Source: a virus
Taxonomy: Duplodnaviria; Caudoviricetes
DNA length: 64,000 bases
Virus record (IMG/VR): IMGVR_UViG_3300011806_000001
Span: 21,152 to 85,151 of that record
Direction: 5' to 3' (one strand)
Shown: one piece after another, positions 1 through 64,000 of the stretch
How the letters are laid out: each line of letters opens with the position of its first letter
Numbering within the stretch: the first letter of the stretch is position 1
The notes under the pieces: generated by a model
What the model was told of the DNA's origin: nothing
Database searches by the model: none
Seen by the model: only the letters and a program-made list of their open reading frames with translations
Position numbers and translations under genes: made by a program

Positions 1-2
1 AC

Positions 3-794
3 GGCAGCAGCGTGCAGATGGCGGTGCTTCTGCCCCAGGAAGTGAAAGCGCTGGGCGACAACCTCAAGCAGGCCACCCCGACGCAGCAGACCACCATGCT
101 CAGCCAGCTGCGCACGGCCACCATGGACGATGGCGTCTTCAACGCGGTGATGAAGCAGCTGGCACCCGACGAGCCGGTGATGGCCTACGCCGGCATGCTG
201 GCCACCCGCGAGCGCGCGGCGGTAACGCTGCAAAAGCACTGGTTCAAGGACAACGCCACCGTGGGTGCGCGGGATGTGGCGGCGACCATGTTGGAAGGCA
301 ACCGCCTGCTGCAAGGCAAGGGCGACAACAAGTTCCCGCTGCCGCCGGAGCGGGAGTTCCGCGACATGTTCACCAGCCAGACCGGTGCGCTGTTCGCTGG
401 CCGCCCTGGTGCGGCAGACGTGGCCATGCAGGCGGTGCGCGCGTACTACACCGGCCAATCGGCCACCGAGGGCGACCACTCGGGCGAGGTGGACACCAAG
501 CGCATGAAGCAGGCGATCAACGCCTCTCTCGGCGAAGTGGTGGATATCAACGGCCGCGGCGAGGTGCTGGCGCCCTGGGGTATGGCCTCGGACGACTTCG
601 AGGACCAGGCCGAAGCGGCCTTTGTCACTGCAGCGAAGTCTGCCGGCTTGCCCGAGACGGTGGCCAGCAGCTTCAGGCAGTACGGCCTGCGGCAGAAGAG
701 CGAGCGCACGTTCTACGTGGTGCGCGGGCGCGAGTTCCTGTCGGGCAAGGACGGGCAGCCGGTCACCATCACCATCACCGGGAGCGGCCGATGA
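3..794 (+). CDS. Internal virion/DNA-ejection protein, C-terminal part (starts before the window)
   Basis: Open frame from the window edge; Ala-rich and helical; coupled (ATGA) to the next ejection gene. Confidence 0.65.
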   Translation, partial: GSSVQMAVLLPQEVKALGDNLKQATPTQQTTMLSQLRTATMDDGVFNAVMKQLAPDEPVMAYAGMLATRERAAVTLQKHWFKDNATVGARDVAATMLEGNRLLQGKGDNKFPLPPEREFRDMFTSQTGALFAGRPGAADVAMQAVRAYYTGQSATEGDHSGEVDTKRMKQAINASLGEVVDINGRGEVLAPWGMASDDFEDQAEAAFVTAAKSAGLPETVASSFRQYGLRQKSERTFYVVRGREFLSGKDGQPVTITITGSGR

Positions 795-3382
795 GCATCT
801 TCGAACTGGACGAACAGGGCCGGAAGCAGCTGGACGAACAGGCCGCGCTGCGCCCCCTGGACCTGTCCACGGTGAAGCCGGGATTCTTCGATGGCCTGGG
901 CAGCGCGGTCGGCAGCGGCATCATGCGCGGCGGCGCTCGTGCGGGTACGGCGGCATTGGTGGCCGGTGCGGTGCCAGTCATGGGCCGCGACCAGTACCTG
1001 TCGTCCTTCGCGACTGACGACGTGGTCGACTTCCTGCAGGCGAACGGCGTTGCGGCACCAGCACGCGGCGCGGTCACCACGGGGCAGGATGCCTACTTCG
1101 AGAACGTGGTTGAGGACGTTGGCCAGCGGGCTGTCGATGCCTGGACGCCAGACCCGACGCAGACCGGCACCGCCGGGCGGGTGCTGGGCGGGCTGGCCGA
1201 GATCGTGCTGCCGCTGGCTGCTGGCGGCGGCAATCCCTCGCTGCTGGCTGCCACCGAAGGCCTCGAGCGGCCGGCCAGCCTGGTGAAGCAGGGCGTAGAC
1301 GCCAAGACCGCCACGGCGGTGGGCACCGTCGGTGCTGCCGGCACGCTGCTGGGGTTCAAGCTGCCGGCCGCGTTCGGCACCACGCTGACGCAGCGGCTGG
1401 CCACCGGTGCTGCCGGCAACTTGGTGCTGGGCGCGGGTACGTCTGGCATCCAGTACGCCGCCCTCAAGAGCGCCGGCAACGATGCACAGGCGGCGATGTT
1501 CGATCCCACGGACGCGGAGGCGCGCACGGTTGACCTGCTCACCGGCCTGGCCTTCGGCGGCCTGGCACATGCGATGGCGCCACGGGTGCCGCTGGCGCAG
1601 CGAGATGCGGTACTGACCGCCCGCAACGCCGACAAGTTCCAGCGTGCCGCCACTGATGGTCTGGTGCCCAGCGAAAGCGCGAACGTCAGTGGCCAGCAGG
1701 CGCTGCAGGACGCCATGGATCAGCTCGCACGAGGCGAACAGGTCAACGTCGCCGACACCATCAAGCCCTCGGAGTTCCTGCTCCCCGTTGAAGCCACCCC
1801 CACACCGGCCGCAGTGCCGGTTTCGTCCTATTCGGCCTTCCGTCACGCGCTCGAGTCGGGTGGCCGCGCTGACGCGCGGAACCCTGAGTCCAGTGCGTTC
1901 GGCGTTGACCAGTTCACCGAGGGCACCTGGCGCCGTATCGTGGCCAAGTCGCAGCCGGCCTGGGCCGAAGGGATGACCGATGCCCAGCTGCTGGCAGCCC
2001 GAGGCAATCCGACCCGATCGGCAGAAATGGTCGCCGCGCTGGACGCGGAGAACGCCGCAGGCTTGGAAGCGGCTGGCCTGCCGGTGGATACCCACACCCT
2101 GTATGCCGCGCACCACTTCGGCATCAACAGCGGGAAGCGCTTCGCCCGATCCGATGACGCCACCCCGATCGAGCGGATCATCACCCGCGAGCAGCTGGCG
2201 GCCAATCAGTACCTGGCGGGCATGACCAAGGCAGACGTAATCGCCAACTGGAACAGCCGCGCCAAGCGCGCAGGTGTACTGCCTGACGGCGGGCCGGTGG
2301 ACACGAATCCGGCCGGGCAGGCGCTACGTCGGCGACTGGTCGACGACCCGGAGCAGATCGCTCGGGACTATGCCGCCCTGGACGAGTCCGACGGCGGGCG
2401 CATCCTCAACACCGACACCGCCCGCGAGCTGTCGCCGGAATACCTTGCCGACCGCACCCGCAGCGCGGACGTGCACGAGGCGGCCAGCGACACGGTAAAG
2501 CTGCTGTACGAGCAGAAGCTGGCCCAGCCGACGCCGGCCGGCATGGACAACACGGTCCTGTTCACCGCTGGCGGCACCGGGGCAGGCAAGACCACCGGCA
2601 TGCGCGCCATGGGCGATGCCATCGGCCGACCGGAGATCGTCTACGACACCAACATGAACACCCTGTCCTCGGCCGTGGACAAGATCGAGAAGGCGCTCGC
2701 CGCTGGCCGGAACGTGGATATCGTGTACGTCTACCGCGATCCGGTGGAGGCCCTGACCGGCGGCGCCATCCCGCGCGCGCAGCGCCAGGCCGAGAAGTTC
2801 GGGACGGGCCGCACCGTCCCTCTGGCCGAGCACGCCAAGACCCACGTGGGCGTGCGCCCCACCATGGAAGCGATCGCCGCCCGGTATGCCGATGACCCCC
2901 GCGTGCAGGTGTCGGCCGTGGACAACAGCCGCGGCAAGAACAAGCAGCAGGTGGTCGACCTTGCGACCCTTCCACGTGTAGAGGAAACTACTATCCATGA
3001 ACGCCTCCAAGCAGCCCTCGAAGAAGCCCGAGCCGGCGGCCTCGCCGAAAACCTCTACCGAGGGTTCGGCGGACCTGGACAAGGCGCACGACCAGCGCTG
3101 GCAGGAAATCGGGGCGGAAATCAGCGCCCAGGCCAAGGCCCGTCGGGCAAATCTGGCAAAGCGGGCCAAGTAAGCCCCGCAGAGTCACCCGTCACCGCCG
3201 CGCGTCAGCTGGCGGTAGAACACCCTGATGCCTCAATCGTTGTCGGCGCTGATGCCGACGGCAACGCCGTGCACCGCAGCCTGAGCGACGAGCTCGCCGA
3301 TATCGATGCGGAACTGCTGCGTGCCACCACCGACTCGACCGCCTATCAGGCCGCGGTCAACTGCCTGCTCCGGAGGGGATGA
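791..3382 (+). CDS. Multidomain ejection protein: hydrophobic N-terminus + lytic transglycosylase + zeta-toxin-like P-loop kinase
   Basis: SLT-like ALESGG..ARNPESSAFGVDQFTEGTW and LYAAHHFG; Walker A AGGTGAGKTT; zeta-like IVYDTN, YVYRDP and GRTVP. Confidence 0.8.
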   Translation: MSIFELDEQGRKQLDEQAALRPLDLSTVKPGFFDGLGSAVGSGIMRGGARAGTAALVAGAVPVMGRDQYLSSFATDDVVDFLQANGVAAPARGAVTTGQDAYFENVVEDVGQRAVDAWTPDPTQTGTAGRVLGGLAEIVLPLAAGGGNPSLLAATEGLERPASLVKQGVDAKTATAVGTVGAAGTLLGFKLPAAFGTTLTQRLATGAAGNLVLGAGTSGIQYAALKSAGNDAQAAMFDPTDAEARTVDLLTGLAFGGLAHAMAPRVPLAQRDAVLTARNADKFQRAATDGLVPSESANVSGQQALQDAMDQLARGEQVNVADTIKPSEFLLPVEATPTPAAVPVSSYSAFRHALESGGRADARNPESSAFGVDQFTEGTWRRIVAKSQPAWAEGMTDAQLLAARGNPTRSAEMVAALDAENAAGLEAAGLPVDTHTLYAAHHFGINSGKRFARSDDATPIERIITREQLAANQYLAGMTKADVIANWNSRAKRAGVLPDGGPVDTNPAGQALRRRLVDDPEQIARDYAALDESDGGRILNTDTARELSPEYLADRTRSADVHEAASDTVKLLYEQKLAQPTPAGMDNTVLFTAGGTGAGKTTGMRAMGDAIGRPEIVYDTNMNTLSSAVDKIEKALAAGRNVDIVYVYRDPVEALTGGAIPRAQRQAEKFGTGRTVPLAEHAKTHVGVRPTMEAIAARYADDPRVQVSAVDNSRGKNKQQVVDLATLPRVEETTIHERLQAALEEARAGGLAENLYRGFGGPGQGARPALAGNRGGNQRPGQGPSGKSGKAGQVSPAESPVTAARQLAVEHPDASIVVGADADGNAVHRSLSDELADIDAELLRATTDSTAYQAAVNCLLRRG

Positions 3383-5832
3383 TGAATCCTGCATGCGTTC
3401 AAGAGGTGGCCGCCGCGATCGGCCGCGAACCCACCGCCGCCGATGTGGCCCGCGTAGAAGCCGACCTTTCCCGGCACATGCGCCAACTCGCGCGCACCGA
3501 GGGCGACTGGCGGGGCCTGTCCCACGAGCAGCGCCTGCAGCGTGCCGCCGAGGCAGCCCAGGCTGACGCCGTAGCCGCCGCAGAGAAGCAGGCAGCGCGC
3601 CGGGCGTCCCGACTGGTGGCACAGGTGCGGGAAACCCAGCGCATGGGCGAGCGGGCCGCACAGCTCGCTGAGCAGGGCGCCAAGAATCCGCACCACTCTG
3701 CGCTGTTCGAGCGGATGCGCCAGGCGGACGACTACGTGTCGGGCGTGCGCAACGAGTACCTGTCCGAGCTGGTCGACGCTGTCCATGCGGTCGAGCCCCG
3801 GTTCTTCGGGCTGATGCACGATCCGCAGTCCGTGCGCGAGTTCGCGCGCGCCGTGGTCGACGGAGACACCGCCAATCCGGTGATGACCAAGGCGGCGAAC
3901 ACCTACATCGCCGCGCTCGAGGACATGCGCCAGCGGTCCAACGCGGCCGGTACCGACATTGGCCAGCTCGACTACGGCTACCTGCCGCAACCGCACGACG
4001 TCGGCCGGATAGCCCGGGCCGGCAAGCAGGCATGGGTGGATTACACCTTCCCGCGCCTGCGCCGGGAGCGCTACGTGGCCGAGGACGGCTCGCCGATGGG
4101 CGATGCGGAGGTGCTGGACGTCCTGCGCAGCGCCTACGACACCATCTCGACCGAGGGCCGCAACAAGCGCGTGCCGGGCGCGACGACCGGGCAGGGTTCC
4201 CGCGCCACCCGCTTCGACGATGCGCACCGTGTGCTGCACTTCAAGGACGCCGATGCGCATCTGGACTACCTGGCCGAGTTCGGCCGCGGCTCGATGATGG
4301 ACGCCGTGCTCGGCCACGTGGGCGGTATGGCCAAGAACATTGGCCTGATGGAAGAGTTCGGCGCCAACCCCAACTCAACGTATCGCCTGCTCAAGGACAC
4401 GGCCGAGAAGCTGGACAACGTCGCCGGCGCTCGGGCGGCCTGGCATGAGTTCGCCACCCTCGATATGACGTGGGACACGCTCACCGGCGTCACCGCGCAG
4501 CCGGTCAGCGCCAAGATGGCCCAGTTCGCGCAGGGCGTGCGCAACTTCACCACCGCGGCAAAGCTGCAGAGCGTGATGCTGTCCTCGGTCACCGACGCGC
4601 CGCTGCAGGTGCTGGTGGCGCGGTCGTCGGGTATCCCGATGGGCGAGTCGATGAAGTCGCTGTTCCGTGGGTTCGGCAAGGACGCCAAGGCACAGGCGCA
4701 TGACCTGGCCATCGGGATGGACGAGATCGCCGGCGAGATGGCGCGCTGGCACCAGGACAACCTCGCGCAGGGCTGGACCAGCAAGATCGCCAACTCGACG
4801 ATGAAGCTCACGCTGGTGGAGGCCTGGACCAACAGCTTGCGCCGCGGCTACGCGCTGACGCTGTCCCGCGCGCTCGAGCGCCAGCGCCATACGGCTTGGG
4901 GTGCGCTGGACGAGGGCAGCCGCCGCCGGCTGGATTCGGCCGGTGTCACCAAGCAGGATTGGGCCATCTGGCAGAAGGCCCAGGCGCAGGACGGCATGCT
5001 CACCAAGGACGGGATCCGGGCCGTGGACGCCAACGATGCCGATATCAATCGCGCGACGGCTCGCCTGCTGGGCTATCTGGACAGCGAGGCCCGCACCGCG
5101 ATCCTGGCCCCCGACCTGACCACCCGGGCCAGCCTGCAGCAGGGCACCAAGTCCGGCACGGTCGGCGGCGAGGCGCTGCGATCGCTGATGCTGTTCAAGT
5201 CCTTCCCCATGGCGATCGTCGACAAGCACCTGCGCCGGCTGCGCAACATCCCGACCACGCAGGGCAAGGTGGCCTACAGCGCGGCGATGCTGACCAGCCT
5301 GCAGCTGTTCGGTGCCGTGGCCCTGCAGCTGAAAGACCTGCGCGACGGTAAAGACCCGCGCGACATGACGGATAGCAAGTTCTGGCTGGCTGCGGCTGCG
5401 CAGGGCGGTGGCATGGGCATCTTCGGCGACATTCTCTACACCGGCATGGGCGGCGAAGCGCGCGGTGGCCAGTCTAACTGGACCTCGCTGCTCGGCCCTG
5501 TCTTCGGCACCGTGATGGATGGATTCAACATCGCGCGCAAGGGTGCGGGCTGGGCGATCGCCGAAGAGGGCAAGGCCGATGAAGCGCGGGCCAGCGTGGG
5601 CGCCGAGGCGCTGCGGTTTGCCAAGGGGAACACCCCCTTCATCAACCTGTGGTATCTGCGCGGCGCCACCGACCACATGGTGTTCCACGACCTGCAGGAG
5701 CAGCTGAGTCCGGGTTACCTGCGGCGGATGCGCCGGCGCGCGCAGAAGGAATGGAACCAGGACTACTGGTGGGAGCCGGGCGAGGCGGTGCCCGACCGAG
5801 CACCCAACATCGCAGCAGCGGCAGGAGAGTGA
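3379..5832 (+). CDS. Large internal virion/DNA-ejection protein (817 aa)
   Basis: Size, helical composition and position as last of the ejection cluster in podovirus gene order. Confidence 0.7.
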   Translation: MMNPACVQEVAAAIGREPTAADVARVEADLSRHMRQLARTEGDWRGLSHEQRLQRAAEAAQADAVAAAEKQAARRASRLVAQVRETQRMGERAAQLAEQGAKNPHHSALFERMRQADDYVSGVRNEYLSELVDAVHAVEPRFFGLMHDPQSVREFARAVVDGDTANPVMTKAANTYIAALEDMRQRSNAAGTDIGQLDYGYLPQPHDVGRIARAGKQAWVDYTFPRLRRERYVAEDGSPMGDAEVLDVLRSAYDTISTEGRNKRVPGATTGQGSRATRFDDAHRVLHFKDADAHLDYLAEFGRGSMMDAVLGHVGGMAKNIGLMEEFGANPNSTYRLLKDTAEKLDNVAGARAAWHEFATLDMTWDTLTGVTAQPVSAKMAQFAQGVRNFTTAAKLQSVMLSSVTDAPLQVLVARSSGIPMGESMKSLFRGFGKDAKAQAHDLAIGMDEIAGEMARWHQDNLAQGWTSKIANSTMKLTLVEAWTNSLRRGYALTLSRALERQRHTAWGALDEGSRRRLDSAGVTKQDWAIWQKAQAQDGMLTKDGIRAVDANDADINRATARLLGYLDSEARTAILAPDLTTRASLQQGTKSGTVGGEALRSLMLFKSFPMAIVDKHLRRLRNIPTTQGKVAYSAAMLTSLQLFGAVALQLKDLRDGKDPRDMTDSKFWLAAAAQGGGMGIFGDILYTGMGGEARGGQSNWTSLLGPVFGTVMDGFNIARKGAGWAIAEEGKADEARASVGAEALRFAKGNTPFINLWYLRGATDHMVFHDLQEQLSPGYLRRMRRRAQKEWNQDYWWEPGEAVPDRAPNIAAAAGE

Positions 5833-5833
5833 C

Positions 5834-6229
5834 ATGCGCGAAGACCAATACGTGCGGATGCAGGCCCTGAGCGAGAAGCTGGCCGAGGCCTTTATCGAGG
5901 AAGCCGACCCGGCCACCTGGAGTGGCGCCGGCAAGGCGCCCAACGAGATGGACAAGACCGAGCGCGGCGACCGCTACTGGTGCAAGCGCAACGCGGCGGC
6001 CACTGGCGGGCTGCTACTGCGCGTCGGCTCGCTGGTGTCCATGATCCAGCGCGACAGCGGCGGGAATGGCGGGGCCGGAGAAGTCACCCCCGAGGGCGAC
6101 GAAACCGGCGAAGGGCTGCTGGAGGACGAGGTGACCGCGGCCGAGAAGGAAGGTGCGAAGCTGCTGGACCAGGTGCTGAAGCAGCAGCGCCGCACGGCTG
6201 AGGTGGCGAAACTCCATGGCAAGCCGTGA
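5834..6229 (+). CDS. Terminase small subunit (putative)
   Basis: 131-aa acidic protein immediately upstream of and overlapping terL. Confidence 0.6.
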   Translation: MREDQYVRMQALSEKLAEAFIEEADPATWSGAGKAPNEMDKTERGDRYWCKRNAAATGGLLLRVGSLVSMIQRDSGGNGGAGEVTPEGDETGEGLLEDEVTAAEKEGAKLLDQVLKQQRRTAEVAKLHGKP

Positions 6230-7862
6230 CGTATCGTTCCTGACGTTCTTCATGATGTGGGCACGGCTCCAGGGGTGGACCGTGCCCCTGCTGCATGTGC
6301 GCATCTGCGTGTGGCTGGAAACCTGCGCCGACCCCGAGCGGGTGCTGATGGTGTTCCGAGGCGCGGCAAAGTCGACCATCTACGCCGTGTACAAGGCCTG
6401 GCGGCTGTACCGGAACCGAGCCCATCGATCGCTGGTGTGGTCGGCGGACAACGACACGGCCGGCATGCTCACGGCCGACACCATCAACGTGCTGCGCAAC
6501 CACCCGCTGTGCATCGGCATGCTGCCGCGCAAGCCCGGCGCCAAGCGGTTCTCTGTGCTGGGATCGCGGGACGCACGTAACGCCAGCATGCGCGCGGTGG
6601 GCGTGACCTCGAATGCCACCGGCGCCCGCGCCGACGATGTGGACTTCGACGATATCGAGGTGCCCGGCAACATCGAGACGCCCGAAGCCAGGCTGAAACT
6701 GCGGCAGCGCATCAGCGAGTCAACCCACATTGCCGTGCCAGGCGCGCAGAAGACGTTCATCGGCACGCCGCACACCCACGACAGCATCTACCCCGAGCGC
6801 ATCGCGGCCGGCGCGGCCACGCTGATCATCCCGCTGTTCGCCCACGCGACCAGGTACAAGCAGACCGCCAGCCGGACCCGGTACCCAATCAAGTTCGAGC
6901 CGGACGACGACGGGCTGTATGTGATCGTCGGTATCCACAAGTTCGCGCGCGTGCTGGAAGAGGGCACCGACTACCGCGTCGAAGCCGGGGAGATCGTGTT
7001 CTCCAAGCCGCCCGGTGCCGTGCTGGATATCTACAGCGGCTGCGCCTGGCCCGAGCGGTTCAACCGAAACGAAATCGGGATTCGCCGCAAGGAAACCCGC
7101 ACCCTCAACGCCTGGGACAGCCAGTACATGCTCGAAGCCAAGCCCATCGAAGAGATCCGGCTGGACCCGGAGAAGATCGTCCCCTACGACGTGGAGGCCA
7201 CGATCCGGAAGGCCAACGGCGCTGTGGCCATGTTCCTGGGCGGCGTGCAGATCGCCATGGCTGCGGTGCGATGGGATCCCGCCAGCGGCAAACTCAACTC
7301 CGACGTGTCTGCTGTGGCGGTGGTGCTGCAGGATCTACTGGGCCGGCGATACCTGCACCGCATGGTGCAGCTGACCGGGGAGCTGGCCGAGTTCGATGAC
7401 AGCGGAAAGCGCGTCATCGGTGGCCAGGTCTGGCAGCTGTGCGACCTGGTGGAAGAGCTGAACCTGCCGCGCATCGTCGTGGAAACCAACGGCATCGGCA
7501 CGTTCGCGCCTGCGGTGCTGAAAGCCGCACTCAAGCAGCGGCGGCTGCTCGGTGTCGGCGTCGGCGTGGAACAGGCGGTGGCCAACAAAAGCCGCCGCAT
7601 CCTCGAGGCGTGGGAACCGCTGCTGACCAGCCACGGCCAGCTGTGGGCGCACATGAGCGTGCTGCGCGGCCCGCTATGGGATCAGATGAAAGACTGGATC
7701 CCGACCGCTCCCAACCAGAAGGACGACTACCTCGATGCCGGCGCGGGCGCGCTGAGCGATACGCCTGAACGGATCATCCAAATAGTCGGGAACCCGAACG
7801 CCTCGCCCCGCGACGATTGGCGCCACAGCGCGGGGGAGCACGAGGTCGTATTCGAGCGCTGA
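6216..7862 (+). CDS. terL: Terminase large subunit
   Basis: Walker A VFRGAAKST, Walker B VDFDDIE, FIGTP motif III, WPERF, RNase H-like WDPA...D and KDDYLDA. Confidence 0.9.
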   Translation: MASRDVSFLTFFMMWARLQGWTVPLLHVRICVWLETCADPERVLMVFRGAAKSTIYAVYKAWRLYRNRAHRSLVWSADNDTAGMLTADTINVLRNHPLCIGMLPRKPGAKRFSVLGSRDARNASMRAVGVTSNATGARADDVDFDDIEVPGNIETPEARLKLRQRISESTHIAVPGAQKTFIGTPHTHDSIYPERIAAGAATLIIPLFAHATRYKQTASRTRYPIKFEPDDDGLYVIVGIHKFARVLEEGTDYRVEAGEIVFSKPPGAVLDIYSGCAWPERFNRNEIGIRRKETRTLNAWDSQYMLEAKPIEEIRLDPEKIVPYDVEATIRKANGAVAMFLGGVQIAMAAVRWDPASGKLNSDVSAVAVVLQDLLGRRYLHRMVQLTGELAEFDDSGKRVIGGQVWQLCDLVEELNLPRIVVETNGIGTFAPAVLKAALKQRRLLGVGVGVEQAVANKSRRILEAWEPLLTSHGQLWAHMSVLRGPLWDQMKDWIPTAPNQKDDYLDAGAGALSDTPERIIQIVGNPNASPRDDWRHSAGEHEVVFER

Positions 7863-7885
7863 ACGCCAACCCGTTCGGAGCATCG

Positions 7886-8134
7886 ATGAAAGAGCAGATC
7901 ACCAAGGACCTGGCCGAGTCAGCCGCCAAGATTGCCCCGGCGGCTGGCGTGACGGTCGGGACGTACACGCCGGGCTACACGCTCAGCGATGTGGCAGTTA
8001 TCTGCACCATCCTGTTCACCCTGATCCAGACCTTCACGGTGGTGGTGAAGAACTGGGGGGACTGGAGCGCCTGGTGGTCCGCCCGCTGGGCCACCGCGCG
8101 CCGCTTCGCTGCCTGGGTGCGCCGCCGTGGCTGA
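7886..8134 (+). CDS. Holin (pinholin-like)
   Basis: 82 aa with a TM helix and basic C-terminus, directly upstream of the endolysin. Confidence 0.65.
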   Translation: MKEQITKDLAESAAKIAPAAGVTVGTYTPGYTLSDVAVICTILFTLIQTFTVVVKNWGDWSAWWSARWATARRFAAWVRRRG

Positions 8135-8666
8135 GGACACTTCCAAGGGCAAGAAGGTGGGCTTCGCTGCCGCGCCGATCGCGCTGGTGCTGGCCCTGGT
8201 CGCCGCCCTCGGCCAGAACGATTCCGCGCACGAGGGCCGCAAGTTCGTCCCCTACCGTGACTCGGCCGGTATCTGGACCGTCTGCGCCGGCATCACCGGT
8301 AAGGCCGTGGTGCCCGGCAAGCGCTACAGCGTGCCAGAGTGCCACCAGCTGGAAACCAGCTACGTGCAGTCGATGCTGCAGAACATGGGCCGCTGCGTGC
8401 GCGGCGAGTACCAGTTCCACGAGATCAAGGCCTGGGGCCACTTCGCCTACAACGTGGGCAACACCGCCTTCTGCAACAGCACCGCGGCCAAGCGCCTTAA
8501 CGCGGGCGAGCGTACCGCGGCGTGCGACGAGATGTGGAAGTGGCGATTCGTGACCATCGATGGGGTCAAGCGCGATTGCGCGCTGCCCCAATGGCGCTCG
8601 AAGTGCGGCGGCATCATCGACCGCCGGCAGTGGGAAATGGCTACCTGCAGAGGGACGCTCCAATGA
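8127..8666 (+). CDS. SAR endolysin (GH24 lysozyme)
   Basis: Ala-rich N-terminal hydrophobic segment followed by the E-x8-D-x5-T triad (HEGRKFVPYRDSAGIWTVCAG). Confidence 0.85.
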   Translation: MAEDTSKGKKVGFAAAPIALVLALVAALGQNDSAHEGRKFVPYRDSAGIWTVCAGITGKAVVPGKRYSVPECHQLETSYVQSMLQNMGRCVRGEYQFHEIKAWGHFAYNVGNTAFCNSTAAKRLNAGERTAACDEMWKWRFVTIDGVKRDCALPQWRSKCGGIIDRRQWEMATCRGTLQ

Positions 8667-9049
8667 TAGTGCTGACCCCGAAACAGTCCGTCCAGCTTGC
8701 ACTGGTGGTGGTGCTGGCCTCGATCGGGGGCTGCTACTACTTCAAAGGCCGCGACGATGCGTCGACGGCCGCTCAGAACGCCACCCTCCGGGCCGAAGCC
8801 CGGGCCACCGCAGACAGCGTCCAGATCAGCAGCGCTACCGCTGCTGCGATCGACGTGGAATCCCACGACACCCGTACACGCACCGCTGCCGCGGTGGAGG
8901 CCATCAATGCGACTCCTGCTCACTCTGATCCTGCTGCTACTGCTGACGTCCTGCGCCTGGCTCGGGAAGCGCACGACCGCGCGATACGTGCCGCCTGCAG
9001 GGTGCAGCGAACGAGCGATTGCCCTGCGGCCGCCGGCTCCGCCGAATGA
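8663..9049 (+). CDS. i-spanin (Rz-like)
   Basis: N-terminal TM helix then Ala-rich helix; follows the endolysin. Confidence 0.75.
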   Translation: MIVLTPKQSVQLALVVVLASIGGCYYFKGRDDASTAAQNATLRAEARATADSVQISSATAAAIDVESHDTRTRTAAAVEAINATPAHSDPAATADVLRLAREAHDRAIRAACRVQRTSDCPAAAGSAE

Positions 9050-9164
9050 CCGTGATTGGGTGAAGTGGTCTGCGGCCTACGTGGGTGCCGCCGGCGCCTA
9101 CGAGGACAGCGAGAACAAGCGCGCGGCCACCGCCGACTGCCTGGACCAGCACCGGGGGAAATAG
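8907..9164 (+). CDS. o-spanin (Rz1-like lipoprotein)
   Basis: MRLLLTLILLLLLTSC lipobox; overlaps the i-spanin in another frame. Confidence 0.8.
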   Translation: MRLLLTLILLLLLTSCAWLGKRTTARYVPPAGCSERAIALRPPAPPNDRDWVKWSAAYVGAAGAYEDSENKRAATADCLDQHRGK

Positions 9165-9224
9165 TCGGGAACCCGAGCCCCCTCCGGGCCGACCATCTGC
9201 GGCAGTCCCCAGCAGGTCGCGCGC

Positions 9225-10748
9225 ATGACCGTTCCCGCCTACACCGGCCCCAATACCTCCGTCGCCAACGGCGTCACCACAGTCTTTCCCTACGGCTTCA
9301 AGATTCTGGCCGCCGCGGACCTGTTGGTAACCGTCAACGGCCTGCCGCGCACCCTCGGCGCCCATTACACCGTCACGGGCGTTGGCAGTGATGCCGGGGG
9401 TGACGTGGTGTTCCTGGCCCCGCCGGCAGCAAATGCCATCGTGGCGCGCCAGCGCAACATGCCGTACATCCGGCAGACCAACTACCTCAACCTGGGCGAC
9501 CTGCTCGCCAGCACGCTGAACGCTGACCAAGACGCGCCGGTGATGATGATCCAGCAGCTGGCGACCAACTCCATGCAGCTGCGGCCAGACCCTGAGAACG
9601 GCGGGTTCGTCTGGGACGCGCTGAACCACCGAATCATTCGGGTGGGCGACGCGATTGACGATGGGGACGCGATGAACCTTCGCGCCACCCTGGCCCTGCT
9701 GGAAGAGGTGCAGAACGGCGGCGGCACCGTTGGTATTGAGCCGAAGTTCTGGCAGTTCGTTGGCGACGGCGAGGTGACCGACTTCTCGCTCTCCGGCGCC
9801 GACGTGTTCGACCCTCTGTTCTTCGATACCGCGTTGGAGGCCACGGCCGGGGTTGGTGATTACCTTGTCAGCAAACCCGGCGACTATCTGATCCTGGAGG
9901 GGGTCGGCAATGCCCCGCCGGCCATCCGCTTCCTAACCCCACCCGGAGAAGGGGTGCGGGGTTTCACCGTACTGCGAGGCTATGCCCGCCCATGGATCGG
10001 GCCGCGGCCCATCTACACCGTGGCGCCAGTGGTGGTCACCGACATCGCGGGCAATGCGGTGCTGGACAGCACGCGGCACAACACCCTGATCCTTATCAAC
10101 TCGGCCACGCCGGTCACTCTCACGCTCAGGGCGAACACCGGCGGAGCGGTTGACTGGACTGCTGGGCAGTTCCTGTCGGTGGTCCAGATGGGCGCCGGTC
10201 AGGTCACGATCGTGGCCGAGGGCTCGGGCCAGGTGATCGCTGCGGCTGGGTTCAGCGCCAAGACGCGCGCAGTCGGTTCACCCATCAGCGTCTCGTGCAT
10301 TGCGCCGGATGCCGGCAGCTGGTTGGCCTCTGGCGACATGCTGCGCACCGTGGAAACCCCCGACAAAGTGGTGATCGAGCTGCTGGACCGCAGCGTCCTG
10401 ATCGGGACCAACATCGCGGTCGGCACCAGCAAGGACAGCTATTTCATGCCCTACGGGCTTCTGCTGGACTCGGTCGTCGCTGGGGGTTGCTATGCATCGC
10501 TGGCGGTCGCCCAAGGCGTGGGCACCGTGCTGACGGTGGACGTCAACCGAAACGGCACGTCGATCCTGAACACCAAGCTCACCTTCGACAACGCCGAAAA
10601 GACCACTGTCACCGCTGCCACGCCCGCCACCTATGTGGACGGCGGTTCCATTCTCTTCGCCGGCGACGAGATCACCATCGACGTGGATCAGATCGGCACT
10701 GCGCTGGCCAAGGGCCTGAGGGTGTACCTGGTCGGGCAGAGGGCATAA
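9225..10748 (+). CDS. Tail fibre with T7-gp17-like N-terminal adaptor
   Basis: ANGVTTVFPYGFKIL...LLVTVNG...YTV motif typical of podovirus fibre N-termini. Confidence 0.85.
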   Translation: MTVPAYTGPNTSVANGVTTVFPYGFKILAAADLLVTVNGLPRTLGAHYTVTGVGSDAGGDVVFLAPPAANAIVARQRNMPYIRQTNYLNLGDLLASTLNADQDAPVMMIQQLATNSMQLRPDPENGGFVWDALNHRIIRVGDAIDDGDAMNLRATLALLEEVQNGGGTVGIEPKFWQFVGDGEVTDFSLSGADVFDPLFFDTALEATAGVGDYLVSKPGDYLILEGVGNAPPAIRFLTPPGEGVRGFTVLRGYARPWIGPRPIYTVAPVVVTDIAGNAVLDSTRHNTLILINSATPVTLTLRANTGGAVDWTAGQFLSVVQMGAGQVTIVAEGSGQVIAAAGFSAKTRAVGSPISVSCIAPDAGSWLASGDMLRTVETPDKVVIELLDRSVLIGTNIAVGTSKDSYFMPYGLLLDSVVAGGCYASLAVAQGVGTVLTVDVNRNGTSILNTKLTFDNAEKTTVTAATPATYVDGGSILFAGDEITIDVDQIGTALAKGLRVYLVGQRA

Positions 10749-10750
10749 CC

Positions 10751-12325
10751 ATGCGGATCTTCGACAGGCCCTTCCTTGACCAGCGCCAAGGGCGGCTGGC
10801 GCTTTACGTTACCGGAGCAGCTGGCCTTGCAAAGCCTGGGCTCGCTTTTGAAACCCGTCTGCAGATCCACAACCGCATCGGCGCGGCCACTGTTGAGCAG
10901 ATCGATGGGGCTGAATTGCCGCCTGGGAGCTCGCTTTATGTAGACGGCGATCAGGTGGTGATCGCTTGGCCGGCCTATCAGGAAACAGGCCCCATCCCGT
11001 TCGCCGACGGCAACGGTGGGTTCGAGAAGGGGGACACCGGCTGGGAGAAGGGGGCTGGCTGGACCATCGAGACGACGGCGAGTGCAGGCCAAGGATTTGG
11101 TACCCACGTGGCAGCATTTCGAGCTCAGGGCGTCTCGGTGCTGGAGGCAGCGGCCTACGCGCCGACCTTCCCGGGGCAAACGTTCGACGCCCAAGTGAAC
11201 GTGCAGCAGGGGGCCAGCAGCAAGTACAACGTGGGCGCTGCGATCGCGGCTCGGTTCTATGACGTCAACAAGACTTTGCTGTCTGAACAGATCGGCACGT
11301 TCATCGACGATGGCAGCCGTGGTGCGTGGCACCTATCTACCGGCAGCTTCCAAGCCCCTGGCGGCGCGCGCTATGTGCGCGGCATGGTGTGGGGCGCTCG
11401 CTTCCGTGAGAACAAGGTGTTGTGGGTCGACGATGCGTCATGGACCCTGCAGGGCGTAGTAGGGATCAACTACCCGACTACGCTGCCCTTGACCTTGAGG
11501 GTGCGAGATAGCGCTGGCCGGAGCGCCATCTGGCGGGGGAACATCATCGTCACCGCAGTCCGCGACTACGACGTCGAGGTCCTGGCCGACACACCCGTCG
11601 CCTATTGGAAAATGGACGAGGCGGCCGGCGTCACGACCTATGCGGACAGCAGCGGGAACAATATCCCTGCCGCCTGTGTGAAGACATGGGCTGCTGCGGC
11701 CTTCCCGCCTTCAAATCGTGCGGGCGCTCTGCGCACGGGTGGTCAGTCCGCGAACTTCTACGATGCTCGCGCGAACATCGGCGTACTTCCAGCAACCAAC
11801 AACTTTGCAAAGCTGGGATTCGCCCCCACCGTTAGGTTTGCTGTTGAGTGCGTCATTGAAACGCCTACCTTTGTCGGCAATTCCGGGCCTTACGTCTTGC
11901 GAAAGCAGGCAGCGACCTCAACTGCAAATTTCAGTGACTTCTATCTCGGATTTTCTGGCCCTGGTGATCTTCGCCTCAGGTTTGGCTGGACGAACGGCGG
12001 CAACGGCAGTGATAGATCGGTGCTGTCCACGCTCGCTCTCGAGCCCGGCAAGATCTACCACGTCGTCGGCGTTGCCGATGTTGTCGATGGTGTTGTTACG
12101 GTCTATCTGTACATCAACGGTACCCTCAATCAGATGCGCAACGATTCCAACATGCAGGCCCTGCCGATCAACACGGCGAATTCTGCATTCACGGTCAACG
12201 CCCCCCAGAACTGGGCCGCATGGAGCTTCGTTGGCAGGGTGTCGGACGTGGCTCTATACGACCACCCCATTTCGGCGGAACGAGTCGCGAACCATGCGCA
12301 GGCCGCGGGCCTGTTCGCCGGGTGA
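10751..12325 (+). CDS. Second tail fibre/receptor-binding protein with CBM-like and LamG/ConA-like domains
   Basis: NGGFEKG..GW (CBM-like); LADTPVAYWKMDE and SDVALYD..LSA (LamG-like). Confidence 0.75.
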   Translation: MRIFDRPFLDQRQGRLALYVTGAAGLAKPGLAFETRLQIHNRIGAATVEQIDGAELPPGSSLYVDGDQVVIAWPAYQETGPIPFADGNGGFEKGDTGWEKGAGWTIETTASAGQGFGTHVAAFRAQGVSVLEAAAYAPTFPGQTFDAQVNVQQGASSKYNVGAAIAARFYDVNKTLLSEQIGTFIDDGSRGAWHLSTGSFQAPGGARYVRGMVWGARFRENKVLWVDDASWTLQGVVGINYPTTLPLTLRVRDSAGRSAIWRGNIIVTAVRDYDVEVLADTPVAYWKMDEAAGVTTYADSSGNNIPAACVKTWAAAAFPPSNRAGALRTGGQSANFYDARANIGVLPATNNFAKLGFAPTVRFAVECVIETPTFVGNSGPYVLRKQAATSTANFSDFYLGFSGPGDLRLRFGWTNGGNGSDRSVLSTLALEPGKIYHVVGVADVVDGVVTVYLYINGTLNQMRNDSNMQALPINTANSAFTVNAPQNWAAWSFVGRVSDVALYDHPISAERVANHAQAAGLFAG

Positions 12326-12373
12326 CCGTACCCCGTCGCGCCACCTGAGACGCCGGGGAGGCATAGTGTGGGC

Positions 12374-12562
12374 ATGGACGCCCCAGACACCCCCGAACCC
12401 GAAGACCGCCCGGACCCCACCAAGCTGGCGCCGGGCTATGCCCACCTGCTGCTTCACGACACCCGCACGCCCGAGGAAAAGCTGGCCGCCTCGTTGAAGG
12501 AGTCGGCCAGGCGCAAGGGCAGGGGAAGGGCGAAGTGGTGGGAGAAGGGCGCTCCGCAATGA
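12374..12562 (+). CDS. Conserved 62-aa hypothetical protein next to attR (homolog of 51629-51814)
   Basis: Near-identical protein at the equivalent position in P2; ATG 6 nt after a -10-like CATAGT. Confidence 0.75.
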   Translation: MDAPDTPEPEDRPDPTKLAPGYAHLLLHDTRTPEEKLAASLKESARRKGRGRAKWWEKGAPQ

Positions 12563-12578
12563 ATTTTCGCCTCAGTCC

Positions 12579-12591
12579 AATCAATGACTTA
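12579..12591 (+). promoter_or_regulatory. IHF-binding site in the P1 right att arm
   Basis: AATCAATGACTTA matches WATCAANNNNTTR; similar copies at 12717-12729 and 51991-52003. Confidence 0.6.
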
Positions 12592-12663
12592 CCCGGCGAT
12601 GTGCGGTGCGTGACGCGGAGCGGATTTTAGGGCTAAAGCCTTGTGAGAGTAGGGGTCTTCCAG

Positions 12664-12721
12664 AGACTTTTAATCTTTTGGTCGATGGTTCGAATCCATC
12701 ACGGCCCACCAATTGCATCAA
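12664..12721 (+). repeat. att core, copy 1: 3' 48 nt of tRNA-Lys(UUU) plus 10 nt; P1/P2 junction
   Basis: AGACTTTTAATC...GGTTCGAATCC...CACCA (anticodon loop, T-arm, CCA) with no 5' half; identical to 51939-51996. Confidence 0.95.
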
Positions 12722-12727
12722 TGACTT

Positions 12728-12752
12728 AAGGCGCCCTATGGGCGCCTTTTTC
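12728..12752 (+). terminator. Intrinsic terminator after the tRNA fragment
   Basis: AAGGCGCCC-TAT-GGGCGCCTT followed by a T run. Confidence 0.75.
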
Positions 12753-12757
12753 ATCTG

Positions 12758-12779
12758 CTCCGTAAATCACTCCGTAATT
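12758..12779. promoter_or_regulatory. Integrase arm-type sites, P2 left arm
   Basis: Tandem CTCCGTAAAT / CTCCGTAATT; the same motif recurs at 51837-51846 and 51889-51898. Confidence 0.65.
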
Positions 12780-12805
12780 GCTTAGGCGGATGCCTTTGGT
12801 AATAT
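12778..12805 (+). promoter_or_regulatory. Putative sigma70 promoter of the cargo pair
   Basis: TTGCTT-16 nt-TAATAT, about 40 nt upstream of 12845. Confidence 0.5.
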
Positions 12806-12844
12806 GCCCCTTGGAGGCCTCAGGACGAGGCTCAGGGGAAGCAA

Positions 12845-13819
12845 ATGCGATTGCGCGAGAAGCGGGTACTTCGGTTCTTAGAGCTGAAGCTGGACCACGG
12901 TATGGGTGCTCTGAACAAGCAACCGTGGGACCTTAAGATGATCCTTGAGACGGTCATCGGAAACGACTTTTACAACAGGGCCCCTCGCGAGGGCGCCAAC
13001 TCGATCGTCAGAATCAAGCATGGCAAGGTCTTCACCCACGCTGGTGAAGAGTTCATTGGCTTGCTGCTGATCCATGCGGATTCGCGGTCGATCGAGGCGA
13101 GCTACGCTGATCTGCAAACGGGAAGCGCGCGGGCGTTGCCAATGCAGGACGGTGAGGGCGTTCGAACTGAAGCTCACGTTGTCATCCGGCTGAGCCATGA
13201 AACTCTGGGGACTACGCAGTCGTATCCCGTGGTCTTGGAAGAGTCGCCCGGGCTTTCACCTTCCGTCTTGCTGTCTAGGTTACAAAGGCCTGTGCACAAG
13301 GCGGGCGAGCGTTCACAGAAGAACTCAGCTGGTGAGATGAAGACGTGGTATCCAGTAATGACGCTGGACGGCCTCTTCTCTAAATCGCTTCTAGACGAGA
13401 TAGAAAATGGCAACCTAAATTCGTTCGATCTCGTCAGGCAAAGTATCAAATCGGGGGGTATGGACGAACCAGGTGAACTTGTGCTTCAGCATCAAGTGCT
13501 TCACGTGGGTTTGCGTCCAGGCCCTGAGGAAGGGTTCGTCAAACGTTCTCTCGCGGCGGTGCGTAAGCTTGCGTTTGAGCAGGAGTACGAACAGATCCGG
13601 ATTCATTACAAAGAGTCTGGCAGCCCAAAAACCAAGACGGCAGTTGTCGATGTGGATGCCGATGCAGCAGATCCTGCAGAAGCACTTGATCAACTGGTAT
13701 CGCGTTCGAAATTGGTCTCGTTGATTACCCCAATGAACTGGGATCACGAGGAGGTCGTTGATGACTTCTTGCAGCTGATGGCCGAACGTCTACTGAGCGA
13801 AATAGAAGAGGATCAATGA
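12845..13819 (+). CDS. Uncharacterised soluble cargo protein (324 aa), candidate defence component
   Basis: Long ORF, visibly lower GC than phage core genes, coupled to the next gene by ATGA. Confidence 0.8.
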   Translation: MRLREKRVLRFLELKLDHGMGALNKQPWDLKMILETVIGNDFYNRAPREGANSIVRIKHGKVFTHAGEEFIGLLLIHADSRSIEASYADLQTGSARALPMQDGEGVRTEAHVVIRLSHETLGTTQSYPVVLEESPGLSPSVLLSRLQRPVHKAGERSQKNSAGEMKTWYPVMTLDGLFSKSLLDEIENGNLNSFDLVRQSIKSGGMDEPGELVLQHQVLHVGLRPGPEEGFVKRSLAAVRKLAFEQEYEQIRIHYKESGSPKTKTAVVDVDADAADPAEALDQLVSRSKLVSLITPMNWDHEEVVDDFLQLMAERLLSEIEEDQ

Positions 13820-14367
13820 ACGTTATCTTCCAGCTTTTGACTCCGGCTCGCTACTTGCGGATCAAGTCTGAATCTCATGAAAAGCTGGTTATCGATTACG
13901 TCCTGCCGGCCGTTTTGGCGCTCGCCACCACGGCCGCTTGGGGATGGAGGCCGGACTTGCTCTCAATGGGCGGCCCGTCGGGTGTCGTCACTGGGGTGTC
14001 CAGCCTCATCCAAGTTTTGGTTGGCTTTTACGTCGCCACCCTTGCAGCGGTTGCAACCTTTCCAACTTCGTCGTTGGATGAGGACACAAATCGGATCACT
14101 TTTGAAGGAAAGTCTCTGAAGCGGCGACGATTCTTGGCCTACCTGTTCGGGTATCTGGCGCTTCTCAGTCTCTTGCTGTTCATCGCGCTTTTGTTTCGCC
14201 CAATGATTCATGGGCTGCTAAATCAGATCGATTTCACCGGAGTCCAGCGCTGGCTGAGGCTCTTCTTCGTTTTCGTCTATCAGTTCGTCTTCTGGCAGAT
14301 GGTCTTTATTACGATGCTGGGCCTTTACTACCTGACGGATCGCATTCACCGCTCAAATGCTGAGTAG
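13816..14367 (+). CDS. Uncharacterised multi-pass membrane protein (183 aa, about 4 TM), candidate defence effector
   Basis: Four hydrophobic stretches; GFYVATLAAVATF and RRRFLAYLFGYL segments. Confidence 0.8.
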   Translation: MNVIFQLLTPARYLRIKSESHEKLVIDYVLPAVLALATTAAWGWRPDLLSMGGPSGVVTGVSSLIQVLVGFYVATLAAVATFPTSSLDEDTNRITFEGKSLKRRRFLAYLFGYLALLSLLLFIALLFRPMIHGLLNQIDFTGVQRWLRLFFVFVYQFVFWQMVFITMLGLYYLTDRIHRSNAE

Positions 14368-15507
14368 CTATGGCTCGGATCGTGACGGTTTAACCCGAGG
14401 TACGCTCTTGTCGTATACCTTCATCATGGCGTCGCTCACGCCCAAGGCATCCTGACGCTCTGCGCGATTTCCGATAGTGTCTGTGCCACCCTTTCGCTTC
14501 AGATCGTGAATGCCAAAGCGCTGGTCTTCCCGAATGACGCCCTCACGAAGCGCCATCTGAATGAAGCGCTGCCACGCGCTATCTAGGCTGGACTTTTGGA
14601 TTGGCTCGCCATGTTGCGCAAGGATCAAGGAGCGGTGCTCTGCTCGAAGCTGCACAGGCAGCGCGTGGCGATCGATAACCGATTGGCGCAGCGCTATCGC
14701 CGCCTCCCAAGCCGCCTTAAGGCGCGGCGACCATTCGACCAGGCTGTCACGACTACGCTTCCGTCGGTTGGTATGCAGGCCTTCATCATGCGCGTGTGCA
14801 TCGGTCAGAGTGATGGTTTCGACGCCGCGCAGCCTGCACAGGTAGCCGATCTCCATCACGATCCAGAGATAGGGTGGGACAGAGCCCTCGGTGTGCGAGC
14901 CGCGTGTTCCTCGATCGCGAGCAAAGGCCAAGAGTGCGTCATAAGCGGCATCCGTCGGTAGCCGCTGCCGCTTGCGCTCCTGTGCAGATTCAAGGCCTTG
15001 TGCTGGGTTGTGGGGAACTAGCCCCCTGTTGAGCGCCCAGCGGAAGACCAAGCGCGCGTAACGCAGCACTTTGTTCGCTTTCGTTGGCGTGCCGTCAGCC
15101 TCGATGCGATCAACAAGGCGCTGAAAGTTCGAGTTGCGGAGTCGCGCAACCTGCAGCTGCCCGAACTTAACACCCAGGGAGGTCGGAAAGCTGAGCATTA
15201 CATCGCGAGCTTGGCTGTAGTCGTCGCGCGTTCCTTTGGCGAGCTTCTTGAACTTGGGGCTGTCGTGGTACTGGTCGCAGACCCATTGGACTGTTCCCGA
15301 CTCGGTGTTTTCCTCGGTGATGGCGAACAGATCGGAGAGCTTTGCGCTGGGCCCGGCGACTGTCCGTCGCTTTTTCCTGCCACCCTCAACATCAAACACG
15401 AACCACCTACCGCGGCCACTGGGGTCCCAGTACACGCCTTTCGGAATCTTCGCCTGGTCGATGTGATCAGGAATATTTGGTTGATGCTTTCGAGCGCGTG
15501 GGGTCAT
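14368..15507 (-). CDS. int: Tyrosine integrase of P2
   Basis: LCRLRGVE, HDLKRKG and C-terminal VYD motifs; adjacent to att; homologous to 52013-53206. Confidence 0.95.
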   Translation of the reverse strand: MTPRARKHQPNIPDHIDQAKIPKGVYWDPSGRGRWFVFDVEGGRKKRRTVAGPSAKLSDLFAITEENTESGTVQWVCDQYHDSPKFKKLAKGTRDDYSQARDVMLSFPTSLGVKFGQLQVARLRNSNFQRLVDRIEADGTPTKANKVLRYARLVFRWALNRGLVPHNPAQGLESAQERKRQRLPTDAAYDALLAFARDRGTRGSHTEGSVPPYLWIVMEIGYLCRLRGVETITLTDAHAHDEGLHTNRRKRSRDSLVEWSPRLKAAWEAAIALRQSVIDRHALPVQLRAEHRSLILAQHGEPIQKSSLDSAWQRFIQMALREGVIREDQRFGIHDLKRKGGTDTIGNRAERQDALGVSDAMMKVYDKSVPRVKPSRSEP

Positions 15508-15508
15508 T

Positions 15509-15730
15509 TCAGAATAGGTCGGCAGGATAGGAGTCTGAGTTCGCGGCTGCGCGCGTTACGCCGAGCGCTGCGTCCAAGGCGGTGGACGTGGTCCATATTC
15601 CGCCCTTTCCGTCGTACTGATAGCGGATACCGCATCGCCGCGCCCACGCTTCAACAGTCGACAGGCGCGGACTTTCGCCGGGCTTGCAGAGCTGCTGAAG
15701 GTCTTCGAACTGAAGCACAGGGCCGATCAC
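15509..15730 (-). CDS. Excisionase-like protein
   Basis: 73 aa directly upstream of int; homologous to 53206-53445 (F.DLQQ.C.PG..PR..TVEAWA.R.GI.Y.YDG.GGIWTT). Confidence 0.75.
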   Translation of the reverse strand: MIGPVLQFEDLQQLCKPGESPRLSTVEAWARRCGIRYQYDGKGGIWTTSTALDAALGVTRAAANSDSYPADLF

Positions 15731-15764
15731 GGCTCCCCTCCGGCTCCCTTGCGGTGCGATGGCA

Positions 15765-16058
15765 TCACGGTTCCTCCCGCAGCTTGGTGCGACAGTTGCG
15801 CGGCGGCTTGACGGTGGCCAGGGTGACGGGCGCGGCGTCTGCCTTGGCGAAGGCCGCACGGCAGCCTGCGCGGCCGCAGCGCTCATCCACCGGAGTAGCA
15901 GTGGCGTCCTGTTCGGTGCTTTCATCGTGGAACGGATATCCACATGCAGGACCGCGTCCACGCTGAGTGTCGCGCTCGACGATGGCGTGATACTTGGAGC
16001 TGCCAGTGTCATGCGCCTGGCGAGCGTAGAAGGATGAATCTCGCAGCGCTGCTTTCAC
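15765..16058 (-). CDS. Hypothetical early protein
   Basis: 4-nt overlap with the upstream early gene; Cys-containing. Confidence 0.4.
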   Translation of the reverse strand: MKAALRDSSFYARQAHDTGSSKYHAIVERDTQRGRGPACGYPFHDESTEQDATATPVDERCGRAGCRAAFAKADAAPVTLATVKPPRNCRTKLREEP

Positions 16059-16297
16059 GATCCCACCCCCGGCGCTGCATCGCTGACAGGTTCAAGTGCC
16101 CCGATCCACTCAAGCGCCTCGGCGGAGTTGTCGAAATACTGGATTTCATCTTCGGCAAAAATCGCATCCATCTCCGGGCCGAACTGGACCTCCCAGCCAG
16201 GAACCATCTCTCCGGGCGTTGCTGTCCAGCCGTAATGCGCAGACTCAACAGTCAGTCCCTTCCGCTTCGCCGCTGCGATGATCTTGCGCTTGCTCAT
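16055..16297 (-). CDS. Hypothetical early protein (80 aa)
   Basis: Coupled chain of early genes; basic N-terminus and acidic C-terminus. Confidence 0.6.
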   Translation of the reverse strand: MSKRKIIAAAKRKGLTVESAHYGWTATPGEMVPGWEVQFGPEMDAIFAEDEIQYFDNSAEALEWIGALEPVSDAAPGVGS

Positions 16298-17235
16298 TGG
16301 GACACCCCCTGCGCTGCAACGCGCTGGCCGTCGATCAGCGGCAGCCAGCCAACCGGCGTGCCCGTGCCCTCGGTGAAGTGGTCGTGCGTCCAGCACCAGC
16401 CTGCAAACTGCCAGCCGATCCTTGCGCCTTCACTCACGTTGTCGTCGTTGCATGCGCCGATGGTCCATGTAGCGCTGATGCTGTCCTCGATGGCGTTTTC
16501 ATCGAAGTCCACCAGCAGGCGCACGAGCGTGCCATCGCGTGGCGCGGTGTCCATCGGGCGTGCCGCCAGGTCGATGCCCTGCGCGGGCGGGGCGGCGTAC
16601 ACGGGGACCACGTTTATGGCGTCCGCAGGCGGCTCTTTACCAGAGTGGAAGCCTGAGCCCGGCATTGCATAGACAGCCGGGTCGTCCGTGAACAGGTAGC
16701 CTACCGGCACCCGCGCCCCTGGCTGGCGGGCACAGTCGCACGTGGTTCCCGTAAGCGCATCTGGCTCGATTACTTCGGCACACGTGCCGCACACCGGCTG
16801 GCGGGCGGCGAGAGCGGCTTGCCAGGCGGCTTGCCATGCTTCCCACCGAACCTGCTGTTCGGCTGGGCCATATTTCTCCGCATGCACGCCGTTGTGCATG
16901 TCGCGTGTCGGAGCGCCAGTCTGCCAGCGGCTCTTGAACTTCTCGCAATGCCACGCCTCAAACTGCGCCCGCGCATCCCCCTGCACCTCGCCAACCTGCT
17001 GCTTGCCAGTTGCGGCGAGGTGCTGTGCCAGCGCGCAGGCGAAGTCGGCAGCCAGGTGGGTGGCGATGTAATCGGTGAAGTCGTGCCGGCGCAGCTCTGT
17101 GGCGAAAAAGTGGGATATGTAGCTGCGTCCTCCCTCGCTGGTGCTGAGGTCATAACGCGCCACAGATGTCGCGTTATCTCCGGAAGTGCCGGTGTTGCGC
17201 GCCACAGATGGCGCTTTGTGCATGTCGGTCGTCAT
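16294..17235 (-). CDS. Mosaic early accessory protein (313 aa)
   Basis: Shares the DLxTSEG...ATELRRHDF..YI...LAADFACALAQ module and PPAQGIDL linker with 54760-55578. Confidence 0.75.
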   Translation of the reverse strand: MTTDMHKAPSVARNTGTSGDNATSVARYDLSTSEGGRSYISHFFATELRRHDFTDYIATHLAADFACALAQHLAATGKQQVGEVQGDARAQFEAWHCEKFKSRWQTGAPTRDMHNGVHAEKYGPAEQQVRWEAWQAAWQAALAARQPVCGTCAEVIEPDALTGTTCDCARQPGARVPVGYLFTDDPAVYAMPGSGFHSGKEPPADAINVVPVYAAPPAQGIDLAARPMDTAPRDGTLVRLLVDFDENAIEDSISATWTIGACNDDNVSEGARIGWQFAGWCWTHDHFTEGTGTPVGWLPLIDGQRVAAQGVSQ

Positions 17236-17249
17236 CGGTTCGTCCTGGC

Positions 17250-17738
17250 TTAGTGGCGGGTACCAGCGCGGCTTGCCGCGGCGGCGTCATTGATCTGCCG
17301 GCGGCTCAATTCCTGCCGGACGGGCGTATTGCCGAGAATTTCGACCTTGCCGCCGGCTCGCTTGAACGCGGCAAGTTGATCGGCGATCACCGCGCGATCC
17401 CGGTCCTTGTGCTGGACGGTGGTGCTGTTGTGGCTGCCAGTGGGTGCCGAGCGCATTACGCGGGCCACAGCGGCGCGAGTCGACTCCACACGCGCATCAG
17501 GGGTGCGCATCAGCCTGTGCATCGTGGTGGTCAGCATCCAGACCCTGTTGCCCTTGGTGATGCTGACCTGCACCTGGCCGGTGTCGCGCATCGCCGCCAG
17601 CGAACTGTTGAGCTGCTTCAGCGTGCATGTCAGTGTTCCGGAGGCGAGCAGTTCCTCATCGCTCGCGCCAGCAGGCCGGTCGAGCAGAAGAGCGCGGATG
17701 GCGGCGGCACGGCCGAATTGCTGGATCTTGGCGCTCAT
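17250..17738 (-). CDS. Hypothetical early protein, possible winged HTH
   Basis: Early operon chain with ATGA overlaps. Confidence 0.6.
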   Translation of the reverse strand: MSAKIQQFGRAAAIRALLLDRPAGASDEELLASGTLTCTLKQLNSSLAAMRDTGQVQVSITKGNRVWMLTTTMHRLMRTPDARVESTRAAVARVMRSAPTGSHNSTTVQHKDRDRAVIADQLAAFKRAGGKVEILGNTPVRQELSRRQINDAAAASRAGTRH

Positions 17739-18031
17739 GCTTGTTCCTTGGCGGTGAGCTCGCGCACGCGCACGCCCTGGCGATCAAGCCAGCGGCGCGC
17801 GGACTGCAGCGACTTTTGAGAGAGGGCGAATCGGCCGGTACCGATCTGGAGCTCGCGGCCACGCACAGTCGCTGAGCGGCCCGTGGCGGCCGCCACTTCG
17901 GTGGGGGTGGCGCTGTGCGGGCTGGCGTAGATGCCGGCCCACAGCCAGCCCGCGCAGACCATCAGCACCAGGGTGGTGCCATGGCTGCCGGTGGGGAACG
18001 AATGCTCAACGGGAAGCGTCGACGCCTTCAT
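17735..18031 (-). CDS. Hypothetical early protein
   Basis: ATGA coupling on both sides. Confidence 0.6.
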   Translation of the reverse strand: MKASTLPVEHSFPTGSHGTTLVLMVCAGWLWAGIYASPHSATPTEVAAATGRSATVRGRELQIGTGRFALSQKSLQSARRWLDRQGVRVRELTAKEQA

Positions 18032-18219
18032 GCGGCATCCGCCTGCTCAGCGGAGGCGCGATATGACGCAGCCAGCACATCCCACTGCGACGCGAAGCGT
18101 CGGAACGTCTCTGCCTGCTCTTCATGGCCGACCATGGACTCGGCATCGGCCTCCACGCGCAGCGCCGCGGCGTATGCCGCCTTGGCCTCGGCAACCTTGA
18201 GGTAGTAGTCGCGGGTCAT
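18028..18219 (-). CDS. Hypothetical early protein (63 aa, helical)
   Basis: ATGA coupling. Confidence 0.55.
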   Translation of the reverse strand: MTRDYYLKVAEAKAAYAAALRVEADAESMVGHEEQAETFRRFASQWDVLAASYRASAEQADAA

Positions 18220-18488
18220 GGGGCCCCCGCGCTGAGGCGTGCCTGTTCGACCAGCGCGGTGGCTTGCGCCATGCCCGACTTGGTCAGCGTGGCCTGCGTA
18301 GGAAAACTCGGGTCGTCGTAGTCGATCAATGCGCGCTCGTAGAGCCAGTTGGTGACCCGCCGCGTAAAGACCTTGGCGGGCTGCCTCGTCGAGCAGAAGC
18401 CGCCACGGGTGCGCTTCAGCACATGGCCGGCCGCAGCGAAGGCAATAACGAGCGCGGCGCGCTCCAAGGGTTTGAGTGGTGCGGCCAT
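18216..18488 (-). CDS. Hypothetical early protein
   Basis: RBS GGAG before the ATG; coupled to the next gene. Confidence 0.55.
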   Translation of the reverse strand: MAAPLKPLERAALVIAFAAAGHVLKRTRGGFCSTRQPAKVFTRRVTNWLYERALIDYDDPSFPTQATLTKSGMAQATALVEQARLSAGAP

Positions 18489-18501
18489 TGCGTTCTCCAG
18501 G

Positions 18502-18798
18502 TCAGGCGGCGTGAGCTGCCGGCATGCGCGCGAGAACAGCACCGCGGGCACGGGCAAGGTGGGAGATAGGGATCAGCTGCGATGCCAGATCGGGATCGGT
18601 CCAGCGCAGCTCGGCGATCGCGAGCGATTCGCTCGGCACCGTCGCCTTCTGGCAGAGGTGGCACTCGAAGTGCACGAGGGCGGGCACTGGCGCGCCGAGC
18701 TGGTGGCCTGCCGGCGCACCAGTGGTCGTCACGATTTGCGGGCGGTGCCTTGGGTGGCACAGCGGTACAGAGGCGGGTGCAGGGCGGGCGGTCTGCAT
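18502..18798 (-). CDS. Small Zn-finger-like early protein (loosely Lar-like)
   Basis: C..H and CHLC motifs followed by ...AIAELRW. Confidence 0.45.
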   Translation of the reverse strand: MQTARPAPASVPLCHPRHRPQIVTTTGAPAGHQLGAPVPALVHFECHLCQKATVPSESLAIAELRWTDPDLASQLIPISHLARARGAVLARMPAAHAA

Positions 18799-18802
18799 GG
18801 CA

Positions 18803-18952
18803 TCACCCGCGAACGCTGGAGGACGCGGCCCAGCGCGCCTGGTTGGTGTCGCGGTCGGCGTGGGCCTGGCTGATCTCCACCAGGCGAAGGGGCACGACGA
18901 TGGCCGCCACAGCGCCGACGACGGCCCACGCGATCCGGTACCGGCGGTTCAT
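18803..18952 (-). CDS. 49-aa single-TM protein
   Basis: MNRRYRIAWAVVGAVAAIVVPL; ATGA overlap with 18949-19179; below the ORF-track length cut-off. Confidence 0.55.
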   Translation of the reverse strand: MNRRYRIAWAVVGAVAAIVVPLRLVEISQAHADRDTNQARWAASSSVRG

Positions 18953-19179
18953 GCCCGAACCTCAGCTGCCATGTCGCGCGATTCGGCTTCAACGCGGCGG
19001 GCGGCAACGCCCATGCGGCGCGATCGGCGCAGCTGGTTACGGCTGTGCTCGCCGGCGCTGCGGGCTCGCAGAACGTTGGCGCGGGTGTGGTCACGGGCAG
19101 CCTGCGCCAACAGGCACGAGGCGGCCTGGGGCGGCAGCGGGGCCTTAAGCAGGGGGTCGGCAGCGGTGTGGTGGGACAT
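18949..19179 (-). CDS. First gene of the P2 leftward early operon
   Basis: RBS GGAGAG; lies downstream of the operator/leader region. Confidence 0.55.
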   Translation of the reverse strand: MSHHTAADPLLKAPLPPQAASCLLAQAARDHTRANVLRARSAGEHSRNQLRRSRRMGVAARRVEAESRDMAAEVRA

Positions 19180-19308
19180 GGCGCTCTCCGTAGGAAAGGA
19201 GGGCGCCGGCGGGCCTGTTGCCTGGGAGAGGCATCTGCGGCTCAGCAGGGGAGTGGCTGGGCCGCGGTGCGACCCGCCGGTCGCCCGTCGGCTGGGGTGC
19301 CGACGGTG

Positions 19309-19356
19309 CGATTTATCTCACAGCTAAATCGCATGTGCAATAGCTGTCAGCTAAAT
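19309..19356. promoter_or_regulatory. P2 left operators (OL-like)
   Basis: Dyads CGATTTATC-TCACA-GCTAAATCG and AATAGC-TGTCA-GCTAAA; same motif at 20849-20915. Confidence 0.7.
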
Positions 19357-19424
19357 CGCGCCATGGGCCGCCAGTTCGCCCGGGGGATAGCCGATAATTG
19401 GGCTACAGCCGGGGAGGGTTAGAG

Positions 19425-19970
19425 ATGCTCAAGGAAGTGGGTTTGTCGATCGGGTTGGCGGTGGGCCTGCTGATGGCCCAAGGTGCAGCAGCCCAAGTCT
19501 TCAAGTGCAAGGGGAGCAATGGGGAGACGGTGTATTCACAGAATCCTTGTGGGCCGCAAGCGCAAGAGATGAAGGTTCGCGCGGCGAAGGCGCCAAGCGT
19601 CTCCGCTGCCGAGGTCGCCAATCGAGACGCGGTGTATCGCTCGACAGATCTCTCGGACGCCGCTATCGCTGAAAGGAATTGCTTGGCCTCATCCAGGGCT
19701 AGCATCTATCCCTCCGCCGAATCGAGGATTGCTGGGTACCAGCGGCAGATTGCGGGGCTCAATGCTTCGGCAGAGCGGGCGAACAACAACCTCGCTGGGG
19801 CTACATTGGACGCCGGGATTCGTGCACAGATCTCTGGCCTGCAGCAGTCGATAACCTCTGAACATCAGGTGGCCGACACTGCGATGAATGCCGCTAGACA
19901 GCGATGCGCTGATCAGCGTCGGGATCGCGAGGCCGTAATCGGGCAGAAGTACAACTCTCAGACCCCATAG
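19425..19970 (+). CDS. Exported DUF4124-like protein (moron in the immunity region)
   Basis: Signal peptide ending AAA-Q, then VFKCKGSNGETVYSQNPC motif and a coiled coil. Confidence 0.75.
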   Translation: MLKEVGLSIGLAVGLLMAQGAAAQVFKCKGSNGETVYSQNPCGPQAQEMKVRAAKAPSVSAAEVANRDAVYRSTDLSDAAIAERNCLASSRASIYPSAESRIAGYQRQIAGLNASAERANNNLAGATLDAGIRAQISGLQQSITSEHQVADTAMNAARQRCADQRRDREAVIGQKYNSQTP

Positions 19971-20011
19971 GGTAGGTGGCCGGAGCGCGAAAGGCGCCGC
20001 CGGCCACTAGG

Positions 20012-20374
20012 TCACTCGTCGATTGCGACGTTGCGAATAAACCCAGCTTCCTCTATGGATATGCCCTCGACGCAGCACTCACGTGCGTCCTCCATTTCGC
20101 GGTGAAGCTGCATCAGGTCAGCATCTTCCAGGCAATCGACGCCTGGAAGATTGAACGTGGCCTGCTCGATCAAACACCCAAGGTTGTACTGGTCTCTGAG
20201 CCACCTGATCCGCCGCAGTATGCAGTCCCGCGTAATCGCATCGATGACCGTTGGTTTTGGGGTCGTGATGACCCTGAGCTTCGGCGCTTGCTTACGCTTT
20301 TCGACGCGCTGAGCGATGACCGCTGCTAGCGCTTCCATGGTCCCGGGCTCGGGCAACCTCTTCTTCGTTTCCAT
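20012..20374 (-). CDS. Hypothetical protein co-transcribed with the repressor
   Basis: 120 aa, overlaps the repressor 3' end. Confidence 0.7.
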   Translation of the reverse strand: METKKRLPEPGTMEALAAVIAQRVEKRKQAPKLRVITTPKPTVIDAITRDCILRRIRWLRDQYNLGCLIEQATFNLPGVDCLEDADLMQLHREMEDARECCVEGISIEEAGFIRNVAIDE

Positions 20375-20840
20375 TCCTCTCCCTGAGTCGATCGGCCAAT
20401 GCCTTGCTGAAATCGATCAGGTTGTCGGGTGTGACCGTAACCTCGCCTCGCCTGTACAAGTACTCGTACGCATATGCCAGCGGCGTGCCGTCGAGCTCGT
20501 TGTCGAAGTCGTCAATGTCGAGATTTGAGAAGGTCAGCCTCAACAGCCTGAGCGCGGAGGCGATGATCTCAGGGTCTATTCGCAGGGGCTGAGATGCTTG
20601 ATTGCTCGCGCTCTCGGTGCCGCCATCGTGCGCAACGTCCATCCACCCGTGCGACAGGGAGCCCAGGCGTTCGATCTTGCGCGCGACGTCATCACCCATC
20701 TTCTTTCCCCCCAACAGCTGGTTGAGGTAGGAAGGAGACATGTCGAGGCGGATCGCGACCGCCTTTTGAGTACCCAAGGCGGCCGCCAGTTGATCAACTA
20801 GGGTCCGAAGGTTGTGCTGGCGGGTACTGGTTACGTCCAT
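20292..20840 (-). CDS. CI-like repressor (XRE HTH, no S24 domain)
   Basis: QKAVAIRLDMSPSYLNQLLGG HTH; divergent from cro across the operators. Confidence 0.8.
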   Translation of the reverse strand: MDVTSTRQHNLRTLVDQLAAALGTQKAVAIRLDMSPSYLNQLLGGKKMGDDVARKIERLGSLSHGWMDVAHDGGTESASNQASQPLRIDPEIIASALRLLRLTFSNLDIDDFDNELDGTPLAYAYEYLYRRGEVTVTPDNLIDFSKALADRLRERNGNEEEVARARDHGSASSGHRSARRKA

Positions 20841-20848
20841 GGCGTAAG

Positions 20849-20915
20849 AGTAGCTAGGGGCTAAAGCCCAGTGTTTCGCTGTCAGCTTGACAGGCGGGTT
20901 TAGCTCAGGGCTAAA
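20849..20915. promoter_or_regulatory. P2 right operators and pR
   Basis: TAGC-TAGGG-GCTAAA and TTTAGC-TCAGG-GCTAAA dyads; TTGACA at 20887. Confidence 0.75.
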
Positions 20916-20924
20916 TACGTCCAC

Positions 20925-21164
20925 ATGGACCTCCTAACCTTCATTTCAGATTCCGAGCGGAAGCGTCGCCTGGCAGTGCTGACTGGCGCATCCGAGGGCT
21001 ACCTCTGGCAGTGCGCTACCGGCTGGAGGGGTAAGCGCACCAGTCCAGAGCTCGCCCAGAGCATTGAGCGCGCATCTTCGACCATCGGCGCCGAGGTGGG
21101 TGTGGAAGGGGTCTTACGGTGCGACCTTCGACCCGACATCTGGCCTCCCGGGGAGGCTGCATGA
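20925..21164 (+). CDS. Cro-like protein
   Basis: Small HTH (LAVLTGASEGYLWQCA) divergent from the repressor. Confidence 0.8.
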   Translation: MDLLTFISDSERKRRLAVLTGASEGYLWQCATGWRGKRTSPELAQSIERASSTIGAEVGVEGVLRCDLRPDIWPPGEAA

Positions 21165-21355
21165 GCCTCGCCGCGATCCCGCTCGAGTCAGACCTTTCAA
21201 ATGGAGAGGTCGGCTGCCTTGTGGACATAGCGCTCATCGAGACCCGTCACCCCGACGGTATGGCGCTGTCTGTTGATCAGTGGGCAGCCCTACGTGAGCA
21301 GCGACAACGTGCAGGGCGACCGCTTCATTGGTGGGAGGTGGCGTCCCATGGGTAG
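21161..21355 (+). CDS. Hypothetical protein
   Basis: ATGA overlap with cro, RBS GGAGG. Confidence 0.55.
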   Translation: MSLAAIPLESDLSNGEVGCLVDIALIETRHPDGMALSVDQWAALREQRQRAGRPLHWWEVASHG

Positions 21356-21541
21356 GGAGACTGCACTCCGGCGTGAAGAACACGGCGACCACACCGCCCA
21401 CGCCTCGATTGGCATCGAAGGTGCGAAGTGCACTGAAGCGCATGCGGTGGTGGAAAAGGATGATCTCGCTCATGGCCTGCATCTTGGTGCAGCCGATGGG
21501 CGCGGCGAAACGATGAAATGCAGCCTGTTTCAGGGTGACGC

Positions 21542-22072
21542 ATGACGTGCCAACGATCTGACCTCTATTGGCGGGATGCGCTGTACAACGCCGTGTCAAA
21601 AGCGCCGGGCAATGTCCAGGCAGCTGCGGTCTACCTCAGCGAGCGCCGCGGTAAAGGGATCACCGGCGAGACCCTGCGCAAGAAGCTGCGAGGCCTGGCG
21701 GGTGAATCGCTGTCGATGGAAATGGCCGAGATTCTCACCGAGTACCTCCAGCAGTTCGTGGACACCGCCGAGCTGGCAACCGACTGGATCGCCTCACTCG
21801 GCGGTCAATTCAACCTGATGGTCGACTTCGTGCCACCGCCGCCCGAGGGCGGCTGGCCCAATGAACTGGAAGCGCTGCAGAACAAGCTGCTGCAGCTTCA
21901 TGCAATGACCGGCCGGCTCTCGGGAACGACGCTGGAGGCAGTTGCTGATGGCGATCTGAGCATCAGCGAAGCCAACGGAATGCAGGACCTGACGCGCAGC
22001 ATCCGAACGCTCTGCTTCCGTCTGGAGCGCAACGCCTGCAGGGCGGCCCAAAAAGCGGTGAGCCGTGAATGA
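21542..22072 (+). CDS. CII-family-like phage regulator
   Basis: Position after cro; N-terminal HTH-like segment; VADGDLS..E motif. Confidence 0.6.
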   Translation: MTCQRSDLYWRDALYNAVSKAPGNVQAAAVYLSERRGKGITGETLRKKLRGLAGESLSMEMAEILTEYLQQFVDTAELATDWIASLGGQFNLMVDFVPPPPEGGWPNELEALQNKLLQLHAMTGRLSGTTLEAVADGDLSISEANGMQDLTRSIRTLCFRLERNACRAAQKAVSRE

Positions 22073-22295
22073 CGTGGCTACCTTCCGCGCGCCCCGGGCA
22101 CGGTACAGGCGACGAGGAAAGATGAGTGCTGCTGCCTGCCGTGCGATGGAGGAGGCTGCCCGTGCGCTGACTGACGCTGTGCCAGCCCTTGTCGGTGACG
22201 AAGCGATGGCAGAGCGCGAGCGCCTGCGACGCGAGGACGAACTGAAGGCTACTGCCCAGCGCCAGCTGGACCTGGGGGGTAAGCCGTGGGCGTGA
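22065..22295 (+). CDS. Hypothetical protein
   Basis: Overlapping rightward chain. Confidence 0.55.
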   Translation: MNDVATFRAPRARYRRRGKMSAAACRAMEEAARALTDAVPALVGDEAMAERERLRREDELKATAQRQLDLGGKPWA

Positions 22296-22498
22296 GTTGC
22301 TGCCTGCTCAAGGCCCTCGATATCGGCCGTCTGCCGCGTTCGGAATGGAAGGCCTCAATCGAGGCGCTGCCGACGACGTGTCCGCACCCTGGCGTCTGCA
22401 CTGGCGACGTCGGGTGCCATGAGCGCATTGCGGACTACATGCGCATGCAGTGGAACATGGCTGCAGCCCGCGCGGCACGCAAGGGCGGGCGGTCATGA
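22286..22498 (+). CDS. Hypothetical Cys-rich protein
   Basis: Overlapping chain into the primase. Confidence 0.5.
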   Translation: MGVSCCLLKALDIGRLPRSEWKASIEALPTTCPHPGVCTGDVGCHERIADYMRMQWNMAAARAARKGGRS

Positions 22499-23553
22499 TT
22501 CACAACGGCATCGATGTCGAAGCGATCAAGAACTCCGTGGATCTCGATGAGGTCATCGGAAGGTATGTGAAGCTCCGGCGCACCGGCAGGGAATCCACTG
22601 GCCTGTGCCCGTTCCATGAAGAGGGATCCCCTAGCTTCACGGTCAACCCTGCAAAGGGGTTCTTCCATTGCTTCGGCTGTGGCGCCCACGGTGATGCCAT
22701 CGGTTTCATTCAGAAGATCACCGGCCTCGATTTCAAAGAGGCCTGTGCGCAGCTGGGCGGCCACGAGTTTGCGCCGGCCTCTCCGACCGCCCGAAAAGTG
22801 GTGGAGCAGCCTTTGGAGGTGAACTGGGTGCCGTTGCTTCCGGTCCCTGAGGCCGTGCCGCCGCTGATGGCCGGCGGAGAATGGACTGTGCCGATCTGGA
22901 ACCCGAAGAACGGGAAGATCCGCCGGATGAAGCCGACGCGGGTGGACGCCTACCGCGACGCCGAGGGGCGTCTGCTTGGGTACGTCCTGCGCTGCGAGTT
23001 CGTCGAGCAGTCCTCGCAGAAGCTCAAGAAGTGGACGCCGCAGGTAACGTGGTGCGTCGGTCCTGACGGCCAGCAGCAGTGGTGCTTGGTCAAGTTCCCA
23101 ACACCGCGCCCTCTGTGCGGTCTGGACGCGCTTGCGGCCAAGCCGGATGCGCCGGTACTGATCCCTGAAGGCGAAAAATGCCGCGCGGCTGGCGCTGGCG
23201 CGTGGGCGGGGTACGCCGCACTGACCTGGGCTGGTGGCGGCAATGCCGTCGGCAAGTCCGACTGGTCGCCAGTGGCAGGCCGTGATGTCGTGCTTTGGCC
23301 CGATGCGGACCCTGCAGGCCGCAAGGCAATGCTGGGCTGGCACAACGACGCGGGCAACTATGTCCCGGGCGTAGCGCAGCTCTGCGCACGCGCTGGGGCG
23401 AAGTCGATCCGGATGATCGACGTAAGCGGGCAGCCCGCCGGCTGGGATATCGCCGACGCACTCGAGCTGGACAAGTGGACGCCGCGGCAGCTCGCAGCTT
23501 GGGCGGCCAATCGCGTCGTCGAACTGAATGTGGTGGCACCGGATGTCACGTAA
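22495..23553 (+). CDS. DNA primase (CHC2 Zn finger + Toprim)
   Basis: CPFHEEGSPSF...FHCFGCGAHGD; Toprim EGEK and WPDAD. Confidence 0.9.
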   Translation: MIHNGIDVEAIKNSVDLDEVIGRYVKLRRTGRESTGLCPFHEEGSPSFTVNPAKGFFHCFGCGAHGDAIGFIQKITGLDFKEACAQLGGHEFAPASPTARKVVEQPLEVNWVPLLPVPEAVPPLMAGGEWTVPIWNPKNGKIRRMKPTRVDAYRDAEGRLLGYVLRCEFVEQSSQKLKKWTPQVTWCVGPDGQQQWCLVKFPTPRPLCGLDALAAKPDAPVLIPEGEKCRAAGAGAWAGYAALTWAGGGNAVGKSDWSPVAGRDVVLWPDADPAGRKAMLGWHNDAGNYVPGVAQLCARAGAKSIRMIDVSGQPAGWDIADALELDKWTPRQLAAWAANRVVELNVVAPDVT

Positions 23554-23728
23554 CGGCCGCCTGTTGGAGCGCATCAAGTACTCGGACCGGGAGCTGGCAC
23601 GGCTGTATCGCCTCGCTGCCAAGGCGGCCATCGAGAACCCTTACGAATCCTCGCGCGCTATACGCCGCGAGCGTGCAAAGGCGTACCTGCGCACCGCGCG
23701 AGGACATGAAAAGGCAATACGGGGATGA
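23543..23728 (+). CDS. Small basic hypothetical protein
   Basis: Between primase and VapE-type ATPase, ATGA coupling. Confidence 0.55.
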   Translation: MSRNGRLLERIKYSDRELARLYRLAAKAAIENPYESSRAIRRERAKAYLRTARGHEKAIRG

Positions 23729-25149
23729 CAGAGCCGAAGCGTAAGAGATTGACCGTGGTCGACGGTGGCCGCGGTGCGCCGCCGCCAGGCGGTGATGGGG
23801 TAGATCCGGAGGCATGGAAGATCAACCTGACGTTCAACCGCGACCACAATGTCGAGGGGACGCTCCACAACCTGATCCTGATCATGGAGAACGATGAGCG
23901 GCTGGCAAAGCTGTTCTGGCTCAACGACTCCAGCAACCAGGTGAAGCTGGAGCGGGATCCGCCGTGGAACGGTGGTAGCCGGGAAGAGTTCATCGACACG
24001 GATGCGTACGAGCTCTCTGCGTGGCTACAGCACCCGGATCGGTACCGGATGAAGTGCAGCGACGACCTCGTGCTCAAGGCGGTGATCGCTGTGGCGCGGC
24101 GCTACCGGCGCCATCCCATCCGTGAGTACCTCACCGCCCTTGAGTGGGATGGTGTGCCTCGCGTCGAGCAGATGCTCACGGTCATGTTCGGTGCGCCGGA
24201 CAATGCATATAGCCGGCGCGCAGCGCAGTGTTTCATGGCGAGTGCCGTGGCGCGGTTGCTCTGGGTCGATCCGAAGCAACCGTTTGTTGGCGCGCAGGTT
24301 GACTTCATGCTGGTGCTCGAAGGGGAGCAGGGCAAGCAGAAGTCCAGCGGCTTGCGCGCAATCTTCGGTAGCCAGTGGTTCGTCGAGACCAGTGAGTCGC
24401 CCAGCGGAAAAGACTTCTACCAGGTGATCCAAGGTGCCTGGGGGGTTGAGATCGGCGAGATGGACTCCTTCTCCAAGGCGGACGTGACCAGCGTAAAGAC
24501 GGCCATCACCAGGCGAGTCGACAAGTTCAGAGCGCCCTACGACCGCGTCCCTCGCTCGTACAGGCGCGAGTGCGTACTCACCGGCACGACCAATGAACAT
24601 CAGTACCTGCGCGATCCGACGGGTGGCAGGCGCTTCCTGCCGGTCAGGACGGAGGGGCAGGTTCGCATCGACTTGATTACCGAACAGCGCGACCAGCTGT
24701 GGGCTGAGGCCGTCCAGCTATTCGAGGGTGGCTTCGACTTCTGGGTGCTGCCCGAGGACGCCAAGGAAGAGCAGGCCGCGCGGTACGTCGGCGACAGCTG
24801 GGAGGGCAGGGTGGAAGCGTGGGTGGAGATGCGAGCCGATCCGTCCAAGTATCCAACACGCCTGCAAATGGCTACGAGGCTCGGCTGGGCGACCACCGAT
24901 GACCTGTTGACCTTTGCGATAGGGCTGGATGCCGGCAAGCACGGGAGGCCTGAGCAGATGCGTGTGGCGGCAATCATGAAAACGCTGGGGTGGGAGAGCG
25001 CGAGGCGGCGCTGGCCCGAGGGTGGCCGCGAGCCCCGATGGTTTCGGGTCGGCGAATCTGTCGATGACTGGATGGCGAGCGCCAGCCAAGGCAAGGCGAG
25101 CGGCAGCCAGGGCCAGCATGCGGAGGTGGGCGATGGCCCTGACTTCTGA
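23725..25149 (+). CDS. VapE-family ATPase/replicative helicase
   Basis: RRHPIREYL, Walker A EGEQGKQKSS, VEIGE, GTTN...YLRDPTGGRRF. Confidence 0.9.
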   Translation: MTEPKRKRLTVVDGGRGAPPPGGDGVDPEAWKINLTFNRDHNVEGTLHNLILIMENDERLAKLFWLNDSSNQVKLERDPPWNGGSREEFIDTDAYELSAWLQHPDRYRMKCSDDLVLKAVIAVARRYRRHPIREYLTALEWDGVPRVEQMLTVMFGAPDNAYSRRAAQCFMASAVARLLWVDPKQPFVGAQVDFMLVLEGEQGKQKSSGLRAIFGSQWFVETSESPSGKDFYQVIQGAWGVEIGEMDSFSKADVTSVKTAITRRVDKFRAPYDRVPRSYRRECVLTGTTNEHQYLRDPTGGRRFLPVRTEGQVRIDLITEQRDQLWAEAVQLFEGGFDFWVLPEDAKEEQAARYVGDSWEGRVEAWVEMRADPSKYPTRLQMATRLGWATTDDLLTFAIGLDAGKHGRPEQMRVAAIMKTLGWESARRRWPEGGREPRWFRVGESVDDWMASASQGKASGSQGQHAEVGDGPDF

Positions 25150-25380
25150 CCAGACCTCGGCAGGATTGTCCGGACCTGTCCCAACCATTGACCAGACCTT
25201 GCCCCTTGCAACGCAAGGCCGTCCCGACCGTCCAGACCTTTTCGCGCGCGTGTACATGGAAGACCACCCCATCAAACCAATCTCAAAATCTCTCAACAGG
25301 TATGGACAGTCTGGACAGTTAGGACAACTCAACAACCCCAAGGGTTCGCGGTGTCCAGACCTTGCCTCTATGGTCTGGAC
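25148..25380. repeat. Cluster of GTCCAGACCT-like direct and inverted repeats, candidate P2 origin
   Basis: Direct copies near 25148, 25168, 25190, 25221, 25230 and 25353; inverted copies at 25302-25325 and 25372. Confidence 0.55.
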
Positions 25381-25469
25381 GGTGAGGACGGGCGGGGTGT
25401 TCCACGCGAATCCACGACCGGCCAAGGCGGCGGCCGGCGCCCCGGCCCGTCGACAGGCCCCCTCGGCGC

Positions 25470-25513
25470 GGGTCCTCCTGGCCCGTGGGGATTGCGGGCC
25501 ACCAAGCGCGCGA
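25470..25513 (+). other. Putative cosQ-cosN packaging site
   Basis: GGGTCCT (identical to lambda cosQ), then TTGCG-GGCCACCAAGCG-CGCGA, just upstream of terS. Confidence 0.5.
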
Positions 25514-25581
25514 TGCTCGAACGTGTTTCGGGTTCTGAGTTTGGTTCCGATGGAACTAGGGGGTTCCGCGTGAGTTCCGAA

Positions 25582-26139
25582 ATGGACCTGATGACCGTTG
25601 CCCAGTACGCGGAGCACCGTGGGGTCAGCGATTCGTACATTCGCCGCATGCGCCGCGAGGGCAAGTTGGTCTGCGACGGCAAGGCGATCCGCGTCCTGGC
25701 CAGCGACACCCTGCTGAATGACCTGACTCACCCGCTTCGCGGCGGCGATCGCACGCCCGGCGCGGAAAGCCCGGCTGCCGCCACTGCTGGCGGCCTTTCC
25801 GCCTCCGACGGGCCGAGTGTGCAGGAGGCTGTGCGTCGCGAACGGCTGGCGCGGGCGCGGTTGGCAGAGCTGGAGCTGGGCGAGGAACTCAACGAACTGA
25901 CGCGCACGAAGGGTGTGGAGCGTGCTGTGTTCACCCTGGTGCGCCAGGCGCTCAACAGCATGATGAACCTGCCGAGCAGGCTGCGGTCGCAGCTGGCCGC
26001 AGAGAGCGAGCCGCGCAAGGTAGAGGCGATGCTGGAGGATGAGATTCGCAAGATCGCCGAGAAGATGCAGAAGGACGCCCAGGCGCTAATTACCGGTGCC
26101 CCGGCTGAGGCGGCTCCGCTGCGGCAGGCCGCTGAATGA
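25582..26139 (+). CDS. Terminase small subunit (Nu1-like)
   Basis: N-terminal wHTH MTVAQYAEHRGVS plus coiled coil, upstream of terL. Confidence 0.85.
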   Translation: MDLMTVAQYAEHRGVSDSYIRRMRREGKLVCDGKAIRVLASDTLLNDLTHPLRGGDRTPGAESPAAATAGGLSASDGPSVQEAVRRERLARARLAELELGEELNELTRTKGVERAVFTLVRQALNSMMNLPSRLRSQLAAESEPRKVEAMLEDEIRKIAEKMQKDAQALITGAPAEAAPLRQAAE

Positions 26140-28220
26140 GCCTCGACCTGATTGCGCATGATGTGGTGCTCGCAGATCCGCAGAGGGTCGTTTGCTCCGC
26201 TTGGGAGAAAGCCTGGACGTTGCCGCCGCGGCAGACGGTCAGCGAGTGGGCCGATGCGAATCGGATCATCGCCAAGGGCGCGGGCGCCGAGCCCGGTGAG
26301 TGGCGTACGGCTCGAAACCCGATCCTCCGCGAGATCATGGATTGCCTGAGCGACCATTCGCCGATCCGCATCGTCGACTTCATGAAGTCAGCCCAGATTG
26401 GTGCCACTGAGATCGGCATCAACTGGACCGGGTACGTGGTTGATCGCGGCTCAGATTCGATGATCGTGGCCCAGCCGGTGAAAGACCTCGCCCGCAGCTG
26501 GGTGCTGTCGAAGTTCGATCCGGCGGTCCAAGAAATGCCCGAGCTGCGCGCCAAGTTCGCTACAGACAACACCTTGGAGAAGCACTTCCCCGGTGGCACG
26601 CTGTGGGCGATTTGGGCCAACTCCAGCAACCAGCTGCGCCAGCGCACCGCTCGCTACATCTTCATGGATGAGGTGGACGAATACCCGAAGGACCTGGGCG
26701 GGCAGGGGCCTGCCGATCAGCAGCTGGAGGCGCGCGCCAGCTCCTACGGCGACCGCGGCAAGGTCTATCGTGCCTGCACCCCAACGATCGCAGGCGCCAG
26801 CGCCATTGAGGCCGGCTACCAGGCGGGGGACATGTGCGTCTACGTGGTTCAGTGTCCCGAATGTGGCGGTGAGCAGACGCTCGACGTGGAGCGCCTGCAG
26901 CCGGATGGGACGTTTGCCTGCGAGGTGAGCGGCTGCGTGATCCACGAGCATCACAAGGACACGATGCTGGCCGAGCAGGGATTTGGAGGGACCGCGTACT
27001 GGAAGCCGACGAATCCGGCGGCCGACCCCTATCACCGCAGCTTCCACGCATGGGCTGCTTATGCGCCCTTGGGTCTGGGGCCGTCATGGAAAGATCTGGC
27101 TGACGCGAAGGCAGAGGCCGATCGCGATCCGAACAAGATGGCTGGCTTCTACAACCTCAAGCTGGGTCTCCCCTTCGAAGGCGAGCGGCAGCAGCAGGAT
27201 TCTGAGGAGGTCGCGAAACTGGCCGAGCCGGGTGTGCACCGTGGCATCGTGCCGCCTGGTGGATTGGTGCTCACGGCGGGCGTCGATTTCCAGCATGACC
27301 GGGCTGAGATCCAAGTGGTTGCAACAGGGCGCGGCCAGCGACGCTGGGTGGTGGACTACGCGGTAATCGACTTGGACCCAACGATCTTGGAAACGTATGA
27401 CGCGCTGGATGAATACCTGAAGGGAACGTGGCGCACAGCGAAAGGGATTGAGATGGGAATTTCTGCGGCAGCGCTGGACGGCGGCAACTGGACGGAGACC
27501 GTGGCGCAGTTCGTCAAGAAGGTGGTCGGCAATTCTGGCTCCAACCGAATGATCGAGACGCCGCTTGGCTTCATCAAGCAGGCCGTCTACTTGGTGCGTG
27601 GTCGCGCGGAGAAGAAATCGGACCGCGCCGTCTACCGCCCGGCCAAAACCGAGGTCAACAACCGTGAAAAGACCGTGGCGCGCAGCATTGGTGTGTGGGG
27701 TGTCGGCACGTCCGTGCTCAAGCACATGGTCTACGGTTGGCTGACGGCCGCGCTGGGCGCAAAGGATGAGGCGGAGCGGGAGGGTGCAGACGAAAACCTC
27801 TCGGTGCGTATGCTGCGCTTCCCTGGCGGCCGTGGCGATGAAGTGCACGATCCGCTTAACCCGGATCCGGGTGCGTTGCCGGCCCGCTACTTCAAGGGCT
27901 TGACGGTGGAGTACTTCGATCAGGACGCGGGTGCATGGATCAAGCCGAAGGGAGCAAGGAACGAAGAGCTGGATACCGTCGTCTATGCCATCTGGGCTTC
28001 GCTCGCCCCAGCGGTAAAAGCGGACGTGATTCGCGACTCGCAATGGGCTTCGCTTGAGGAGCAGTACCACCCGGTGTCACATGGGCTGTTTGACCAGCCT
28101 TCGGATTCCCGTGAAACATTGGTGCCCGGTTCTACGCCTGTGGCGCCGGTCAAGCCGCAAGCGCCTGCGGCTCCGCCGCGCTCGGCAGGCATCGCGGCGC
28201 GCGATGGATGGGGGTTCTGA
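26136..28220 (+). CDS. terL: Terminase large subunit (lambda gpA family)
   Basis: KSAQIGATE Walker A, FMDEVDEY Walker B, CTPT, CPECG, AGVDFQ, RNEELD. Confidence 0.95.
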   Translation: MSLDLIAHDVVLADPQRVVCSAWEKAWTLPPRQTVSEWADANRIIAKGAGAEPGEWRTARNPILREIMDCLSDHSPIRIVDFMKSAQIGATEIGINWTGYVVDRGSDSMIVAQPVKDLARSWVLSKFDPAVQEMPELRAKFATDNTLEKHFPGGTLWAIWANSSNQLRQRTARYIFMDEVDEYPKDLGGQGPADQQLEARASSYGDRGKVYRACTPTIAGASAIEAGYQAGDMCVYVVQCPECGGEQTLDVERLQPDGTFACEVSGCVIHEHHKDTMLAEQGFGGTAYWKPTNPAADPYHRSFHAWAAYAPLGLGPSWKDLADAKAEADRDPNKMAGFYNLKLGLPFEGERQQQDSEEVAKLAEPGVHRGIVPPGGLVLTAGVDFQHDRAEIQVVATGRGQRRWVVDYAVIDLDPTILETYDALDEYLKGTWRTAKGIEMGISAAALDGGNWTETVAQFVKKVVGNSGSNRMIETPLGFIKQAVYLVRGRAEKKSDRAVYRPAKTEVNNREKTVARSIGVWGVGTSVLKHMVYGWLTAALGAKDEAEREGADENLSVRMLRFPGGRGDEVHDPLNPDPGALPARYFKGLTVEYFDQDAGAWIKPKGARNEELDTVVYAIWASLAPAVKADVIRDSQWASLEEQYHPVSHGLFDQPSDSRETLVPGSTPVAPVKPQAPAAPPRSAGIAARDGWGF

Positions 28221-28552
28221 TGGCCCGTCGTAAGGAAACAGAAGAGCAGCTGCGCGCGCGCATCTTGGGCAAGATGCGCGAGGACATCGGGATCAGCGAG
28301 GCTATGGCGCGACCGTTCGTGGAATCAGTGATGCGTTGCTTCGCAGGTGAACAGCCCTATTTTCCCGCCGCCCAGCGAAGCTACCCAGTGGCTCTGATCA
28401 AGAGCGCATTGGAGCGTGGGAATTCAGTGAAAAAAGTGATGGCTGAGTTTGAGGTATCGCGCTCAAAGCTGCATGAGCTGTTCCCTGGAGGGCTTCCGAA
28501 GCCCTCAAATGCGGGCGTGTCCACGGTTTCAGTGAAAGTGGAGACAAATTAG
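28220..28552 (+). CDS. Mor/C-like transcription activator (putative)
   Basis: FAGEQPYFP dimerisation-like motif and C-terminal HTH VKKVMAEFEVSRSKLHEL. Confidence 0.6.
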   Translation: MARRKETEEQLRARILGKMREDIGISEAMARPFVESVMRCFAGEQPYFPAAQRSYPVALIKSALERGNSVKKVMAEFEVSRSKLHELFPGGLPKPSNAGVSTVSVKVETN

Positions 28553-28589
28553 TTTTTAGGCCCTTTAAAAACAGTTAGTTACATGAGGG

Positions 28590-28643
28590 GGTGTCCACGA
28601 CTTTGTTTAGTTCGTGGACACCGACATCCCTAGCCTATGCAGC
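28590..28643 (+). promoter_or_regulatory. Dyad GTGTCCACGA-N11-TCGTGGACAC and -10 (TAGCCT) upstream of the head genes
   Basis: Perfect 10-bp inverted repeat; related dyad at 28517-28545. Confidence 0.55.
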
Positions 28644-28865
28644 ATGACAACTGCACAGCAAATGCTCGAACACTACGCACAGGCGGAGATCGCTGTGCTG
28701 AAGGGCCAGAGCGTTCGCTTCGGTGAGCGGCAGCTGACGCACGCTGACCTGGCAGAAATTCGAAAAGGCCGCGCTGAGTGGCAGGCGGTTGTTGACCGTG
28801 AGGCAAACGGGGGCCGCCGCCGTCGGGCGGGCTGGGCTACAGCGGACTTTGGCGGTTCCACCTGA
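28644..28865 (+). CDS. Head-tail joining protein (gpW-like)
   Basis: YAQAEIAVLKGQSVRFGERQLT..DLAEIR, upstream of portal. Confidence 0.85.
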   Translation: MTTAQQMLEHYAQAEIAVLKGQSVRFGERQLTHADLAEIRKGRAEWQAVVDREANGGRRRRAGWATADFGGST

Positions 28866-30397
28866 TGGCATCCGCATCGATCGCCCGCCAGCGCTTGCTG
28901 ACCATCACAGCCGAAGATCGCGCACCACGCACCCTGGCGGCGGCCCCCGTTGAAGCCCGTGCCCACGAGGTGACCCGTCCGTCGCGCAGCCGGAAGCTCG
29001 CCCGTGACTGGGGTAGTGGCGGCGCCATTGCTGGCATGGATGCCCGACAGCTGAGGGACCAAGCACGGCACCTCGAGCGTGATCTGGACTTGGCCGACAA
29101 TGCCCTGAACGTCCTGGTGCAGAACACGGTCGGGTCTGGGATTGATGTCCTTGCTTCCCCGCGCTTGCCGGGCCAAGCGATCAACCGCGACCTGGCACTG
29201 CAGCTCGATGATCTGTGGGACGAATGGTGGGACCGTCCGGAGGTCACTCAGACGCACGACTACGGTGCATGTCAGCAGCTGCTGGCACGGAGCTGGTTTC
29301 GCGATGGCGATGTGTTCTATCAGGACCTGATCGGCTTCGTGCCGGGATTGGCGCATGGCAGTGTCGTCCCCTACAGCATCGAGATGCTGGAGGCGGATCT
29401 GGTGCCTCTTGAGTTCAGCGACCCATCCCGAAACATCCTGCAGGGCGTCGAGAGAAACGCCTGGGGCCGCCCTGTCGCATTCCATGTCTACAAGCAGCAC
29501 CCGGGTGATCCCTTCGGTAACCGGCTTGAGACGAAGCGGGTCTCTGCAGACTTCATGCATTGCATCGCCAACCTGAGCCGGCTGCACCAGGTGCGCGGGC
29601 TCAGCGTGTTCGCCAGTTCCATGTCGCGCTTCGAGGATGTGAAGGACTACGAAGAGTCGGAGCGGATTGCGGCCAAGGTTGCTGCGTCGATGACCTTCCA
29701 GATCAAGAAGGGCGAGGGCAGCATGTTCGGCGGCGCTGACGGGCTCGGTGGTCGTGTGCTGATGCAGGAGGGTGCTCCGGTTCGCGAACTCCGCATGGCA
29801 CCTGGCGCGATCTTTGACGATCTGCTGCCTGGCGAATCGATTGAGAGCCTCAGCTCCGATCGGCCCAACCCGAACGCCGCGACCTGGCGCAAAGAGCAGT
29901 TGCGCGCCGCCGCCGGCGGTATCGGTGTGAGTTATTCCAGCCTCTCGCTGGACTACAACGGCACGTACTCGGCTCAGCGACAGGAGCTGGTGGAGAAGTG
30001 GGGCAGCTACCTAATGCTCGCCGAGCGTTTCATCGCGATGAGCATTCGCCCACAGCGGCAGCGCTTCATTGAAGCATGCGTACTGGCAGGCAAGGTCAAG
30101 TTGCCGCGTGGCTGGACGCTGCGCCACTTGGCCGCGTCCACCTACGTGCGGCCTGTCATGCCGTGGATCGACCCGCTGAAAGAAGCCTATGCCAAGGGTG
30201 AGGCCGAGGACCGGGGCTGGGTCAGCCCGCAGCAGAACATCCTGCAGTACGGAAACAACCCGACCGACGTGCTGCGCCAGCGAGAAGACTGGCAGCAGCA
30301 GGCCGCCGAAATCGCGCCGACGGCGCCCAATACCAGCGCAGAGGCCCGGGCACAGGTGCTCGGCTCGCTGACGCGCGATCTTTCCAGGAGCGAATGA
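28865..30397 (+). CDS. Portal protein, lambda family
   Basis: ARHLERD, VERNAWGRPVA, QVRGLS, PWIDPLKE. Confidence 0.95.
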   Translation: MASASIARQRLLTITAEDRAPRTLAAAPVEARAHEVTRPSRSRKLARDWGSGGAIAGMDARQLRDQARHLERDLDLADNALNVLVQNTVGSGIDVLASPRLPGQAINRDLALQLDDLWDEWWDRPEVTQTHDYGACQQLLARSWFRDGDVFYQDLIGFVPGLAHGSVVPYSIEMLEADLVPLEFSDPSRNILQGVERNAWGRPVAFHVYKQHPGDPFGNRLETKRVSADFMHCIANLSRLHQVRGLSVFASSMSRFEDVKDYEESERIAAKVAASMTFQIKKGEGSMFGGADGLGGRVLMQEGAPVRELRMAPGAIFDDLLPGESIESLSSDRPNPNAATWRKEQLRAAAGGIGVSYSSLSLDYNGTYSAQRQELVEKWGSYLMLAERFIAMSIRPQRQRFIEACVLAGKVKLPRGWTLRHLAASTYVRPVMPWIDPLKEAYAKGEAEDRGWVSPQQNILQYGNNPTDVLRQREDWQQQAAEIAPTAPNTSAEARAQVLGSLTRDLSRSE

Positions 30398-32655
30398 CCA
30401 TGCGTGGAGTGAGCCTGTTGGCAAGCGCCATCAACCTTTCCATCACCGCCGACGCTGGCTCGGATTGCCAGCTGGGGCCGTGCCTCTTCCAGGTGCACGC
30501 CGAGGCTGACACTGCCGAAGTCATGATCTATGGCGCCATCGGCGGGTACCTCTTCGAGGAATCGGTGTCCGCCCTGGATCTGGTGGAGCGCATCGGGCAG
30601 ATCACCGCCTCGACCATCCACGTCCGCCTGAATAGCGTTGGTGGCGTCGTCACCGACGGTATGGCGATCTACAACGCCCTGAAGTCCCATTCGGCCCGCA
30701 TCGTGGTGACCGTTGAGGGTCAGGCCGCTTCCATTGCGTCGCTGGTCCTCCAAGCGGGCGATGAGCGCCGCGTCTTCGCCAGCTCGCTGGTCATGGTGCA
30801 TGGGCCGCGCACCGTCGCGGCTGGCACCGCCACGACCTTCCGTCAGAACGCTGAGGCATTGGACGCCCATGCGGCAGCGATGCTTGAGGCATATGCCTCT
30901 CGCTCGGGCCGACGTGAGGACATGGAACGGCTGCTCACCGACGACGCCGATCACTGGTACTCGGGTCCGCAGGCGATCGAGGCCGGCCTGGCCGACGTGG
31001 TGGTGGATGCCGATCCCGGTGCCAGCGCCCGCTGGCAGGCCGCCTCGGCAGTCGCCGTTACCGGCTATCTCCAAGCAATCGAGGGGGCTGGTGCGCCGGT
31101 GACCGCCCAGCTGCGTCGCCACATCGTTGCCAGCCTCTCCCCGCAAACCTTCGCCTCACTCCCTGAGGTAAGCCAGTCGGCCGTGATCGGCCATATCGAG
31201 GATCCCACCATGAAACAGCAGTACGCCACCATCCTCGCCAGTGCCGGTCTCGCGACCGCCGCAGCGGCGGGCAATACCGCAACTCCGGCCGTAGCTCCCG
31301 CCGCTCCCGCTCCCGCTGCCCCGGCGTCGGCGCCCGTCACGGCCGCCGCTCCTGCGGCAGATCCGGTAGTGGCAGCGATGACCGCGCTGCGGACGCGCAA
31401 CACCGAGATTCAGGCGATTGCGCAGTCGCACATGGGTATCCCGGCCGTGGCCGAGTACGTCAACGGCATCATCGCCGCGGCAGACGTCAGTGTGACCGCC
31501 GACAATGCCGGCCGCCACATTCTGGCGCTGCTGGGCTCCAACGGCCAGCCGCTCAACGGAAACGCTGGAATCGTTCCGGGCGGTGATCAGCGCGACCTGA
31601 CCCGGGCCGCTATGTCGAACGCCATTGAGGCCCGCGCCGGCCTGGTGCAGGCCACCGATGGCAATCCCTTCCGTGGCATGACCATGGGCGAAATCGCGCG
31701 TGCATGCGTCCAGGCCACCGGCACGAACGTGAATGGCATGGATCGCATGCAGATCGTGGGCATGGCTTTCACGCACAGCACCTCGGACTTCCCGGCACTG
31801 CTGGGCGACGCCTCGCGCCGCGCAGTGGCGCAGGGCTACCAGGAGGCCGAGGAGAACTTCGACCAGTTCACCCGCGCGGTGAACGTGCCGGACTTCAAGC
31901 CGACCAATCTGGTGGGTCTGGGTGCGTTCTCGGATCTGGACATCGTGCCGGAGGGTAGCGCATACAAGCAGGGCACCTTCAGCGAACAGTCGCAGGCGAT
32001 GAAGATCGTCACCTACGGCAAGCTGTTCACCATCACCCGCCAGGCCATCATCAACGACGACCTGGGCATCTTCAGCGATGTGCCCCGCAAGATGGGCCAA
32101 GCTGCCCGCCGGACGCTGGCGAAGGCCGTTTTCGACCTGATCAACAGCAACCCCCGCTTGGCCGACGGCAAGCTGCTTTTCAGCGCGGACCACGGCAACG
32201 TGCTGCCTGCCGCGCTGATCAGCACGGACAGTGTCGGTGCTATGCAGGCCGCAATGCGTCTCCAGAAGGATAAAGACGACAATCTGATCCAAGTGCCGAT
32301 GAAGGGCCTGCTGACGCCGGTGGCACTGAATCTGCGTGCCCGCGCCGTGCGTGACTCCGAGTACGCCGTTGGTGCCGGTGTCGGTGAGAAAGAGCCGAAC
32401 ACCGTGCGCAACACCTTCGAGGTGTGGGACCACGGTCGCCTGGACCAGAAGGATCCCAAGGCGTGGTACGGCCTGGCAAACCCCGCGTTCGTTGACGGAA
32501 TCGTCGTCGGCTATTTGGACGGAAATCAGGCCCCGTACCTGGAGCAGGAGCAAGGCTTCACGGTTGATGGCGTGGCCTGGAAGGTCCGTCTCGACGCCGC
32601 GCCGGCGATCGCCGACTACCGCGGCATCTACAAGAATCCGGGTAACCCGGCCTAA
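30394..32655 (+). CDS. ClpP-type prohead protease-major capsid protein fusion
   Basis: LNSVGG, AASIAS and MVHGP catalytic motifs; Ala/Pro linker; HSTSDFP and YGKLFTITRQAIINDD capsid motifs. Confidence 0.9.
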   Translation: MTMRGVSLLASAINLSITADAGSDCQLGPCLFQVHAEADTAEVMIYGAIGGYLFEESVSALDLVERIGQITASTIHVRLNSVGGVVTDGMAIYNALKSHSARIVVTVEGQAASIASLVLQAGDERRVFASSLVMVHGPRTVAAGTATTFRQNAEALDAHAAAMLEAYASRSGRREDMERLLTDDADHWYSGPQAIEAGLADVVVDADPGASARWQAASAVAVTGYLQAIEGAGAPVTAQLRRHIVASLSPQTFASLPEVSQSAVIGHIEDPTMKQQYATILASAGLATAAAAGNTATPAVAPAAPAPAAPASAPVTAAAPAADPVVAAMTALRTRNTEIQAIAQSHMGIPAVAEYVNGIIAAADVSVTADNAGRHILALLGSNGQPLNGNAGIVPGGDQRDLTRAAMSNAIEARAGLVQATDGNPFRGMTMGEIARACVQATGTNVNGMDRMQIVGMAFTHSTSDFPALLGDASRRAVAQGYQEAEENFDQFTRAVNVPDFKPTNLVGLGAFSDLDIVPEGSAYKQGTFSEQSQAMKIVTYGKLFTITRQAIINDDLGIFSDVPRKMGQAARRTLAKAVFDLINSNPRLADGKLLFSADHGNVLPAALISTDSVGAMQAAMRLQKDKDDNLIQVPMKGLLTPVALNLRARAVRDSEYAVGAGVGEKEPNTVRNTFEVWDHGRLDQKDPKAWYGLANPAFVDGIVVGYLDGNQAPYLEQEQGFTVDGVAWKVRLDAAPAIADYRGIYKNPGNPA

Positions 32656-32732
32656 GCGTCCACCACCTTTGAGCGCGGCCGGGTAACCGGCCGGTGCTCA
32701 AACGATGCCCCTTTCGATTTGAGGAAACAGTC

Positions 32733-33095
32733 ATGAAGAACGCACATCAGGACGGCCGCGTGCTGGACGTGGTGCTGGACAAGGCGGTCAAGAGCGGCGG
32801 TGTCGTCGCGAAGGGCAAGCGGTTCGGTGTCGCCGTCACCGACGGCGGTATCGGCGATCGCATCGCGGTCCACGTGGAGGGCGTCTTCCGCCTTCCGAAA
32901 CTGGCGGCCGCAGTCGTTGCCGACGGCGCGGCGGTCAACTGGTCCAGCGCTGACGAGCGGGTGATCGTCGCAGACGGCGGCGCCACAGACTTCAACGGCT
33001 TCGGCTACGCCGTGGAGCCGGCAGCAAACGGTGACGCTGAGGTGCTGGTTCGCCTGACGCCGGGCACCGCAGCGGCCGGTACCGGCGGCGCATAA
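32733..33095 (+). CDS. DUF2190-family capsid cement/decoration protein
   Basis: MKNAHQDGRVLD..., VEGVFRLPK; follows the capsid gene. Confidence 0.8.
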   Translation: MKNAHQDGRVLDVVLDKAVKSGGVVAKGKRFGVAVTDGGIGDRIAVHVEGVFRLPKLAAAVVADGAAVNWSSADERVIVADGGATDFNGFGYAVEPAANGDAEVLVRLTPGTAAAGTGGA

Positions 33096-33103
33096 GGGTT
33101 AGC

Positions 33104-33145
33104 CCACCACCGCACACAGTGCCCGGGTGGCGTGTGCGGTGGTGG
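33104..33145 (+). other. 14-bp stem hairpin between head and lysis modules
   Basis: CCACCACCGCACAC / GTGTGCGGTGGTGG, no U-tract. Confidence 0.6.
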
Positions 33146-33170
33146 AGCTTCTACGAACACAGGGGGATCG

Positions 33171-33467
33171 ATGAGCACCACTGATGCAAATGCCCAGCTC
33201 GACCGGGCCATGAACGGCAAGTTTGCGTCTGTGGCACTCAAGGTCGCCATCTTCGCGCTGCCTTTCGTGCTGTCGGTGGCGGGCGGGGCAGTGAGCTGGA
33301 TGCTCAACGACATCCGCACCATCCAGGCGGAGCAGGGCAAGGGTCTCCAGCAGGTAACCAGCGACGTGCAGGTGGTCAACGCGAAGCTGGACAACGGGGT
33401 GATCTGGCGGATCGCCGAGCTGGAGCGTCGTCTCAATACCGTGGAACAGGCACAGAAAACACCATGA
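33171..33467 (+). CDS. Single-TM coiled-coil protein (holin/antiholin candidate)
   Basis: One TM helix; first gene of the lysis cluster. Confidence 0.6.
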   Translation: MSTTDANAQLDRAMNGKFASVALKVAIFALPFVLSVAGGAVSWMLNDIRTIQAEQGKGLQQVTSDVQVVNAKLDNGVIWRIAELERRLNTVEQAQKTP

Positions 33468-33826
33468 ATCGCATTCTCTCCTTCTTCAGCCGCTGGCAGG
33501 AGTTCATCGTCTGGCTGCCGGTCCTGATCTTCCTGGCGCTGCTCGGCTGGATCCTGCTGGGGGCGCTCGACCGCACCATCGGCGGCGACGTGTTGGCGCA
33601 GCTGCTGCAGCTGCCGATCTCCGCTGCCTACCTTGCGACCGCCTGCGCGGCTTCCTGGCTGTTCAAGCGCACGTATCTGTTCGACCTCAACGACAAGGAA
33701 GAGCAGCGCCTTCACGATGCGGCCTGCAGCGGCGATGCTTCGGCGTGGCGAGTGCTACTGCTGGATCGCGCTGAATGGCTGTGTCTGGTCGGTCTGTTCG
33801 TTGCCTTCTTCTGGATCGCCCGATGA
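33464..33826 (+). CDS. Holin candidate (about 3 TM)
   Basis: Three hydrophobic segments; directly upstream of the endolysin. Confidence 0.65.
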   Translation: MNRILSFFSRWQEFIVWLPVLIFLALLGWILLGALDRTIGGDVLAQLLQLPISAAYLATACAASWLFKRTYLFDLNDKEEQRLHDAACSGDASAWRVLLLDRAEWLCLVGLFVAFFWIAR

Positions 33827-34692
33827 TCGCCCGCCGCGTTCTCTCTGCCCTGCTGGTCGCCGTGCTCACCGCTTGCGGCCAGGCCCCGGTGGCAGCGTCC
33901 GTGCCGGCCCCTGCTGACGCGCCGGCAGCAGCCGTGGCTGAGGCGCGCTCAGAGGTGGCCGACGCTGCTGCCCCGGTGGTTGAATCAGCCCAAGAGTCGG
34001 CCGCAGGTGCAGTGATGCCGGTGGTTGTGGCTCTGCAGGAAGCCGTGCAGCAGGTGCTGCCACCGGCGGCCAACGTCCCCCGGGTGTCGGTCATCTCGCC
34101 GGCTGCTGTTGCGCTGATTGTCCGTTGGGAGGTTGGCAGCCAGGCGCTGTACACGCGGCGCTATGAGGCGCCCATCTGGCCGGGTGGCGCATCAGGCGTC
34201 ACTTGGGGCATCGGCTACGACGGCGGCCATCAGACCCGCCAGCAGATCGGCTTGGACTGGTCCGCCCTGGCCGCGGCCTCCCGCCTCCAAGCGACCGCTG
34301 GGATCACCGGGCCTTCCGCGCAACCCGTCGTGCGGGATCTACGCGACGTGCGCGTTCCGTTCGGGCTGGCGAGTGACGTGTTCGGCATGGCCTCGCTTCC
34401 GCGCTATTACGCCAGTGCGCGGCGAGCGTTCGGTGCTGACGGGTTCGATGCTCTTCCCGCCGACGCCCGCGGTGCACTGGTCTCCGTGGTCTACAACCGC
34501 GGTGCCTCGATGACCGGTCCGGCGCGCGCGGAGATGCGTGCAATCCGCGACGTGTGCCTACCCGGCGCGGACGTGCATTGCGTCGCGGGCCAGATTCGCC
34601 AGATGTGCCGGTTGTGGCGTGGCACCAACCTGGAGGAGGGCCTCTGCGGTCGTCGCGAGGACGAAGCCGGCCTGACGGAGCGTGCGCGATGA
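33823..34692 (+). CDS. Endolysin (pesticin/T4-lysozyme-like muramidase) with N-terminal lipoprotein signal
   Basis: MIARRVLSALLVAVLTAC lipobox; Ala/Pro linker; RWEVG...WPGGASGVTWGIGYDGG...ALVSVVYNRG. Confidence 0.8.
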   Translation: MIARRVLSALLVAVLTACGQAPVAASVPAPADAPAAAVAEARSEVADAAAPVVESAQESAAGAVMPVVVALQEAVQQVLPPAANVPRVSVISPAAVALIVRWEVGSQALYTRRYEAPIWPGGASGVTWGIGYDGGHQTRQQIGLDWSALAAASRLQATAGITGPSAQPVVRDLRDVRVPFGLASDVFGMASLPRYYASARRAFGADGFDALPADARGALVSVVYNRGASMTGPARAEMRAIRDVCLPGADVHCVAGQIRQMCRLWRGTNLEEGLCGRREDEAGLTERAR

Positions 34693-35135
34693 AGCTGCCC
34701 TCTGTGGTCACGGTGAAGCCGCTCTTGTGGGTGATCGGGGTTCTCGCCCTGGTGGTCATCGCTCTGTCCGTCTGCCTTGTGGTCGTGCGGGCAAATGCCC
34801 GCGCTGCCGGTGCCACGTATGAAGGCGCTTCGGCTGCCTGTGCAGCGCAGAAGGAAGGCGCCACTACGCGCGTGAAGGAGTTGGCCTCGGCCAACGCCGG
34901 CTACGGCCGCACCGTTGGCGTCCTCCAGGCCGAGCTGGCGTTGGCGCAGAACCAGGCGGCCACGCTCAAGCGGCAGAGCGACAGCGCGGTAGCCGCAGCC
35001 GAGGCCCGCGAGGCGGATGCCAACCAGACGTTGAAGCAGTTCATGAATCGCTATGCCGGCCAAGCGCGTGAGACGCGCTGTGCGCTGGCCCTGACCGAGG
35101 TGGAAGCATCATGCCCAGCATTCTCCGGTTACTGA
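34689..35135 (+). CDS. i-spanin
   Basis: N-terminal TM helix plus coiled coil. Confidence 0.8.
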   Translation: MKLPSVVTVKPLLWVIGVLALVVIALSVCLVVVRANARAAGATYEGASAACAAQKEGATTRVKELASANAGYGRTVGVLQAELALAQNQAATLKRQSDSAVAAAEAREADANQTLKQFMNRYAGQARETRCALALTEVEASCPAFSGY

Positions 35136-35407
35136 CCGTCGCGGCGCTCGCCGCCGTGCTTGCCGCGTGTGGGCAGACGAAGCCTGATGCAGGCCCGGCG
35201 CAGTGCGCGGTGACCCCTGAGCCTGTGGTGGTGGAGCGGCGCGTATATGTGACGATTCCGGCCGCGCTTACCCGCACCGAGGCTGTTCCCGAAGGCCCGA
35301 TCGCGCAGTGCTTTGATGTTGCTGCCCAGCGGCGAGCCGTCATTGAGCGCCTCAATGGACGTGCCGAGCAGGTGCGCGCCATCCAAGGCACTGAGGTGAA
35401 GCCGTGA
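35111..35407 (+). CDS. o-spanin lipoprotein
   Basis: LAAC lipobox; Pro-rich; overlaps the i-spanin end. Confidence 0.8.
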   Translation: MPSILRLLTVAALAAVLAACGQTKPDAGPAQCAVTPEPVVVERRVYVTIPAALTRTEAVPEGPIAQCFDVAAQRRAVIERLNGRAEQVRAIQGTEVKP

Positions 35408-35490
35408 GCGCGCTGCTGGCATTCGCGGTCGTCGTGCTGTGCCTCGTGCTGGCGCTGTGCGTCACCAGTCGCCGTGAGGATCGCCGGTAA
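35404..35490 (+). CDS. 28-aa single-TM micropeptide (putative)
   Basis: GTGA and TAATG overlaps at both ends; MSALLAFAVVVLCLVLALCVTSRREDRR. Confidence 0.5.
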   Translation: MSALLAFAVVVLCLVLALCVTSRREDRR

Positions 35491-35831
35491 TGAGCCAGCG
35501 CCAATTTCTCGCCGACCTGGACGCCGGATTGCATGCAAGCTTCGCTGCGGCGGGCATGGCTGATGTCGCTAGGTACACGCCCTCATCTGGGGAGGCGGCG
35601 GTTCCTTGCCAGGTCTACGTTACCCGCGACGTAGAGACGATCGGCAATCTCCGTCAGTTCAAGGCCCATAGCGTTGAGGTCGACTACGTTCTCGGCAGTC
35701 TGGTGAGTGCTGGCGTCACGCCGGCACAGAAGGGCCGCTTGGCAGTGGACGGCGATCTGTATGAGAACGCCACTGAAATCTCGAACGACGGCTCGATGAG
35801 CCGCTGGAAGGTGCGCCGTGTCCAGCCCTGA
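35490..35831 (+). CDS. Head-tail joining protein (gpFII-like)
   Basis: Size, position and beta-rich C-terminus. Confidence 0.65.
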   Translation: MSQRQFLADLDAGLHASFAAAGMADVARYTPSSGEAAVPCQVYVTRDVETIGNLRQFKAHSVEVDYVLGSLVSAGVTPAQKGRLAVDGDLYENATEISNDGSMSRWKVRRVQP

Positions 35832-36288
35832 TATTGATGACCCGGTGAGCTGGAAGCTGGTGGAGTTCCTTGCTGGCCGTGTTCGCTTGATTACGAAAGC
35901 AGCCGGGTATCGAACGGACATCGGCCTGGGTGTCGTAATGACGGACGACTCTGACGTGCCCGAGGACTATGAGGGGCCCGCAACCATCGTTGAGGTGGAT
36001 CGCATCAGTGGCACCAGTTCGGGTCGCGCCCAGGCGTCCTCGGACGTTGGAGTCGTAATCGAGTTCAGCGTTCCGCGCGGAGGCGACCACGAGAATCCGC
36101 GCCGTCTGGTCCATTGCGCCAGGGCGGACCTTCGGAAAGCGCTGGTCTTCGATACCCGTGATCTGCCTAAGGGCGTCACCTCCTTCGAAGTGACCGAAGC
36201 AAACCTGACCACCGTCGGCGACGACAACGGCCACTCAAGTGTTGTCGCTCAGATCACCGCACGGGCCGGTCTGACCGAACTGTTCTAG
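35818..36288 (+). CDS. Tail terminator protein (putative)
   Basis: ITKAAGYRTDIG motif, upstream of the major tail gene. Confidence 0.65.
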   Translation: MSSPDIDDPVSWKLVEFLAGRVRLITKAAGYRTDIGLGVVMTDDSDVPEDYEGPATIVEVDRISGTSSGRAQASSDVGVVIEFSVPRGGDHENPRRLVHCARADLRKALVFDTRDLPKGVTSFEVTEANLTTVGDDNGHSSVVAQITARAGLTELF

Positions 36289-36316
36289 CCCGTGACCATT
36301 CCCTAGGAGACTCCAA

Positions 36317-37120
36317 ATGGCCCAACAGCCCAAGGTCCGTAAGTATGCAGGTGATCTGCGTTTCTATGAGATCGGCACCGGCGCCGATCGCATTCCGCTG
36401 ATCCCCGACCCCGACGATAGGTTCGGCAACAAGCCACTCGAACAGAGTTCGCTGACGTTCGGCTATGAGGCCGGCGACACGACCGAAGTCAAGAGCAAGC
36501 GCCGGGACGACCGCTATGGTCAGATCATCCACCGCGATGCCAATCCGGGTACCACGAACGTGACCATCGGCGCACTGGAAGTGCCGGTCGGTTTCTTGGC
36601 TCGCATGCTGTATGGCAGCGCAGTCACGACCACGGTTGCTGAAGGTGTCGAAACCGACCAGCCGGTGACGATTCATAGCAAGGATACGCCCGTCGATCTC
36701 GGGCACCGATTCGTGCTGGCTGTCCCGGCGCCGGTCGTGAAGAAGGGCAGTGCCACGCTGGAGAAGGACGTCGACTACACCATCGACAACCGCCAGGGCC
36801 TGTTGATTCCCAAGGCGGGCGGCGACATCGCGCACGGCGATGTGCTAACGCTGAGCTACAGCTACGACGGGTACCTGGAGACGGCGATCAACGGCGGTGC
36901 GGTCCCCAGCAAGTCCTTCATGATCCTGGGTGACGTGCAGGATCGTATCGGTGGCGATGAAGGCCTGCTGCGAATCCCGCAGGTTGACCTCACCGTGGAT
37001 GGCGACGTTGACTGGTTCAGTGATGAACCGATCCAGCTGACGCTGACCGGTCCGGCAGTGTTCCGCTCGGAAGAGTCCGCGCTGTACACCTTCAAGGTGT
37101 ACGAGCAGAAGGTCGGTTGA
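36317..37120 (+). CDS. Major tail (tube) protein
   Basis: Strong RBS, 267 aa, beta-rich with an inserted Ig-like segment. Confidence 0.8.
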   Translation: MAQQPKVRKYAGDLRFYEIGTGADRIPLIPDPDDRFGNKPLEQSSLTFGYEAGDTTEVKSKRRDDRYGQIIHRDANPGTTNVTIGALEVPVGFLARMLYGSAVTTTVAEGVETDQPVTIHSKDTPVDLGHRFVLAVPAPVVKKGSATLEKDVDYTIDNRQGLLIPKAGGDIAHGDVLTLSYSYDGYLETAINGGAVPSKSFMILGDVQDRIGGDEGLLRIPQVDLTVDGDVDWFSDEPIQLTLTGPAVFRSEESALYTFKVYEQKVG

Positions 37121-37148
37121 TGCGGCAGAGGGCTGCTCCCAGTCCTCC

Positions 37149-37186
37149 GTGGTCGGCGCCTGAGATGGCGCCGACCACCTTTGTGT
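37149..37186 (+). terminator. Hairpin/weak terminator after the major tail gene
   Basis: 12-bp stem GTGGTCGGCGCC / GGCGCCGACCAC followed by CTTTGTGT. Confidence 0.55.
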
Positions 37187-37200
37187 GGGGGTTCTGAGCT

Positions 37201-37809
37201 ATGGGTAGGTTCGCCAGTCTAGACCGACGCATGAATGCCGCTGCTTTGGCTCGCATTGCTGCCCAAGTGAACGGTGTAAGTGCTGCGGCGATCGCAAAGG
37301 CCGACGCTCGTTCAGCCATTTCTGTGCGACGGCGGTTCGAGCCGGCGGCAAAAAGGGCCCTTCGTGAGATTTACTACGTACGCGTCAGCGATCTGACCGG
37401 GCGCTTCACTGTGCGCACCGGTGCGGATGAAAACGGTGAGTACATCTCGCTGAATGCCTCGACAAAAAAGCTGCCGCTGTTCGGGTTCTTTGGTCACTGG
37501 GGCGGCCGAAAGACCGTCGGCGCAACCGCGCAGATCCAGAAGGGCGCACGCAAGGTTTACAAGTCGGCCTTCATTGCCAAGGTTGGTGGCCAGCGTCGCA
37601 TGGTCGTGCGTCAGTTCTCGCGTGACGCCACTGCGGCGTCCGGGCGTGATGGCCGCCGCAAGCTCTTGACTCTCACTGGTCCGAGCGCATTCCAGATGGT
37701 GATGGGCCAGGGCGATGTGGTCGCTAAACGCCTGGCTCGTGAAATGAACGCGTACCGCGGCAGCGAGCTCATTCGGCAGCTCAAACTTGCAAGGCAAAGG
37801 AAACGTTGA
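37201..37809 (+). CDS. Minor tail/neck protein (gpZ-like)
   Basis: Basic 202 aa; YKSAFIAK and LTGPS motifs. Confidence 0.65.
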   Translation: MGRFASLDRRMNAAALARIAAQVNGVSAAAIAKADARSAISVRRRFEPAAKRALREIYYVRVSDLTGRFTVRTGADENGEYISLNASTKKLPLFGFFGHWGGRKTVGATAQIQKGARKVYKSAFIAKVGGQRRMVVRQFSRDATAASGRDGRRKLLTLTGPSAFQMVMGQGDVVAKRLAREMNAYRGSELIRQLKLARQRKR

Positions 37810-40800
37810 TGGCGAACAATGCGGCATTCGAGGAAGCGCTGCGGCTGGTCCTTGAGACCAGCGGCACCGAGGGCGTGGACGAACTGCGCTTGGCGCTTGC
37901 TGAGATGGGCGTGGCCTCCGACGCTGCGGTTGCCGACACCGGGAAGCTGGTGGACAAGCTGGCCGAGCTCAACGCTACAGCCGAGAAAGCCGAAGCGTTC
38001 GACGGCTTGCTTGAGACCTTGGGTGACCTGGAGACGCGCTTTGATGCCAATCAGAAGGCGGCGTATCAGCTCTCTTTGCAGATCGCTGAAACGGCCGCCC
38101 CGTCAAAGGAGCTGCTCAATGCGCAGAGAAGCCTGCGTGCTGAGGGTGACAAGCTCAAGGAATCGCTGAACAAACAGTGGGAGGCCGCGGCAAAAGCTGA
38201 GGACAGCCTCAGCGACCTCGGGGTCAACACCACCCAGCTGGCCGCCAGCCAACAGCGCCTCCGCGAGGAAGCATCGAAGATCGCCTCGGCCTTTGCCGAT
38301 CAGGCCCGGGCCGCTGCCCAGGCTGCGGATGAAACGCGCCGGCGCAACCAGCAGATTCAGGAAGGCGACGACAGGTTCCGGGCGCAGGCCAAGGCCAGCA
38401 CCTCCGCCGCCGAATCGCTGAAAGCCTACCGCGAGCGCGCCGGCGAGGCAGCACGGGAGACGGCTGAGCTGGGTGCCTCGGCGTCCGTGACCACCAGCAT
38501 CCTCAACAAGCTCAAGGGCATTGCCGCGACCGCGCTGGGCTTCATCGGCTTTGGCAAGGTCGTTGATGGCATCAAGGACATCATCAAGGAAGGCAGCGAC
38601 GCGGAGCAGGAGCTCGGGCAGCTGGAGGCGGCTCTGGCCGCAACCGGCCGGCAGGGTGAATTCACCGCAGCCCAGCTTGCCCGGATGCGCAAGCAGCTGC
38701 AGGGTGGCCTGTTCGATGACGGCCAGATTTCAGCGGCTCAGGTTCGCCTGCTGTCCTATACCAACATCGTCGGCGAGCAGTTCCCGGCGGCCATGCAAAT
38801 CACCATCGACCAGGCCCAGCGCTTGGGGATGAGCCTGGAAGCCTCGGCGGAGGTGGTGGGCAAGGCCCTGCAGACGCCTTCCAAGGCGATGGAGTCGCTG
38901 AGCAAGCAGGGCTTCACTCTGGATGACAGCCAGAAGCAGCTGATCAAGCAGATGGAGGCCACCGGCCGAGTCGCAGAAGCTCAGGCGATCATCCTTGACC
39001 TGCTGACCGAGTCCTATGGTGGCGCAGCAGCAGCGGCCAAGGTGGGTACGATCGCCGGCCTGTGGAAGGAAGCCACCGAGCGGTTCAAGGACTGGAAGCA
39101 AGAGGTCGCCGACCAAGGTGTGCTGGCCTACTTCAAGGGTCAGCTGACCGACATGCTCGCCACGGTTGACCGGCTTGCCAAGGACGGCACGCTCACTCGC
39201 TGGGCAAAGCAGACCTCCGACGCGATCATCACCATGGCCGAGGCGGCCAAGGGCGCAACCACTTGGGTCGTGGAGCACGGCAGCGCGCTGGTGACGCTCG
39301 GCAGGGTGTATGCGACCTTCTCGATCATCAAGCTGATCGCGCAGTTCAACACCTGGCGCGTCACGCTGGCTGCGACCACACGCGCTCAGTGGGCCAACGC
39401 TGCCGCTATGGATGCGACCGGCAAGGGCGCAGTGACGCTCGGCAATGTGCTGAAGGCGATGCCGAAGGCTCTGCTGATCACGGTGGGGCTTGTGGGTCTG
39501 GAAGTGGCCCTGAAGGGTCTGCGTTCGATGGGCCAAGCTCTGGGTGAGGAGCTGGGTAAGAACAGCGCGGCCAGCAAGCATGCGGGCGAGGTCAGCCGGC
39601 AGCTGCGCGAGGTGATGTACCAGGAAGCCGTTGCGCGGAAGGAGGCGGCCAATTCGTTCATCGAGTACCGCGATACTGCGGTCAGGACGTCGGCCGAAGT
39701 TGCCGCGCTGGCTGATGCTGAGCGGCAGTCCTACAAGGACAGGCTGGACGGCCTGAAGGAATACCTGGCAGGGCAGCTCGGCTTCTTGGTCCGGATGGAG
39801 GCCTTGGGCATCGCGACCGACGACCAGCTCAAGCAGCTGGAACAGGTCAAGGTGCGGCTGCGGGAGGTCAATCAAGGCTACAAGGCATTGGCCGAGGGTG
39901 CTCGGGTGGCGGGTGATGCCCTCGCGAACGGCATCGGCCCGGGCGCCCAGCTTGTGCTGGAGCAGCTGCAGGGGATCGACTCGGACGCCAAGCTGGCGGC
40001 GACCTCAATCGGTAACCTGTTCCAAAGCCTCAACTACGCTGACAGTGCTTCGCTGGAGAACGTTGGCGTGGCGCTGGCTCATATGGCGGAGCAGGGCACG
40101 GTAGCCAGCCGGAACATTCGTGACGGGCTGCTGGACGCGCTCCAGCGGCTCTCGGGTGAGGAACTGCAGCGCTTCCAGATGGCGGCGCAGACGGCGTTTG
40201 AGGCGCTCCCTGGCGCGGCAATCAACGCGTCGGCCGTGCTGCAGCAGACGCTGGTGGCTGCATTGCAGAAGCTAGGCGTCACCGCCGAAAGCGTGGGGAT
40301 GAGTTTCGGTAAGACCGGGCGCGACGCGATCGCTGCGTTCGCCACGGTCACCGATAGCGCACTGTCCACCGGCGTGCAGATCGAGGCGGCGTTCAAGAGC
40401 GCCCTCGGCAACGTGTCCACCTTGGAAGAGGCCCGGACACTTGGCACTTTGCTGGAAGACGCGGGCAAGCGGGGAAAGACCGGCTTCGACCAGGCAGAGC
40501 GTTCGGCAGCGGCGCTGAATTCGCGCATCCGCGAAATCACCAATGCGATGAATCCGCTGAACGATGAGTTCGGCAAGCTGGGGATCCAGTCGCAGGCGTC
40601 TCTCAACGCGGCTCGCGACGCGGCGAAGGATGCCTTCGAGGCAATCCGTCGCGGTGCCTCTCAGGGTAAGGCCAGCATCGAAGATGTGCGCCGGGCCCTG
40701 CGCGCCTACAGCGATACCGCCCGCGCCTCGGTTGCCGACAGTGATGTTGCGGCAAGGCAGATGGTGGAAATGCAGCTGGCTCACCTGGATGCCATCTACC

Positions 40801-41564
40801 AGGTGAGCGATGGTCTGGATGACATGGGTCGCCGGGGTGGGGAGGCGACGCGCAAGGTGGCCGATGGTGCAGCTGGCGCAGCAAAGGAACTGGATGGTGT
40901 GGCGGCCTCGGCAAAGGGCGCCGCAGCTGCTACCGAGGCTGTAGCTGCCGCCGGCGGCAGCGCAGCCAGCAGTTTCGCGGAGGGAGCGTCCGCAGCTCAT
41001 GGATTCTCGCTCTCGATGGGCGAGGTCTCCGAAAAGACATGGGAGCTGCTGGGCACGCTGGGCGGGCCGAACTCGCTGCAGCAGTTCGCCAACATCTGGA
41101 ATGGTTTGTACGACCAGCGCCGCGAACTGGAGGCCTACAAGAAGGAACTGAACGGGACGCTGCAGGCATTCGACGATCTTTCCGGCAAGCGAAAGGAGCT
41201 GTCTGATCGTTTTGATCTTGTCGGGCCGGGTGAGCTGGAGAGCGTTCTTCAGGTCGAAAACCAGATCGAGAGCAAAAGGCTGGAACGTGACCAGGCGGCC
41301 AGGCGCGCTACGGAAGAGCGGTTGCGCGCCGCTGAGGCAGAGGCCAAGGCCCAAGCCGAGGCGGACGCCAAGCGTGTTGGCGACAACAAGGGGCAGGAGA
41401 TCTTGGTGATCGACTGGCGCGCGCCCAGCAAGAGCGTTGAGGCCAGTGCCAGCGCCGAGGCTCGCGCGCAGGCCGAGCAGATGGCGGCGCTGGTGGCGCC
41501 GTTGGTCCTGCAGAAGATCTCGCGCAGCAGGAGCGTTTCCGTGCGCGCTGGGGGTAACCGATGA
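37809..41564 (+). CDS. Tail tape measure protein
   Basis: About 1250 aa Ala-rich helical protein; GKALQTPSKAMESLSKQGF TMP motif. Confidence 0.9.
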   Translation: MANNAAFEEALRLVLETSGTEGVDELRLALAEMGVASDAAVADTGKLVDKLAELNATAEKAEAFDGLLETLGDLETRFDANQKAAYQLSLQIAETAAPSKELLNAQRSLRAEGDKLKESLNKQWEAAAKAEDSLSDLGVNTTQLAASQQRLREEASKIASAFADQARAAAQAADETRRRNQQIQEGDDRFRAQAKASTSAAESLKAYRERAGEAARETAELGASASVTTSILNKLKGIAATALGFIGFGKVVDGIKDIIKEGSDAEQELGQLEAALAATGRQGEFTAAQLARMRKQLQGGLFDDGQISAAQVRLLSYTNIVGEQFPAAMQITIDQAQRLGMSLEASAEVVGKALQTPSKAMESLSKQGFTLDDSQKQLIKQMEATGRVAEAQAIILDLLTESYGGAAAAAKVGTIAGLWKEATERFKDWKQEVADQGVLAYFKGQLTDMLATVDRLAKDGTLTRWAKQTSDAIITMAEAAKGATTWVVEHGSALVTLGRVYATFSIIKLIAQFNTWRVTLAATTRAQWANAAAMDATGKGAVTLGNVLKAMPKALLITVGLVGLEVALKGLRSMGQALGEELGKNSAASKHAGEVSRQLREVMYQEAVARKEAANSFIEYRDTAVRTSAEVAALADAERQSYKDRLDGLKEYLAGQLGFLVRMEALGIATDDQLKQLEQVKVRLREVNQGYKALAEGARVAGDALANGIGPGAQLVLEQLQGIDSDAKLAATSIGNLFQSLNYADSASLENVGVALAHMAEQGTVASRNIRDGLLDALQRLSGEELQRFQMAAQTAFEALPGAAINASAVLQQTLVAALQKLGVTAESVGMSFGKTGRDAIAAFATVTDSALSTGVQIEAAFKSALGNVSTLEEARTLGTLLEDAGKRGKTGFDQAERSAAALNSRIREITNAMNPLNDEFGKLGIQSQASLNAARDAAKDAFEAIRRGASQGKASIEDVRRALRAYSDTARASVADSDVAARQMVEMQLAHLDAIYQVSDGLDDMGRRGGEATRKVADGAAGAAKELDGVAASAKGAAAATEAVAAAGGSAASSFAEGASAAHGFSLSMGEVSEKTWELLGTLGGPNSLQQFANIWNGLYDQRRELEAYKKELNGTLQAFDDLSGKRKELSDRFDLVGPGELESVLQVENQIESKRLERDQAARRATEERLRAAEAEAKAQAEADAKRVGDNKGQEILVIDWRAPSKSVEASASAEARAQAEQMAALVAPLVLQKISRSRSVSVRAGGNR

Positions 41565-41977
41565 GCCGCATCTTGCTGGCAGGCATTGAACTGCCGGCCG
41601 ATCTGCAATGGACTGACGAATTCACCGGCTGGCGGGTGGGGCAGGCGGTGAAGACCAGTTTGACCGGTGCCCGGATCGTGCAGGAGTCAGCGCTCCAGGC
41701 CGGCCGCCCGATCACGCTGCAGACCCAGCGCGAGGGTGCCGCCTACATCGCACCGGTGACCTTGGCCATCCTTCGCGCCCTGCAGGCGAGCGAGGACCAA
41801 CCGCGCACTTCGCCGCTGGCCCTGCTGATGCCTGCTCACAACGGTGGCGACCGCTCGTTCCCGGTGGCCTGGCGGCGCACCGATGGCCCCGCCATCGAGG
41901 CCGATCCGATCCGATATGCCGTCCCCGCTTTGGACGGCGACTACTTCTCCATCACCCTTCGACTCATGACGGTGTAA
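41561..41977 (+). CDS. Distal tail protein (putative)
   Basis: LPADLQWTDEF...GRPITL, right after the TMP. Confidence 0.7.
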   Translation: MSRILLAGIELPADLQWTDEFTGWRVGQAVKTSLTGARIVQESALQAGRPITLQTQREGAAYIAPVTLAILRALQASEDQPRTSPLALLMPAHNGGDRSFPVAWRRTDGPAIEADPIRYAVPALDGDYFSITLRLMTV

Positions 41978-41980
41978 CCG

Positions 41981-44900
41981 ATGACGATCTCCGCAACAGA
42001 CATCAAGATGCGCCAGTCCCAGCGCCTGACCGACAACCCGGATGGCGGCGGGCGGATGGTGCAGACCGAGATCGTGGACGGGCAGATGAACAACCTGTTC
42101 CCCGATATCGGCGATGAAGAACGCACCACGGGCCGCGCCACCCTGCGCAAGCTGTTCGTGCACGTGGACACCCCGACCACCGACGTCCTCAAGGATGCGA
42201 TCGGTGTGCTGGTGGACCCGCCGGCTGATCCGCGTGTCCAGGTGAGCATGTTCGCCACCGGTAGCTACAGTGACGTGCGCGCAGCCGCGCGCAATCGCGT
42301 GGAGAGCTACATAACGCGAGGCGTCGAGTCGCGCTACATCCTGCTGAGCAACCACTTCATCGGCCAGATGACGGTTCAGTTCTACTGCATGAAGGATGCA
42401 TCGAGCCCTGACATCAACGACAACCTGTGCCTCACCACTACCGGTTCCGGGTACAGCCCGAATGAGCAGTACATCCGGGTGAAGGGCATTCTCTCGCGTA
42501 CGACCCGTACGTTCTATGACGACACCGGCGCCTTCGAGCGCGACGTGATCGTGATTGAAACGGTCAACGCGCTGATCTATGACTTCTTCGGTCAGGAAGT
42601 CTCGCGCTACACGAGCACCAAGCCGCCGACGCGGATCTACGACACGAACGTGGTCGAAGCGACCAGCTATCACAGCGTCAAGCGGCTCACCGCAGCCGCC
42701 AAGCCTGGTGATCTTGCCGTGCAGGTGGATACCCCGTATGTGACCATCGTCCCCACGTCGACCGCTGAGACGGCCGTCAGCGACGTACTGGCAGGCTTGG
42801 GTACGATCAGCTACGTCCCATCGGGCGCGGCCGGGTCGCTCGGGCTTTCATTCTCTGCCGCGTTTCCGGCTGGTGTGCCTGCCGCTCGGTTCCTTGGGAA
42901 CCCGTTGGCGGTCGGCTCGGTCAAGGTGCTGGCCGGCAGCGTGGAGCTGACCGATAACGGCACCGGTGGCTTGGTTTCGACCGTTTCCTCGCCCTGGTCC
43001 GGTTCGGTGGACTACCTGTCTGGCTCTGTCGCCTTGGCAAATGCCAACGGAGTGGGATCGACCGCGGTCACCGTTACCGCCACGCCGGCGGGTGCGATCA
43101 TGGAGCAGGGATTCTCCGATGAGATCGCAGTCACCCAGAACAACCAAGGCTACAACTGGCTGTTCCAGATCGGGCCGTTGCCGGCGCCGGGCACAGTGGT
43201 TGTGGACTACCGCGCCTTGGGTAAGTGGATTCGGTTAAGCGACAACGGGCGCGGCCAGTTGACGGGCAAGCCGGGGCAGGGCAGCGGTACGGTCAGTTAC
43301 GCCACCGGCGCTGTCGTGCTGACGGCTGGCGCACTCCCGGATCTCGGTAGCAGCGTAATTGTGAGCTGGGGCACGCCAATCCTTGCCGAGGCCCGGACAG
43401 GCGATATCGCAATTGCGCCCCCCGCTCTGCACTTCATGCTGGGCCAGTCCGGTGTCGTGCCGGGTACTGCCGCGTTTACAATGCGTGCAAGCGGTGTTGA
43501 CGTTGTGGTATCGGACAATGGCGCGGGTGCGTTGTTGATTGGCGGCGTCGTGCGGGGGTCCATCGGGTACACCACCGGTGAGGTGATGATCCGCCCGGTA
43601 ACGCTGCCTGACGCGGATAGTCGGCTTGCTTGCTCCTATGAGTACGGGCAGGCGCTAAGTGGCACAGCGCAGCCAGTCCCTGATGGATCCGGTGTCGTCG
43701 CTTTCCTCGTGCCCGCCGGTCCCGTTCGTGCTGGTTCGCTGGCAGTGGACTGGATGATCTCAGTGGATGCCGGCTCGGACGGCATGCCGAGCACGCCGCA
43801 CACGATGCGGGTGCTCGCCAAAGACGATGGTGCGGGGAACATCGTTGCAACCTCCGTCGGCGGTCAAGCGGCCTCCAACCTGCTTGGCTCGATCAACTAC
43901 ACAACCGGTGCGATAAACCTGCAGGCAGGCCGCTTCACGGTTCACCAGGTGTCGATCCCGACCTATGCCCGGGTGGATGGCCGGTGGAAGGTAAACGGAT
44001 ACGTCCGTCAGGACGTCGAGGCTAAGTTCTCGGCCGGCACGCTGATCTCCATGGGGTGGATGGTCGCAGGCGCTGCGCAGACCGCTGCCGACGAAACCTT
44101 GGCTCTGCCGCCGCTTCAGTTGCTGCTGACCCCGACCATTAGCGATTCAATCGTCCCGGGAAGCGTGCGATTCGCTTTCAAAGGCCGGACCTACGTCGAC
44201 CGCAACGGCGGCCTGTACCACTCAATCGATACTGTGTCGGGCGCTGGCACTTATGCAGGATCCATCGATTACGCCGCGGGGGCGGCCAACCTGACGCAAT
44301 GGGTTCCAGGCGGAAGCAACACCGTCCAGATCCAGTCGCTACTCACCCGCATCGCTGACCCCGGCACGGCTGCGGTGTTCTTCCGCACGCCGGGGTCGCC
44401 ACTGCGCCCTGGCAATTTCACCCTCCGGGCGGTGACGTTGGATGGCATCCAGTTGAGCGTCTCGGCCGACATCAACGGCAACCTCGCCAGCTCGATGGTG
44501 CGGGGCATCGTTGACTGGGAGACCGGCGTGGTCAAGGTCCAGTTCGGTCAGATGGTACTGGCGGCTGGAAACGAAGGAGAGCCTTGGTATGACCCCGGCG
44601 CGGTGATCGGAAACCAAGTTTGGAAGCCAACGCTGGTGCTGCCTGGCTCCATCTACATCGGTGCCGTCGTATTCCGCTCGATCCCTCTGTCGGCGGTGGT
44701 TATCGGTCTGGAGTCCGTTCGGTTGCCCAGTGACGGCCGGGTGCCGGCGTTCAAGGCGGGACAGACGGTGCTGATCCATCACACTGCCAAGCATAGCGTC
44801 GCGTCGCCGTCGGCTGGCCAGACGGTCGACTTTGGGCGAGGGCGGGTCTCTCAGATCGAGGTGCGCGACAGCGCCAACAAGGCTGTGGAAAGCATCTGGT

Positions 44901-45583
44901 ACACCGCTGATCTGGATGCAGGGACGTTTGAGTTCAGCGATCCCTTGAACCTGTCGGCATACACCCTGCCCATTGTGATCAGTGAGCGTGTCGAAGATCG
45001 CAGGCTGGTGGTTCAGCCGCAGATCACTGGCGAGATCGAGATCAATACCGGACTCACCCACGACTATCCGGTTGGCGAGGCGATGGTCAGCACGGCATTG
45101 CGTTTGGGTGAAGCCAACGGGTCTCTCGACCTGCAGGCTCGGGTTGAGAACCTCTTCGACCAAGCGGCCTGGGGGAACGTCTGGAGCGACCTGCTCATCG
45201 GAAGCGCTGCGCCCGGGACCTATAACGACACGGATTTTCCGCTCATCGTCACCAACGCGAACGCTATCACCGAACGGTGGGCGGTGCGTTTCACGTCTGC
45301 AACCCAGTTTGAGGTGATCGGGGAGACAGTCGGAACCATCACCACGGGCAATACCACCACCGACATCGCGCCGATCAACCCGCGCACCGATCAACCTTAC
45401 TTCACGTTACGCCGCCAAGGCTGGGGTACTGGCTGGTCGGTGAACAACGTGGTCCGTTTCAACACGATCGGCGGATTGGCACCCATCTGGATGGTGCGAA
45501 CTACGCTTCCAGGCGCGCCCGAGGGCACGGTTGATTCGACGAGGCTTCAGGTCATCGGCAATATTGCAGGAGTTGCACAATGA
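41981..45583 (+). CDS. Large tail-tip/baseplate protein (1200 aa) with repeated beta-modules
   Basis: DGGGRM...NNLFPDI N-terminus; six G-x-[IV]-x-[YW]-x-[TSA]-G repeats. Confidence 0.8.
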   Translation: MTISATDIKMRQSQRLTDNPDGGGRMVQTEIVDGQMNNLFPDIGDEERTTGRATLRKLFVHVDTPTTDVLKDAIGVLVDPPADPRVQVSMFATGSYSDVRAAARNRVESYITRGVESRYILLSNHFIGQMTVQFYCMKDASSPDINDNLCLTTTGSGYSPNEQYIRVKGILSRTTRTFYDDTGAFERDVIVIETVNALIYDFFGQEVSRYTSTKPPTRIYDTNVVEATSYHSVKRLTAAAKPGDLAVQVDTPYVTIVPTSTAETAVSDVLAGLGTISYVPSGAAGSLGLSFSAAFPAGVPAARFLGNPLAVGSVKVLAGSVELTDNGTGGLVSTVSSPWSGSVDYLSGSVALANANGVGSTAVTVTATPAGAIMEQGFSDEIAVTQNNQGYNWLFQIGPLPAPGTVVVDYRALGKWIRLSDNGRGQLTGKPGQGSGTVSYATGAVVLTAGALPDLGSSVIVSWGTPILAEARTGDIAIAPPALHFMLGQSGVVPGTAAFTMRASGVDVVVSDNGAGALLIGGVVRGSIGYTTGEVMIRPVTLPDADSRLACSYEYGQALSGTAQPVPDGSGVVAFLVPAGPVRAGSLAVDWMISVDAGSDGMPSTPHTMRVLAKDDGAGNIVATSVGGQAASNLLGSINYTTGAINLQAGRFTVHQVSIPTYARVDGRWKVNGYVRQDVEAKFSAGTLISMGWMVAGAAQTAADETLALPPLQLLLTPTISDSIVPGSVRFAFKGRTYVDRNGGLYHSIDTVSGAGTYAGSIDYAAGAANLTQWVPGGSNTVQIQSLLTRIADPGTAAVFFRTPGSPLRPGNFTLRAVTLDGIQLSVSADINGNLASSMVRGIVDWETGVVKVQFGQMVLAAGNEGEPWYDPGAVIGNQVWKPTLVLPGSIYIGAVVFRSIPLSAVVIGLESVRLPSDGRVPAFKAGQTVLIHHTAKHSVASPSAGQTVDFGRGRVSQIEVRDSANKAVESIWYTADLDAGTFEFSDPLNLSAYTLPIVISERVEDRRLVVQPQITGEIEINTGLTHDYPVGEAMVSTALRLGEANGSLDLQARVENLFDQAAWGNVWSDLLIGSAAPGTYNDTDFPLIVTNANAITERWAVRFTSATQFEVIGETVGTITTGNTTTDIAPINPRTDQPYFTLRRQGWGTGWSVNNVVRFNTIGGLAPIWMVRTTLPGAPEGTVDSTRLQVIGNIAGVAQ

Positions 45584-46560
45584 GCTTGACCCCAACTATC
45601 TACAGCAGTTCCGACGCGGGTGCGCCTGCGTTGTCTGGCCAAGCGGGAGCGCTGGCCGCATTGCTCGATGCCATTCTCGTTGACGGGTACGGTGCAGGGC
45701 AGAGCGCAAAGGCTCCCCTCGGTTGGACTCGTGAGTATCAGCAGGGCGGCACGCTGCGCGTGTATCGCAACAGTCCGGATACCGGAACCGGGCACTACGT
45801 GCGGATCGATGACTCGCGCCCGATCTACGCGACGGTTATCGGTTACGAGCTGATGACGAATATCGGCAGCGGAAGCGGCCAGTTTCCCCTTGCCAGTCAG
45901 CGTGCAGATGGCATCGCATGGGGCAAATCGAATGCTGCCAGTGGAGACTCGCGCGCGTGGTGGGCCATCGGGAATGAGTTTTGCTTTTACCTATTCATCG
46001 ATACTCATAACGCTGGTATTGAGCAGGCTCCTGCGGTGAACTTTGCTGGGAACTTCGTACGCTCCAACGTTGCCGATGGATGGAATTTTGCAATATCCGA
46101 TAGCGGAGCAACCAGCATCGCTGCGGGGGCTTACCAATCAATGCGGCTACTTTTTCTGCGGACGATTGTGGACTCCAATGCTATTGGTACGTCGACTTTG
46201 GTAATCGCAAGGGCCCAAGATGGTGGGCAATCGGTGTTGGGGGCATGTGCCAATGGAGGCCCGGTGATCCAGTCGTACGCAGGTTGGCAGGGCTTGTCGA
46301 CCAGCGGGTTCCCGTATCCGGAGCCTGTTTCCGGCTCCTTACTCTATTGTCGAATCGCTGTGCTGCAGGGACCTCTACAAATTCGCGGCTTTTTGCCGGG
46401 GGTCTTTCAGTCCATGCATCACGCCGGAATTGCCGATATGCAGAGAATCGAAGACGTAGATGGGCTGCCTGATGGAACGACACTGCTCTGCAAAGTGGCG
46501 CGGGCAGGCGGTGCGACGCAATACCCGCGTGTGCTGTTCGATCTGACCAATCCGTGGTGA
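45580..46560 (+). CDS. Tail-associated protein, possible receptor-binding component
   Basis: SSDAGAPALSG...ALLDAILVDGYG N-terminus; divergent codon use. Confidence 0.65.
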   Translation: MSLTPTIYSSSDAGAPALSGQAGALAALLDAILVDGYGAGQSAKAPLGWTREYQQGGTLRVYRNSPDTGTGHYVRIDDSRPIYATVIGYELMTNIGSGSGQFPLASQRADGIAWGKSNAASGDSRAWWAIGNEFCFYLFIDTHNAGIEQAPAVNFAGNFVRSNVADGWNFAISDSGATSIAAGAYQSMRLLFLRTIVDSNAIGTSTLVIARAQDGGQSVLGACANGGPVIQSYAGWQGLSTSGFPYPEPVSGSLLYCRIAVLQGPLQIRGFLPGVFQSMHHAGIADMQRIEDVDGLPDGTTLLCKVARAGGATQYPRVLFDLTNPW

Positions 46561-46564
46561 TCCT

Positions 46565-46885
46565 ATGACCGCTGCAATGTTTATCGGAATGATGACCAGC
46601 CGTCCAAAGGACTCCACAAAGCGTGGCTTTCTTGCTGGCAGCGCGCCTGATGGCGACGGTCAGGATGGCTTGGCAAGAATCAAGAATGTCCCTGGCGTCG
46701 TTCGTATCCAAGTCTATAACCGGGGAACCATGCAGCTAGTTGCAACCACGCGAAGCGCATCTGATGGTACGTGGAAGATCGACTACATCGATCCCACTCA
46801 GGTCTATGTTGTGATCGGATTCGATGATCGAGGGCGAGTGAACGCCGCGATTCAGGATTGGGTCCGCCCGGCGTTACTCGGCTGA
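46565..46885 (+). CDS. Small tail-associated protein
   Basis: SASDGTWKI...YVVIGFD...NAAIQDWV beta-sandwich. Confidence 0.6.
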   Translation: MTAAMFIGMMTSRPKDSTKRGFLAGSAPDGDGQDGLARIKNVPGVVRIQVYNRGTMQLVATTRSASDGTWKIDYIDPTQVYVVIGFDDRGRVNAAIQDWVRPALLG

Positions 46886-46887
46886 CC

Positions 46888-48708
46888 GTGGCGCGTTCTG
46901 GTGAATACACAGGGCTGAATCTCGGGCCGCTGTCGGTTCCCTCAGGGGCTTGGGTTGGGTTGAACCTGGGGATCGAGTGGGACGTCGATCCGCCTGAACC
47001 TCCTGACCCGGTGGAGCGCGGGCTGCGTTCTCTCCGATCCTTGGGATGGACCAAGGCGTCGCGGATGCAGGCGGTCACTGCCTTTGGCTGGTCGAAGGCC
47101 GTGGCCGTTACCAGGGATGCGACGACCGCGTGGCATGGTGTTGCCGAAAACCTGCGCATGGAGCTTGCAGTTCCTTGGGCTTTAGCCCCTTTGATGCAAT
47201 CGGGGGCAGACCTGCGCTGGCGCGCGACGATGTCCCGGCTGCACAAGGTTGGTGCAATGCAGTGGGGGAGCTTGCCCTTGCAGCGCCGCGGGCTGCGGCT
47301 GTATTGGCAAGGTCAAGAGTCCGCCCGACACTGCGCCCGGATCCGCTGGGACGGGGCGCCAGATCTCGCGCAGAGGACGCTGGGCGCGCCATGGATAGGT
47401 GCGCTGGCGACTGTCCGAGAATCTGCAGCTGCGCGATGGGGGCATCCCGGTCTGGCGCGGCGGAATGCAGCCCTGCCTTGGGGTAGTGCGCGCCGGACTC
47501 CGTGGCTTGTTCGTTCTCCTGATACCAAACCACCTGGCCCAGATCCAGATCCGGCGTTCCCTGATGGCGAATTCATTCCGCTTTGGCTGGGTTGCGGGGT
47601 AATCGGTGTTCCGGGCCTCGTGCCGCTCAATCTCGGCGTGACCGCTTGCTACCTGGTCCGCCCGCAACGAAGGACATACGTCGTGATCAACAACGTCTCC
47701 GTGGTCCGCTTGCCGGACCGCACCCCAATCCAAGTGGAGAGCATCTCCATCTCCTCCAGCGTGGATGCTTGGGGCAGCAGCTACGACATCGAACTGGCCG
47801 ACAGCGCGCAGCTCGCGCTGCTCAAGCCGACGGCGGCCGGGCCGCGCCTGATTGAAATCAACCTCAACGGCTACGTCTGGACGGCCGTCATGGAGAGCTA
47901 CAGTGGCCGCCGGGAGTGGAGCCGTACTGGCGCAACCCTGGCGGGCCGGTCGCGCACTGCGTTGCTTGCCGGGCCCTACGCGCCAGGCCGGGTGAAGGCG
48001 ACCACCGAAGAGCGCAGCATGGCGCAGCTGGTCGACGAAGAACTCGCCGACACGGGCTTCACCGCCAGCTATGACACCGTGGATTGGTTGGTGCCGCCGG
48101 GTGCCTGGTTCTACGACGCGCTGCCGGCGTTGGATGCCATCAGCCGTCTGGCCGAGGCCAGCGGGGCTGTGGTCCAGTCGGATCCGGCCGAGCCCACCCT
48201 GCGGGTGCGAGCGCGGTATCCGGAGAGTCCCTGGGACTGGCGCGATCGGACCCCGGCGCACGTGCTGCAGGAGGACATCATCACGAATGAGAGCCTCCAG
48301 ATGCGCAGCGCGCCCCTGTACGACGCCGTCGTCGTCACCGGTGAGCTGGCGGGGAAGGGCGTCACCTGCAAGGTGCGCCGCGCTGGCGAGGCCGGCCAGC
48401 TGTTCGCTCAGCAGGTGAGCAGCCCGCTGATCAACACCGCCGGCGCCGGTGCCGAGCGGGGCCGCAACATCCTGGCGGACCGCGGCGAGCAGGCGGCCAT
48501 CGATCTGGTGGTGCCCCTGTTCACCGCACCGCTGCGGCCGGGCGAGATCGGCCGGATCCTGCCGCTCGACCTGGTCGAGGTGGTGGGGGAGGAAGGCAAG
48601 TGGCACGGCCTGTGTACGGCCGTCCGGACCGAGGCGCGCATCGGCGAGAAAGCCGTCGTGATCGAGCAGACCATCACCCTTGAGAGGCACTACAGCGATG
48701 CGGACTGA
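46888..48708 (+). CDS. Tail-tip hub protein with Trp-periodic N-half
   Basis: C-half (VVINNVSVVRLPD...YDAVVVTG) is hub-like; N-half has Trp about every 14-15 aa. Confidence 0.7.
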   Translation: MARSGEYTGLNLGPLSVPSGAWVGLNLGIEWDVDPPEPPDPVERGLRSLRSLGWTKASRMQAVTAFGWSKAVAVTRDATTAWHGVAENLRMELAVPWALAPLMQSGADLRWRATMSRLHKVGAMQWGSLPLQRRGLRLYWQGQESARHCARIRWDGAPDLAQRTLGAPWIGALATVRESAAARWGHPGLARRNAALPWGSARRTPWLVRSPDTKPPGPDPDPAFPDGEFIPLWLGCGVIGVPGLVPLNLGVTACYLVRPQRRTYVVINNVSVVRLPDRTPIQVESISISSSVDAWGSSYDIELADSAQLALLKPTAAGPRLIEINLNGYVWTAVMESYSGRREWSRTGATLAGRSRTALLAGPYAPGRVKATTEERSMAQLVDEELADTGFTASYDTVDWLVPPGAWFYDALPALDAISRLAEASGAVVQSDPAEPTLRVRARYPESPWDWRDRTPAHVLQEDIITNESLQMRSAPLYDAVVVTGELAGKGVTCKVRRAGEAGQLFAQQVSSPLINTAGAGAERGRNILADRGEQAAIDLVVPLFTAPLRPGEIGRILPLDLVEVVGEEGKWHGLCTAVRTEARIGEKAVVIEQTITLERHYSDAD

Positions 48709-48931
48709 ACTGTGGGATCAATTCGACGGGCTGGTCAGCGCCAGCCCGCGCCTGCTGGCGACGGTCACCGCGCACAATGCGGATGGAACCAGCAGCCTGA
48801 CGACCTATGACGGGGCCCAGATGCGGGCTATCGGGATTTTAGGGGGTGCGATCCCCTACAACGTTTGGGTAAAGGGGGGGAGGGTAATTGAAGCAGCGCC
48901 AAATTTGCCCATTCACGAGGTCGCCATCTAG
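48698..48931 (+). CDS. Small tail protein
   Basis: Overlaps the hub gene; last virion gene of P2. Confidence 0.6.
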   Translation: MRTELWDQFDGLVSASPRLLATVTAHNADGTSSLTTYDGAQMRAIGILGGAIPYNVWVKGGRVIEAAPNLPIHEVAI

Positions 48932-48992
48932 CTGAACGCTGGGGGCAGATTGAGTAGGATAGGCCGTTCAGGAAGAATGGATGCGAACAGCG

Positions 48993-49610
48993 ATGACTGT
49001 TAAGAAGGCTTATCACATCACGGATGTGGGGAACTTGGCGGGCATCATCGCCACCACAGGATTGGTGTCAGACGCTAGGATGCAGGGTGTCCCGTCTACG
49101 GCGATCGGATACGGTCACATCAAGGAGCGGCGGCTCAAGGAATTCAAGGTTCCTTGCGCTGTGGGCCAGCCCTTCGTGGGCGAATTCGTGCCGTTCTACT
49201 ACTGCCCGCGTTCGGTGATGCTCTTCACGGTGAACAGGGGGGCTACGGGCCGACCGGAGGGTTGCCAACGGACAATCCTGCATCTTGTCACCGACACCGA
49301 TATGCTTATCGCCGGGGGAAGGGAGTGGGCGATCTCTGACGGCAATGCTGGCGCCGCCCACACTTCGTTCTACAATAGCGTAAGTGCTCTTGACCAGCTG
49401 GACTGGTCCTCAATTCGAGCAACTTACTGGAGCGGTAAGCAGCATCAGAAAGCTGCTGAATTTTTGGTTAGGGATTTTGTTCCTTGGTCTGCTTTCACTG
49501 AAGTGGCCTGTTATGACGATCAAGTTGCAGTGCAAGTGACCAATATAATTCAATCTGGTGGCAGTCCGCACCGACCTTTAGTTACTGTCAAAAAAGAGTG
49601 GTACTACTGA
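48993..49610 (+). CDS. darT: DarT DNA ADP-ribosyltransferase toxin (DUF4433/DarT2 type)
   Basis: YHITDVGNL, IKERR, FVPFYYCPRSVML, SDGNAG, catalytic AEFLV. Confidence 0.9.
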   Translation: MTVKKAYHITDVGNLAGIIATTGLVSDARMQGVPSTAIGYGHIKERRLKEFKVPCAVGQPFVGEFVPFYYCPRSVMLFTVNRGATGRPEGCQRTILHLVTDTDMLIAGGREWAISDGNAGAAHTSFYNSVSALDQLDWSSIRATYWSGKQHQKAAEFLVRDFVPWSAFTEVACYDDQVAVQVTNIIQSGGSPHRPLVTVKKEWYY

Positions 49611-50680
49611 TGATTAACATTGCGCATGGAAATTTGTTGGCTGCCAATGTCGATGCATTGGTTAACACGGTGAACACCGAAGGTGTCATGGGCAAGGGGA
49701 TTGCGCTTCAGTTCAAGCGTGCATATCCGCGCGTCTACGATCTCTACCGGGCTGACTGCAAGGCAGGCCGGGTGGATGTTGGCAAGATGCACGTGGTTGA
49801 CTTGGGTGCCATGGGTGGTGGTGCCCGTTGGGTGATCAACTTCCCGACCAAGCGTCATTGGAAATCCAAAAGCAAGATCGAAGATATTCGATCTGGGCTA
49901 GTTGCGCTTCGTCGCGAGATCATCGATAGAGGCATCCAATCCATCGCGCTGCCACCCTTGGGCTGCGGGAATGGTGGTCTTTCGTGGAGCGAAGTGGAGC
50001 CTATGATCAAGGCCGAACTAGGTTCCTTAGAGTCAGTGAGGATTGAGTTGTTCGCGCCATCGGGGGCACCTGAGGCTGCGGCGATGCCGAATGCGACTAA
50101 GAAGCCGGATTTGACGCCAGGGTCCGCCGCCGTCGTTGCGCTGATGTCGCGCTACAAAAGCGCGATGTTAGACCCGCTGATCAGCCTGCTCGAAGTTCAC
50201 AAGCTGATGTATTTCCTTCAGGAGGCCGGTGAGCCCTTGAAGTTGAAGTATGACAAAGGTTCGTTCGGCCCCTATTCGCCCACTCTGCGGCATGTTTTAA
50301 ACAGGGTGGAGGGCCATTATTTGACCGGGTACGGGGATGGGCAGGATAAGCCGACTAAGCCGATCAGCTTTGTTGGAAATGCCGAGGATGAGGCGTTTGA
50401 CTTCCTGGCGGAACGGTTCAGCACCCAGGCAAACATGGAGCGGGTATCCGCCCTGATTGACGGGTATGAGGATCCATATGGCCTCGAGTTACTGGGGTCC
50501 GTGCATTGGGTGATGATGCAGGACGCTGCGACCATCAACTCTGTCGAGCGAGCGATTGAGGCAGTGCACGCTTGGAACCCGCGCAAGGCTGCCTTGATGA
50601 AGCCAGATCATGTTGAACGAGCTTGGTCGAGGTTGAAGGCGCATGAGTGGGATAGATTGTCGCGAAGCGCGGTGCATTGA
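49610..50680 (+). CDS. darG: DarG macrodomain antitoxin
   Basis: GNLLAANVDALVNTVNTEGVMGKGIALQFK macrodomain; INFPTKRHW; C-terminal HKLMYFLQEAGEPLKL...GPY; TGATG coupling. Confidence 0.92.
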   Translation: MINIAHGNLLAANVDALVNTVNTEGVMGKGIALQFKRAYPRVYDLYRADCKAGRVDVGKMHVVDLGAMGGGARWVINFPTKRHWKSKSKIEDIRSGLVALRREIIDRGIQSIALPPLGCGNGGLSWSEVEPMIKAELGSLESVRIELFAPSGAPEAAAMPNATKKPDLTPGSAAVVALMSRYKSAMLDPLISLLEVHKLMYFLQEAGEPLKLKYDKGSFGPYSPTLRHVLNRVEGHYLTGYGDGQDKPTKPISFVGNAEDEAFDFLAERFSTQANMERVSALIDGYEDPYGLELLGSVHWVMMQDAATINSVERAIEAVHAWNPRKAALMKPDHVERAWSRLKAHEWDRLSRSAVH

Positions 50681-50717
50681 GCCTCTGGCGCGCCCTGTGT
50701 CCGGTAGAAGGCTTCGC

Positions 50718-51383
50718 TCACGCCACCTGGTCGAGTAGCCTGGCCTGGTTGTTTTTGGGGGTGTTCACCGCACGGCTGACGCGGTAGGCCTCCATCGCTG
50801 GCGGCTCGCTGGCCAGCAGCATTGCCATTGCGTCATCGGGCTCTGCAGCCATCCACTCATCGGCCTGGCCCGCCGTCAGCCACACCGGCATGCGGTCGTG
50901 GATATCGGCCGACACGCCGCTGCTGTCGCCGGTGATCACCGTGAATGTGCCCAAGTTCTCGGGATCGAGCAGGGGGCTGGTGTCTTCCCACAGGCCGGCG
51001 GCCAGCAGCGGCCCGGTCGCGTGGATGAACCACGGGTCCTTCTTGCCGTCCTCGGCGTTGACCGACCACTCGTAGTACCCGGCCATGGGGATCAGACAGC
51101 GGCGCTTCTTGAACGCCGACCGGAATGCCGGCTTGGTGGCCGCGGTCTCGATGCGCGCATTGATCGTCGAGCCCTGCAACTTCTTCGCCTTGGCCCAGAA
51201 CGGCAGCAGGCCCCAGGACAGCCGCGTCACCTGCAGGCCGGTGCCGCGATCGAGGATCACGGATGCGCGCTGGGTCGGCGCCAGGTTGTAGCTCTCCGGG
51301 ATCGACATCAGGTTGCCGACCAACTGGGGGAACCCCAGGGTGTCAGCGTTTCGGATTGGGGTTTGGACAAATCGGCCGCACAT
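50718..51383 (-). CDS. SRAP-domain protein (SOS response-associated peptidase, YedK/HMCES family)
   Basis: N-terminal MCGRF, YNLAPT, WGLLPFW, INARIET, RRCLIP..GYYEW, IHDRMPV. Confidence 0.95.
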   Translation of the reverse strand: MCGRFVQTPIRNADTLGFPQLVGNLMSIPESYNLAPTQRASVILDRGTGLQVTRLSWGLLPFWAKAKKLQGSTINARIETAATKPAFRSAFKKRRCLIPMAGYYEWSVNAEDGKKDPWFIHATGPLLAAGLWEDTSPLLDPENLGTFTVITGDSSGVSADIHDRMPVWLTAGQADEWMAAEPDDAMAMLLASEPPAMEAYRVSRAVNTPKNNQARLLDQVA

Positions 51384-51628
51384 GACCGAACCATACCCCC
51401 TGCCAGCGGCCGGGACCTTCGCGCGGTGTGCACTCCGACGGCGGGAGGCGGCCGATCCCCACACGCGGGCGGGAACTCGACCTGTATCGCCGCGGGGTGT
51501 GCGCGGGCAATCTGTATTCGCTGGATCCGGGAGCCGCAGGCAGCTCAGCCCGGGTGATGGAGCGGCCTGAGCAGCCGCCCCGCCGGCACCGTCGCAACCC
51601 CTGAGACGCCCGGGCGTATCCTGCGGGC

Positions 51629-51814
51629 ATGGACACCCCTGACAAGCACGATCCGCCCGACCGCCCGGACCCTACGAAGCTGGCGCCGGGCTATTCCCAC
51701 CTGCTGATGCGCGACACCCGCACCCCTGAGGAACGGCTGGCCGCCTCGTTGAAGGAGTCGGCCAGGCGCAAGGGGAGGGGGCGGTCGAAGTGGTGGGAGA
51801 AGGTTGGCGACTGA
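51629..51814 (+). CDS. Conserved 61-aa hypothetical protein next to attR (homolog of 12374-12562)
   Basis: DRPDPTKLAPGY.HLL..DTRTPEE.LAASLKESARRKGRGR.KWWEK shared with the P1 copy. Confidence 0.75.
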   Translation: MDTPDKHDPPDRPDPTKLAPGYSHLLMRDTRTPEERLAASLKESARRKGRGRSKWWEKVGD

Positions 51815-51836
51815 TGCCTTCTCTCGGCCCCTGGGG

Positions 51837-51898
51837 CTCCGTAATTGAGCAAGGCCCACCACTGCGATGCAACGGTTTCGGGAGTGGCGTCCGTAATT
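51837..51898. promoter_or_regulatory. Integrase arm-type sites, P2 right arm
   Basis: CTCCGTAATT (51837) and GTCCGTAATT (51889) match the left-arm motif. Confidence 0.6.
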
Positions 51899-51938
51899 CA
51901 AAATCATACATGTGCTTGATTTGGCATGCCTTGGGCCT

Positions 51939-51996
51939 AGACTTTTAATCTTTTGGTCGATGGTTCGAATCCATCACGGCCCACCAATTGCATCAA
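51939..51996 (+). repeat. att core, copy 2: tRNA-Lys 3' fragment; P2/P3 junction
   Basis: Identical 58 nt to 12664-12721. Confidence 0.95.
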
Positions 51997-52002
51997 AGAC
52001 TT

Positions 52003-52028
52003 AAGGGGCGCTCTATGCGCCCTTTTTG
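52003..52028 (+). terminator. Terminator hairpin after the tRNA fragment, overlapping the int stop
   Basis: AAGGGGCGC-TCTAT-GCGCCCTT followed by a T run. Confidence 0.65.
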
Positions 52029-53206
52029 TTGCCTCCTGAAAACACTCCTGAAAACGATGGGAGTTTTGCAGGTTCCACGAGGGGCACTTCGTGGTCGTAT
52101 CGCTGCCGCATACGTTCGGATTTGTGGCCTCCGGACGCCTTGTCTTTGCTGTCGGTGATGCCGCGGTGCTTGATGCCATGGAGGGTGAAGTGCTCGCTCT
52201 CCTGCAGCAGGGAAACTCCGTCCTCATCTGGCTTCATCGCCAAGGCCATGAGCCGCTGCCAAGCTGTGTCGAGCGCCGACTTTGACAATGGCGTGCCACG
52301 CTGACTGACCACCAGGAAGCGCAGTTCCGGTCGAAGCTGCGCAGGCCTGTCATGCCGCTTCTCGGCCTCTTTCCGAAGTTTGACCAACGCGTCCCATGCG
52401 TCACGCAGCTCCGGTGTCCAGCGCGTCACGTTGTCCCGGCTTCCCTTCCGACGGTTACTCAGCACTCCGTCATCGGTTGCGTTGGCGTCGGTCAGGGTCA
52501 CAGCTTCAATGCCGCGCAGGCGGCATGCGTAGGCGATGATCATCAGGTGGCCCAGGTAGGGGGCGACACTCCCCTCGGTGTGCGCCTTGCGCTCACCCCG
52601 GGCGATAGCGAAGTGCGCCACCTTGCTGAATGTCTCGGGCGTAGGCATTTTGAACTGGCCGCGTTCCTTGACCTGCGCCGCCCCGCTGGCGGGGTTGTTC
52701 TGGCACGCCCCGTGCTGCACGCCCCAAGCGAACACACGGCTCAGGTATCGCAGGAGGTGGTTCGCCTTCGATGGCATGCCGCGTACTTCGCCCCGACCCT
52801 TGGCGATCACCTCAACAATCCGCTGAATCGCTGGCACCGACAGCCTCGAGACGGCCAGCTTGTCGAGGGTCAGGCCCAGGCCGGTCTTGTATGTTCGCAC
52901 TACCTGTCGCTGGTGCTCGTAGCCCTTTCTTGTGCCGGCAGACAGCTCAGCAAACTTGGTGCTCTCGTGAAACCGGTCCATTACGTAGCCCACGGTGCCG
53001 CGCGCGGCCGTGCCCGCGCGGGCTTCCATAATCGCGTGCAGGTCGGACAGGAGCGCCTTTGAACTGGCCACGGTCACAGCCTTGCGAGGAAACTCGAGCA
53101 CGTACCACCGTCCGTTGCCGGAGGAATCCCAGTAGACCCCTTTCGGAATCTTGGGTTGGTCGATGTGGGCAGGGATGGTGGGGTTGTGCTTGCGTGGCCG
53201 TGGCAT
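52013..53206 (-). CDS. int: Tyrosine integrase of P3
   Basis: CRLRGIE, HGIKHRG, GHKS...RYD; homolog of the P2 integrase. Confidence 0.95.
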   Translation of the reverse strand: MPRPRKHNPTIPAHIDQPKIPKGVYWDSSGNGRWYVLEFPRKAVTVASSKALLSDLHAIMEARAGTAARGTVGYVMDRFHESTKFAELSAGTRKGYEHQRQVVRTYKTGLGLTLDKLAVSRLSVPAIQRIVEVIAKGRGEVRGMPSKANHLLRYLSRVFAWGVQHGACQNNPASGAAQVKERGQFKMPTPETFSKVAHFAIARGERKAHTEGSVAPYLGHLMIIAYACRLRGIEAVTLTDANATDDGVLSNRRKGSRDNVTRWTPELRDAWDALVKLRKEAEKRHDRPAQLRPELRFLVVSQRGTPLSKSALDTAWQRLMALAMKPDEDGVSLLQESEHFTLHGIKHRGITDSKDKASGGHKSERMRQRYDHEVPLVEPAKLPSFSGVFSGGNKKGA

Positions 53207-53445
53207 TACGCGATGTCCTCGGGTGAATATTGCGCTTCGACGGCACCCGGCTTCTTCAAGCCCAAGGCGACGTTGAGGGCCTGATGTGTGGTCCAGATTC
53301 CGCCGCAGCCGTCATACCGATAGGCTATACCTTCCCGATCCGCCCATGCCTCAACAGTGGCGCGGCGGGGGTTCTTGCCCGGTTGGCACATCTGCTGCAG
53401 GTCCCGGAACGTGTATATCTCGGGCAGTTTCTCAGCGGCACCCAT
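53206..53445 (-). CDS. Excisionase-like protein
   Basis: Upstream of int; homolog of 15509-15730. Confidence 0.75.
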   Translation of the reverse strand: MGAAEKLPEIYTFRDLQQMCQPGKNPRRATVEAWADREGIAYRYDGCGGIWTTHQALNVALGLKKPGAVEAQYSPEDIA

Positions 53446-53578
53446 GCGACCCCCGATCGTCTTGGTGGTGAACTCGGCCATATGCCACGGGTTCAATCGC
53501 CGCCCGCACGGCGCAATAATCAATGTGCATCGGGTACCTCTATCAACTCTTGAGACGGCGATCCGTACGATCGCCGCG

Positions 53579-54055
53579 ATGAAAAATCAGTTCGCCAGAT
53601 TCACCCACGCGGAGCTGCGCGCGTCCGCGCTGGGGTATGCCGCTGGGCTTCGGGAGCAGGCGGAAATCCATGACCTCATAGCTGGGAACCGCGCCACTGC
53701 GCGCCAACGGCGCCGCGTATCGCCGGCGCCGGGGAAAGATCGAAGCATGGCCGACCTCTTCGAAGCGCTCGCGCACCAAGTCCATTACGGCGGCAACGTC
53801 GCGGACGGTGCCGAGAAGGCGCTGCAGCAGCCGGGCGCCACACTGTTGTCCGTCTACGGCCCGAAGCTGGCGGATCACCTCCGCAACGCCCGTCACCTGG
53901 TGGTGCTGGAGGCCGCGAACATCACCCTCCGCAGCCGCGCGGATGACTGGTTGGGCGCTGTCGATGGCGGTGTGTCCAGGCACGCGCGCGCGCTGACCAG
54001 CAACAGTGGGCTTGCCGACGTGCTGGCGGAACTGGAAGAAATGCGCCGTCGATAG
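53579..54055 (+). CDS. Hypothetical moron protein (158 aa), antisense to the early operon
   Basis: ATG 7 nt after -10-like TACGAT; helical protein. Confidence 0.6.
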   Translation: MKNQFARFTHAELRASALGYAAGLREQAEIHDLIAGNRATARQRRRVSPAPGKDRSMADLFEALAHQVHYGGNVADGAEKALQQPGATLLSVYGPKLADHLRNARHLVVLEAANITLRSRADDWLGAVDGGVSRHARALTSNSGLADVLAELEEMRRR

Positions 54056-54090
54056 GCCGCTCAGGGCTCTGCTGTAGGCAAGAGTGAGGG

Positions 54091-54348
54091 TCATACCTTC
54101 CAGCCCTCATGCGCGGCTGCCAGCGCATGCAGTTGTCGCTCGTCCATGCTCAACGCCTTGGCGAGGGCCGAGACCTGCCATGGCTGCAACGCCCGTTTAC
54201 CCCTGGCCTTCGACAGTCGCTGCCGCAGAGAATCCGGCCGCATTCCAACTACAGGCGCCAAGGCTGTGAGCGGCACGCCGATGTCCCACGCTCGAAGCTT
54301 GATTGCGCCAGCGAGCGTTTTTGGGTCGTAGCCGTGCTGACGCATCAC
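54091..54348 (-). CDS. Small XRE-like HTH protein
   Basis: LTALAPVVGMRPDSLRQRLS. Confidence 0.6.
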   Translation of the reverse strand: MMRQHGYDPKTLAGAIKLRAWDIGVPLTALAPVVGMRPDSLRQRLSKARGKRALQPWQVSALAKALSMDERQLHALAAAHEGWKV

Positions 54349-54494
54349 ACGTCCTTCCGCAGCCTGGTGCGGAGGTCACGGGGCGGCTGGACGGTGGCTA
54401 GGGTCGCGTATGCAACATCGCAGGGGGAGGGGCGCTTGGATTTGCGGCGGCCGCCTTGTAGGATCAAGCCGACAGCAGGAGCCGAGACATCCGA

Positions 54495-54746
54495 ATGAGT
54501 GAGGGCAAGGTTGGACGACATGTCGAGCAGCGGTTCGACATTGATGGCCACCACTACACGGTCAGCACCATCGTTCGAGACCATGGTGTAACCGTTGAGG
54601 AAGTGACTCTCGACGACGGTGCGCGAGGGTACATTTCGGGGGTTGTTTTTGACTCGGAAGAGAGCGCGATGGAGTCCGCGCACCAACTCGCTCGAAACCT
54701 CATAGAAGGACGACGGCAGCCGATTCAGCCGAAGCCGATTCACTAG
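54495..54746 (+). CDS. Hypothetical moron protein (83 aa)
   Basis: RBS AGGAG, -10-like TAGGAT, opposite strand to its neighbours. Confidence 0.55.
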   Translation: MSEGKVGRHVEQRFDIDGHHYTVSTIVRDHGVTVEEVTLDDGARGYISGVVFDSEESAMESAHQLARNLIEGRRQPIQPKPIH

Positions 54747-54759
54747 AATCACGACCAAT

Positions 54760-55578
54760 TTAGGCACGATCCACCCCCGGCACTGCATCGCACTGCTGCT
54801 CGGCCGGGAAGCCCATCGCCTGCTCAACCAGCAGCAACGCGCGGGCGCGGCACTGGTTGAAGCCTTGGCGCCATGCTTGCCCCGGCGTCAGGTCATCGAT
54901 CGAGCTGCCGAGCTGTTCACTGAGCCACTCCGGGGGAACCAGCCGGTGCAGGTCGATGCCCTGCGCGGGCGGTCCTAGGAACAGGTCCGCGCCGTCCGGA
55001 ATTTTTGTTCCGTAGAAGGTTTCGGGGTAGAACCAAACCTCCGGGCTAGTGTGGCCGCCGTTCTGGCGCACCTGAGCCACCGGCACCTTCGCCCCCGGCT
55101 GGCCGGCGGCGAGGTACTGGGCGAGCGCGCACGCGAAGTCCGCAGCGAGGCGCGTGCTGATGTAGTCGGCGAAATCGTGCCGGCGCAGCTCAGTGGCGAA
55201 GAATTCGTTGACGAACCGGCGGGCGCCCTCACTGGTCCCCAGGTCTGGCGGCGCTTGTTGCCCGGTGACTTGTTGCATTCCAGTTACGGGGAGTGCAACG
55301 GTGGCAGACTGCCCGGCGAACATGCCAACCAAGCCCCTCCAGAACACGCCGAAGCGCTCGCCGTACACGTCGCGCACTTCATCGAAATCGAAGCCGATAA
55401 TGTACTCGGCGACGTGCGGTGCGACCGCGGCCGGGGAGAGCGGGAACAGTACGAAGCCGAGCGGCTCATGCTGCAGGTTGATCGCCGGCACTGCGCCGTG
55501 GGCCGGGCAGGGCGATCGCAGCGAGCCATCGCCCGACGGGCAGGTGCAGGTAGGTGCGTGGGTGTTTTCAACGTCCAT
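54760..55578 (-). CDS. Mosaic early accessory protein (272 aa)
   Basis: CTCPSGDGSL..PCPAH N-terminus; shares modules with 16294-17235. Confidence 0.75.
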   Translation of the reverse strand: MDVENTHAPTCTCPSGDGSLRSPCPAHGAVPAINLQHEPLGFVLFPLSPAAVAPHVAEYIIGFDFDEVRDVYGERFGVFWRGLVGMFAGQSATVALPVTGMQQVTGQQAPPDLGTSEGARRFVNEFFATELRRHDFADYISTRLAADFACALAQYLAAGQPGAKVPVAQVRQNGGHTSPEVWFYPETFYGTKIPDGADLFLGPPAQGIDLHRLVPPEWLSEQLGSSIDDLTPGQAWRQGFNQCRARALLLVEQAMGFPAEQQCDAVPGVDRA

Positions 55579-55888
55579 GCTGTTCTCCTTTCAGGGCGGC
55601 CGCGAGCGCGTCTACGCGGGCCTGCCAGTGGTTGATCGTTCGATCGCTGCTGCTGCGCAGCGTCTTGTGGTGGCCGAGAGCGGCCGCGGCGTGCACCAGG
55701 TCGGTAACGAGCCGGGTGCGTTCATCCGGGTGGAGCTGCTCGGCGCGTAGGTCGCGCACTTCGGTCTGCAGTTGTGCTGCCCGGGCCTCCGCGCTTCTGA
55801 GCCAGCCGCGGATCGTGTCTTTGGTGGGCTGCTTCATCCGCCGTGGCGGCCGCTCAGTCACCGCGTCGAGCACGAGGCGCTCATTCAT
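55568..55888 (-). CDS. Hypothetical coiled-coil protein
   Basis: Overlapping early chain. Confidence 0.6.
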   Translation of the reverse strand: MNERLVLDAVTERPPRRMKQPTKDTIRGWLRSAEARAAQLQTEVRDLRAEQLHPDERTRLVTDLVHAAAALGHHKTLRSSSDRTINHWQARVDALAAALKGEQHGR

Positions 55889-56508
55889 GCCGGCGCCGCC
55901 TGCAGCGCGCGCAGTGCAGCGTCCAGCACCGCGCGCGGGTCATCCTCGCTGACCTCGGCGACGGTGCGCCGCTCAGGTGCCGCGCAGTGGAAGTCGGTGA
56001 CGCGCCAGCCGATGTCGGCGTCGTCGCCGCCGGCCACCGGCAGAGCCAGGGGTTCCAGCGCCCAGCAGTGCTGCTGAAGCGCGCTGAGCCGCGCGCTGTC
56101 CTGGCGGAGGGCCAGCTGCTCCGCACGCCGAGCGGCCAGGTCGCCGGAGCCCTGTACGCCGCCTTCCAGCACTACCGCAAGGAAAGCCGGGTCCAGCTTC
56201 CAGCCGGCCTCGCTCGCACCGAGCAGCCGCAGCTCGTTGGCGTCGAACTCGTCCAGGCCCAGCCAGCCGATCGCGGCTTCAACGTGCTGCGGTGACAGAG
56301 GGCGGCCGTCGTGGAAGATGTCGTAGACCGTCTGGCGTTTACAGTGCCAGGGCACCATGAGGTCCTGCATGCGGCAGTGTTCTTCCCGGATGTGCCGACG
56401 CAGGACCGCGCGGACGGTCGATACCCCCAGCGGAACGCGCACAGAGCGCCCGCCGGCGCCGCGCGCGTTGTTCGGACCCTGCCGCGGCATGGGATTGATG
56501 GCAGGCAT
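55885..56508 (-). CDS. Hypothetical protein with possible HTH
   Basis: Early chain downstream of RdgC. Confidence 0.55.
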   Translation of the reverse strand: MPAINPMPRQGPNNARGAGGRSVRVPLGVSTVRAVLRRHIREEHCRMQDLMVPWHCKRQTVYDIFHDGRPLSPQHVEAAIGWLGLDEFDANELRLLGASEAGWKLDPAFLAVVLEGGVQGSGDLAARRAEQLALRQDSARLSALQQHCWALEPLALPVAGGDDADIGWRVTDFHCAAPERRTVAEVSEDDPRAVLDAALRALQAAPA

Positions 56509-56510
56509 GC

Positions 56511-57413
56511 TCAGGCCACCTTCGAGAATTTGAAGGTGTCGGCCAGCAGGTCATACAGCTGCCCCAGCTCGCCCGACTGCAAGGCGAAGCGCGCTTCCAG
56601 TTCGGCCCGGCGGCCGTCATCGTCGGTGTCTTCCAACTGGTCCAGCGCGCCATCCAGAAAGCGCAGCTTCCGCACGACCAAGTCGTCGCCGAGGACGAAG
56701 GACAGGTGGTCATTGAGCACCAGCGCCAGCCGGGTAACCAGCTTTCCCGACTGCAGGTGCAGATCGACCTCTTCGCAGCGCAGTTCCTGATGCTGGCACT
56801 TCACGATTGCGCCGCCCTCGGCCACGTCGCGCAGCTCGCACTCTTCGCCCAGGCTCAGCCCCTCCGGCAGCTCTTCACCGGCAATCCAACCGGTGAGGAT
56901 CGCCATGGGGGATACCTCGGGGTTCACGTGGAGGGCAGGGAAGCTGCCGACCGCGCTGCGCAGCTGGCTGATCATGTTCTCGCCCGTCCTGCGGCTGCTG
57001 GTGTCGACGAAAACGATGCCGCGCTGGTGATCGAGGATCAGGTCGGTGCGAGAGGTGCGGACAAAGGCGCGGGGCAGCAGCTCATGGAACAGGTCGTCCT
57101 TGAGGCGTTTGCGCTCACGTCCACCGGGCTTGCGTCCTTCCTTCTCTTCGATTTCCTCCAGCTTGTGCGCCAGCAAGTTGCTGACCACCGCGCCGGGCAG
57201 AATCTTCTCTTCCGCGCCTACAGCCAGCCACATGGCATTGTCGATGCTGTGCGACAGCAGGTCCTTCTCTTCGCGGCCGAAGGGGGAAATGAAGCCGGCC
57301 GACACCATTTCCAGCGGGCCAACCGGCTTCAACGCGGCATGCTTGAGGCCATCCTGCCAATCGAACATCGGCAGCTGGGGATAGCTGAACATCATCAAGT
57401 TGCGGAAGAACAT
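56511..57413 (-). CDS. rdgC: Recombination-associated protein RdgC
   Basis: MFFRNL, EEKILPGAVV, LLPRAF, GSFPAL, GEECELR, GKLVTRLAL, LSFVLGDDL..RKLRF. Confidence 0.93.
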   Translation of the reverse strand: MFFRNLMMFSYPQLPMFDWQDGLKHAALKPVGPLEMVSAGFISPFGREEKDLLSHSIDNAMWLAVGAEEKILPGAVVSNLLAHKLEEIEEKEGRKPGGRERKRLKDDLFHELLPRAFVRTSRTDLILDHQRGIVFVDTSSRRTGENMISQLRSAVGSFPALHVNPEVSPMAILTGWIAGEELPEGLSLGEECELRDVAEGGAIVKCQHQELRCEEVDLHLQSGKLVTRLALVLNDHLSFVLGDDLVVRKLRFLDGALDQLEDTDDDGRRAELEARFALQSGELGQLYDLLADTFKFSKVA

Positions 57414-57416
57414 GGC

Positions 57417-57668
57417 TCAGGGCTCTCGGATGACGCTGAAAATCAGCGGGTGGTCGACATGCAGATGGGACAGGCGAGGCTTGGCCCCGCGCTTCCACGC
57501 AGACTGGAAGCACTCGCCCAGCTGGATGCGCAGGCCGCGCATCGCGCCTGGGTGCGCCAGAACGGCGCGGTAGTAGCGTTCAAGGCGCTGGTCGGGGGTG
57601 ATCTGGGCGGTACCGGGTAACAGCACTGCGTCGAGGCCGCGGCCCAAGAGGTGGAGGTTCCGGCTCAT
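57417..57668 (-). CDS. Hypothetical protein
   Basis: ATGA coupling. Confidence 0.55.
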   Translation of the reverse strand: MSRNLHLLGRGLDAVLLPGTAQITPDQRLERYYRAVLAHPGAMRGLRIQLGECFQSAWKRGAKPRLSHLHVDHPLIFSVIREP

Positions 57669-57838
57669 CCGCGCACCAGCCGTTCGCGGCGCGGCACGAC
57701 CTTCTCGGATTCCTCAACCAGCGCGCGGGCAACGTCCGCCGGCGCATGCCACATCCTGTATGGGTGATATGTCGGCTTCTTCGCGCGCTGCATGGCGGCG
57801 ACCTGATCGGGGGTAGGTACTGGCACAGGACGGCTCAT
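57665..57838 (-). CDS. Hypothetical protein
   Basis: ATGA coupling on both sides. Confidence 0.5.
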   Translation of the reverse strand: MSRPVPVPTPDQVAAMQRAKKPTYHPYRMWHAPADVARALVEESEKVVPRRERLVRG

Positions 57839-58065
57839 GGCGTTGCCCTGTTGTGGACGATCCACAGGAGGTCGGAGAACTCCCGCGGCGGGTTCGGCAT
57901 GGCACGCACCGCGGCGTGCGCTGCGTCAATCACTTGGTCGAACGAGCGGCCGCAGGCGCTTCGCTCGCTTGTCGAATCCCGTAACAGGCTGAGCAGGTGC
58001 GCCTTTCCGCTGGCACCAAGGCTCTTGACCAGTTCCTCAAGGTCGATGTCGACCTCGACGTTCAT
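57835..58065 (-). CDS. Hypothetical protein
   Basis: Coupled chain. Confidence 0.55.
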   Translation of the reverse strand: MNVEVDIDLEELVKSLGASGKAHLLSLLRDSTSERSACGRSFDQVIDAAHAAVRAMPNPPREFSDLLWIVHNRATP

Positions 58066-58067
58066 GC

Positions 58068-58406
58068 TTACCTGGTGCACGCGTCACCTCCGACGTGCTG
58101 CACGAAGCGGTAACCGATGCCCCGGACAGTCTTGATCGTGCTCACCACGCCTGCCGCAGCCAGCTTGTCGCGGGCGCGGGAAATCAGGACCTCGACCACG
58201 TTGGATGCGGGTTCGCTGCTGCGTCCGGCATAGAGGGCGGTGTGCAGGGCTTCGCGGGTCACCACGCCGCCAGCCGTGTTCACCAGCATGCCCACCAGCA
58301 CCAGTTCGCCGGCTGTGAGGGGGATCAGCTTTCCGTCGACGATCAGCGCACGCCCATCCGGCTTCACCGTCAGCCCGGGGTCGGTGGAAACGGTGGCCTC
58401 GGTCAT
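58068..58406 (-). CDS. Stand-alone OmpR/PhoB-type winged-helix DNA-binding domain
   Basis: IPLTAGELVLVGMLV...GVVTREAL...SNVVEVLISRARDKL...IKTVRGIGYRF; no receiver domain. Confidence 0.85.
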   Translation of the reverse strand: MTEATVSTDPGLTVKPDGRALIVDGKLIPLTAGELVLVGMLVNTAGGVVTREALHTALYAGRSSEPASNVVEVLISRARDKLAAAGVVSTIKTVRGIGYRFVQHVGGDACTR

Positions 58407-58879
58407 GGGCGCACCTCGACGAAGGCCAGGCCATAGATGACGCACTGCGCCCGGGACGCCACGGGGGAGGTGGCTTCCGCCGACAGGGGGACGACGGTAT
58501 TGGCCCGGGCACAGGCGTCGGGGGAAACGGCGTAGGAGCCGCTGGACACTGCATCCACCGCGTCCAGGGCGAGCTGCCACCGGGCGGGTTCGAAGTCTGT
58601 CGTGAGGGCGACGCCGACGCCGGCGGCGCAGTCCGGTACGCGCCCTTCCAATGTGAAGCCGTTGAGGGTGGCCTGGGCAACCGTGGCGCGCAGGCCCCAG
58701 TCGTTCGCCTGGGCGAGTTCGTACACCGCGAGAGCGGCGCAGATTCGCGGGCTGGTGACGACGAGGTTGGTGGGGCGATGCGGGGCAGCCCCAACCTGCA
58801 CCGAGGCTTCCTGTCCAAGGTTCGGGGCGGAGGCCAGGAGCAGCACTGCTGCGAGGCCGAGGAACTTCGGGAAGAACAT
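58403..58879 (-). CDS. Exported protein resembling a degenerate SleB-type cell-wall hydrolase
   Basis: Signal peptide; CAALAVYE...ATVAQATLN and WQLA..AV..V..G echo the Hydrolase_2 pattern; four Cys. Confidence 0.55.
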   Translation of the reverse strand: MFFPKFLGLAAVLLLASAPNLGQEASVQVGAAPHRPTNLVVTSPRICAALAVYELAQANDWGLRATVAQATLNGFTLEGRVPDCAAGVGVALTTDFEPARWQLALDAVDAVSSGSYAVSPDACARANTVVPLSAEATSPVASRAQCVIYGLAFVEVRP

Positions 58880-58943
58880 GATTTGCCCTCCTGGATGCGC
58901 CGGCCTTCGTTGGAGGCCGCTACGCTCTTGGCGAGGCGAATAA

Positions 58944-58989
58944 AAGCACGCTTACATTAAGAATGCAAGCACGCTTATACAGCGTGCTT
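58944..58989. promoter_or_regulatory. P3 left operators (three sites)
   Basis: AAGC-NN-GCTT at 58944, 58967 and 58980. Confidence 0.75.
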
Positions 58990-59082
58990 CTATCCTTAAC
59001 GAACAGGCTGAATGACTGTGGCGATCAAGCCATGAGGATTTCCAAGGCCAGACACCGGCACAGGGATAGGAAGGAGCGAGAG

Positions 59083-59436
59083 ATGGAACCGGCAATCGGC
59101 TTTATGTTGTTCTTGGCGGGAACGGTGTTGGTCACCGTCATTGCTGCAGTTCGCAAGCTACCTTGGGTGCTCTTCCTGATCGGTTGCCCGATCATTGGAT
59201 TCGTTGCAGCTATCCTGGTGGCGCTGGCGTCGGGGGGGAACGGCGTGGCCATGGCCCTGGCAGGATTCGCTTCCCTTGCCGCAATGCTGGTCACGGCGCT
59301 GGCGATGAAGAGCCGCGCGCAGAAGCTGGCCGACGGTGATGCCGTCGTGGGATACAAGAAGTGTCCGTCCTGTGCGGAGCAGGTGCGCGCTGAAGCAGTG
59401 AAGTGCCGGTACTGCGCGGCCGACTTGCCGGCATAG
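59083..59436 (+). CDS. 3-TM membrane protein with C-terminal zinc ribbon (immunity-region moron)
   Basis: Hydrophobic helices then KKCPSCAEQV...VKCRYC; RBS AAGGAG. Confidence 0.75.
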   Translation: MEPAIGFMLFLAGTVLVTVIAAVRKLPWVLFLIGCPIIGFVAAILVALASGGNGVAMALAGFASLAAMLVTALAMKSRAQKLADGDAVVGYKKCPSCAEQVRAEAVKCRYCAADLPA

Positions 59437-59496
59437 GCATCGCCGGCATTGCGCCGGCGAGCTTTTCCCGTCCTTTGGACGAACGGGTAGGAAGAG

Positions 59497-60204
59497 CTAG
59501 ACCTCTTCTGCGCTGCGCATCAGCGCCAGGCCCAGGACACGCCCGCCGATGTGTAACTGATCGGCCTCGTTCGGTGGCACAACCTCGCTCAAATACCGCT
59601 TATTCGTGCTGATTACGTGTAGCCCATCACGCAGCACCTGCAGGCGCTTGACGTAGGTCTGGCCGTGCAAATTGATCAGGTAGAGGCCGTCGCCGTCGAA
59701 GTAAGGGCGTGCGGTGTCCACGAACAGCAGGTCACCGTTCTTGATGTCCGGATACATCGAGTCGCCGCGCACAGTGACCAGGCGCACGCGATCGCCTTCC
59801 GGCACGAAGCCGATCTGCTGCCGCAATTGCCACTCGGCAACATCAATCTCACGCACTACTTCAGGAAAGTCCTGATTCACCGCCCCATACCCTCCTGACG
59901 CTTCGCCTTCCATAACTCTGAGGCGAACGTACCCGGTGGGCGTCTCACTGGACGATCCAGTCGCGACTGATGAACCGCCATCGCGCTCAGGTGCAGTACC
60001 GTCGATCAACCACTCGATGCGGAAAGGTCGATACACACGCGCCAACTTGACGGCGGTTTCGCCGCTGAGAGACTTCGTGCGCCCGTCCTCGAGCTGGTAC
60101 AGCGCGGATGGAGTGATGCCTGCTCGGCGCGCGGCTTCGGCAGGCTCTTCGAAGCCAGACGCGGTGCGCGCGTGCTTCAGGCGGGAGGCAAGGGTGGTTG
60201 GCAT
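59497..60204 (-). CDS. cI: CI repressor (XRE HTH + S24 peptidase)
   Basis: LYQLEDG HTH; VRGDSMYPDI..GDLLFVD and TYVKRL catalytic Ser/Lys. Confidence 0.93.
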   Translation of the reverse strand: MPTTLASRLKHARTASGFEEPAEAARRAGITPSALYQLEDGRTKSLSGETAVKLARVYRPFRIEWLIDGTAPERDGGSSVATGSSSETPTGYVRLRVMEGEASGGYGAVNQDFPEVVREIDVAEWQLRQQIGFVPEGDRVRLVTVRGDSMYPDIKNGDLLFVDTARPYFDGDGLYLINLHGQTYVKRLQVLRDGLHVISTNKRYLSEVVPPNEADQLHIGGRVLGLALMRSAEEV

Positions 60205-60209
60205 AGTGT

Positions 60210-60272
60210 TAGCGAGCTTATTTGGTCGGCGTAGAAGCGTGCTTGCACGTATCGAGTTAGCGCGCTTATACT
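60210..60272. promoter_or_regulatory. P3 right operators (three sites) and pR
   Basis: (A/T)AGC-NN-GCTT at 60210, 60235 and 60258; TTGCAC-18 nt-TATACT. Confidence 0.8.
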
Positions 60273-60278
60273 GGGGCC

Positions 60279-60515
60279 ATGAACATGCCCCGTATCAGCA
60301 AAGCCGAAGCCATTGCCGCCTACGGCGGTAACGGTGCAGCCCTCGCCCGTGCACTGGGGATCACCCCGTCCGCGGTTTATCAATGGCCGGACGGGCCGAT
60401 CGTAGACGAATGGGCGCTGAAACTGCGCTTCGTCCTCAAACCCGACTACTTCGCCAAGCGCGCGGCCGACTCAGACCCTGACGCCGACCGGATTGTCCCG
60501 GTCGAGACCTGCTGA
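60279..60515 (+). CDS. cro: Cro-like protein
   Basis: KAEAIAAYG...ALARALGITPSAVYQW. Confidence 0.88.
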   Translation: MNMPRISKAEAIAAYGGNGAALARALGITPSAVYQWPDGPIVDEWALKLRFVLKPDYFAKRAADSDPDADRIVPVETC

Positions 60516-60669
60516 TGAGGCCGCTGCTCGCGCGGCCATCCCGCGCCGGCCACACGGCCAGCGCGCGGCGCCGCCGGGGCAGCGCCACTGCCTTTAGTTC
60601 CTCTGACATCCCAGTCACCTGTCTTCCTATCCATGGCCGACAGCTTGCATCGCCTCCCGAGGTGCGTAA

Positions 60670-61275
60670 ATGAAGCCGGAACCTCAGTTCCAAGAACCGC
60701 GGTCGTCGGTGGTGTATCGGAACACCACCGAGAGCATCCGAAACAGCCATCACACCGATGCCAGCTTCGCCCAAGCGGTGGCAGATCAGTACATGGCCAC
60801 CGTTGCCCCGAATGAGCGCGTTATCGCGTTCCACGCGGGCACCTGCGCCGACTCCATCGAGAAGGCCCAGAAGGCGAACGCGCAGCTGATCGCGCGGTTC
60901 CGCGCCGGCACGGTGAAACTGCCTGTCGACCTGGAGGAAGCATGGATTCAGGCGCTGCCGCAGCCGTGGAGCGACGACTGCGCCCGTGAGCTGGCCCAGC
61001 GGTATGGGTTCCTAGGCGCACGTGCGCCGCAGATGGAAGCGCAGGCCGGTGTGCTCGGCGTGGCACGGATGTCCGTCGAATTCGGGCATACCCTCCAAGC
61101 GCTGTCCAACGTCCTCGAGGATGGGAAGGTTTGTCCGCAAGACATCCCGGAGTTGCGCAAGGCGAGGCGGGAACTGGCCGATCTTCTGGCCGAGGTGCAG
61201 ACCATGGCCTGCTACGTCGATGGCCACCTGCAGCAGATGCAGCCGATGCGGGTCGTCTCCGGGAGCGCACGATGA
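60670..61275 (+). CDS. CII-like/hypothetical regulator
   Basis: Position after cro; LEDGKVCPQD motif as in phage CII-family proteins. Confidence 0.55.
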   Translation: MKPEPQFQEPRSSVVYRNTTESIRNSHHTDASFAQAVADQYMATVAPNERVIAFHAGTCADSIEKAQKANAQLIARFRAGTVKLPVDLEEAWIQALPQPWSDDCARELAQRYGFLGARAPQMEAQAGVLGVARMSVEFGHTLQALSNVLEDGKVCPQDIPELRKARRELADLLAEVQTMACYVDGHLQQMQPMRVVSGSAR

Positions 61276-61601
61276 GCGCGCACGCGATCGAGCAGACGGT
61301 TCAGGTCATGCGCGCGCTGGAGCGAGACGGAATCGCACTGAGCGAGGCTCGCAACGTGCTGCAGGTTCTGCCCTACGCCGATGTGGTGATCTGGGCGAGG
61401 TCGCACGCCGGGCCGATCACCGTCGAAGCGCTTCGCAAACGCTTTCCGGTGTCCAAGGCGACCGGTTACCGCTGGTATCGAATGCTGGTGGCCGAGCAAC
61501 AGGAAGCTGCACCCAGGCTGGGCGATCGCCCGCTGCAGTTCGATTCGCCGGCCGTTGGCCGTGCGAGGGCAGGGGACGTGGCGGGAGGCGTTGAGCAGTG
61601 A
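61272..61601 (+). CDS. Small HTH protein
   Basis: TVEALRKRFPVSKATGYRW. Confidence 0.65.
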   Translation: MSAHAIEQTVQVMRALERDGIALSEARNVLQVLPYADVVIWARSHAGPITVEALRKRFPVSKATGYRWYRMLVAEQQEAAPRLGDRPLQFDSPAVGRARAGDVAGGVEQ

Positions 61602-61912
61602 GTCTGATGTCTTCCTTGGGGACGCGCCTCACCGATGCGCGCCCTGCGTCGTTCAGTGAGAGCGACGTGCTCGGTGTTGCCGCGGCACCACCGCGTGCAC
61701 ACCGCCCACAGCATGCGCTGGTCGGGTACACGCAGACGCGGATCGTGATGATCTTCACCCGGTGGGCGGTGGAGCTGGATCAGTTCCCGTCCGTTGAACA
61801 GATCATCAGCCGCTTCCGGGTGAGCCGTGCTACGGCCTTTCGCTGGCGCAGCGCGCTCGCCGAGACGTATGGGCTCGACCTGGCGGCAATGTCGAATGGG
61901 CCGCCTGCATGA
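61598..61912 (+). CDS. Small HTH protein, paralog of the previous gene
   Basis: SVEQIISRFRVSRATAFRW. Confidence 0.65.
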   Translation: MSLMSSLGTRLTDARPASFSESDVLGVAAAPPRAHRPQHALVGYTQTRIVMIFTRWAVELDQFPSVEQIISRFRVSRATAFRWRSALAETYGLDLAAMSNGPPA

Positions 61913-62772
61913 GCGTTGAGGCCATCACCTGGGCGCTCAAGCAGCCCATCAAGCAGTCATCCACGAAGTTTGTGCTGGTGGTGTTGGCCAACTGTGCCAG
62001 CGGTGACACTTGGCAGGCATACCCGTCGGCCGGCTACCTCGCAGACGCGACCGGGCAGGACCGCAAGACAGTGCTGACGAACCTTGCCCGTCTGCGCGAA
62101 TGCGGACTGATCGAGGACACCGGCAAGCGCATGGGCGACACGAAGCAGGTCATCGTGTATCGCCTTCGAGGGCCGGATTTGATTCAAGCAGTACCGCAAA
62201 CGGGACAGTTCCAAAACCGGGACAGTTCCGAAAACGGAACAGTTCCGAAAACGGCGGGAAACAGTACCGTTTTTCCCGGGAAACAGTCCCGTTTTTCCGC
62301 GAAACAGTCCCAAAAACGGGACACGGAACCGTCAGAAACTAAAGGGAACCGTAAGGAACCGTCATCTGCGCACGAGCGCAGCGACGACGAAGCCGGGCGG
62401 CTGAGTCATGCCGAGGTCGAGCAGACGCTCGTCGGCTACCAGCCGATTCCCGCCGGCCTCGACCGTGAGGTGCTGGCCAGGTTCATTCGGCACCGCCGCG
62501 CCATTCGCAAGCCCGTGTCGATATCGGCATGGCTGGAGCTGCTGCCGCGGTTCAAGCAGCTGGCCAGCGAGCGCCACGACCTCAACGAATCCCTGCGCCA
62601 GACGATGGCGGCCGGGCTCGCGCTACCCGTTACACCCACCACCCAGGGGGAATCCAACCATGCAGTCGATCACCACCTCTCTCCCGGCGAAAAGGTCCGA
62701 GCTTCGATCGCAAGGCGCCGCGATGCACGCGCCGCCGGCGGATCAGGGCCCCTGTTCGATGGAGCTGATTGA
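61909..62772 (+). CDS. Replication initiator (O-like)
   Basis: MSVEAITWA...KFVLVVLANCA...AYPS..YLA..TG HTH; internal iterons. Confidence 0.85.
   Translation: MSVEAITWALKQPIKQSSTKFVLVVLANCASGDTWQAYPSAGYLADATGQDRKTVLTNLARLRECGLIEDTGKRMGDTKQVIVYRLRGPDLIQAVPQTGQFQNRDSSENGTVPKTAGNSTVFPGKQSRFSAKQSQKRDTEPSETKGNRKEPSSAHERSDDEAGRLSHAEVEQTLVGYQPIPAGLDREVLARFIRHRRAIRKPVSISAWLELLPRFKQLASERHDLNESLRQTMAAGLALPVTPTTQGESNHAVDHHLSPGEKVRASIARRRDARAAGGSGPLFDGAD
62188..62320 (+). repeat. Iterons, P3 origin
   Basis: Seven ACAGTHCC-core repeats, the first four at 17-bp spacing. Confidence 0.8.
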
Positions 62773-63364
62773 AGGCCTGTGGGTGGCGCTGGCCGACGTG
62801 TACGGCGGGCGCTTCACGCGCGACTTCGGTGTTGACCCATCGAAGGGCGCCGGCACAACCTGGGCTCGCGGCCTCGCCGGGTTGAACCAGGAGCAGATCG
62901 TTGCCGGCATCGAGGCATGCGTTGCTGGTGCTGATGGCTGGCCGCCGTCGCTGCCGACGTTCCGCGCGCGCTGCCTGGGCATCCCGTCACTGGCACAGGT
63001 AAAGCTCGAGCTGCGGTTGAACGGCGAGCGTAGCGGATTCACCGTGCTGGTCTGGCGGTACATCGACACCCACCGCCTGGAGACGAGTAGCGCCGAGCAG
63101 GGTGACCACCTGCTGCGCGAAACCTACGAGTTCGTGCGTCAGGGCGTGATGGCTGGCCAGCTGACCGTGCCGCCGCCTGCGTTGAGGCTGGCGGCCGAGA
63201 AGACCGACCCGCTGCCGCCGAAGGAAAAGCTGGCGAAGGCGGAGACCGTCGCCGAAGCCGCCAGCGCAATCGACGCAATGTTCGGTCGCCACCGTCCTGC
63301 CGCGTCCGATACCGACAGCAGGCCGGCCACCGGCAAGATGGCCGCCGCAGGGAGCGACGCATGA
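62759..63364 (+). CDS. Replication protein (lambda P-like)
   Basis: Follows O; LWVAL..VYG.RF...FG, W...LAGL..EQI..G, WPPSLPTFR..C. Confidence 0.7.
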   Translation: MELIEGLWVALADVYGGRFTRDFGVDPSKGAGTTWARGLAGLNQEQIVAGIEACVAGADGWPPSLPTFRARCLGIPSLAQVKLELRLNGERSGFTVLVWRYIDTHRLETSSAEQGDHLLRETYEFVRQGVMAGQLTVPPPALRLAAEKTDPLPPKEKLAKAETVAEAASAIDAMFGRHRPAASDTDSRPATGKMAAAGSDA

Positions 63365-63885
63365 TCACGCCCGACGCGCTCCGCCAGTACCATCGCGCCT
63401 TGGCACGCTACTGCCTCGCTGTTGCCGGGGAATGCACGGCGCCGGAGCTGCTGGAGCAGATGGGTATGGTGGCGCTCGATGCCGGTCATCCGCGCGAGGC
63501 CTTGATCGCATCCACAGCGGCCGTCGCCGGGCTCCTGCGCGAACTTGATGGTCTGGGCCACGTCGAACGGCGGAACAATAAGCACAGCCCTCGGGACGGG
63601 CGTGGTGTACCGGTGTGGGCAGCGCGCGGCGAGCTCGTGGTGGTAGTGCCCCGGTCGCCGGCGTCGCAGCTGGCCACCAGCGGCACGACCGATCAGGCCG
63701 CGCCATCGCCGTTCAAGACGCTATCCCTGGACCAGCGCCTGGCTTTCATGCAGATCGAGCTGGAAACGTGGATCAGCGAGCGAGAGCGCGAGCACGCTGC
63801 GGCGATGGAGAAGGCGCGCCAAGAGTGGGACGCGCTCCGGGAGCGCATGAAGCGGGTGCTGCAGGTAGTGGAGCCGCGCGCATGA
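63361..63885 (+). CDS. Hypothetical protein
   Basis: ATGA coupling; C-terminal coiled coil. Confidence 0.6.
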   Translation: MITPDALRQYHRALARYCLAVAGECTAPELLEQMGMVALDAGHPREALIASTAAVAGLLRELDGLGHVERRNNKHSPRDGRGVPVWAARGELVVVVPRSPASQLATSGTTDQAAPSPFKTLSLDQRLAFMQIELETWISEREREHAAAMEKARQEWDALRERMKRVLQVVEPRA

Positions 63886-64000
63886 AGAAGGGAACGCGCG
63901 CGCTGCGCTACTCCAGCACCGCCGACATGCCCGAGGGCATGCGCAAGCTTCTGGGCAAGGCGGGAAGTGCCGCCGGCGCGGATGCGACTACGGCAGCGCG
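63882..64000 (+). CDS. Hypothetical protein, truncated by the window end
   Basis: ATGA overlap with the previous gene, open to the edge. Confidence 0.5.
   Translation, partial: MKKGTRALRYSSTADMPEGMRKLLGKAGSAAGADATTAA

Follow-up and report, generated by a model that had tools for sequence, protein, structure and literature searches.

What would a phage gain by placing a lytic transglycosylase and a zeta-type kinase in one structural protein? This question is raised by P0001, a protein encoded near one end of the 64,000-nucleotide stretch of viral DNA that was analysed (the window). The answer favoured here, to which a probability of roughly 60% is assigned, is that P0001 is an internal-virion protein whose SLT domain cuts the wall and whose co-delivered kinase phosphorylates a UDP-activated wall precursor early in infection. 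The features of the gene and of its two neighbours are collected in Table 1.

Table 1. Features of P0001 and of the adjoining genes, in window coordinates
Feature	Residues of P0001	Position	Strand	Basis
Upstream gene for a 692-aa virion protein, 3' end		3..794	+	phrog_992; translationally coupled to P0001
P0001, 863-aa gene; predicted internal-virion / ejection protein whose cargo is two enzymatic domains	1-863	791..3382	+	ORF and translation, RBS, overlaps, synteny
Putative N-terminal carrier domain, all-helical, Gly/Ala-rich	1-335	791..1795	+	phrog_1145, E 2.2e-34
SLT-type lytic transglycosylase domain	346-495	1826..2275	+	phrog_4067 'transglycosylase', E 2.9e-16
Predicted catalytic residue of SLT	Glu355	codon 1853-1855	+	Alignment to phiKZ gp144
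Zeta kinase domain, ng_zeta1 type	500-745	2288..3025	+	Pfam PF06414, AF2 model, Foldseek, VIA-align
Predicted catalytic base, before Walker A	Asp542	codon 2414..2416	+	Aligns with ng_zeta1 Asp56
Walker A P-loop GGTGAGKTT	594-602	2570..2596	+	Aligns with the ng_zeta1 P-loop containing Lys115
Walker A Lys	Lys600	codon 2588-2590	+	Corresponds to ng_zeta1 Lys115
Low-complexity Gly/Pro/Gln/Ser linker	746-800	3026..3190	+	58% P+G+Q+S+N
Conserved C-terminal tail, ending ...AAVNCLLRRG	816-863	3236..3379	+	Kept in relatives with different cargo
Downstream gene for an 817-aa virion structural protein		3379..5832	+	phrog_684, E 1e-206; coupled to P0001

The gene, its surroundings and its SLT domain

A preliminary description of the window, made from its letters, had read a single gene of 863 codons at this place, and the open reading frame and its translation confirm both the gene and the coordinates then given for its motifs and domains. 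A ribosome-binding site, GGGAG, is located 6 nt 5' of the start codon, and the choice of this codon is supported by the MSIF(E/D)LD N-terminus common to the homologues of P0001. The gene shares ATGA start/stop overlaps with the genes on either side and is therefore translationally coupled to both neighbours. It belongs to one co-oriented run composed of portal, scaffold, capsid, tail tubular A and B, GNAT, further virion genes and the large terminase, in which GNAT is followed by a 160-aa 'internal virion protein' (phrog_418), the 692-aa protein, P0001 and the 817-aa 'virion structural protein'. P0001 is found downstream of tail tubular A and B, among the internal-virion genes, and reading upstream of the window confirmed the earlier proposal of an ejection cluster. 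The tail tubular B protein also matches phrog_457, the family of T7 gp12. Yersinia phage YeP5 has the same gene order, as do 17-19 of 80 IMG/VR contigs. Of 80 related viral contigs, 17 have the 817-aa gene in the same position. A PDB sequence search with this 817-aa protein gave no useful match, and an NCBIfam search with P0001 and its neighbours gave no meaningful one. The label 'ejection protein' is taken from synteny and from the PHROG labels, and designates a predicted function.

Lambdoid-type early genes (replication initiator, NinB, Holliday-junction resolvase) are located upstream, with an integrase at the prophage end. P0001 is encoded by a prophage, that of a temperate podovirus whose tail-tube genes are of T7 type, and the closest named relatives of P0001 are in Stenotrophomonas. 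A holin/endolysin cassette with apparent spanin genes, the latter read by eye, is found at 7817-9164, and this separate cassette rules out the SLT domain of P0001 as the lysis enzyme. The N-terminus of the phage endolysin is hydrophobic and possibly constitutes a signal-anchor.

The SLT-like domain of the preliminary description is supported by two alignments. The phrog_4067 match spans residues 352-493, and phiKZ gp144 (3BKH/9XPS) aligns to residues 353-454; in the latter alignment, Glu355 faces chain residue 115, the catalytic Glu of gp144. The identity of the domain with the SLT region of the relative P0244 is 51%. Together with the position of the gene downstream of the tail tubular genes and among the internal-virion genes, it recalls T7 gp16 (internal virion protein D), whose N-terminal lytic transglycosylase is presumed to digest peptidoglycan during ejection. 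Unlike in T7 gp16, the SLT domain of P0001 is internal and a kinase is added, and the terminase and fibre genes of its phage are ordered differently from those of T7. No sequence homology to T7 gp14, gp15 or gp16 was detectable in the core proteins of the P0001 phage. P0001 matches phrog_1145, 11561, 14422 and 4067, T7 gp16 matches phrog_342 and others, and none is shared. Direct homology to the T7 ejectosome was not found, T7 gp13-gp16 falling in other PHROGs than these core proteins.

The kinase domain and its relation to ng_zeta1

In the kinase domain, NTDT begins at residue 540 (nt 2408), YDTN at residue 618 and GRTVP at residue 673. Asp542 precedes Walker A by 52 residues, in the order first reported, and the resemblance to zeta toxins is beyond chance. 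Pfam Zeta_toxin (PF06414) is recognised with a score of 36.4 bits (cut-off 22.3; E 4.8e-9), in the second half only, where model positions 95-185 align to residues 613-708. Such a half-model match is expected if the first blocks of the domain are swapped. Rocker et al. (2018) described, in N. gonorrhoeae, a zeta toxin in which two blocks of the sequence have changed places; this protein, ng_zeta1 (6EPG/6EPH/6EPI), phosphorylates the 4'-OH of UDP-MurNAc and UDP-GlcNAc, with Asp56 as catalytic residue (PMC5923241). The kinase of P0001 is collinear with ng_zeta1 by sequence (E 3.5e-4 with the single sequence, 3.3e-8 with a profile), and HMMER aligns residues 517-649 to chain residues 31-163. An AF2 model of the domain (pLDDT 96) retrieves 6EPH with Foldseek at E 1.4e-11, and VIA-align matches 231 residues of the two structures with Z 24.0 and an rmsd of 2.6 A (model 1-246 to chain 7-252). 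Both proteins share the same kinase fold, in which the Asp strand/helix precedes Walker A, Asp542 and Lys600 taking the places of Asp56 and Lys115.

Classic zeta and PezT (1GVN, 3Q8X, 2P5T) and AvrRxo1 (4Z8T) belong to the same P-loop kinase superfamily and share the catalytic logic of a Walker A Lys and an Asp base, but in these proteins Walker A comes before the Asp segment, the reverse of P0001. Their scores against the kinase model range from Z 10.4 to 11.6, the highest being that of AvrRxo1. In UDP-GlcNAc, zeta and PezT phosphorylate the 3'-OH; AvrRxo1 acts on NAD, its substrates being NAD or NAAD. Polynucleotide, adenylate and other unrelated kinases do not exceed Z 9.8, against 24.0 for ng_zeta1, which rules out a generic AAA or nucleotide kinase. 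The permuted zeta fold proposed initially is correct as to the swapped order, but this order is not new: since the domain is collinear with ng_zeta1 and the block swap is already published, a newly permuted fold is ruled out.

The conservation of the domain was examined in 254 homologous domains, with identity down to 31%. Asp542, Lys600, Arg674, His685 and Asn712 are invariant throughout this set, and the P-loop residues Gly594, Gly595, Gly597, Gly599 and Lys600 are present in 254/254. The catalytic Asp, said from the outset to be kept, is thus found both in the alignment to Asp56 and in every homologue. Catalytic residues without exception in 254 domains argue for a working enzyme and against a relic. 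As judged from sequence and model, the domain is an enzyme of the zeta-toxin family and belongs to the block-swapped ng_zeta1 subtype, with its P-loop and predicted catalytic base intact.

A different origin would be suggested by the Pfam family and by the NCBI name 'zeta toxin', namely that the kinase is the toxin of a prophage toxin-antitoxin or abortive-infection module, or its inactive relic. This is highly implausible. The relic is contradicted by the invariant catalytic residues, and the domain lies inside an 863-aa protein of the structural module. The toxin-antitoxin module itself is ruled out by the two neighbours, large structural genes whose ATGA overlaps leave no space for an antitoxin gene. 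Unlike ng_zeta1, which stands alone in a chromosomal toxin-antitoxin pair, the kinase of P0001 forms part of a phage structural protein and has no epsilon-type antitoxin gene.

The two enzymes differ in other respects. Their identity is only about 20%, and P0001 is devoid of the C-terminal OB domain: the match stops at chain residue 252, and where ng_zeta1 has its OB domain after the kinase, P0001 has the linker and then the 48-aa tail. Two residues with which ng_zeta1 contacts UNAM are also replaced, Lys59 by Arg545 (kept in 252/254 homologues) and Asn75 by Ser558 (245/254), so that the substrate may differ. With the same architecture and delivery, the kinase could act on another small molecule (NAD, NAAD or a nucleotide immune signal) and serve as a pre-made effector of counter-defence or host takeover. 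We consider this unlikely, even if the replacement of the residues behind the UNAM preference of ng_zeta1 by family-invariant ones and the presence of AvrRxo1 in the same fold family (Z 11.6) speak in its favour. Indeed, AvrRxo1 is a far more distant fold match than the UDP-sugar kinase ng_zeta1 (Z 24.0), and the change from Lys to Arg at position 545 is conservative.

Carrier parts and exchange of cargo

The N-terminal domain was modelled with AF2 at pLDDT 82 and contains 14 helices. A PDB fold search with this model gave no match at E <= 0.001, the top rows, with E about 1, being unrelated proteins of membrane or helical type; its matches in BFVD are podovirus polyvalent proteins annotated as LPD or DdrB. 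The hydrophobic N-terminus of the preliminary description is retained in a weaker form: the 19-residue Kyte-Doolittle mean rises to 1.25-1.27 in two segments rich in Gly and Ala, and no clear transmembrane helix is seen on this scale. The domain is common to 99 proteins with differing cargo. This cargo is a zeta kinase in about half of the 99, and otherwise SLT, GH108, ddrB-ParB, ART-PolyVal, GGDEF, a region of no assigned family, or none at all; GNAT, LPD22 and InPase are also carried by relatives. The cargo of P0244, which has no family assignment, gave no usable match in an ESM Atlas search. At the other end of the protein, the C-terminal tail is kept in P0054, P0034 and P0244, each with different cargo, and in a cargo-less 430-aa protein of Yersinia phage YeP5. 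Its Cys858 is near-invariant, the Cys column being at least 90% conserved. This pattern suggests that the N-terminal domain and the tail act as a carrier with the enzymes between them, and the carrier parts presumably build P0001 into the capsid core.

A comparable modularity was described by Iyer, Burroughs, Anand, de Souza and Aravind (2017) for the polyvalent proteins, whose cargo includes lysozyme/transglycosylase domains and a zeta-toxin-like kinase; these authors placed the zeta-like kinases in proteins of conjugative elements and in phage MuF fusions, and proposed that this cargo weakens the wall at the point of DNA entry (PMC5512222). Like the polyvalent proteins, which are thought to travel with invading DNA, P0001 is large and multi-enzymatic, combines SLT with zeta, and has relatives that shuffle domains and carry the signature domains LPD22, ddrB-ParB and ART-PolyVal. 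By these domain likenesses, P0001 probably belongs among them. Unlike the cases of Iyer et al., its carrier consists of a distinct helical N-terminal domain and a C-terminal tail within a podovirus internal-virion cluster, and its kinase is specifically of the ng_zeta1 subtype. The cargo of the relatives provides two further arguments for a substrate outside the wall: ART-PolyVal, GGDEF and ddrB-ParB, found in the same slot, act on proteins, nucleotides or DNA, and many relatives carry zeta in the absence of any SLT (95 versus 43 in the collected set).

Proposed action in the infected cell

The kinase domain is not confined to fusions. It was found in 2,167 clusters at 50% identity and in 303 IMG/VR contigs; among deposited phage genomes, a single one contains it, a metagenomic assembly. 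In about 60 of the 80 best IMG/VR loci, the kinase is a stand-alone gene of 275-370 aa. Stand-alone homologues that are 50-57% identical are located among non-structural genes of lambdoid or P22-like viral contigs; in the one locus annotated (L018, a lambdoid phage), the gene stands between the nin region and the terminase. Such genes indicate that the enzyme can serve a phage inside the infected cell without injection, and does not depend on the virion for its delivery.

This distribution leads to another explanation, in which the kinase acts mainly late, in the phage-producing cell, and halts the supply of peptidoglycan precursors, thereby stopping growth or aiding lysis. The fusion to a virion protein would then be incidental, or would time the expression of the kinase with the late genes. 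The stand-alone homologues must indeed act after their expression inside the cell, the architecture class switches at least 35 times on a tree of the 254 kinase domains, and there is a well-established precedent in those single-gene lysis proteins whose target is MurA or MraY. This explanation is nevertheless quite doubtful, as the phage already has holin, endolysin and apparent spanin genes, the kinase occupies, between the conserved N-terminal domain and the tail, a slot used for other effector-type cargo, and P0001 is embedded among internal-virion genes and translationally coupled to them.

Delivery of P0001 from the virion, followed by phosphorylation of a wall precursor, is therefore the reading that we retain, and its steps can be set out as follows. 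Once packaged, P0001 would leave the capsid with the genome, and its SLT domain, through Glu355, would cut peptidoglycan while the ejection channel crosses the periplasm, as T7 gp16 is presumed to do. The kinase (residues 500-745) would reach the cytoplasm together with the phage DNA and use ATP to phosphorylate UDP-MurNAc or UDP-GlcNAc, as ng_zeta1 does. Peptidoglycan synthesis would in this way be drained or poisoned at the start of infection, to the presumed benefit of the phage. Only a few copies of P0001 per virion would enter the cell, which counts against this reading.

The two elements of this reading are largely anticipated: the swapped motif order is known from ng_zeta1 (PMC5923241), and zeta-like kinases have been listed among the cargo of polyvalent proteins (PMC5512222). 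The apparent permutation is a known subtype, and the public annotation of close relatives of P0001 is already 'zeta toxin family protein', which corrects an impression of novelty. A literature search found no paper that links a zeta toxin to an internal virion protein, to an ejection protein, or to virion and lytic transglycosylase together, and no experimental work on this kinase domain.

Proteins injected with phage DNA act before phage genes are expressed, and few such enzymes have been characterised. The kinase domain described here is abundant and highly conserved, and exists both as an ejection-protein fusion and as a stand-alone phage gene. A broader proposal, which is speculative and probably too far-reaching, is that some podoviruses with T7-type tails use a dedicated cargo scaffold to inject swappable enzymes ahead of expression, the kinase, with a substrate pocket unlike that of ng_zeta1, being directed at a target other than a wall precursor, such as NAD or a nucleotide immune signal, in the service of counter-defence. 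If this were true, the scaffold would consist of the helical N-terminal domain and the Cys-bearing tail around a hot-swappable slot, and the zeta kinase, ADP-ribosyltransferase, GGDEF cyclase and ParB-like domain found there would be ready-made enzymes for the manipulation of the host. The solved homologue ng_zeta1 provides direct hypotheses on substrate and mutants, and makes both the role of a zeta-type kinase in infection and the swappable cargo slot accessible to ordinary assays.

The kinase domain of P0001

P0001 is encoded by a single open reading frame, preceded 6 nt 5' of its start by the ribosome-binding site GGGAG. It shares an ATGA overlap with each neighbour, at the stop codon of the gene before it and at the start codon of the gene after it. 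The homologues open with the same N-terminus, MSIF(E/D)LD, so the choice of start codon is well supported. Every kinase motif that the preliminary description had placed in this protein lies where it was reported (table); the hydrophobic N-terminus also claimed is modest, being limited to two Gly/Ala-rich segments with a Kyte-Doolittle mean of about 1.25.

The Pfam Zeta_toxin model scores above threshold on P0001 with its second half only (model positions 95-185, aa 613-708). Sequence comparison identifies ng_zeta1, a zeta toxin of Neisseria gonorrhoeae, as the best solved relative of the kinase domain. Indeed, aa 517-649 are collinear with ng_zeta1 chain residues 31-163, Asp542 stands opposite the catalytic Asp56, the P-loop stands opposite the one containing Lys115, and a homologue profile lifts the match to E 3.3e-8. 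When the AlphaFold2 model of aa 500-745 (pLDDT 96) was submitted to Foldseek, the ng_zeta1 entries came first (E 1.4e-11, TM 0.74), followed by zeta, AvrRxo1 and PezT. VIA-align matches residues 1-246 of the model with ng_zeta1 chain residues 7-252 at Z 24.0 and an rmsd of 2.6 A over 231 residues, as against Z 10.4-11.6 for AvrRxo1, zeta and PezT and at most 9.8 for unrelated kinases. The permuted zeta fold initially proposed is thus real but already known, since the swapped topology of ng_zeta1 was described by Rocker et al. (PMC5923241).

Across 254 homologous domains (31-100% identical) there is no variation at Asp542, the P-loop glycines, Lys600, Arg674, His685 or Asn712, and conservation exceeds 98% at Arg545, Glu546, His562, Asp619, Arg662 and Asp711. 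Such conservation is expected of a working enzyme under purifying selection. The OB domain of ng_zeta1 is missing from P0001, and no antitoxin gene lies nearby; a toxin-antitoxin toxin, or a dead domain, is an unlikely interpretation.

Ahead of the kinase, aa 352-493 match phrog_4067, labeled 'transglycosylase', and aa 353-454 match phiKZ gp144. In the latter alignment Glu355 pairs with chain residue 115, the catalytic Glu of gp144.

Coordinates of the features discussed, in the window unless a locus prefix is given
Feature	Location	Strand	Evidence or remark
GNAT acetyltransferase, 148 aa	L002:18934-19380	+	about 1.8 kb upstream of the window start; Pfam Acetyltransf_7, E 1.8e-10; phrog_1249
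P0001, 863 aa	791-3382	+	ORF and translation
ESGG motif (SLT catalytic Glu355)	P0001 aa 355
NTDT motif	P0001 aa 540		kinase domain
GGTGAGKT motif (P-loop)	P0001 aa 594		kinase domain
YDTN motif	P0001 aa 618		kinase domain
GRTVP motif	P0001 aa 673		kinase domain
C-terminal tail (P0001 aa 816-863)	3236-3379	+	ends A-A-[VI]-x-C-x-[LM]-R, Cys near-invariant
131-aa ORF	5834-6229	+	phrog_9277; no Pfam match
Holin	7817-8134	+	phrog_920
Endolysin	8127-8666	+	phrog_7; hydrophobic N-terminus, possibly a signal anchor
i-spanin-like ORF	8522-9049	+	read by eye only
ORF embedded in another frame	8697-9164	+	lipobox-like LLLTSC in product; read by eye only
UOF78922.1 (MW202577.1), 878 aa	L003:7099-9735		labeled 'thymidylate kinase'
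Stand-alone kinase gene	L018:7884-8795	+	lambdoid/P22-like contig

Modular cargo in the relatives of P0001

Stenotrophomonas and other Xanthomonadales are the main sources of full-length relatives of P0001. Most of those named by NCBI are called 'zeta toxin family protein', a label that public annotation already gives to close relatives. A search limited to the N-domain returned 99 proteins with differing middle parts: Zeta_toxin in about half, and SLT, GH108, ddrB-ParB, ART-PolyVal, GGDEF or nothing recognisable in others. The 793-aa protein P0244 of S. maltophilia is 51% identical to P0001 over aa 1-496 (N-domain and SLT), then continues with about 270 aa of unrelated cargo (aa ~497-760), for which no Pfam match and no usable ESM Atlas match was found, and ends with a tail of the P0001 type. 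Another relative, P0054, is devoid of a lysozyme domain and has an additional ddrB-ParB domain, and a 430-aa protein of Yersinia phage YeP5 consists of the N-domain and the tail without cargo. These three comparisons suggest a carrier made up of the N-domain and the Cys-bearing tail, with the SLT and kinase domains as exchangeable cargo. Possible roles of the tail, which is kept in relatives with other cargo or none, as distant as that of YeP5, are to signal assembly or packaging, to form a disulfide or to bind metal. The relatives of P0244 (P0239-P0249) likewise have the N-domain, SLT and tail of P0001, with an unrelated segment replacing the kinase.

The model of the N-domain (pLDDT 82) consists entirely of helices and found no counterpart among solved structures. 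Its BFVD matches are podovirus proteins annotated with 'large polyvalent protein associated' or DdrB/ParB domains; larger relatives of the kinase bear LPD22, GNAT and ddrB-ParB. P0001 is thus one of the 'polyvalent proteins' described by Iyer et al. (2017, PMC5512222), who noted zeta-toxin-like kinases in such proteins and suggested that they weaken the wall to aid DNA entry. In P0298 (820 aa, Methylibium sp.), whose carrier N-domain is 39% identical, the cargo slot holds a GGDEF diguanylate-cyclase domain (aa 547-695, Pfam 27.8 bits), so that a phage ejection protein might deliver a cyclic-dinucleotide synthase.

Gene context in the phage

The window covers bases 21152-85151 of an 85-kb viral record, and the gene order was read upstream and downstream of P0001. 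The early genes encode, in order, a replication initiator, a DnaB helicase, NinB and a Holliday-junction resolvase. They are followed by portal, scaffold, capsid, tail tubular A and tail tubular B (phrog_376, with a weaker match to the T7 gp12 family phrog_457), then by the GNAT acetyltransferase, a 160-aa 'internal virion protein' (phrog_418) and a 692-aa protein (phrog_992). P0001 comes next, before an 817-aa 'virion structural protein' (phrog_684), the 131-aa ORF, which could by its position be the small terminase subunit, and the large terminase. The lysis genes are next in line, and two tail-fibre genes and an integrase close the series. The phage is accordingly a temperate podovirus, combining tail-tube genes of the T7 type with early genes of the lambdoid type. 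This gene order recurs in YeP5. The location first claimed for P0001, in the ejection cluster, is borne out by its place among internal-virion genes downstream of tail tubular A and B. This assignment relies on synteny and PHROG labels and not on homology to T7 gp16, since T7 gp13-gp16 fall in PHROGs different from those of the core proteins of this phage.

With tail tubular B on one side and the internal-virion genes on the other, the acetyltransferase gene sits where T7 has gene 13, and YeP5 shows an ORF of equal size there; this enzyme, too, may be packaged. The holin, endolysin and apparent spanin genes (7817-9164, + strand) form the podovirus's own lysis cassette.

Proposed action and distribution of the kinase

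P0001 would be built into the capsid core and then ejected. Its SLT domain would open the periplasmic peptidoglycan, as T7 gp16 does, and the kinase part would reach the cytoplasm, the sole place offering ATP and UDP-sugars, where it would phosphorylate a UDP-activated wall precursor. The model for this last step, ng_zeta1, phosphorylates the 4'-OH of UDP-MurNAc and UDP-GlcNAc (PMC5923241). Its residues Lys59 and Asn75, which bind the carboxyethyl group of UDP-MurNAc, are replaced in P0001 by Arg545 and Ser558. These changed pocket residues, and the non-wall cargo held by the same slot in relatives, speak for a different substrate, such as a nucleotide signal or NAD, the substrate of AvrRxo1; this alternative to a wall precursor is rather doubtful.

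Cluster representatives with the kinase domain number 2,167 at E <= 1e-3 and 573 at E <= 1e-30, in proteins of 300-4,500 aa. The domain is present in 303 IMG/VR contigs and in 13 plasmids, nearly all sphingomonad, but among deposited phage genomes in a single metagenomic assembly, MW202577.1. Synteny with this phage is seen in 17-19 of the best 80 IMG/VR loci, and about 60 of these 80 (L018, L019-L084) carry the kinase as a stand-alone gene, whose product of 275-370 aa shows 50-57% identity to the domain. In L018, the one stand-alone locus annotated, this gene falls between the nin region and the terminase, with NinB and a regulator gene ahead of it and the small terminase next. Such stand-alone homologues favor a kinase acting late, in the phage-producing cell, an explanation that is distinctly improbable for P0001. 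A FastTree of the 254 domains requires 35 or more changes of architecture class, a count inflated by truncated ORFs and by N-domains missed in the search, against about 89 with shuffled labels. UOF78922.1, whose gene lies among other large, structural-looking ones, ends in this zeta-type kinase domain at its C-terminus (30% identity), and its current label is probably wrong.

Each half of the proposal is already published, the swap in topology by PMC5923241 and the carriage of zeta-like kinases by polyvalent proteins in PMC5512222; no paper tying zeta kinases to internal-virion or ejection proteins was found in the literature. The kinase family to which this phage protein belongs is large, conserved and easily assayed.

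What the first reader, a model, noticed from the sequence alone, without database searches (positions are those of the whole stretch)
12778..14367. Uncharacterised two-gene cassette (soluble 324 aa + 4-TM 183 aa) between att and integrase: candidate anti-phage system
Seen: the pair has its own sigma70-like promoter, is translationally coupled (ATGA), has lower GC than the phage core and runs opposite to the early operon. It fills a slot that is empty in P3, where int abuts att. Known: att-int intervals of temperate phages are cargo hotspots for lysogen-expressed defence genes, and soluble-sensor plus membrane-effector pairs are a common defence architecture (e.g. Kiwa, though Kiwa has the TM gene first and I do not recognise KwaA/KwaB motifs here). 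I cannot assign either protein to a named family. Inference: a possibly undescribed two-component defence or superinfection-exclusion system.
Basis: partly seen in the sequence, partly recalled or inferred. Interest (0 to 1): 0.8.

Follow-up and report, generated by a model that had tools for sequence, protein, structure and literature searches.

The report
Rex-like two-gene prophage defence cassette
The two genes are real and intact, but they are not an undescribed system: they belong to a widespread family (PADLOC candidate PDC-M53) whose relatives in Pseudomonas putida, and very probably Vibrio cholerae, have been shown to stop phage infection in the manner of phage lambda's RexA/RexB pair.

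Summary
Gene A (12845-13819, 324 aa, soluble) overlaps gene B (13816-14367, 183 aa, four membrane helices) by ATGA. The pair is low in GC (53.5% against 63.7%), convergent with the integrase, and fills a slot that is empty in the next tandem prophage. The proposed promoter is weak.

The pair is not unassigned. It matches PADLOC's untested candidate PDC-M53 (A 1.4e-15, B 3.2e-36). In 72 of 73 genomic loci, an A homolog lies directly upstream of the B homolog.

The model of A (pLDDT 91) has lambda RexA as its best solved match by two methods, followed by Iml3, CENP-N and RdgC. No sequence or profile method links A or B to the lambda RexA/RexB families.

Two relatives have been tested by others. 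One Pseudomonas locus has gene ends that match those published for RexABpp (PP_5643/5644), and it is hit strongly by the family models. A Vibrio cholerae integron cassette in the same family is very probably Sucellos.

Best reading: a lysogen-expressed abortive-infection module in which A senses infection and triggers the membrane effector B. It is a new member of a known kind. Earlier follow-ups in this scan reached the same reading for other PDC-M53 copies.

The parts
12640..12711 (+). 3' part of a tRNA-Lys(UUU) gene, from the anticodon stem to CCA. It forms the left part of the att core (12664-12773), which is repeated at 51939-52048.
   Evidence: Sequence read. The exact 25-nt T-arm/acceptor repeat and the 110-nt repeat are, and the two copies are aligned. 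ARAGORN finds no whole tRNA.
12728..12748 (+). Terminator-like GC hairpin with a T run, just after the tRNA fragment. It is conserved in the second att copy.
12778..12805 (+). Possible weak promoter of the cassette: TTGCTT, 16 nt, TAATAT, with TGn before the -10 hexamer. This is inferred only.
   Evidence: Read. The promoter scan did not report it. The V. cholerae relative Sucellos is reported to carry its own promoter.
12845..13819 (+). Gene A, 324 aa, soluble. It is a PDC-M53A / RexA-fold protein and the presumed sensor. Family-invariant residues are H111 and E132. R7, L74, E104 and D207 are nearly invariant.
13816..14367 (+). Gene B, 183 aa, PDC-M53B. It has four long membrane helices (22-44, 57-81, 103-126, 141-182), an N-terminal amphipathic segment and a short hairpin between helices 2 and 3. 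It is the presumed membrane effector.
14368..15507 (-). Tyrosine integrase of this prophage, convergent with the cassette. The stop codons abut.
51939..53206 (.). Comparison site: the second att copy, followed directly by the integrase (52013-53206, minus strand) of the next tandem prophage. No cassette is present.

Best explanation
The cassette is a Rex-type, two-component abortive-infection (phage-exclusion) module carried as cargo between attP and int of a temperate phage of a Stenotrophomonas/Xanthomonas-like host. Shown here: the two genes form a fixed, tightly coupled A-then-B unit that moves between unrelated genomic sites. A has the RexA/RdgC/Iml3 two-domain fold. B is a small four-helix inner-membrane protein. 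The pair is homologous to a close relative of P. putida RexABpp. Inferred from published work on relatives: in the lysogen, A (probably a DNA-binding dimer) is kept inactive. Infection by another phage produces a signal that A senses, either a phage protein or a replication/recombination DNA-protein intermediate. A then activates a multimer of B, which permeabilises or depolarises the inner membrane. Growth stops and the infecting phage cannot complete its cycle. The trigger, the phages excluded and the stoichiometry of B are unknown for this copy.
Confidence: 0.7

Rival explanations
1. Butters-type reversal of roles: the soluble A protein is the toxic effector, and the membrane protein B only sequesters it until infection releases it.
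For: A Rex-like system with this logic has been described, mycobacteriophage Butters gp30/gp31, as summarised. A carries an invariant His/Glu pair (H111, E132) that could mark an activity of its own.
Against: In the closest validated relative, RexABpp, growth arrest on overexpression of A depends on B, and both genes are needed for defence. The same is reported for Sucellos. B is the better conserved partner, with 42% mean column identity against 25% for A. That pattern fits an effector paired with a diversifying sensor.
Confidence: 0.1
2. The pair mainly serves the prophage itself, for example by tuning the lysis-lysogeny switch as lambda RexA does, or by stabilising the prophage as an addiction module. 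Phage exclusion would then be at most a by-product.
For: Lambda RexA biases the CI-Cro switch independently of RexB. In L088 the pair lies directly after a CI-like S24-peptidase gene. In the window, transcription of the pair would run antisense into int.
Against: In the window the pair is not next to the immunity region. It lies at att-int, and the sister prophage lacks it, so it is dispensable. The family also occurs outside prophages: inside or beside restriction-modification systems and in a chromosomal integron. Those sites have no lysis-lysogeny switch to tune.
Confidence: 0.1
3. A is an RdgC-like DNA-binding or recombination-modulating protein with a membrane anchor partner. The function is not defensive.
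Against: There is no Pfam RdgC hit for A or for any of 57 family members. The strict pairing with a four-helix membrane protein, the mobile-element and defence-island contexts, and the phage-defence phenotypes of relatives do not fit a housekeeping recombination role.
Confidence: 0.05
4. A Kiwa-like system, the comparison offered by the first reader.
For: Only the general plan of a membrane protein plus a soluble protein.
Against: The gene order is opposite. Neither DUF4868 nor DUF4747 is hit in Pfam for A or for 57 relatives. PADLOC assigns PDC-M53 and not Kiwa. No KwaB structure appears among the listed fold matches.
Confidence: 0.02

Closest known systems
PADLOC phage defence candidate PDC-M53 (PDC-M53A + PDC-M53B; Payne et al., bioRxiv 10.1101/2024.01.29.577857, cassette CAS_00171)
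   Same: Both proteins hit its HMMs, and they are adjacent on the same strand in the order A then B.
   Different: PDC-M53 is a catalogue entry predicted from embedding in BREX, DISARM or type I RM systems and was untested in that paper. This copy is prophage cargo at att-int.
RexABpp of Pseudomonas putida prophage P1 (PP_5643/PP_5644; Rosendahl et al., Sci Rep 2026, PMC12894663)
   Same: Same family by HMM, through a locus whose gene ends match the published primers. Sizes are similar (330 and 188 aa in that locus). The genes are tightly coupled and prophage-borne, and the A protein has a RexA-like fold at a similar Z (8.8 reported, 8.6 here).
   Different: Only 26% (A) and 30% (B) identity. 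RexABpp lies downstream of the CI-like repressor, whereas this copy lies between att and int. The invariant arginine near the C terminus of B is a lysine in the Pseudomonas protein.
Sucellos (SclA/SclB) of the Vibrio cholerae superintegron (Darracq et al., bioRxiv 10.1101/2024.07.02.601686)
   Same: A two-gene V. cholerae cassette flanked by integron repeats hits PDC-M53A/B and is homologous to the window pair (A E 9e-10; B 37-39% identity). Sucellos is described as RexAB-like by structure but not matched by the Pfam Rex domains. Both genes are required, it acts by abortive infection, it has its own promoter, and it is often found in prophages.
   Different: The link between that cassette and Sucellos is inferred from the description. 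No Sucellos sequence or DefenseFinder model was at hand. The genetic context differs (integron cassette against prophage cargo).
Phage lambda RexA/RexB (Pfam PF15969/PF15968; RexA structure 8TWQ)
   Same: The plan is the same: a soluble protein of about 300 aa followed by a small four-helix inner-membrane protein, expressed from a prophage. RexA is the best solved fold match of A.
   Different: No detectable sequence or profile similarity. B is 183 aa against 144 aa and has an extra N-terminal segment. The pair is not adjacent to cI in the window. A has an invariant His/Glu pair that is not among the invariant residues of the RexA family.
Actinobacteriophage Rex-like pairs (Sbash gp30/gp31, CarolAnn gp44/gp43, Butters gp30/gp31)
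   Same: Prophage-encoded pairs of a soluble and a membrane protein that exclude other phages. A Sbash protein of 165 aa appears among the weak, non-significant fold matches of B.
   Different: No sequence relation was tested or shown. In Butters the roles of the two proteins are reversed.

Membership tests
PADLOC PDC-M53 | Protein matching a PDC-M53A HMM | tested here: met
   PDLC04696 at 1.4e-15 (residues 68-314 of 324). Four further PDC-M53A models also hit.
PADLOC PDC-M53 | Protein matching the PDC-M53B HMM | tested here: met
   PDLC04699 at 3.2e-36, covering residues 3-179 of 183.
PADLOC PDC-M53 | The two genes adjacent on one strand, A before B | tested here: met
   4-nt ATGA overlap. 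The same arrangement is seen in 72 of 73 loci.
RexABpp-type system (P. putida PP_5643/5644) | Sequence homology of both proteins to RexApp and RexBpp | tested here: met
   Tested against L088, whose gene ends equal the primer-derived ends of PP_5643/5644. Pairwise E is 1.5e-5 (A) and 1.6e-11 (B). Family HMMs give 1.3e-42 and 1.2e-50.
RexABpp-type system (P. putida PP_5643/5644) | Both genes required for defence; A binds DNA; A overexpression gives B-dependent membrane damage | not testable with these tools
   Reported for RexABpp. Bench work is needed for this copy.
Sucellos (SclA/SclB) | Homology to the two-gene V. cholerae superintegron cassette | tested here: met
   The L019 pair lies between two integron repeats. 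It hits PDC-M53A at 3.6e-19 and PDC-M53B at 9.9e-35. Window A against L019 A gives E 9e-10. Window B against L019 B gives E 1.5e-25.
Sucellos (SclA/SclB) | That cassette being the published Sucellos, or a match to the DefenseFinder Sucellos models | tested here: inconclusive
   The description fits, and Sucellos and PDC-M53 are both reported in nearly all isolates of one Salmonella set. No Sucellos sequence, gene number or model was at hand.
Lambda RexA/RexB | Match to Pfam RexA (PF15969) and RexB (PF15968), or to the PADLOC RexA/RexB models | tested here: not met
   No hit at E up to 1. The same models score lambda's own proteins at 1e-97 to 9e-110 for RexA and 8.5e-92 and 8.6e-61 for RexB. 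None of 57 A relatives hits Pfam RexA.
Lambda RexA/RexB | Profile-profile similarity to the RexA and RexB families | tested here: not met
   hhalign of A2 against a 17-sequence RexA alignment gives 9.5% probability, over the C-terminal 82 columns only. The B family (181 sequences) against 65 RexB-family sequences gives 2.4%. No secondary-structure scoring or deep HHpred databases were available.
Lambda RexA/RexB | RexA fold: a split globular domain interrupted by a beta/alpha dimerisation domain, closed by a C-terminal helix | tested here: met
   Best solved match by two methods. The order of secondary-structure elements fits the published description. The overall rmsd is large, and the domains could not be superposed separately.
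Lambda RexA/RexB | Partner is a small four-helix inner-membrane protein encoded directly downstream | tested here: met
Lambda RexA/RexB | Location beside the CI repressor and co-transcription with it | tested here: not met
   In the window the pair lies between att and int. In L088 it does follow a CI-like S24-peptidase gene.
Kiwa (KwaA/KwaB) | Membrane gene first, then a DUF4868 protein | tested here: not met
   The order is soluble then membrane. No DUF4868 hit. No PADLOC Kiwa hit.
RdgC | Match to the RdgC sequence family; a stand-alone gene | tested here: not met

The most novel reading that the evidence does not exclude
The A proteins of this family carry an invariant His111/Glu132 pair and a GEGxxxSAH motif in the globular domain. 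Neither is among the conserved residues of the lambda RexA family. If this pair is a catalytic or ligand-binding site, the PDC-M53/RexABpp/Sucellos branch would sense or act by a different chemistry from lambda Rex, for example by processing a phage nucleic acid or binding a small molecule. It would not then simply clamp DNA and gate a channel.
Probability: 0.12. Interest if true: 0.55.

Novelty: new member of a known kind. Interest (0 to 1): 0.25.

Why it matters
The finding places a prophage of a Stenotrophomonas/Xanthomonas-like host in a family with experimentally validated members. That gives a testable prediction: its lysogens should abort infection by some other phages through membrane damage. 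More generally, it ties three names together (PADLOC PDC-M53, P. putida RexABpp and, very probably, Sucellos) as one widespread family. The family spans gamma-, alpha- and beta-proteobacteria and sulfate reducers, with single loci labelled Trueperaceae, Halomicronema and Candidatus Leptofilum. It has the RexA fold but no detectable sequence similarity to lambda Rex. This copy adds no new principle.

Tried and rejected
- Pfam, NCBIfam: no family for A or B, and no Pfam family for any of 57 A relatives. PHROGs gave only families of unknown function (phrog_16499, phrog_8257).
- The cassette region has no near-identical match in the phage collection.
- A sequence profile of the A family against all solved structures gave no hit at E up to 10.
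- hhalign to lambda RexA and RexB was not significant, whether against single sequences or family alignments.
- The fold search of B against predicted viral structures gave nothing significant, best E 0.38.
- The protein-atlas search returned only unnamed clusters. One neighbouring cluster has DUF4747 on 14% of its members, and Pfam scans did not confirm this.
- PP_5643/5644 DNA was sought with the published primer sequence. There was no match in the loci held, in viral contigs or in metagenome contigs. The link was made through the peptide ends instead.
- Pfam RexA is rare: 2 of 401 Enterobacterales genomes scored over its cut-off.
- Sequencing runs: no RNA holder is listed, so expression could not be examined and no reads were laid.
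- No Sucellos gene numbers or sequences were found in the text or the held supplement.
- A conserved third gene was considered and rejected. Neighbour clustering shows no recurrent family.

Full report
**Observation**

The window is bases 21152-85151 of an 85-kb viral record. They overlap by ATGA, and A is preceded by AGGGGA 5 nt before its ATG. A tyrosine integrase (14368-15507) lies on the other strand, and its stop codon abuts that of B.

To the left lies the 3' part of a tRNA-Lys(UUU) gene, followed by a GC hairpin. ARAGORN finds no whole tRNA. This 110-nt att core recurs 39.3 kb downstream, at 51939-52048. There the integrase of a related prophage follows it directly. The roughly 1.6-kb cassette is therefore an insertion relative to the sister element.

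The cassette has 53.5% GC, against 63.7% for the rest of the prophage. Its third-position GC is also much lower. The proposed promoter matches only 7 of 12 consensus positions, though it has an extended -10, and the scan tool did not report it.

**Family**

Pfam and NCBIfam give nothing. PADLOC-DB assigns A to PDC-M53A (1.4e-15) and B to PDC-M53B (3.2e-36). PDC-M53 is one of 145 untested 'phage defence candidates'. They were derived from genes embedded in BREX, DISARM and type I restriction systems. It is cassette CAS_00171 in that paper's supplement.

The closest homologs are in Stenotrophomonas and Xanthomonas. A scan of one genome per species with an alignment of B gave 80 loci. Most are from gamma-, alpha- and beta-proteobacteria and sulfate reducers, with single loci labelled Trueperaceae, Halomicronema and Candidatus Leptofilum.

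- In 73 loci an upstream same-strand ORF could be read.
- In 72 of these it is an A homolog. A single-sequence search already finds 59 of them.
- In 65 it lies within 25 nt of B, and 12 loci have the same 4-nt overlap.
- No other gene family recurs beside the pair.

The immediate neighbours include type I and type ISP restriction enzymes, Mrr-like nucleases, helix-turn-helix and S24 repressors, integrases, resolvases, transposases and holins.

In S. maltophilia the pair occupies the same slot beside int, together with other cargo. In X. phaseoli it lies between the terminase and portal genes, beside insertion sequences. This is the behaviour of a self-contained mobile module.

**Structure**

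B is modelled (pLDDT 80) as four long helices, with basic residues at the N terminus, in the loop between helices 2 and 3, and at the C terminus. It has no significant structural match.

**Relation to lambda Rex**

Every sequence test failed.

- The Pfam and PADLOC Rex models score lambda's own proteins strongly but do not hit A or B.
- hhalign gives 9.5% probability for A against a RexA alignment, and 2.4% for the B family against 65 RexB-family sequences.
- My family HMMs do not hit lambda RexA or RexB.

Membership in the lambda Rex sequence families is therefore not met. The resemblance lies in fold, partner type and gene order.

**Validated relatives**

I could not fetch those genes directly. 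The published primers give their ends: MHRTATFV... for PP_5643, and MLIGQLANP... and ...LYYLGYKLQE* for PP_5644. Locus L088 came from a search of 401 Pseudomonas genomes with the PDC-M53B model, which hit it at 3.4e-70. It encodes a 330-aa protein beginning MHRTATFV and a 188-aa protein ending LYYLGYKLQE.

My family HMMs, built without L088, hit its proteins at 1.3e-42 and 1.2e-50. Pairwise, the window proteins match them at E 1.5e-5 and 1.6e-11. RexABpp is therefore a PDC-M53 member, and the window pair is its distant homolog.

The Sucellos paper describes a two-gene V. cholerae integron cassette that is RexAB-like by structure but not matched by Pfam. Both genes are required, it acts by abortive infection, it has its own promoter, and it is often found in prophages.

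Locus L019 from V. cholerae holds an A-B pair between two integron repeats. It hits PDC-M53A/B and is homologous to the window pair. The identification with Sucellos is very probable but rests on the description.

**Mechanism and verdict**

Shown here:
- an obligate, tightly coupled A-B module;
- a RexA-like fold for A;
- a four-helix membrane partner;
- mobile-element and defence-island contexts;
- homology to a validated system.

Inferred: A senses an infecting phage and triggers B to damage the membrane, which aborts the infection. I put this at about 0.7. The rivals are a reversal of roles as in phage Butters (0.1), a role mainly in the prophage's own switch or stability (0.1), an RdgC-like non-defence role (0.05) and Kiwa (0.02).

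Expression in the lysogen could not be examined, because no RNA data set was listed.

The cassette is a new member of a known kind. The invariant His111/Glu132 pair of A remains unexplained and is the one feature that might hide a mechanistic difference from lambda Rex.

Noticed in passing
window 12367-12773 and 51622-52048: Two related but distinct prophages (73-86% identity in the shared stretches) lie head to tail. An att core (tRNA-Lys 3' end) sits at each junction, 39.3 kb apart, with phage late genes on the left of both. The record therefore looks like a tandem polylysogen array at one tRNA-Lys site, or an assembly that joined such phages.
   Followed up: partly
window 14365-14370: The stop codon of B (TAG) and the stop codon of int (CTA on the plus strand) are adjacent, with no terminator between them. 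Transcription of the cassette would run antisense through int. Whether this affects integrase expression is unknown.
   Followed up: no
window 12845-12902: A public gene call for a 99%-identical protein starts at the second ATG (305 aa). The family alignment keeps a nearly invariant arginine at residue 7, which supports the longer 324-aa form starting at 12845.
   Followed up: partly
window 13150-13245 (A residues 103-133): The A family has an invariant His111 and Glu132 and a GEGxxxSAH motif. These are kept in the P. putida-like and V. cholerae relatives, but not among the invariant residues of the lambda RexA family. Their role is unknown.
   Followed up: partly
L088:81-2067: In this Pseudomonas genome the RexABpp-like pair directly follows the 3' part of a CI/LexA-like S24-peptidase gene. 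This is the same arrangement as cI-rexA-rexB in lambda.
   Followed up: no
L093:3696-7473: In a related S. maltophilia prophage, the slot between the host queC side and int holds the pair plus two further genes of unknown function (318 aa upstream on the other strand, 280 aa downstream). The slot is therefore a variable cargo site.
   Followed up: no
L096:2476-7775: In Xanthomonas phaseoli the pair lies between the terminase and the gpW/portal genes of a prophage, flanked by IS21-like and IS3-like transposase genes.
   Followed up: no
fold searches of A and B: The best viral fold match of A (E 7.6e-11) and a weak, non-significant match of B come from the same uncultured virus (Siphoviridae sp. 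ctylc9). A 165-aa protein of mycobacteriophage Sbash, which has a known Rex-like pair, also appears among the weak matches of B.
   Followed up: no
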